From a virus (lineage: Duplodnaviria; Heunggongvirae; Uroviricota; Caudoviricetes): a stretch of 22,294 nt of DNA. The notes under the pieces were generated by a model, which was given only the letters and a program-made list of their open reading frames with translations, was not told the origin of the DNA and made no database searches. The translations under genes were made by a program, and so were the position numbers. Positions 1-22,294 of the stretch are shown piece after piece (positions within the stretch are counted from its first letter, which is position 1; every line of letters starts with the position of its first letter). Location: the IMG/VR virus record IMGVR_UViG_3300037333_000017, positions 1 to 22,294 of that record. One strand, given 5' to 3'.

Positions 1-318
1 TATTCCTATCTCTTTTATCTTTTGTGCGTTGAGTAAAATAGTAACCTTTGTCGTGGCTGGTGTAGCGAAAACGCCTAACTCCTGATCAGTTGTCATATGA
101 TGATATAGGTCATCACCATCTACAGCCAGACTAGCGAACAGGCCTCTACTCACCGCTGATAGTTCATCTAGATGCGCCTTAGTCGAGACTATCGTAGATT
201 CTAAACCTAGAACAAACGGGTTCGTAGGAGTATCAAAGTCTATGTTCTTCCCATTTAACTCATCAAACAACCCCTTTAATGCCGTTATAGGGCTAGATTG
301 CAGTGTCTTTATTTCCAT
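1..318 (-). CDS. Baseplate wedge protein, phiKZ gp87-like (T4 gp6-like); N-terminal part only, runs off the left edge
   Basis: Not in the ORF track. Manual translation from ATG at 318 (RBS AAGGA 5 nt upstream; overlaps the end of the 293-1330 gene) gives MEIKTLQSSPITALKGLFDELNGKNIDFDTPTNPFVLGLESTIVS...RGLFASLAVDGDDLYHHMTTDQELGVFATPA, open to base 1. The PTNPF..LE / LA...DLY.HM / FA.P pattern matches my recollection of the phiKZ gp87 N-terminus; synteny fits. Confidence 0.75.
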   Translation of the reverse strand, partial: MEIKTLQSSPITALKGLFDELNGKNIDFDTPTNPFVLGLESTIVSTKAHLDELSAVSRGLFASLAVDGDDLYHHMTTDQELGVFATPATTKVTILLNAQKIKEIGI

Positions 319-1330
319 CATCTTCCTTTTCTTTTATTTTTATGTAGTCTTTTGGTATGTACCACAATAGTTTACCTGCGTCAACATCTATATACGGGTA
401 CATTCTAGATTTGAATCTGGTGTAAAGTTCTTTTGGTACTTCATATAGACCGTGATCTTCTCCGTTTTGTAACTTTCTTATCATAGGGTTAAACGCACCC
501 ATTAACATATTAAAATCTATCATCGCTACGATCTTGTTGTATTCGGCACCGATACATTTAAGTCTTACTGATACCTCACTTACCCTAGTCGGAGCCTCAC
601 TATTGTAATCGAAAAGTCCAGCGATATTAATAACGTAAGGAAACCCGGCTCCTGTGTTCGCGAACATTTTTATGTTATTACTCTTTCGGTCTGTCAGTAT
701 GACGTATACTCTTGTCATATAGTCAACTTCTCTTCTTAGTATCATATCAAGGTATGGCTGTATCCTACCTTTGTGAACCTTATCCATATAATCCATCCAC
801 GTCATGAAAAGCGACGTTACAGGCATTGTTGGTACGTTCCTGAATGTTAGGTCTAAATCATACGCCTTGTAAATATCCACCGTTCCGTCCGCTATAATGG
901 TTTGTTGTTTTACTCTACCCTCGGAAGACGTCCTAGTATCGAGCACAGGGTCCGGCCATCCGGATACCTTTTTCAATGTGTTTGATAATATCGGTATGAA
1001 CGGATTGTAATTATCAACTATGTCAGGATTAAATTTCTGTGAGTTATAGAACAACCTAGGGTCTAATATCGCTCTACTATAACTATGTACAGTGTTTAAC
1101 TTATCTGTTAATAGTTTGTTTAATTCGGACGTTAAGATACAGTTATCCTCGGTTAGTCTAAGCTGAGGTCTCGTAAAGAATACGTGCGTCTCGTAGTCGT
1201 CATCGTCCTCAAGTGCTAGACCAGAGGCGTTAGGGTCTAGTCCAAAAAATGCGTTTGTAAGAGTCTGAGACTCACTAATAAATGGACTATTTAGTTTTGT
1301 GAAAGACTCCATATTTATAGTCTGCTCCAT
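293..1330 (-). CDS. Virion structural protein, phiKZ gp88-like (probable baseplate/tail-tube-associated, T4 gp48/gp54-like)
   Basis: 345 aa ORF with RBS AAGGAGG 7 nt before ATG. Motifs FFTRPQL, PFIPILSN, GWPD, DYMTRVY and G.FP....G.FDYN recalled from phiKZ-like structural proteins. It is divergent from the head-protein genes, as I recall for phiKZ gp88/gp89. Confidence 0.7.
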   Translation of the reverse strand: MEQTINMESFTKLNSPFISESQTLTNAFFGLDPNASGLALEDDDDYETHVFFTRPQLRLTEDNCILTSELNKLLTDKLNTVHSYSRAILDPRLFYNSQKFNPDIVDNYNPFIPILSNTLKKVSGWPDPVLDTRTSSEGRVKQQTIIADGTVDIYKAYDLDLTFRNVPTMPVTSLFMTWMDYMDKVHKGRIQPYLDMILRREVDYMTRVYVILTDRKSNNIKMFANTGAGFPYVINIAGLFDYNSEAPTRVSEVSVRLKCIGAEYNKIVAMIDFNMLMGAFNPMIRKLQNGEDHGLYEVPKELYTRFKSRMYPYIDVDAGKLLWYIPKDYIKIKEKEDDGNKDTAI

Positions 1331-1407
1331 ACATAATCCTCCTTAATCATGATGTCAATGAAAGTGTTTTGATATTTCTTTTGAAATACATTATATAAAG
1401 GATTTAA

Positions 1408-2424
1408 ATGTTATCTATACGACAAGTACTCGATATCTTTAACGAGTACCTAGACAATAACTCTAGTGACACAGAATTACTAAGAGCAGATGGAAATATG
1501 ATGAGAGTAGCGAATAAATTTATTATTCGTCCAGTTATGGTTGTCAATAAGGACTTAAGGGATTTCTCTAAACTGAGTAAGGTTATAGAATACAATACGA
1601 ACCTATTCGCTTCTTTTTATTCTATGGTCTTTGAAGCGCTAGTTAGCTTACATAATCTTGAGCCTAAGGTTGCCTTCAACCTACTGTCGTCAGATGCCGG
1701 AGACCTACTTAGTGGAATGGAAGAAATGGCCTTTACGACACAATCAACAGGTCTCATAGCAGGATTGGAAGCCGGCAAACCTACAAAACCAAACAAACTA
1801 GAAACAGTTTTTACGAGACATGTGGAGGTCACGGTAGATGTGGGACCAACAAGAAGACCGCTCGTTTTCCCAGTAATCATCCATACTACAGTGAAGTTTG
1901 TTAGTTCTGACGCCATCAGAAATCTATATAGCTCTAATGACGGTCAAAACCCATTAGATAGGTTAGACGACCTATTTGCTGGGAGTATTGAATTCTGGAA
2001 GGACTTTGTGTTTGCTATGGACTTAATCAGAGACTATAAATCTAGAAGACTCTTAGATAAGGACGAGGTTCTTAAGGCACTTAGAAATAGGCAGTATGTC
2101 GCTAGGTTAAAGCAGGTCAAGACAGACTATGCTGGTTTCAGTAAGTTATATCAGATGTTGGTTATTACAGACGAGGACGTTAAGAAACTTAAGAAGGTCT
2201 ACAGAAAAACCCTTAACCATGATAGAACGCGTGAGAAATTCTTAAATGACACGCTGAGTTTTTCGGCTACTCTCGTGGATGAGCTTCGTGAGTATGTTAC
2301 TGTATATATCAATGGACTAGAGAACTCCATAGGATTACGGTTTAAGGATTTAAGCGATTCTTCTAAAGCAGAGGACCAGATGGAGGAACTCCTAAAGATC
2401 CTAACATCAACAAGAACAATATAA
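1408..2424 (+). CDS. Virion head protein, phiKZ gp89-like
   Basis: 338 aa ORF, RBS AAGGA. IIRPVMVV...F..FY...F region; central GME/GLE motifs resemble S/A/G-x-E prohead-protease sites. First gene on the opposite strand after the gp88-like gene. Confidence 0.6.
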   Translation: MLSIRQVLDIFNEYLDNNSSDTELLRADGNMMRVANKFIIRPVMVVNKDLRDFSKLSKVIEYNTNLFASFYSMVFEALVSLHNLEPKVAFNLLSSDAGDLLSGMEEMAFTTQSTGLIAGLEAGKPTKPNKLETVFTRHVEVTVDVGPTRRPLVFPVIIHTTVKFVSSDAIRNLYSSNDGQNPLDRLDDLFAGSIEFWKDFVFAMDLIRDYKSRRLLDKDEVLKALRNRQYVARLKQVKTDYAGFSKLYQMLVITDEDVKKLKKVYRKTLNHDRTREKFLNDTLSFSATLVDELREYVTVYINGLENSIGLRFKDLSDSSKAEDQMEELLKILTSTRTI

Positions 2425-2433
2425 AGGATAAGA

Positions 2434-3306
2434 ATGTTTAAAAATTTAAAAAAGTTCGTTAGTAAGATTTTTACAACGACGCACAAGAAAAAAGACATCG
2501 TGACACGTGTACGCAACTTAGAAGAGATGCTAAATAATACAACCATCTTTATGTTAGATGAGTTATGTGATAGTATGCATAAAACAAGACCTACCGGTGA
2601 ACAAGCCGATAGGCTCACGAAACTATTTAAGTCTATAGGAACACACACACCTTCTGACACACTAGCATCAGTAACACAACTCAAAGACTTCGCCGTAGAG
2701 CTAGACGGATCGATAAAGGAACTAGTTAAAGTACTAGATGACTTAGAGGACGTAATAACAGATAAGACAATGACGAGTCTAGAAGCAGGTGTCATAGGTA
2801 CATTAAGTAACTTCGAGTCTATGACGGAGTACCTCACAGACCTAGCTTATTATGTTAGTTATGTTATTACAGACTCTGAAGCGAACCTAACGAAAGTAGT
2901 TGTTCTTAGAATAGAAGAAGGGGCTAATGAGTTTAATAAGTTATTTAGAACGTACAACAGAAACGATGTATCGACTGTCACAAAGAGCTTACGTAAATTA
3001 TCTTCTGTGAGAGTGCATGACAATGCTGTCTTCGCATTATCGGCTACTAAGTCAGATAAGTCTTTCATCATGCCATTCAATTCGTTAACGATAAATCCGT
3101 TCTATTACTTAGGTACTTTCCTAGTCGATCTTGAGATGTTATACTTCGACTACTTGAAGTATAAGAAAGAACTACTCGAGTTTAAGATAAAAGAGAGAGA
3201 ATATGGAAATGACCCAGCTACTAAAAAACAAATCGAGTATTACGAGAAACGTTTAGCTGAAATCGAAGCTAAGATGGATGCCATCAAGGAAGGTTACGAT
3301 GTCTGA
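2434..3306 (+). CDS. Virion head protein, phiKZ gp90-like
   Basis: 290 aa predicted helical ORF, RBS AAGGA. NPFYYLG motif followed by a C-terminal coiled coil (YLKYKKELLEFKI...KQIEYYEKRLAEIEAKM); synteny. Confidence 0.6.
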   Translation: MFKNLKKFVSKIFTTTHKKKDIVTRVRNLEEMLNNTTIFMLDELCDSMHKTRPTGEQADRLTKLFKSIGTHTPSDTLASVTQLKDFAVELDGSIKELVKVLDDLEDVITDKTMTSLEAGVIGTLSNFESMTEYLTDLAYYVSYVITDSEANLTKVVVLRIEEGANEFNKLFRTYNRNDVSTVTKSLRKLSSVRVHDNAVFALSATKSDKSFIMPFNSLTINPFYYLGTFLVDLEMLYFDYLKYKKELLEFKIKEREYGNDPATKKQIEYYEKRLAEIEAKMDAIKEGYDV

Positions 3307-3667
3307 TTTATCAAGTAGACTAGAAACGTACGTTAACCAACCCGTAACTGCCAATCTTATTATCTCGTCATATAAGGATATCTGCACCGTTGATCTCGTA
3401 GAGATACTTAAATCGTTTAACACTAGACGAACGTCAGTAGGAATGGCGATCTTATTGGATGGCCTAGAGAAGATCTTTAATGGAGGCGATGGTAGCATTT
3501 TAAAAACCTTTATATTGACTACTGATAAGAATGACATATTAGCTCCAGGAGACGTAATGAAGACTAGATCTCTGTCTCTTAGTTCTAATATAGGGGTCGT
3601 TACTAGCCTGTTCGATAGTCTCGGTATAGCGACAACATACCGAGTACTATCTATTATAGTTGCGTAA
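3299..3667 (+). CDS. Small hypothetical protein (position of phiKZ gp91)
   Basis: The ORF track starts at 3278. The ATG at 3299 overlaps the upstream stop (gATGtcTGA) and follows AAGGAAGG, so it is the likelier start (122 aa). Confidence 0.65.
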   Translation: MSDLSSRLETYVNQPVTANLIISSYKDICTVDLVEILKSFNTRRTSVGMAILLDGLEKIFNGGDGSILKTFILTTDKNDILAPGDVMKTRSLSLSSNIGVVTSLFDSLGIATTYRVLSIIVA

Positions 3668-3771
3668 CTCTCCGCGGTCACGACTCTGAAAGGCAGATGA
3701 GTATGACGTAAGTCGGTCTAAATTCTGATCAGAATTTAATAAAAAAAAAATAAATAACAAAAGGAATTGAA

Positions 3772-5052
3772 ATGAGTTTTCAAATTGACATTATTGGAGC
3801 TAGCGAAGAGTGGGGAGGTTCTTACGGTGACGTTAAACTTAACGAGAATGACGTAGCTGCTATTGAGGAAGGTAACCTATGGCACGCAACCGGAGAAGAA
3901 GCACTTAGAGAAGATGCTGCTTATGACGATACTCTAGAAGAAACAATCGAAACTGCAGAGACTGAGAAAATGATCATGGAAGGTAATGAAGAGATTGGAC
4001 TAAGTTCTGCTGCAATGGCTGTAGCTTCTTCTAATAGAATCTTCGCACCTATCGCTTCTGCTTCTGCTCTTAGACTTACTGCCGCTAACGAATCTATTTA
4101 TGACCCTAAAGCTGTGTTTGTTGCTGCGATTGAAGAGAAAATGGGGATCGTGCGTAAGGCACTAGAAACTATTGGTAAATTCGTAGGAAAACTCGTTAGA
4201 AAGATGAAGTCTGTTTTCGGTAAACTTGTAACAGCTGTCGGTTCTAAAGAGAAAGCTCTTATCGTTCTTAAAAAGAAAGTTGATAAATTAGGCGCGCCTA
4301 AACAGTTAACTGAAGATAAATTAAAATCTGTTGGTGAGCTTTTCCCTATGTTGGTTGACGGTAATAACAAAGTAACTACAGGCTGTGTGGATATCGCACA
4401 AGAGATTGTTGATACTGCAGCGTTACCTGTTAAGTTTAAAGCACCTACAGATCCAAAAGCATCTCTTAAAGACTTAGCTGCTAAAGTAGGTAAATTTGGA
4501 GCAAAAGTAATGACATTCGGATTCGCGTTCAGTGGCAATGAAACAGAAGCTTCAGCGCTCGATTCTAAGACATTCAAAGATGGTGTGGTAGATAGACGCG
4601 CATCAATCTTCGGAGCTAAGTTCACTGACAAAGCAACTGTTGAAGTTGTAAGTACTACTCTTTCACATATTCGTATTATTGTGTCTGAAGTTATCGACGA
4701 GAAGTTCAGAATCAAATACACTGTTATCCCGTCAAAAATGGAGGACAACACTGAATATGCAGAAGGTGCGCTTAATGTAGGTAAACTAAGTGCGTTGGTT
4801 GACAGCACCATTAAAGTAAGTAAAACGATTAAGAAAGGTTTCGACGAGTCAAATACCTACGGTAATGACATCCAAAAACTTATCGACTCTTCTATCAAGG
4901 AGATGAGAAAACCTGAAGCCGATTACGATCAAGATGCCAAAAATGCCCTTACAATGCTAAAAACACAAGCGAGTGTAGGTTATGGTATGGCTATGGATCG
5001 TTACAAGATCACAGGTCAAATCCTCACACTAGGTGAAAAGTTAGTCGGATAG
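3772..5052 (+). CDS. Inner-head (ejection/inner-body) protein with acidic propeptide, phiKZ gp93/gp162-type paralog family
   Basis: 426 aa, RBS AAGGA after an A-rich leader. Acidic N-terminal ~120 aa with A-x-E motifs (AIE 30-32, ANE 105-107, AIE 119-121), then an amphipathic basic helix (KMGIVRKALETIGKFVGKLVRKMKSVF). This is the architecture of protease-processed phiKZ/SPN3US head proteins. Codon choice (GCT, TTC, AAC, GGT) looks like a highly expressed gene. Confidence 0.75.
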   Translation: MSFQIDIIGASEEWGGSYGDVKLNENDVAAIEEGNLWHATGEEALREDAAYDDTLEETIETAETEKMIMEGNEEIGLSSAAMAVASSNRIFAPIASASALRLTAANESIYDPKAVFVAAIEEKMGIVRKALETIGKFVGKLVRKMKSVFGKLVTAVGSKEKALIVLKKKVDKLGAPKQLTEDKLKSVGELFPMLVDGNNKVTTGCVDIAQEIVDTAALPVKFKAPTDPKASLKDLAAKVGKFGAKVMTFGFAFSGNETEASALDSKTFKDGVVDRRASIFGAKFTDKATVEVVSTTLSHIRIIVSEVIDEKFRIKYTVIPSKMEDNTEYAEGALNVGKLSALVDSTIKVSKTIKKGFDESNTYGNDIQKLIDSSIKEMRKPEADYDQDAKNALTMLKTQASVGYGMAMDRYKITGQILTLGEKLVG

Positions 5053-5067
5053 TAAATAATGCTACAT

Positions 5068-5104
5068 AGTACTCACTACTTCGGTAGTGAGTACTTATGT
5101 TTTT
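5068..5104 (+). terminator. Intrinsic terminator with cUUCGg tetraloop
   Basis: AGTACTCACTAC-TTCG-GTAGTGAGTACT is a perfect 12-bp stem, followed by TATGTTTTT, just after the head-protein stop. Confidence 0.85.
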
Positions 5105-5128
5105 CATTTGAAAAAGAAAGGAGGTCCT

Positions 5129-6619
5129 ATGATTAAATTCAGAATACCTATAAACGATACAGATGAAACAATCGTTGCTCCATCCGTAGTATCGATAGTG
5201 AATAGACTAAAACAAGTTTTCCATATAGATAAATACGCTAAAATATCACTAGAGAATAGCGAGAGTCCATACATAAACGATAACTGGTCGGTAGGTGACA
5301 CGACTAACTCATCAAATTCAAACGCTCAAACTTCGATAGATGTTTCATACTCCGTGACCTATGACGAAGCTAATATAAAAACAACAGACGTTAGGAGGAA
5401 TAGGTCTAAGCCGATACTATATAGCGACGAAACGAAGTTTAAAGTAAGCGTCCTTTATATAGCATCTAAACTCACGTTAACGCTTAAGATAAAGTCTAAA
5501 TCTAAGAATAGGCTCGCTACGATACTTTCTGATTTACGCGTAAGAGCAATAAGTAATAGAGAAGTAGTGCAGCACGATCTTGTTTACTACTATTATCTCC
5601 AAAACTTCTTTAAATCACTTATAAGTAACTTTAACTATAATAAGAATACCGCATACGGAAGAATAGGTACTGATGACTGCGTGTCAAATGAGGAATACCT
5701 ATCTGGACTGATAGATGACAGATTTACATTATTAGGGGATATGAGCGGTTCTTTGTCTAGAACAGCCTTAGGGTTTAAAGAAGTACAAAGAGGCGCGTTA
5801 GGTAGGTTTACTGGCGATATGGTTAATAATAAGAAGACGTATGTGAAAGAAGAAGGAGTTTGGGAGACGGATATTGAATATGAGGTCCTATTTAAACAAC
5901 CTATGTATTACGACGTTGAGTATTATCAGATAGCCTATCAGTATAGGCTAGATGAGTCATTCACGCAGATGTTCTCTACAGAATCTAAACCTGAAGGATA
6001 CTATAGTAAGTACGATAACATGCTCAGTAAGTTTAATAACGGAAACTATATGAAGAAGTGTCTGCTTAATCTTAATGATAAGTATGAATACTTGAGAATA
6101 CCAGAGGACGATTTTGATTCCAATATACCGTTCATGATATACTATACAAGACTCCTTAGTGTCAACGTAACACTTACAAGTAATTCAGATATATTATTCA
6201 ATGTGCGAGACATTCCTGGCTTCACGTTCGCGGACGAGATTCTGACAATGTTGGAAGAAACAGAAGGCGTTCTCGCTCATAATATCTTTAATAGTTGTTT
6301 CTATATACAATTATATAACTTCGAAGAACAGATGAACGACGGCGTTGTTTATATGGATGACGCACTTAATGTAAAGCTATCCGAAGATCTTGATAAGTCT
6401 GGAATTTACAGAGTTGTATTCTCTGTCGTAACGGACCTATCTGTACTAATGCCAGTTGCAAGAGAGAGACTCAAGAGTAAATACGGGGAGTTCATGAGCG
6501 ACCTTACAGATCTAGGAACTTCGTTATATTTCACAGGCTTCACTCTTAACGATAGAGGTCAGACGTACTACGCACAAAGAAGTAATATTATAGGTAGATT
6601 CATGAAGGAGAATAAATGA
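5129..6619 (+). CDS. Virion structural protein, phiKZ gp98-like
   Basis: The ORF track start (5087) lies inside the terminator; ATG at 5129 follows AAGGAGG and is the likelier start (496 aa). Product assigned mainly from synteny and general recollection of the family. Confidence 0.55.
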   Translation: MIKFRIPINDTDETIVAPSVVSIVNRLKQVFHIDKYAKISLENSESPYINDNWSVGDTTNSSNSNAQTSIDVSYSVTYDEANIKTTDVRRNRSKPILYSDETKFKVSVLYIASKLTLTLKIKSKSKNRLATILSDLRVRAISNREVVQHDLVYYYYLQNFFKSLISNFNYNKNTAYGRIGTDDCVSNEEYLSGLIDDRFTLLGDMSGSLSRTALGFKEVQRGALGRFTGDMVNNKKTYVKEEGVWETDIEYEVLFKQPMYYDVEYYQIAYQYRLDESFTQMFSTESKPEGYYSKYDNMLSKFNNGNYMKKCLLNLNDKYEYLRIPEDDFDSNIPFMIYYTRLLSVNVTLTSNSDILFNVRDIPGFTFADEILTMLEETEGVLAHNIFNSCFYIQLYNFEEQMNDGVVYMDDALNVKLSEDLDKSGIYRVVFSVVTDLSVLMPVARERLKSKYGEFMSDLTDLGTSLYFTGFTLNDRGQTYYAQRSNIIGRFMKENK

Positions 6620-7779
6620 TAGGTTCTACACAACCACCTCTAGAAGAAGCGATAACAGATAGCGTGCAGGAACATATCGCTACGACAACCGTTATAGATA
6701 GAGATATAGACATAAGGGACATGACTCAATATATCGAGGGTAGTTCCTGGTCTGTGGATTATTATAACTCACAGTTGGCTAAGGATGACATAGCGAGTCC
6801 TCAAGATATCGTAACAGACTCCGTTATAGAGCAGTACGTTAAGTATAATGGTCTAGAACTTAAAGTAACTACACCTATAGAGAATGTATCATTTACAGAT
6901 GTCGAAGGTGAAGCTATTATTACTGACATAACGCCGACACAAGGTGACTCATTCGTAGCAGAACTGAGTGGTAACATAAAATGTATATTTAGGGTCATAG
7001 AAGTAGATAGGAACCTCTATAACTTCAAGCCTATATTTACGATAAAATATAAACTAAATACTATATTAACAAAAACAACTGTTGCGACATTCAATGATCT
7101 AAACTCTAAGGTTATACGTGAGTTCTATTACGATAGTAAAGCTATGTTCGAGAAGAAGAGAGCTATCGTATCTAAGGAAACGCTTAGGTTCAGGCGTGAT
7201 ATAGATAGGCACTTACGCAGTCTCACGAGTACATATTTCGATGAGTTTATGTTAGATAGAGTAGGTTCATTAGTTCTACCGTATGATGGAATAGTTATAG
7301 ATCCAGTGTTAGAGGAATTTATTTTTAAGACCTTTACTTATAATGATATTTCCAAGATTAGGCGGATGTCACGACTGGGCGGTTCTGACTCTATGATGCT
7401 GGATACAGTATATAACAATATACTGTATCAAGAACCTATGACAGAGTATACTAAGAAATACATCTGTATAAACACTAGTACGTATAGTAAAACAGACGTA
7501 TTCTTAAAGACATTGAGGCACTACGGGATAACAGGCAAAGTAACGTATGAGACGACAGAAGGAGATGATGTAGTTTATGATTTCACAACAGATAAGGCTA
7601 TTGAGGTGATGGGACACGTTAATAGACACATTAACGACAGAGCATACGACCAAGAAGGAATAGCTTCGTTATTTACAGAATATAGGAGGTGGGACAAATT
7701 AGATAAGTTTTTCTTAGTTCCGATACTATATGTGTTAGCGAAACAAGCTAGTAAGTACTCTTACGATGTTGGAGTCTAA
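6616..7779 (+). CDS. Virion structural protein, phiKZ gp99-like
   Basis: 387 aa, RBS AAGGAG, ATGA overlap with the upstream stop. IEGSSWSVDYYNSQL..D...QY....LELKV and P.QGD.F.A motifs recalled from this conserved phiKZ-like family. Confidence 0.7.
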   Translation: MIGSTQPPLEEAITDSVQEHIATTTVIDRDIDIRDMTQYIEGSSWSVDYYNSQLAKDDIASPQDIVTDSVIEQYVKYNGLELKVTTPIENVSFTDVEGEAIITDITPTQGDSFVAELSGNIKCIFRVIEVDRNLYNFKPIFTIKYKLNTILTKTTVATFNDLNSKVIREFYYDSKAMFEKKRAIVSKETLRFRRDIDRHLRSLTSTYFDEFMLDRVGSLVLPYDGIVIDPVLEEFIFKTFTYNDISKIRRMSRLGGSDSMMLDTVYNNILYQEPMTEYTKKYICINTSTYSKTDVFLKTLRHYGITGKVTYETTEGDDVVYDFTTDKAIEVMGHVNRHINDRAYDQEGIASLFTEYRRWDKLDKFFLVPILYVLAKQASKYSYDVGV

Positions 7780-7780
7780 T

Positions 7781-8236
7781 ATGAACAGATATCTTGTTAA
7801 GGTACTCTATATATCGCTATTTGAGATGGACTCACAACCAACTAGGGCTACTATAGTTGTATCAGATAGGAACAGTAAGAAAGTGTTGAGGGATGCGGAT
7901 AGAGACGTAAGAACAACGATGGTCGGTATAGATAGACTAGCAACAGTCGTTTCCAACGGTTTTGACTTTATGCTACTTGACCATAGTAAAGCACTCGATA
8001 TGTATAAAGAAACACACAACAAGTTGAGAGAGTTAGATAACTCTAGAGAGATAAAACGCTACATGTCTCGCGATGATGATGTAGATGGTTACGAATACGA
8101 AAAGTACACTGAACTACTGCGGTACATACTAGAAAAGTATGAGACATACATAGGCGAATATAGAACCGGTAACGTAGGCGTTAAACGAGGCTTAAAGTCG
8201 CACACTAAGCGAAGAACAAATAGAAAGGAACATTAA
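7781..8236 (+). CDS. Hypothetical protein
   Basis: The ORF track start is 7766; ATG at 7781 has GGAG 6 nt upstream and is preferred (151 aa). Basic C-terminus; no recognised motif. Confidence 0.7.
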   Translation: MNRYLVKVLYISLFEMDSQPTRATIVVSDRNSKKVLRDADRDVRTTMVGIDRLATVVSNGFDFMLLDHSKALDMYKETHNKLRELDNSREIKRYMSRDDDVDGYEYEKYTELLRYILEKYETYIGEYRTGNVGVKRGLKSHTKRRTNRKEH

Positions 8237-8856
8237 TGGAACTAACAAAGAACAGAGTTTACAAAAGAATATTAGTTGGGTTAGATAAAGACGGAAGTCT
8301 CGAGAACCTTAGAGCGGTAGCGAAAACAATAACGCTACCAGGTGAGTTTGTAAAACTAGTAGAAGATGACAATGTGGAAGAAGAACTACTCGAAGTAGCT
8401 ATATTGAAACTAAAGAACTACGTAGAGTCTCTTATTTCTACATACAAACCAAGTATGCCGGAAGAAGTCTTAGAGGTAGTCATAAGAGCAGCTAAAGAAT
8501 TGCAGGACCCAAAAGAAGAGTTTAAGGACCGCGCTAAAGAGACCCTAGATATTAGCACGGCTAATGCCGTAGCTAGATTGACAGCCATATTAGTGAACGT
8601 AACGCCTGTCTATAATGAACTCGCATCAGATTCTGCAAGGGAGTCATTGGTCAAAACACTACATGCCAACATAGAAACAATAGAACTCGACATATATGTG
8701 ACAGAGGGATTAGGTTTAGTGAACGAGTGTCTGAACAATGACGAATCTCCGTTCGGCTTTATAGCAGACAAGATATATACACTATGTAAGACTATAGACG
8801 TATTAAAAGTAGAGGAACTCTTAAGAGATGTTTCGGACAAAGGAGCGCATGTTTAG
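8236..8856 (+). CDS. Hypothetical helical protein (position of phiKZ gp100)
   Basis: 206 aa, RBS AAGGA, TAATG overlap with the upstream gene; acidic and helical; no recognised motif. Confidence 0.7.
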   Translation: MELTKNRVYKRILVGLDKDGSLENLRAVAKTITLPGEFVKLVEDDNVEEELLEVAILKLKNYVESLISTYKPSMPEEVLEVVIRAAKELQDPKEEFKDRAKETLDISTANAVARLTAILVNVTPVYNELASDSARESLVKTLHANIETIELDIYVTEGLGLVNECLNNDESPFGFIADKIYTLCKTIDVLKVEELLRDVSDKGAHV

Positions 8857-8875
8857 GCCTAGGCCTAAACATGCG
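8846..8875. repeat. 30-bp perfect loopless palindrome
   Basis: CGCATGTTTAGGCCT|AGGCCTAAACATGCG equals its own reverse complement; it spans the stop of the 206 aa gene. Confidence 0.95.
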
Positions 8876-8877
8876 AT

Positions 8878-10206
8878 ATGATCATGGCTGATAATTTTAT
8901 AAGCGGTGAAGTATTATCAATCAGTGCTGCAGGAGCGTTTAAAGACCTAACGGCCACGTATAGGGCTATTATACATATTGACGATAGTCTCACGTTAGAG
9001 GTACCTATAGTAGAGCATGTAGACATACACAGGGATTATAATACGAACACATTCGATGTTGTTACGATAAGACTAATGCTCCCTTTAGGAGATGTGGTAA
9101 AGAAACTGTACCCAAAACGAGAAAAGCTAAAAATAACATTAATAAACAAGACACTTGCTGAGACCATACGGACGACATATGTTATGATATTGACAAAACT
9201 CGACCCACACCTTAAGGTAGATAACTATAACAATGAAACGCACGGGTCCTTAAATGGTAATTTTACAGTAATAGAAGCAGAATGTAAACCGTTAAATTTC
9301 AATACTCTAAAAAGCATAAGTGTTGGAGGAGTGTATGTTGGTACTATGAAAGATGTGCTCATCTCTGCAATAACGTATAACATAGCAGAAGCCGGACTAG
9401 ACATAGCCGTTAACGTTATCGAGGTAAATAACAGTAGGTTGTATGAGCAAATCGTAATACCTACCAATGTTACGACTTTGAACATTGTCGACTATCTCCA
9501 GAAAACGTATGGCGTCTATAATGGAGGCATAGGGATCTATCTTCAGAAATACCATGGGAGGGATACGTTATTTATATATCCGCTCTATCGCATGGACCTA
9601 TTCTTACATATGGATGAACTATTGCAAGTGACCAATGTAAATAGGACGTTACTGAATGGTATAGATAGTACGTATGGGATGTCTGGCAATACCCTTAAGA
9701 TACTCGTTCCTAAATCGGCACAGGTAGACGACGTTGGTAATGCGAGATTATTGACAAGTGGTACAACGGTTAGTGTAACGGATACTCACACCATAAACAA
9801 ACGCCCTATTGAGGTTAGCGAAGATAAATTAAAGGGGATGGGTAGTGAGACAACAAGAATACAGACGCATAAAGACGTGGGCGAAAACGCACTCACAGTA
9901 CACACTAGTCCGACAGCAAATAATTATGAGAAGCGGTCTGCTGTGCTAAAGAATGATAACACCAGGGTCCTTGTCACGTGGTCTAATAGCAACGCTAGGT
10001 TAATACGCCCATTCATGGCTGTATCGTTTGTAAAAGAGAAGGACGGGGACGTACAGAGATATAACGGAGTAGTTACAGGGTGTCATATTGTTACCGATAC
10101 ACCATCGAAGATGGAGGCAACAGTAATAAGTCTTCAGTTAAGTATCGAGCCGGCTCCCGGAATAACGAATTCTAGTTTATCATTCAGTAAGTTATTTCAA
10201 TACTGA
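8878..10206 (+). CDS. Baseplate hub protein, phiKZ gp101-like (T4 gp27-like)
   Basis: 442 aa. RDYNTNTFD.....L.LG....LYP.RE.L.ITL, EQIVIP and YLQK.YGVYNGGIG.Y motifs recalled from phiKZ gp101 homologs. The start could be 8878 or 8884. Confidence 0.7.
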   Translation: MIMADNFISGEVLSISAAGAFKDLTATYRAIIHIDDSLTLEVPIVEHVDIHRDYNTNTFDVVTIRLMLPLGDVVKKLYPKREKLKITLINKTLAETIRTTYVMILTKLDPHLKVDNYNNETHGSLNGNFTVIEAECKPLNFNTLKSISVGGVYVGTMKDVLISAITYNIAEAGLDIAVNVIEVNNSRLYEQIVIPTNVTTLNIVDYLQKTYGVYNGGIGIYLQKYHGRDTLFIYPLYRMDLFLHMDELLQVTNVNRTLLNGIDSTYGMSGNTLKILVPKSAQVDDVGNARLLTSGTTVSVTDTHTINKRPIEVSEDKLKGMGSETTRIQTHKDVGENALTVHTSPTANNYEKRSAVLKNDNTRVLVTWSNSNARLIRPFMAVSFVKEKDGDVQRYNGVVTGCHIVTDTPSKMEATVISLQLSIEPAPGITNSSLSFSKLFQY

Positions 10207-10225
10207 ATTATTGTGAGGAGTTAAT

Positions 10226-10540
10226 ATGTTAAAGAATATTGATAGGAGTACATCATACATTAGAGAAAGCTATGGTACAACGAACTCTAATGTATGGTTC
10301 CATGACTACGATTTCGATCAGGAGGCCGGTTATCCGTCAGACAGCGCGGCAGCGAACCTGAGTAAGATGACAACAAAGAGAGAGATTATAGGGATAGAAG
10401 GCAAAGAGAAAGATGAGTTTAAAAGACATAATATCGATACGTTATTTGGTCCTATAAACTCTATAGGGTATTGTGAGTACATGTTAGATGCTCCGTCCTT
10501 AGATGAAGTACTGGACGACGTCATGTTACATCTAAACTAA
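10226..10540 (+). CDS. Hypothetical protein
   Basis: 104 aa, RBS GAGGAG, acidic C-terminus; no recognised motif. Confidence 0.7.
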   Translation: MLKNIDRSTSYIRESYGTTNSNVWFHDYDFDQEAGYPSDSAAANLSKMTTKREIIGIEGKEKDEFKRHNIDTLFGPINSIGYCEYMLDAPSLDEVLDDVMLHLN

Positions 10541-10615
10541 AACGGAAACATATAATATATATGACTAACTAGATGCGCCGTAAGGCTAACTAAATTAAAA
10601 CAAAAGGATAAAAAG

Positions 10616-12622
10616 ATGAAAAAACTAGATAGAATGGAGATGCAACAAGACCTCCTACGAGGTAACTACGATGGAGTAGTGGGCACCCTAGACGTAGAAG
10701 TAGGAACAAGGCTGTATAATAAGAGGACATCAGCCTTATTGATAAACGGTACAACATCCGTCTATCACGAGGAGGGCATAGTCAATGTACCAGCCTCCCA
10801 AATAATATACATACCACACTCTAAAAAGAATGAGGAAGACGGAAGAGGATACGTCTTTATCAATGGAAACGGAGAGGTGGTTAGACTTAGACAACATTAT
10901 GACGGAGAGATAAAAGAGACTATTCTACCGTCAGATGTTAAATTCACAACTGTATATAGTCATGGAACACTAGACTCTGACGTCTTATATCTGACGTCAG
11001 AAAATGACGTATATGAGAGATCGCACGGATTTTTTGTGCCCAGTACAAGGGAATGCCCTATTGCGGGCATTGTAAAAAAGATAAACGACCTAGGGTATGT
11101 CGCATCTAATGCAGACGTACGCATAGACAGAGAGATAATAGGCGGTGACATAAAGTACCTTGTCGTTCTGAGAGACGAACATTCTAGGTTCAGATTATTC
11201 GTTAGACTTAAAAACGACCACTTAGAAGAGATTTTTGATACTTCTGAATTTGTAGCAAGATTCAAGGTCGGTAGAAATACCGTGGTTGAAACGCCATGTT
11301 TCAGAGCGTCCGGAATTATGTCGTATGACTCAAAAACAGTCGAGACGATAAGAACGTTCGCCGCAGAGGAACTAAAAAAGACACACCAGGAGAAACGTAT
11401 AGAGTGTGACTCGCGTATGCGCGCCGTAATCATAGGTACGACGATAATGACGATGACGTCGATGACTAGTGAGATGAGGATAGTAAGATATATTAAGAAT
11501 AAGGTTTCGTCATTCCTATCTTCCAGAAACTTCAAAACTTCTGAAATACCTTACATAAATGAGGTGATAACAAAGACGAACAACGCGTATAACCTAACTG
11601 CGGGCAAGATAGGTGAAATAAAGATTGCGCCAGCGAACGTAATCTACGAGTTACTCGTTAGCAATCCAGATGTACTGAAGGTATTCGGTATAAAAGAGAA
11701 GAAAATAACGGCTAGTCCCTTGAGCGTACCTACAGAGGACGCGAATGTATTCAAGAACACAAAGAAACTCTTAGAGACACTAGAGGAGTCCCTATTCGAA
11801 AGAGGTATCGTCATAACGCTCTTTAAAAGAAAAAAGACGCTTATCCCTAGAACGTCATTCCTGTCGTCAGACCCAACACTAGAAAGCGACGCTATGTTAG
11901 ACTTTATGATAGCCGTGGATGCCACACACAAACGCGGGGGATCATTTAGAACGGCATATACTACCGATGGACTAATAATCGAGTCGGATAACAAGTTCAT
12001 GCACTTACGCGAGTTGTCCGGAGTCTACACGCCATACGTCATAACAACGGAAGAAGATGAGATAATATCTAACCACGTTGTTAGTAACCGTACACTCATT
12101 TATACGACAAGTACGGGAAAAGACACCGTATTAAACCTACTCGACCTTGTAGACATGTCAAAAAGGAGAGTGAAAATACCTGTCTTAGTAAAGGTTGACG
12201 CGCAACCGTACGGTGGATTTGATATTCGCGTTCTAAACAGAGACGTTGTGATGACTCCTATATGTAGTAAAACTGCGAAGCCACTATCACCTGCAATGAG
12301 AGTAACACTACTGCCTGATAACACCTTAGAAGTGTCAGAAGCACATGTACCGAATAGCGAAGTATTCGATAATCTACCGGATTTCGACTATCGCTATAGC
12401 GTCATAAAGAGAAGTGGAGATACATACGCGGCGATACTTAAGAAGTTAGATGGTCCAGGGTATAATAGAGTCGTACTCAAGAATGGTAAACTAAAGTCAT
12501 TTCCAAGAAGAGTACTTAACGACATAAAGATAGTTTATAGAAGGGACGGTAATGACATTGTCCTGAATATGGAGAGCCCATACTTGCTAGACACACTAAA
12601 AGGAGATATAAATGAAATTTAA
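10616..12622 (+). CDS. Large beta-rich hypothetical protein
   Basis: 668 aa, RBS AAGGA after an A-rich leader. Many short alternating hydrophobic strands; no recognised catalytic motif. Confidence 0.75.
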   Translation: MKKLDRMEMQQDLLRGNYDGVVGTLDVEVGTRLYNKRTSALLINGTTSVYHEEGIVNVPASQIIYIPHSKKNEEDGRGYVFINGNGEVVRLRQHYDGEIKETILPSDVKFTTVYSHGTLDSDVLYLTSENDVYERSHGFFVPSTRECPIAGIVKKINDLGYVASNADVRIDREIIGGDIKYLVVLRDEHSRFRLFVRLKNDHLEEIFDTSEFVARFKVGRNTVVETPCFRASGIMSYDSKTVETIRTFAAEELKKTHQEKRIECDSRMRAVIIGTTIMTMTSMTSEMRIVRYIKNKVSSFLSSRNFKTSEIPYINEVITKTNNAYNLTAGKIGEIKIAPANVIYELLVSNPDVLKVFGIKEKKITASPLSVPTEDANVFKNTKKLLETLEESLFERGIVITLFKRKKTLIPRTSFLSSDPTLESDAMLDFMIAVDATHKRGGSFRTAYTTDGLIIESDNKFMHLRELSGVYTPYVITTEEDEIISNHVVSNRTLIYTTSTGKDTVLNLLDLVDMSKRRVKIPVLVKVDAQPYGGFDIRVLNRDVVMTPICSKTAKPLSPAMRVTLLPDNTLEVSEAHVPNSEVFDNLPDFDYRYSVIKRSGDTYAAILKKLDGPGYNRVVLKNGKLKSFPRRVLNDIKIVYRRDGNDIVLNMESPYLLDTLKGDINEI

Positions 12623-12908
12623 AAGACTGAGTGATAATAGGTTCGAATTAGATAGGGACATAAGTCCCCTAATGGATGCGACTAACGAAGCCGTGAGTAG
12701 GGCATTGAATGTAGAGATCGGTGACGGACTACCAGTGTCTATATCTATAAGGCAGTTAGTACTATATAAAATAGCCAGCGAGTTCGTAACTCTAGAGAGT
12801 GTCGTTAAAGGGATACCATATACCGTATTCATAAAACACAACGGAGAGATGCTAGAAGCAAACATCGCGCAACTACCGAATGGAGATACGGTCTACGCAA
12901 TAAACTGA
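12612..12908 (+). CDS. Hypothetical protein
   Basis: 98 aa, RBS AAGGAG, overlaps the upstream stop, followed by a terminator. Confidence 0.7.
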   Translation: MKFKRLSDNRFELDRDISPLMDATNEAVSRALNVEIGDGLPVSISIRQLVLYKIASEFVTLESVVKGIPYTVFIKHNGEMLEANIAQLPNGDTVYAIN

Positions 12909-12917
12909 GCAATAGCT

Positions 12918-12962
12918 ACACTAGGTACCGCGAGGTACCTAGTGTGTTATTGTTTTTTCTTT
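12918..12962 (+). terminator. Intrinsic terminator with GCGA (GNRA) tetraloop
   Basis: ACACTAGGTACC-GCGA-GGTACCTAGTGT is a perfect 12-bp stem, followed by GTTATTGTTTTTTCTTT. Confidence 0.85.
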
Positions 12963-12975
12963 AAAGGATAATTCA

Positions 12976-13032
12976 ATGCAGGTGGAGCATTGTAGAAAAA
13001 GAGTATGCGAGCGAGTCTGGAGACTATTGTAG
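12976..13032 (+). CDS. Candidate 18-aa upstream ORF (MQVEHCRKRVCERVWRLL)
   Basis: AAAGGA RBS identical to those of real genes in this window lies 7 nt before ATG; stop TAG at 13030-13032. Too short to validate from sequence alone. Confidence 0.3.
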   Translation: MQVEHCRKRVCERVWRLL

Positions 13033-13119
13033 GAGGTCTCCGTTACGAAAGAGGGCAAAACGTATAACTCGCTCAATATAAAGAGTGTTTCCATTGAAAA
13101 TAAATTGAAGGACAATAGA

Positions 13120-14352
13120 ATGTACGGAAATAACATAATAAAACTATTTGAAGACTATGTGGAAAACCCTATAAACTATACAAAGTTATATAAGGACCTT
13201 AAGGGTCATACGTTAAAATGGATGTATAGATCGAAAGACCATATAGAGTTTATGTCATCTAATCTCATAGGTGTACATACTGTAAAGTACACGATAGATG
13301 ATGAAAATGACTTCTTCTCTATATTCGATATAGATAAGATAAGTATAAAGAAAGATATAGATAGTCTAAAGGATATTAATCCAGCATGGAAAGTATCATC
13401 TAACCCTAGATACCTAACGGTAATGTATGTAATACATAAGGCGCTATCGGACAAAGCTAGTAAAGACTTAAAACATGACAAGCACCTACAGGAGAAATTA
13501 ATAAAAGAAATAAACCTTATATTCTCTATACAGGTCTATACTAGTTTGATGGTGACGTACTACAGATACGCACTAGATGAGAACATTGCAAGTACCGTGT
13601 TCGAAAATTTACCATATAGGTTTATTCTTAAGAAAGAGGGATCCTGGAAGAGAACGTTTGATTATTTCTCTCAGTATGTATTACCGAAAGGAACCCATGA
13701 AAAGAAGTTAGTTAGATTCCACACGAAAGACGCTATGGACGTAACTGCAGATATGCAAGGTAAAATAAGAAGTACGGTTATAGAACTAACACGAGTCGTC
13801 CATAATACGATAGACGCTCACAACGCTAGAGAGTCTAGGGGTAACCTAACGTTAAACGAAGAGGGTGAGGAGGAGTTACTAGACGTTATTAACGGAAATA
13901 AGGTCTATCATAATGCATTAACAGACATCATATATAGAGAGAATGAGTTTGTTAAGAAGGACTATGTTGGTATGATGAAAGAACTATACCCTAACCTCTA
14001 TGAGAAGGAATTACTATTCACACTATCTCACATGTCTAAGAATTACCTTAAACATAAAAAGGAGATAGATGATCTCATAGAGGACTGCCTTAATGCGAAC
14101 ATAAAATACCTATATAGAAGTAAACTCTATCCTCCTTACGATAAGAACGTTATTGACGTTATACGGTTCCTAAGAGGATTCTGGATAAACAGTAAGGTGA
14201 ACGATGAATATAACGTGAGGTTTAAGAAGAACTGTAAGTCATATGTAAGAATGGCCACAGGTAAGAAGACCGAAAGAGTCATAGCGACAGTAGTGATAGC
14301 TGTGGCGATATATTTCATGCTCATGGCTATAGATAACAGTAGAAGAAAATAA
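13120..14352 (+). CDS. Conserved chimallivirus core protein, phiKZ gp59-like (recalled as import factor Imp3)
   Basis: ATG at 13120 follows AAGGA (the track's TTG at 13105 has no RBS); 410 aa. DHIEFMSSNLIGVHTV, IN..WKVSSNP and FILKKEGSW motifs recalled from the gp59 family. It lies upstream of the gp61/62-SbcD-gp68-gp69 block. Confidence 0.65.
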   Translation: MYGNNIIKLFEDYVENPINYTKLYKDLKGHTLKWMYRSKDHIEFMSSNLIGVHTVKYTIDDENDFFSIFDIDKISIKKDIDSLKDINPAWKVSSNPRYLTVMYVIHKALSDKASKDLKHDKHLQEKLIKEINLIFSIQVYTSLMVTYYRYALDENIASTVFENLPYRFILKKEGSWKRTFDYFSQYVLPKGTHEKKLVRFHTKDAMDVTADMQGKIRSTVIELTRVVHNTIDAHNARESRGNLTLNEEGEEELLDVINGNKVYHNALTDIIYRENEFVKKDYVGMMKELYPNLYEKELLFTLSHMSKNYLKHKKEIDDLIEDCLNANIKYLYRSKLYPPYDKNVIDVIRFLRGFWINSKVNDEYNVRFKKNCKSYVRMATGKKTERVIATVVIAVAIYFMLMAIDNSRRK

Positions 14353-14397
14353 CGTCTAGTGCCGTTTTCGGCACTAGATGTGTTCTCATTTTTTTTT
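14353..14397 (+). terminator. Intrinsic terminator
   Basis: CGTCTAGTGCCG-TTTT-CGGCACTAGATG (12 bp including one G.T), then TGTTCTCA and a T9 run, immediately after the stop codon. Confidence 0.85.
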
Positions 14398-14401
14398 ACT
14401 T

Positions 14402-14413
14402 ATATATTATATA
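14402..14413 (+). promoter_or_regulatory. Candidate phage promoter motif ATATATTATATA
   Basis: An exact second copy is at 18054-18065, with one-mismatch copies at 1386-1397 and 10550-10561; all are intergenic and upstream of a gene. Confidence 0.45.
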
Positions 14414-14518
14414 TTCGGTTAAACTAGATTATGACCTTAATGGTTTGGTACTATAGCGATATGGTACGACTCTCTATATGCTTTCATGGGTGTATAGAAT
14501 AATAATAAAGGAGTAAAC

Positions 14519-15046
14519 ATGAAAAATAAAAATAAAACTAGAAAATCGACTCCGACAAAAACAACGACCATAATCCCCGTCGGAGAGGCGTACACCGACA
14601 GAGATGTGTACGTAGAGTCTCTACGTACATTGGAAAAACGCGAGACGCTTCGTCTCGCGAGACTGTTGGAAGAGTTGCTAGGAGAGGCATGCCTCTCCGC
14701 GTCAGCGCGCGCATGGAGAGGAATAAGCGCAGCGAAGGCTGCGTTCGAGAGCGCAGTTAGAGGTGATCCGCGCGCTGAATTCGTTGATATCGATGCGACG
14801 GGATCTTCCGATCCCGTCGCATCGATAAAACGTTTGAGAGAAAGCCTACAGAGAAAAGGAGATGAAAGTCTAAACAATTTGAAGAAAAAAATAGACGTTA
14901 TAGACGCTGAAACCTCAGACCCTGACACGGTAGAGCCGTGTGTACCATCCGGTACACACGAACTAAAACCTAAACCGACACGAACAGTTAATGTGGTTCG
15001 CGGCGGAGGGCTAGACCTCTCTGCCCTCCGCCGCGCGAGAACATAA
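14519..15046 (+). CDS. Hypothetical 175 aa protein encoded by palindrome-rich DNA
   Basis: Strong RBS AAGGAG 6 nt before ATG, open for 175 codons, flanked by terminator-like elements. Basic termini and a helical middle; no recognised family. Confidence 0.55.
   Translation: MKNKNKTRKSTPTKTTTIIPVGEAYTDRDVYVESLRTLEKRETLRLARLLEELLGEACLSASARAWRGISAAKAAFESAVRGDPRAEFVDIDATGSSDPVASIKRLRESLQRKGDESLNNLKKKIDVIDAETSDPDTVEPCVPSGTHELKPKPTRTVNVVRGGGLDLSALRRART
14607..15035. repeat. Cluster of perfect inverted repeats inside the 175 aa ORF
   Basis: Arms and spacers: 14607-14629 (11 bp, 1 nt); 14639-14659 (9 bp, 3 nt); 14681-14698 (9 bp, 0 nt); 14728-14743 (6 bp, 4 nt); 14788-14827 (18 bp, TTCC); 14937-14960 (10 bp, ATCC); 14999-15035 (13 bp, 11 nt). 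All were checked by hand. Confidence 0.95.
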
Positions 15047-15096
15047 CACCATACACGTACGTTTAAACGTACGTGTATGGTGTGGTCTTTTTTTTT
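15046..15096 (+). terminator. 38-bp perfect palindrome with T-tract; probable terminator between convergent genes
   Basis: ACACCATACACGTACGTTT|AAACGTACGTGTATGGTGT (15046-15083), then GGTC and a T9 run. It sits between the + strand 175 aa gene and the - strand 176 aa gene. Confidence 0.8.
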
Positions 15097-15625
15097 AGTC
15101 ATCGTATATTTCGTACGAGATATCTGTGCTCTTCACTTCCGTAGTATCATCGTCTAAGACCTCTAATAACCTCTCCTCAAATTCAGACTTAACTGTATCT
15201 GATATAGCGTCTGATGCTGCGTTTACTAATCTCTGTGACATTGTTCCTCTTCCCAACCTAGTCATAACTTCGTGTTTACTTTTTAAGCTATCGAAGTTAA
15301 CAGGTATTTTCTCTAACATTTCATGTGGCGTCTTGTGTATTATTCCGGGTATCGTGGCCACCACTACGCCATCCTTAACTATATCTACCGGAGACTTTGG
15401 ACCTCCCGCGTACGATATAAATCTCCCTATCAGGTACATGTTATCATTAGTAATAGGTACCTCACCTAAAAACACCGGTTCAAATAATTCCTTATAAACA
15501 TCATAAGGCATGCGTTTATTCGGTACTGCGGCGAGTGCTGAATATACCTTCTCTATGGTCTTTTCAGCTTGCGCGTACTCCTGTCTCTTTATCCTGTTCA
15601 CTTCTTCTTCTAACGGATTACCCAT
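15095..15625 (-). CDS. Conserved phiKZ-like hypothetical protein (gp61-like)
   Basis: 176 aa, RBS AGGAG. Y..LF.PVF.GE, ..YAGGP..PVDIV.DG.V...IP pattern recalled from the conserved reverse-strand gene pair upstream of SbcD. Confidence 0.65.
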   Translation of the reverse strand: MGNPLEEEVNRIKRQEYAQAEKTIEKVYSALAAVPNKRMPYDVYKELFEPVFLGEVPITNDNMYLIGRFISYAGGPKSPVDIVKDGVVVATIPGIIHKTPHEMLEKIPVNFDSLKSKHEVMTRLGRGTMSQRLVNAASDAISDTVKSEFEERLLEVLDDDTTEVKSTDISYEIYDD

Positions 15626-15633
15626 CTCTACTC

Positions 15634-16011
15634 CTATTTGTATAGTCTGATATTTTTATTAAACATCTCAATTTTATTACTGACGACAGAGACGGAACGG
15701 TCTAATGTGTAACCATCTCCCGTCTCTATAAGTATACCTACTGAATAAAAACTATTATCCTCCGTCGTTAGATTAACAGTAACTGTAACGTCTGTGAAGT
15801 AGTTAGAATATAGCTCTACGAGCTCTCTCTTTATCGCCATACCTAAGTCTTCGTCCGTAGGTTCATGTATAGACATAAGATAGTCAAGACTAGCTACGTT
15901 CTTAAAGAAATGACTTTGGCTCTTCCTAGACGCCAAGAAATATTCATATAGTTTTGTCATTATAGATAGCTTATCGTCTATAGAACCCGCTATTGTCAGT
16001 GTCGGTAACAT
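15634..16011 (-). CDS. Conserved phiKZ-like protein (gp62-like; possible T4 gp25-like baseplate fold)
   Basis: 125 aa, RBS AAGGAG. LPTL...G, YFLAS..SQS, SL.YL and L...Y..YF..V.VTV motifs; synteny. Confidence 0.6.
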   Translation of the reverse strand: MLPTLTIAGSIDDKLSIMTKLYEYFLASRKSQSHFFKNVASLDYLMSIHEPTDEDLGMAIKRELVELYSNYFTDVTVTVNLTTEDNSFYSVGILIETGDGYTLDRSVSVVSNKIEMFNKNIRLYK

Positions 16012-16084
16012 ATTGCTCCTTTACGTGTACTCAACAAAACTATTCTTTACGACTAAAAGTATTATTGAATAAGGAAGGTAACAC

Positions 16085-17167
16085 GTGAAGAAAGTAAGAA
16101 TATTTAACATAACAGACATACATTTAGGACATAATAATACCCCTACTAAAACAATAGTTAATAATATCTATACGTACTTTAAAGATAACGTTAAGTTTTT
16201 ACTCAGTGCTGACATAGTAACAATATCCGGAGATTACTTCCATAAGCTACTATCGAGTGTATCTGACGATTACAAATTAGGGATCGAGTGTTTATTGTTT
16301 ATAGCTAAGTTTTGCGATAAGCACGGAATAATACTTAGAGTACTAGAAGGAACACCATCGCACGATGTGAATCAGTTGGCAACATTTAGTAAGACACTGG
16401 AAGCATTTCAGATAACGTTAGACTTTAAGTATATCGACATTCTAACCGTAGAGTATATGGAAGCATTCGACATGCACATACTTTATGTTCCTGACGAGGT
16501 ATCCACAAATGCGGTTGAGACGCAGGATAAGATACGTGATATGATGGGCAATATGAGCCTAACGAAAGTTGACCATATTGTTATGCATGGTCAATTCCAT
16601 TATCACCTACCTATATTTTCTCAACACAGTTTTGATGAGGATTTCTTTTTAGGTATAACGGATAACTATATTGTTAATGGACATATACACATATTTAGCA
16701 CATTTAATAGGATTATTACGCCAGGCAGCTTCGATAGGCTAACACATAACGAAGAGGGTAAGAAGGGAGGCATCTTTATTTCTTACGACGGATACGGAGG
16801 AAAGGAATATATATTTATAGAGAACAAACACGCTATGTCATATGTGACGCTTAGATACAAGCATACTGAACCAGATATTATAGTAAAGGACATAATGAGC
16901 TTAAGGTTGCGTGACGGTTCACACGTAAGGGTACTGACTGAAGCTACGTCAGATAGATCAATTCGTTCAACGCTTAAGACCATGTTTCCAAACTATACAA
17001 TTAAGGTAGAGACAAGAAAGGCAGAAGAGGAGACGTCATTGACAGATACGTTAACCCTAACGTTTAAAGAGTTACATATAACAAGAGACAACATAATGTC
17101 ATTAGTTAAGAGCAGATTAGGTGATAAATTCGAGACCGTTGAGGCGGACTTATGTAAATTCATATAG
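16085..17167 (+). CDS. sbcD: SbcD/Mre11-family metallophosphoesterase nuclease (phiKZ gp65-like)
   Basis: GTG start after AAGGAAGG. All five motifs are visible: DIHLGH, SGDYFH, EGTPSHD (variant of GNHD), MHGQFH and NGHIH, followed by PGSFDRL. Confidence 0.92.
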   Translation: MKKVRIFNITDIHLGHNNTPTKTIVNNIYTYFKDNVKFLLSADIVTISGDYFHKLLSSVSDDYKLGIECLLFIAKFCDKHGIILRVLEGTPSHDVNQLATFSKTLEAFQITLDFKYIDILTVEYMEAFDMHILYVPDEVSTNAVETQDKIRDMMGNMSLTKVDHIVMHGQFHYHLPIFSQHSFDEDFFLGITDNYIVNGHIHIFSTFNRIITPGSFDRLTHNEEGKKGGIFISYDGYGGKEYIFIENKHAMSYVTLRYKHTEPDIIVKDIMSLRLRDGSHVRVLTEATSDRSIRSTLKTMFPNYTIKVETRKAEEETSLTDTLTLTFKELHITRDNIMSLVKSRLGDKFETVEADLCKFI

Positions 17168-17175
17168 GAGACAAG

Positions 17176-18045
17176 ATGATAAAAGAGTTACTGGATGAGA
17201 GGACAACGGGTTCTTACGGACTATCTGTGGGGACCTCTATTGTTATGGAAACGCTATTTGGGTCAGACCATTTGGTTTATAAGAAAGACAGGGTAATAGA
17301 GCGTATGGACTATAGGCCATACAGTTATATGTATATAAACCTATATACTATCGTTAGAAACATATTATCGTCCGCTGACAAAACGACAGCGGACCTAATA
17401 AACAAGTCCTCTTATAGAACTATACTAGAGGTTATATATACAGAAGTAGAAATAATAGAGTCTCTATTGCACGGTTCTGGTGTAGAGCCCGTATGGTATA
17501 TGTTCGATTACTCTAAGGGTCTGATAGAGATAAAGAATGTATCTACAAAGGCGTCAAAACTATTTCTACTAACGAAAGATGTGCTAGAATACGATAAGGA
17601 TGAATTTAGCGCTATATGTACAAATTACATACGAGGCGGTATTAAGTTAACAGACTGTAAAGATAAACGCGTAATAATGAACACACACATAACGCAGGAC
17701 CTGTTAAACCATAAATATACGAATACTCTTGTTAACGTAGAATCTGTAACAGGCGCGGTTATCACAAAGATGAATTTCAATAAGAAATATCCAAAATCTG
17801 CAGCATACGGCAAAAAGAGACTTCCGTTTAATGAAGTAATATTACGGATGGTTGGAGATGGTCTACTTATACGTCAAGCGTTTAAGACAAAAGAGTTCGA
17901 TTCCAGAAAGATTGTCGGTAGATTAGCAGATGAGTTTAACTGGACGCCCTTAACTAGTGAGGATACGGTTATAAGAAATATACGGTCTGACGCTGATGGT
18001 AGAGATATGTACAACGCGGTGAAATTGAAACTTATCTACAAATAA
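17176..18045 (+). CDS. Conserved phiKZ-like protein (gp66-like; possible PIN/5'-nuclease-like fold)
   Basis: 289 aa, RBS AGGAG. R..G.YGLSVGT...E, YINLYTIVRN, DLL....VES.TG and LPFN....VGDG motifs; follows SbcD as I recall for phiKZ gp66. Confidence 0.55.
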   Translation: MIKELLDERTTGSYGLSVGTSIVMETLFGSDHLVYKKDRVIERMDYRPYSYMYINLYTIVRNILSSADKTTADLINKSSYRTILEVIYTEVEIIESLLHGSGVEPVWYMFDYSKGLIEIKNVSTKASKLFLLTKDVLEYDKDEFSAICTNYIRGGIKLTDCKDKRVIMNTHITQDLLNHKYTNTLVNVESVTGAVITKMNFNKKYPKSAAYGKKRLPFNEVILRMVGDGLLIRQAFKTKEFDSRKIVGRLADEFNWTPLTSEDTVIRNIRSDADGRDMYNAVKLKLIYK

Positions 18046-18053
18046 GAATGAAG

Positions 18054-18065
18054 ATATATTATATA
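18054..18065 (+). promoter_or_regulatory. Candidate phage promoter motif ATATATTATATA
   Basis: Identical to 14402-14413; 38 nt upstream of the gp68-like start codon. Confidence 0.45.
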
Positions 18066-18103
18066 CATGAGAGTTCTACTCTAAAAAAAACAAAGGAGCT
18101 ATA

Positions 18104-19645
18104 ATGCAGATGAGGTATAAAAACGCCTTAGATACTAGACCACTACAACTAGTGGTAGAGCAGGGCGACGAGAGCCTAACGTTCACTATGACGTCAACAC
18201 TAGATAAGAGCAAAAAGTACGACTTAGGTAGCGAGGAACAATTCGCTATGACAACGGCGTACATAAATTCGAAGGGTGAAAAGTACCAAGAAGAGCTCTT
18301 CGAGATGTTTAAAGAACTATACGACATAACTACGGAACTATATGAGGACGTAACGTACTTATTTAAAAATAAGATAAATGAGGTAATAAATCATTTTGAT
18401 TATGACGATATGCGTATGTTTACAGAAGAATATCCGGTGAAACCCCCTACGTCACTCATAGAAGAGTTCGATTCCGTTAAAGAAGAGGATAACATAGGCA
18501 CGAGAATACAGACTTACACTAGAAGCCAGTATCTTGACCTATGTGCGTTAACCATCCTCTTTAAGGTGTGTGTAGGTCCTATAGGTAGTTTTTACATAAA
18601 CAACCCCAGTGTTGTTCTTAAAACGGCCAAGGAGCACTCGCTGGTAATGTTGTTGTTATCCAGAGACAGTTGGTTAAGAGATCACCATACGACAAAAAAG
18701 CTTCTAGGTAGCTTCGAAGCTATCGTTGAGAATAGCATACGCTCTACTAAGGACAAGGCGATAATCCTATCTAAGGGAATATCCAAGGATGAGTTAGGTA
18801 TCTATATGTTAGGGCTCGTTTACATAAAACTCATACCTGTTTCTATAGTTACTCGTGACACAAACTCAGCGAACCTAATAACCTTTATATATAGCTCTAC
18901 TATAAAGAATATAAAGGCTAAGCAAAACGTCATGGAGAAGGCTCCGTTACCGGACGACTCTAGTCTACCGGAGTCAGCTATGGAGATTCTGCGCATGACA
19001 TCAGACGAGATGGTAGGACACGTCGAAGAGTTTAAGCTGTGGGTATCTGACCCATTATACATCTTCAGGACATACGGGTTAGAAGATACAGATAACGTCT
19101 ATGATAAGGTAAGCGCGGTTGTAGACAAGATTATCGACGCTAAACAAATAGACCACAATATGGTAATGATTTGCGGGTGGGTTTTATCTATAACGCCTAT
19201 AAAAGATGATAGATCAATCGGTTTCATACGCCCAGAAGCGTTAAAACATTTTGGACTACCAGAAATAGGCAGCGTTATGAAGGCTGTATATATGGTTCTA
19301 TACTATATAGATTTTAAAGATATAGCCGAGTTAGTGATATCTACAAAACTAGAGACACAAATAACAAGACCAAACGAAGGGAGGGCACATGTAACAAAAG
19401 AGACGAAGGCTAAGTTAGAAGAGTACTATAGTCTAAACACAACGGTAGAACACTCGGTGAGTAATTTGCTCGTAAAGAGCATAAATGAGTTATCGAACGC
19501 GATAGCGTCAGAAGATTATAGGACCGCGTTGCCGGAAGAGATCAGGTGGAGCTCGTCTGAACTTATAGAGTATAAGACAGACCTAAGAGAGAGATTAGCT
19601 AGAATGTTATTAGCGTTATTTAAAATAGGGGAAAAACATGTTTAA
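18104..19645 (+). CDS. Non-virion RNA polymerase promoter-specificity subunit, phiKZ gp68-like
   Basis: 513 aa (similar in size to gp68), RBS AAGGAG. VKPPTSL.EEF...EEDNIGTR.QTY.R..Y.DL.AL.I..K...GPIG motif recalled from this family; directly upstream of the gp69-like gene. Confidence 0.75.
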   Translation: MQMRYKNALDTRPLQLVVEQGDESLTFTMTSTLDKSKKYDLGSEEQFAMTTAYINSKGEKYQEELFEMFKELYDITTELYEDVTYLFKNKINEVINHFDYDDMRMFTEEYPVKPPTSLIEEFDSVKEEDNIGTRIQTYTRSQYLDLCALTILFKVCVGPIGSFYINNPSVVLKTAKEHSLVMLLLSRDSWLRDHHTTKKLLGSFEAIVENSIRSTKDKAIILSKGISKDELGIYMLGLVYIKLIPVSIVTRDTNSANLITFIYSSTIKNIKAKQNVMEKAPLPDDSSLPESAMEILRMTSDEMVGHVEEFKLWVSDPLYIFRTYGLEDTDNVYDKVSAVVDKIIDAKQIDHNMVMICGWVLSITPIKDDRSIGFIRPEALKHFGLPEIGSVMKAVYMVLYYIDFKDIAELVISTKLETQITRPNEGRAHVTKETKAKLEEYYSLNTTVEHSVSNLLVKSINELSNAIASEDYRTALPEEIRWSSSELIEYKTDLRERLARMLLALFKIGEKHV

Positions 19646-21092
19646 TGATTTTGATTTAGAATACACCATAGCGAGCCTTAAACTAATACCGGTTGTACAT
19701 AAACACGGTATGGTACAAAGAAGGAATAGACTAAGAGCTGACGGTAGCGATATAACTACGTTACAAAATATGGTAGATGAGGGAGGCGTGCATACCGGTA
19801 AACTAACCAGGAAACTTCCTAATATTTACACTATGGGTCTTGAGGCAGACATCGGAAGAATCGGAATCGAAGGAGGTTGGGGCAGCGAACGTTTCGCTTT
19901 CGTGCTAGAGCTAAGGGTAGAAGAGCTCGACCATCAGACGGGTGAGGTCATAAACACATTTGTAGAGTTCATTCAAGGTTACACGAACTACGACGGTGCC
20001 GACAAGATTAGAGACGATGTTGAAATCGATAGAGATATGATATTCACAATAAACTCTATCGCGACAGCAAAGTTAGTGAATAGTAGACGTACCGGAGTAA
20101 AAGCGCTGGTACCTAAAGATGCATACAACGTTATGTGCGACCCAAACGGCTCAGCAAAATTAGTGCACGACGAGAACCTGTTCAAGATTTTGAGACCTAC
20201 CGACATCGTAGGAACACTCGCGACGGAAGAGACATTTGGAGATGACATACCTATAACGTCGTTATCAAATACGGTGACATCAAACCTCATCGTACCGTCA
20301 GACATTCAGAACAAGATAGGAAGTAGGAAACTATCTACGATTCTCAATGCCGGTATCGCTGTTTCAGCTAAGACTAGAGGCACTGGACGACATAAATATC
20401 TAGATAGGATAACTGAACTATCCGGAGACGTAGGTGATGCGGACTACTCCGACTCATACTTTATGAATAAGCTATTCGATCACCGTAGTAGATACACAGT
20501 AGAGTTTACTGCAGATGACCTAGCAGATATCGACAGTGAATATTTAGACGATACAGACATGCCAGATGTGAGCGTATCTGACGTTACATTAAAAGCTGAG
20601 GACGCTAGGAAGAACGGTGTGCTATACTCAGATATGGACCTTGAAGACATAAAGAAACCTATCGAAGAGGCCAGAATAGCATCTATAGTAGCGGAAGAAC
20701 TCAGCGCAATTATTTTTGACAGAAGAGTTAATATGTGTTCGTTTACTATATCGACAACGGCAGGTTCTAGAAGACCCGTCTTTCACTGGGTCTTACTCGA
20801 GAGTCTGATTAGTATCGTTGACATAGCGAGCGCTGGTATCGCGATAGAAGACGAGTTCAAACAGTACGTACTACCAAAGATAACAGATGGCGGTAGACAG
20901 TCTGTAGAGTTACTAGTACACATAGACACACTTTCGATAAGTCGCGTAGCTATTTCCATAGACGGTGATTACTTCGCTACATTCGAACTACCTATTTACG
21001 CTAACTCATTATTCGATGGGAACATCGTTAACGAGTCTAAGGTAGAGTCTGAGTTATCCTCATGGGAAACTCTAATAGATTTAACAATTTAA
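19638..21092 (+). CDS. picA: Phage-nucleus protein import factor PicA/Imp1 (phiKZ gp69-like)
   Basis: 484 aa. I.IEGGW..ERFAF.LE, IQGYTNYDG, ID.DM.F.INSI and RP.DI motifs recalled from gp69 homologs; canonical position between the gp68-like and gp70-like genes. Confidence 0.72.
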   Translation: MFNDFDLEYTIASLKLIPVVHKHGMVQRRNRLRADGSDITTLQNMVDEGGVHTGKLTRKLPNIYTMGLEADIGRIGIEGGWGSERFAFVLELRVEELDHQTGEVINTFVEFIQGYTNYDGADKIRDDVEIDRDMIFTINSIATAKLVNSRRTGVKALVPKDAYNVMCDPNGSAKLVHDENLFKILRPTDIVGTLATEETFGDDIPITSLSNTVTSNLIVPSDIQNKIGSRKLSTILNAGIAVSAKTRGTGRHKYLDRITELSGDVGDADYSDSYFMNKLFDHRSRYTVEFTADDLADIDSEYLDDTDMPDVSVSDVTLKAEDARKNGVLYSDMDLEDIKKPIEEARIASIVAEELSAIIFDRRVNMCSFTISTTAGSRRPVFHWVLLESLISIVDIASAGIAIEDEFKQYVLPKITDGGRQSVELLVHIDTLSISRVAISIDGDYFATFELPIYANSLFDGNIVNESKVESELSSWETLIDLTI

Positions 21093-21107
21093 AAAAAAAG
21101 GATTTAA

Positions 21108-22294
21108 ATGGACGTCATTAAACTATATAAGGATATCCTAGCTAGTTTCGGTTTGGACGCTAGTACAGGATTTGTAAAACGCGGAGGAGACGATGTACTA
21201 ATCAAAGGTAAGAAACTAGCGCTCCCAACGAAGGAGGTCGTAGAAGACCTCTACTTCCTTAACGGGAATGACGAGTACGAAGAGAGATACCATATCTTCA
21301 ATCCTATATACGAAAACCTCGTAGGTAAGGATAGTGTAGCTACGATGTATCTTAAGAAGTACATTGAACATCGCACAAACTTTATGTTCCATACAGTAGG
21401 TAAACTCCTTCTAGAGTTATACGTAAGGAACCCGAAAGACATCGGGAGTAGACTAAGAGATTTCATGATACTTATGGAGTCTGCTAAGTCTGGTAAGGTA
21501 AAGAAGGTCGTAGATGATGCTGTCCTAAAAGAATGGAAGAAGATTGGTAACGAACTCTTCAAAGACAAGAAGTATAAGCTTATCAGTATGTACCTACAGA
21601 AGAGTGTCGTCAAAGAGGGGGAGAAATTTTATAGGGGAATGGTTATTGATTCTCCTATTATGGAGGCTATAAAAGAAGGAGAGCTAGACTTTGGTAGTAA
21701 ACCAAATAACGTGATCAAAATACTTGTTACGTTTATGACAGGATTGATCGATAAAGATAACGATAGTACTATCGCGATATCATCGGATCAGTCTAGTCCT
21801 ACATTTATGGTTCTACTTAAAACATGGCATCGTGTAAGTACGGAATTCAACAAACTTCTCAAACAGTTAAGTATCATAGATGATGAGGTCTGTAAATCGT
21901 TAGAGGTTACTCTAAAGTATGATTTAACATCTATGGCGCTTTCAGATTATGCGGACGAAGCTAAAAGACTACCGTACGAATCTAGTGACGGAGTTATTGT
22001 TGAGAAAGAAGAGAAGAAGGAACGTTCTGAACCTACTAGAAGCAGGAGGAGAAGCGATCTTTACGAAGGCGAAGAGGAAGACGATGCTGATAGCGTAGAT
22101 GATGTTCTAGATTTCATCGCGCAAAAAGGTAGCTCTGGAGATATCGAGGCAGACATCGAGGAGGCATATGAACCGGTACGAAACTCACGAAGGAGAACTG
22201 GCACAAAGGTAAGACCAGAGCGGAAGTCGCTTAGCTCTGGAACGCGTTCCAGAAAAGGTAGACGCAGAGGAAGAAGTATTAGGGAAGAAGACGA
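21108..22294 (+). CDS. phiKZ gp70-like conserved protein; truncated at the right edge
   Basis: Not in the ORF track (no stop in window). ATG at 21108 after AAGGA. Manual translation gives MDVIKLYKDILASFGLD...IKGKKLALPTKEVVEDL...IFNPIYENLVGKDS, open for about 395 codons, ending in acidic then Arg-rich low-complexity sequence. Confidence 0.75.
   Translation, partial: MDVIKLYKDILASFGLDASTGFVKRGGDDVLIKGKKLALPTKEVVEDLYFLNGNDEYEERYHIFNPIYENLVGKDSVATMYLKKYIEHRTNFMFHTVGKLLLELYVRNPKDIGSRLRDFMILMESAKSGKVKKVVDDAVLKEWKKIGNELFKDKKYKLISMYLQKSVVKEGEKFYRGMVIDSPIMEAIKEGELDFGSKPNNVIKILVTFMTGLIDKDNDSTIAISSDQSSPTFMVLLKTWHRVSTEFNKLLKQLSIIDDEVCKSLEVTLKYDLTSMALSDYADEAKRLPYESSDGVIVEKEEKKERSEPTRSRRRSDLYEGEEEDDADSVDDVLDFIAQKGSSGDIEADIEEAYEPVRNSRRRTGTKVRPERKSLSSGTRSRKGRRRGRSIREED

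Follow-up and report, generated by a model that had tools for sequence, protein, structure and literature searches.

A predicted orphan gene packed with perfect palindromes in a variable slot of an uncultured phiKZ-like jumbo phage

Introduction

Inverted repeats rarely overlap with coding sequences, and to our knowledge, the mitochondrial genes of hairworms are the best-studied exception, one for which neither a mechanism nor a function has been demonstrated. For these coding palindromes, described in 2019, template switching was proposed as the source; the stems come and go, and their function is unsettled (PMC6649704). Template switching leaves characteristic signatures, namely, inversion of the spacer and homogenization of the arms, as laid out in two papers that deal with the mutations it causes in the genes of yeast and in RNA genes (PMC8604942, PMC8794818). 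A precedent of a different kind is provided by the PeSL cassettes of T4-type phages, repeated units of a promoter and a stem-loop around nonessential orphan genes in variable regions, where the cargo between conserved cassettes has been inserted, deleted, or replaced from one close relative to the next (Arbiol et al. 2010, PMC2839356). The PeSL promoters are sigma70-like and are used by the host RNA polymerase (RNAP). The early promoters of phage AR9, which belong to the virion RNAP, conform to the consensus AAATATATATTAT-(6N)-G+1, and phiKZ-type early promoters have been described likewise (PMC5312081).

Here, we analyze a 22,294-nt window (positions 1 to 22,294) of the 106,101-bp virus record IMGVR_UViG_3300037333_000017, in which a short open reading frame (ORF) is filled with perfect palindromes. 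As in the hairworm mitochondria, perfect inverted repeats reside in intact ORFs, both arms are predicted to be coding, and the arms are nearly perfect, suggesting active maintenance. The differences are the arm length (9-19 bp in the phage compared to up to 284 bp in hairworms), the host (a dsDNA jumbo phage), the carriers (fast-evolving orphans rather than conserved respiratory genes), the link of the phage trait to one promoter class, and the loop inversions, which are seen directly between phage strains. With the cases covered in the template-switching papers, the phage shares loops that are exactly reverse-complemented between near-identical genomes, multinucleotide changes confined to arms, and perfect stems, but here these features are concentrated at very high density in a few ORFs. 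Rickettsia palindromic elements (RPEs), which are cited in the hairworm paper (PMC6649704), also place palindromic DNA in open, translated ORFs; RPEs are, however, dispersed similar copies that decay over time, whereas the phage hairpins are unique and perfect. The resemblance to PeSL lies in the repeated promoter and stem-loop units around nonessential orphans in variable regions. In contrast to PeSL, the phage cassette has a phiKZ/AR9-type-looking promoter followed by a conserved transcribed leader, and palindrome-packed cargo has not been reported for PeSL (PMC2839356).

Anatomy of the locus and the variable slot

Judging from its sequence, the island corresponds to an orphan gene of 175 codons that stands alone, with a predicted promoter, ribosome-binding site (RBS), and terminator to itself (Table 1). 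A first-pass annotation of the window had listed a textbook RBS, terminator-like ends, a candidate promoter at 14402-14435, and a possible stand-alone transcript. All these elements are in place: AAAGGAG is located 5 nt upstream of the ATG, a T run follows each of the hairpins at 14352-14381 and 15046-15083, and the promoter belongs to a shared cassette with the AR9/phiKZ-type early layout. The predicted mRNA, from the promoter to the shared terminator, would be about 680 nt long. The first base of the palindrome 15046-15083 is the last base of the ORF stop codon. Other genes also end in long perfect hairpins with a T run behind them (12918-12945, 14352-14381, and the unit at 58,728-58,763), and the 14352-14381 hairpin is identical in three contigs from other assemblies, L019, L020, and L021. 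Apart from the perfect palindromes, the ORF contains weaker stems, and the GGAGAGGC arm of H3 also occurs at 14582 and 14715 so that alternative pairings are possible. An SbcD/Mre11-like nuclease gene is located two genes downstream of the island.

Table 1. Features of the hairpin island and its borders
Feature	Coordinates	Strand	Description
Upstream conserved gene	13105-14352		phrog_2921
Terminator of upstream conserved gene	14352..14398	+	13-bp stem with one mismatch, 4-nt loop, then T run
Predicted early-type promoter element	14400..14417	+	AT-rich block TTATATATTAT, 6 bases, then G
Conserved 5' leader	14418..14518	+	starts with 13-mer AAACTAGATTATG (14421-14433), ends with RBS AAAGGAG (14507-14513)
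Orphan ORF P0001, 175 codons	14519..15046	+	six perfect palindromes and weaker stems
Palindrome H1	14607..14629	.	arms 11 bp, spacer 1 nt
Palindrome H2	14639..14659	.	arms 9 bp, loop 3 nt; perfect in window
Palindrome H3	14681..14698	.	18-bp perfect palindrome (arms 9 bp), spacer 0
Longer-range stem	14702..14778	.	13 nt, 92% complementary; encloses 6-bp hairpin 14728-14743
Palindrome H4	14788..14827	.	arms 18 bp, loop TTCC (4 nt)
Palindrome H5	14937..14960	.	arms 10 bp, loop ATCC
Palindrome H6	14999..15035	.	arms 13 bp, loop 11 nt
Terminator common to two convergent genes	15046..15096	.	38-bp perfect palindrome 15046-15083 (arms 19, spacer 0), then T run
Conserved convergent gene, right border of variable slot	15095..15625	-	protein 50% identical to L001 counterpart

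The position of the gene had been called variable, and comparison with relatives bears this out. In the nearest relative, L001 (flanking proteins 85% and 50% identical), the same slot is occupied by an unrelated 147-aa ORF that carries its own perfect palindromes (arm/loop 12/5, 15/0, 10/1, and 13/1) and one 17-bp stem in which the lone imperfection is a G.U pair. In L002 (flanking gene 70% identical), the slot contains no gene at all, which implies that nothing in it is essential in cis.

Density and authenticity of the hairpins

Seven perfect inverted repeats with arms of 11, 9, 9, 18, 10, 13, and 19 bp, six of them within the ORF at 14519-15046, are found in 14607-15083 precisely as the first-pass annotation had described. 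The complete record contains 62 such repeats, and every other 500-nt stretch of it holds at most a few. The GC content previously given as 60% for 14641-14820 was measured at 0.600, compared to 0.50 for the ORF and 0.391 for the genome; in the G000 units, the stem arms have a GC content of 0.61-0.66 versus 0.42-0.46 for the remaining ORF. The proposal that the locus would stand out against a codon-preserving shuffle is borne out as well: the ORF contains six repeats with arms of at least 9 bp, compared to means of 0.03 for codon shuffles and 0.12 for synonymous shuffles (500 of each, with a maximum of one repeat in either), that is, perfect repeats occur in an intact ORF far above chance, as is characteristic of coding palindromes. 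The minimum free energy (MFE) of the ORF is -207 kcal/mol versus -147 +/- 6.5 in shuffles (z -9.2), and that of the predicted transcript (14417-15096) is -268 versus -181 +/- 6.2 (z -14.1). The statement that no other gene has a comparable density holds for the window but not genome-wide, where two further ORFs, 55,797-56,150 and 58,490-58,741, are about as structured.

The inverted repeats are distributed over the three codon phases without a clear bias (11/6/6), and the sense and antisense MFE values and G.U counts are about equal, with no consistent asymmetry. The palindromes are perfect Watson-Crick duplexes and both strands fold about alike, which fits a purely DNA-level origin and offers no strand-specific RNA signal; given this symmetry, MFE and G.U counts do not separate an RNA role from a DNA role. 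The cmscan search of Rfam 15 (E <= 1), which had been suggested earlier, yielded only generic hairpin matches (best scores of 13-26 bits compared to thresholds of 46-100), and ARAGORN predicted no tRNA or tmRNA.

The island sequence was found, a few SNPs apart, in the ENA MEGAHIT contig L019 and in the Logan contigs L020 and L021 from other runs, and three independent assemblies agree on it. Logan contigs are prone to break at these hairpins, and one contig stops just short of the 58,490 unit, a practical warning that short-k-mer assemblies break at such structures. Given this tendency, and given that translated palindromic elements look like palindromes in ORFs, an assembly artifact (a concern raised in the first-pass annotation) or the insertion of a mobile palindromic element family of the RPE or MITE-like type might be entertained, but we consider either barely credible. 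The sequence is agreed on by three independent assemblies, and the k-mers that set the loop orientations exceed arm plus loop in length, with one inverted variant (TCGC, see below) present in two independent assemblies. Furthermore, each hairpin is unique and is not repeated anywhere else in the 106 kb, and a sensitive blastn search of the unit against the genome retrieved only the unit itself and the promoter-leader cassette. No dispersed palindromic element family (RPE, REP, or MITE-like) was found at this locus.

The hairpin-rich ORF as a probable protein-coding gene

When sequences were randomized with the palindrome layout preserved, an open frame was obtained in 2 of 20,000 cases for the window ORF and in 0 of 20,000 for the L001 ORF. 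In all five hairpin ORFs tested, the annotated frame had the best codon-usage score as measured by the usage of the genome. The window and L019 alleles both consist of 175 codons, and the events between these close strains include five synonymous and three nonsynonymous ones (P = 0.03). Purifying selection is seen in the sister unit at 58,490-58,741: compared to its allele in contig L026, the protein is 57% identical with a dN/dS of 0.26 and saturated synonymous sites, and the flanks are nearly identical.

No diverged homolog of ORF 14519-15046 that could be used for dN/dS estimation was found in the protein and phage searches. In a search of 5.8 billion protein clusters, the sole match of P0001 at E <= 0.01 was P0001 itself, and an exhaustive phmmer search of 1.84 billion representatives retrieved nothing credible; its match to a 4,837-aa repetitive LRR protein was dismissed after pairwise BLASTP as a chance match to one repeat unit. 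The protein search with P0012 gave no significant match; P0001, P0012, and the other structured cargo ORFs had no match in Pfam or PHROGs; and the ESM Atlas contained nothing at 0.9 or above. Likewise, blastn and tblastn searches of the phage collection with the unit, IMG/VR scans with two neighboring proteins and the cassette pattern, and a metagenome scan with the downstream protein produced no matches. The AlphaFold2 single-sequence model of P0001 is helical and of low confidence (pLDDT 52).

The antisense frame 14437-15102 is open as well, over 221 codons, with a codon-usage score of 0.095 compared to 0.100 for the sense frame. We rejected it as a gene: its openness is a mirror effect of the in-phase palindromes, such that it repeats sense peptides where the phase coincides, it starts within the terminator and lacks an RBS, and the frame is closed in L001.

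The first-pass annotation had proposed a structured RNA that also codes or, alternatively, a noncoding RNA with a vestigial ORF. The first part of this proposal survives in the form of a probable gene whose predicted mRNA is exceptionally structured. The second, under which the ORF would be a by-product of GC-rich palindromic sequence, could appeal to the nearly equal score of the open antisense frame, to the orphan status of the protein, and to its poor structural model. It is nevertheless very improbable considering the open-frame chance of ~1e-4 given the palindrome layout, the superior codon usage of the annotated frame, the canonical RBS, the defects of the antisense ORF, the synonymous bias of the strain changes together with the sister-unit dN/dS, and the lack of a family match in Rfam.

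The promoter-leader cassette and the structure of its cargo

The 13-mer AAACTAGATTATG is present in exactly four copies in the record (14421, 57719, 58411, and 101882), and the leader shares 81% identity across 108 nt with the unit at 101,881-101,988; it can also be aligned with the L001 leader. Altogether, cassette copies were located at 14.4, 55.8, 57.7, 58.4, 101.9, and 105.7 kb. The cassette is common to L001, L028, and L032, each with a different cargo, so that, as in PeSL, repeated promoter and stem-loop cassettes surround orphan genes that are swapped among close relatives. Other matches to the cassette pattern (L023-25, L027, and L029-31) were discarded as unrelated sequences of low GC content.

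The promoter at 14400-14417 reads TTATATATTAT-ATATTC-G, and other copies read ATATAAT-(6N)-G. Measured against the AR9 consensus (PMC5312081), this is the phiKZ-type early layout, with an extended AT-rich element, six bases, and a G start, rather than the sigma70-type promoter of PeSL; a sigma70 consensus scan of 14200-15300 detected two 9-of-12 matches (14383-14410 and 14546-14574), a number that does not exceed the one in shuffles. The layout predicts a transcription start near 14417 and suggests early timing of transcription. Like the AR9 early promoters, the cassette precedes small genes with no assigned function. The comparison covers the sequence layout. Within the first 50 kb of AR9, the genes next to early promoters show no unusual structure (median z -0.3), which indicates that phiKZ-related phages do not generally require highly structured early transcripts.

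High structure follows this cassette. In codon shuffles, MFE z values were -10.5 for the window ORF, -13.6 for the L001 ORF, -11.8 for the 55,797 ORF, -9.5 for the 58,490 ORF and -7.3 for its L026 allele, -9.2 for the L028 cargo, and -9.1 for the L032 cargo. All seven of these high-structure ORFs sit behind the cassette or its variant, compared to a median z of -1.2 for the remaining ~35 small genes in that genome, many of which also lack a known family (Fisher P = 0.001). The association extends over at least three phage genomes and seven unrelated ORFs. The unstructured cargo comprises a 191-aa TraB/PrgY/GumN-like gene (z +0.3) and a 68-aa gene (z -2.5); all of the strongly structured cargo genes are orphans, and the only cargo gene assigned to a Pfam family lacks such structure.

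The two alleles of the 58,490 family have four hairpins within the ORF, as well as the terminator, in the same positions, and in the consensus fold, 8 pairs (3 in the terminator) are changed on both sides yet kept; GC3 is elevated in this family. Several other hairpins are not conserved between the two alleles, as expected if stems are stochastically gained and lost. Structure in this class of genes behind one cassette suggests selection on the mRNA that retains the stems.

Loop inversions between strains

The H4 loop is TTCC in the window and L020 and the exact reverse complement, GGAA, in L019 (Ser to Glu). The loop (12930-12933) of the terminator at 12918-12945 is GCGA or TCGC, and that of the first hairpin of the 58,490 ORF is CGAA or TTCG, depending on the allele. 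At three hairpins, then, close relatives carry loops that are exact reverse complements of each other. These inversions between near-identical strains bear the signature of template switching, which we consider their candidate source. The earlier suggestion that the gene grows by local inverted duplication is upheld to this extent, but not in its comparison with translated palindromic elements, given that the hairpins are not copies of a mobile element.

Differences between the window and L019 are concentrated in the ORF (11 of 528 sites versus 9 of 10,705 elsewhere, a 25-fold excess; P = 3e-10). In H2, both L019 and L020 have a T in place of A14645, a substitution that disrupts one pair and replaces Thr with Ser. 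In H6, L019 has four arm differences, all in synonymous third positions, which introduce three G.U and one G.G in the sense RNA. At all five arm differences, the perfect state is that of the window, which is compatible with either perfecting or decay of the arms. The changes clustered at 14929-15031 may have come from a diverged allele as a recombination patch instead of by a template switch.

Inversions show that DNA hairpins or arms interact, and in the 58,490 unit, allele divergence begins at a hairpin and stops at the terminator hairpin. Together with the 0-1 nt spacers of three palindromes and the SbcD/Mre11-like nuclease gene nearby, these observations are compatible with a DNA element, such as a cruciform or hairpin recombination hotspot for cassette exchange, a protein-binding or anchoring array, or an origin, to which the ORF would be secondary. 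This possibility, raised in part by the first-pass annotation, appears improbable. The hairpins have neither a motif nor an iteron in common and have no further copies in the genome, the cumulative GC skew that had been proposed as a check has no turning point at the locus, and the slot is empty in L002. Moreover, similar arrays are found at several loci of one genome, always within ORFs open far beyond chance and behind one promoter class. Of the hallmarks of a replication origin, neither iterons or an AT-rich unwinding element, nor a skew inflection, nor conservation in relatives was found here.

Origin and retention of the coding palindromes

The explanation that we favor, with moderate confidence, is that of a real stand-alone accessory gene with coding palindromes that derive from template switching and are kept by mRNA-level selection within the cassette class. 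Under this scenario, an uncultured phiKZ-like jumbo phage would carry a 175-aa orphan gene in a hypervariable slot, expressed from an early-type, virion-RNAP-like promoter. Its palindromes, with both arms translated, would be made, perfected, and sometimes flipped in the DNA by intramolecular template switching or an equivalent inverted-repeat-mediated inversion, and selection on the mRNA would retain the stems in the cassette expression class. The structure probably benefits this class of mRNAs, most plausibly by shielding the first transcripts from host single-strand-specific or RNA-guided nucleases or by throttling translation.

A possible but less probable account dispenses with such a benefit: template switching would generate and perfect palindromes wherever protein constraint is weak, and these fast-evolving orphan genes would tolerate functionless stems. 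The perfect Watson-Crick arms, the inverting loops, the lack of consistent strand asymmetry, the gain and loss of hairpins in the 58,490 family, and the restriction of strong structure to orphan cargo, with the Pfam-family gene unstructured, are all in line with this account, and the discussion of the hairworm paper argues in parallel for mitochondrial coding palindromes (PMC6649704). Against it, the ~35 other small genes, many of them without a family, show no such structure, and the trait follows one promoter class across genomes and unrelated ORFs. In addition, in the 58,490 family, four stems remain in place with compensatory changes despite saturated synonymous sites and a dN/dS of 0.26, and GC is enriched in arms and third codon positions.

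Implications

RNase E and RNA-targeting CRISPR are defenses that still reach nucleus-forming phages. In a bolder version of the mRNA-level reading, which we regard as speculative and rather unlikely as a whole, the earliest orphan transcripts of this nucleus-forming-type clade would be near-perfect stem-loop chains that serve as an adaptive shield against single-strand RNases and Cas13/type III CRISPR, with the stems written and repaired by template switching; alternatively, these RNAs might double as structured decoys. The shield would matter because the first mRNAs are made before the protective functions of the phage itself exist.

The cargo swapping described here shows PeSL-like cassette shuffling to operate in a phiKZ-like lineage. 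The phage locus also presents the phenomenon known from hairworm mitochondria in a tractable setting, that is, short phage genes, of which each genome offers several independent cases. Loop flips that distinguish natural alleles and the clear link to a promoter class make two questions testable: whether template switching writes and maintains stems within genes, and whether phiKZ-like phages need heavily structured first transcripts, for example, against RNase E or RNA-targeting CRISPR.

Palindrome density and coding status of the window ORF

A scan of the whole 106,101-bp record (G000) for perfect inverted repeats with arms of at least 9 bp and loops of at most 12 nt detected 62 repeats. Seven of these fall within 14607-15083 (arm/loop: 11/1, 9/3, 9/0, 18/4, 10/4, 13/11, and 19/0), a density unmatched by any other 500-nt stretch of G000. 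All elements listed in the first-pass annotation lie at the coordinates given there, and the 60% GC content reported for 14641-14820 was reproduced (0.600 vs 0.391 for the genome). Six of the seven repeats lie inside a 175-codon ORF with the ribosome-binding site AAAGGAG 5 nt upstream of the ATG; the promoter-like element proposed for this unit is present, as are its own terminators at both ends. The shuffling control suggested in that annotation placed both repeats and folding far beyond expectation: six repeats were observed vs means of 0.03 in codon shuffles and 0.12 in synonymous-codon shuffles, and the minimum free energy (MFE) of the ORF was -207 kcal/mol vs -147 +/- 6.5 in shuffles (z = -9.2). 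For the predicted transcript (14417-15096), the MFE was -268 vs -181 +/- 6.2 (z = -14.1). An Rfam search of the locus matched no family.

An assembly artifact was ruled out: three independent assemblies, L019 (79.9 kb, ENA MEGAHIT contig) and the Logan contigs L020 and L021 from other runs, carry the locus with few differences. The Logan (k=31) contigs end at or beside perfect palindromes (L020 at window position 14817, L021 at 14516, and L022 at about G000 58,381). Short-k-mer assemblies probably break up and under-report palindrome-packed loci.

When the palindrome layout was retained and its content shuffled (20,000 trials per ORF), the frame stayed open in 2 trials for the window ORF and in none for the ORF occupying the same slot in the nearest relative, L001. 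For each of five hairpin ORFs scored by genome codon usage, the annotated frame came out best. A product of 175 residues is encoded by the window allele as well as by that of L019, and the two alleles are separated by five synonymous and three non-synonymous events. In the sister unit at 58,490-58,741, comparison with the allele in contig L026 showed near-identical flanks around an ORF with 64% nucleotide and 57% protein identity, aligned gaplessly, with a dN/dS of 0.26. A 221-codon antisense ORF in the window was rejected as a mirror effect, in which in-phase palindromes are re-read as the same peptides; its start lies within a terminator, and it has no counterpart in L001. Judged from sequence, the window ORF appears to be a real orphan gene in which coding palindromes form a chain behind a putative early-type promoter.

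A variable slot between conserved genes

The record is a partial genome of an uncultured phage (CheckV estimate 36%) whose proteins match jumbo-phage PHROG families; the left neighbor of the ORF is ~24% identical to proteins from many known jumbo phages. In L001, where the flanking genes share 85% and 50% protein identity with those of the window, the slot holds a 147-codon ORF with an identical ribosome-binding site. No protein similarity between its product and the window product was detectable, and comparison with 5.8 billion protein clusters leaves both as orphans. Nevertheless, the L001 ORF is likewise dense in perfect palindromes (arm/loop: 12/5, 15/0, 10/1, and 13/1; z = -13), with an additional 17-bp stem whose sole imperfection is a G.U pair. 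In L002, a relative at 70% identity, the slot contains no gene, and gene order differs in ~50% identical relatives. L002 (ENA ERZ27262639 k141_92013, site 2160-2180) and the slot-gene carrier L019 originate from one ENA sample; therefore, phages with and without the gene coexist. Two genes downstream of the ORF, at 16085-17167, the window encodes an SbcD/Mre11-like nuclease with the phrog_100 label "subunit of palindrome specific endonuclease."

A promoter-leader cassette with structured cargo

The record contains exactly four copies of the 13-mer AAACTAGATTATG (14421, 57719, 58411, and 101882), with variants 5' of 55,797 and near 105,740. Each copy is preceded by an ATATAAT-type block, six bases, and G; in the window, this element (14400-14417) reads TTATATATTAT-ATATTC-G. 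The same layout of AT-rich block, six bases, and G characterizes the consensus of the early virion-RNAP promoters of AR9 and is described in the same paper as general among phiKZ-type early promoters (PMC5312081). If this promoter reading holds, the 13-mer would mark the transcript start. With the start at the G six bases past the AT-rich block, transcripts of the class (14421-14433, 57,719, 58,411, and 101,882) would share a ~17-nt 5' end, G-ACUAAACUAGAUUAUG. The window leader and its counterpart at 101,881-101,988 share 81% identity across 108 nt. The same cassette precedes the L001 slot ORF and, in JGI contigs L028 and L032, stands before different cargo ORFs. Such shuffling is modular and resembles that of PeSL cassettes (PMC2839356).

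Features of the slot and of cassette cargo genes (z, codon-shuffle MFE z-score)
Feature	Coordinates	Orientation	z	Description
Left neighbor, conserved gene	window 13105-14352	plus		phrog_2921
Window ORF	window 14519-15046		-10.5	
Right neighbor, conserved gene	window 15095-15625	convergent		slot boundary
L001 slot ORF			-13.6	
Third strongly structured orphan ORF	G000:C1 55,797-56,150 (L033 2498-2851)		-11.8	117 aa, GC 0.47
TraB/PrgY/GumN-like cargo gene	G000:C1 57,796-58,371 (L009 797-1372)		+0.3	191 aa, PF01963, E 5e-8
58,490 mini-unit	G000:C1 58,339-58,790 (L009 1340-1790)		-9.5 (ORF)	terminator, cassette, two leader hairpins, 83-codon ORF, 16-bp terminator stem
L026 allele of 58,490 ORF			-7.3	
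L028 cargo			-9.2	
L032 cargo			-9.1	
68-aa ORF	101,981		-2.5	

Strong structure is associated with the cassette (Fisher p = 0.001), the remaining small genes of the genome having a median z of -1.2. The window ORF belongs to a class of hyper-structured genes carried by the cassette. The 16-bp terminator stem of the 58,490 unit overlaps the ORF stop codon. The 55,797 ORF follows a cassette variant (ACATATAAT, six bases, GATCTAACTAGATTA) and shows zero differences from L026. The TraB/PrgY/GumN-like gene is the sole cargo of a known family and also the one without excess RNA structure. Genes beside annotated early promoters are unstructured in AR9 (first 50 kb; median z -0.3); therefore, the trait is one of the present clade rather than general to phiKZ-related early genes.

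Origin of the stems

Alignment of the window with L019 (11,233 bases) revealed 20 differing positions, 11 of them inside the 528-nt ORF, a 25-fold excess (p = 3e-10). In the 18-bp hairpin H4 (14788-14827), the 4-nt loop is exactly reverse-complemented, from TTCC in the window to GGAA in L019. The window holds the perfect state of H2 (14639-14659), where a single arm base differs in L019, and of H6 (14999-15035), where L019 carries four synonymous third-position arm changes, three giving G.U pairs in the sense RNA; these arm changes may represent either perfecting or decay. The ORF contains two further single changes at other positions. Loop inversion recurs in the terminator 12918-12945, which follows the gene 12612-12908 (GCGA in the window, TCGC in both of the near-identical strains L019 and L020, with unchanged 12-bp arms), and as the first difference between the 58,490 alleles of G000 and L026 (CGAA to TTCG). 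The terminator at G000:C1 57,183-57,217 (17-bp arms) has a 1-nt loop whose base is A in G000 but T in L026, consistent with palindrome inversion and indistinguishable from a point mutation. Published work (PMC8604942, PMC8794818) describes loop inversion and arm homogenization as signatures of a template switch from one inverted repeat to the other. Most likely, the stems are written and maintained by this process. The changes clustered at 14929-15031 may alternatively represent a recombination patch.

Selection on mRNA, DNA element, or by-product

We lean toward retention of the stems by selection on the mRNA. In favor of this, we counted the tie between the trait and a single promoter class (seven unrelated ORFs, at least three phage genomes), the GC enrichment of the arms (0.61-0.66 vs 0.42-0.46 in the remaining ORF sequence of the G000 units), and the raised GC3 of the 58,490 family. 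We also counted the conservation between the two 58,490 alleles, in which four in-ORF stems and the terminator hold their positions despite saturated synonymous sites, and eight pairs of the consensus fold (three in the terminator) are altered on both sides yet kept. Other observations are neutral or point the other way: the arms form perfect Watson-Crick duplexes, the antisense strand folds about as well as the sense strand, some stems were gained and lost between the 58,490 alleles, and the repeats show no clear preference for a codon phase. The main rival to mRNA selection, stems tolerated as a by-product without function, seems to us the less likely of the two. A functional DNA element, such as the origin or binding array considered in the first-pass annotation, is unlikely: the hairpins have no common motif, the GC-skew check found no inflection at the locus, the slot is dispensable (the gene is absent in L002), and one genome contains several such loci.

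Among known phenomena, those that come closest are the palindromes within coding sequence of hairworm mitochondria (PMC6649704), template-switch mutation, and the PeSL cassettes of T4-type phages; the literature searched contained no account of early genes packed with palindromes in phiKZ-like phages.
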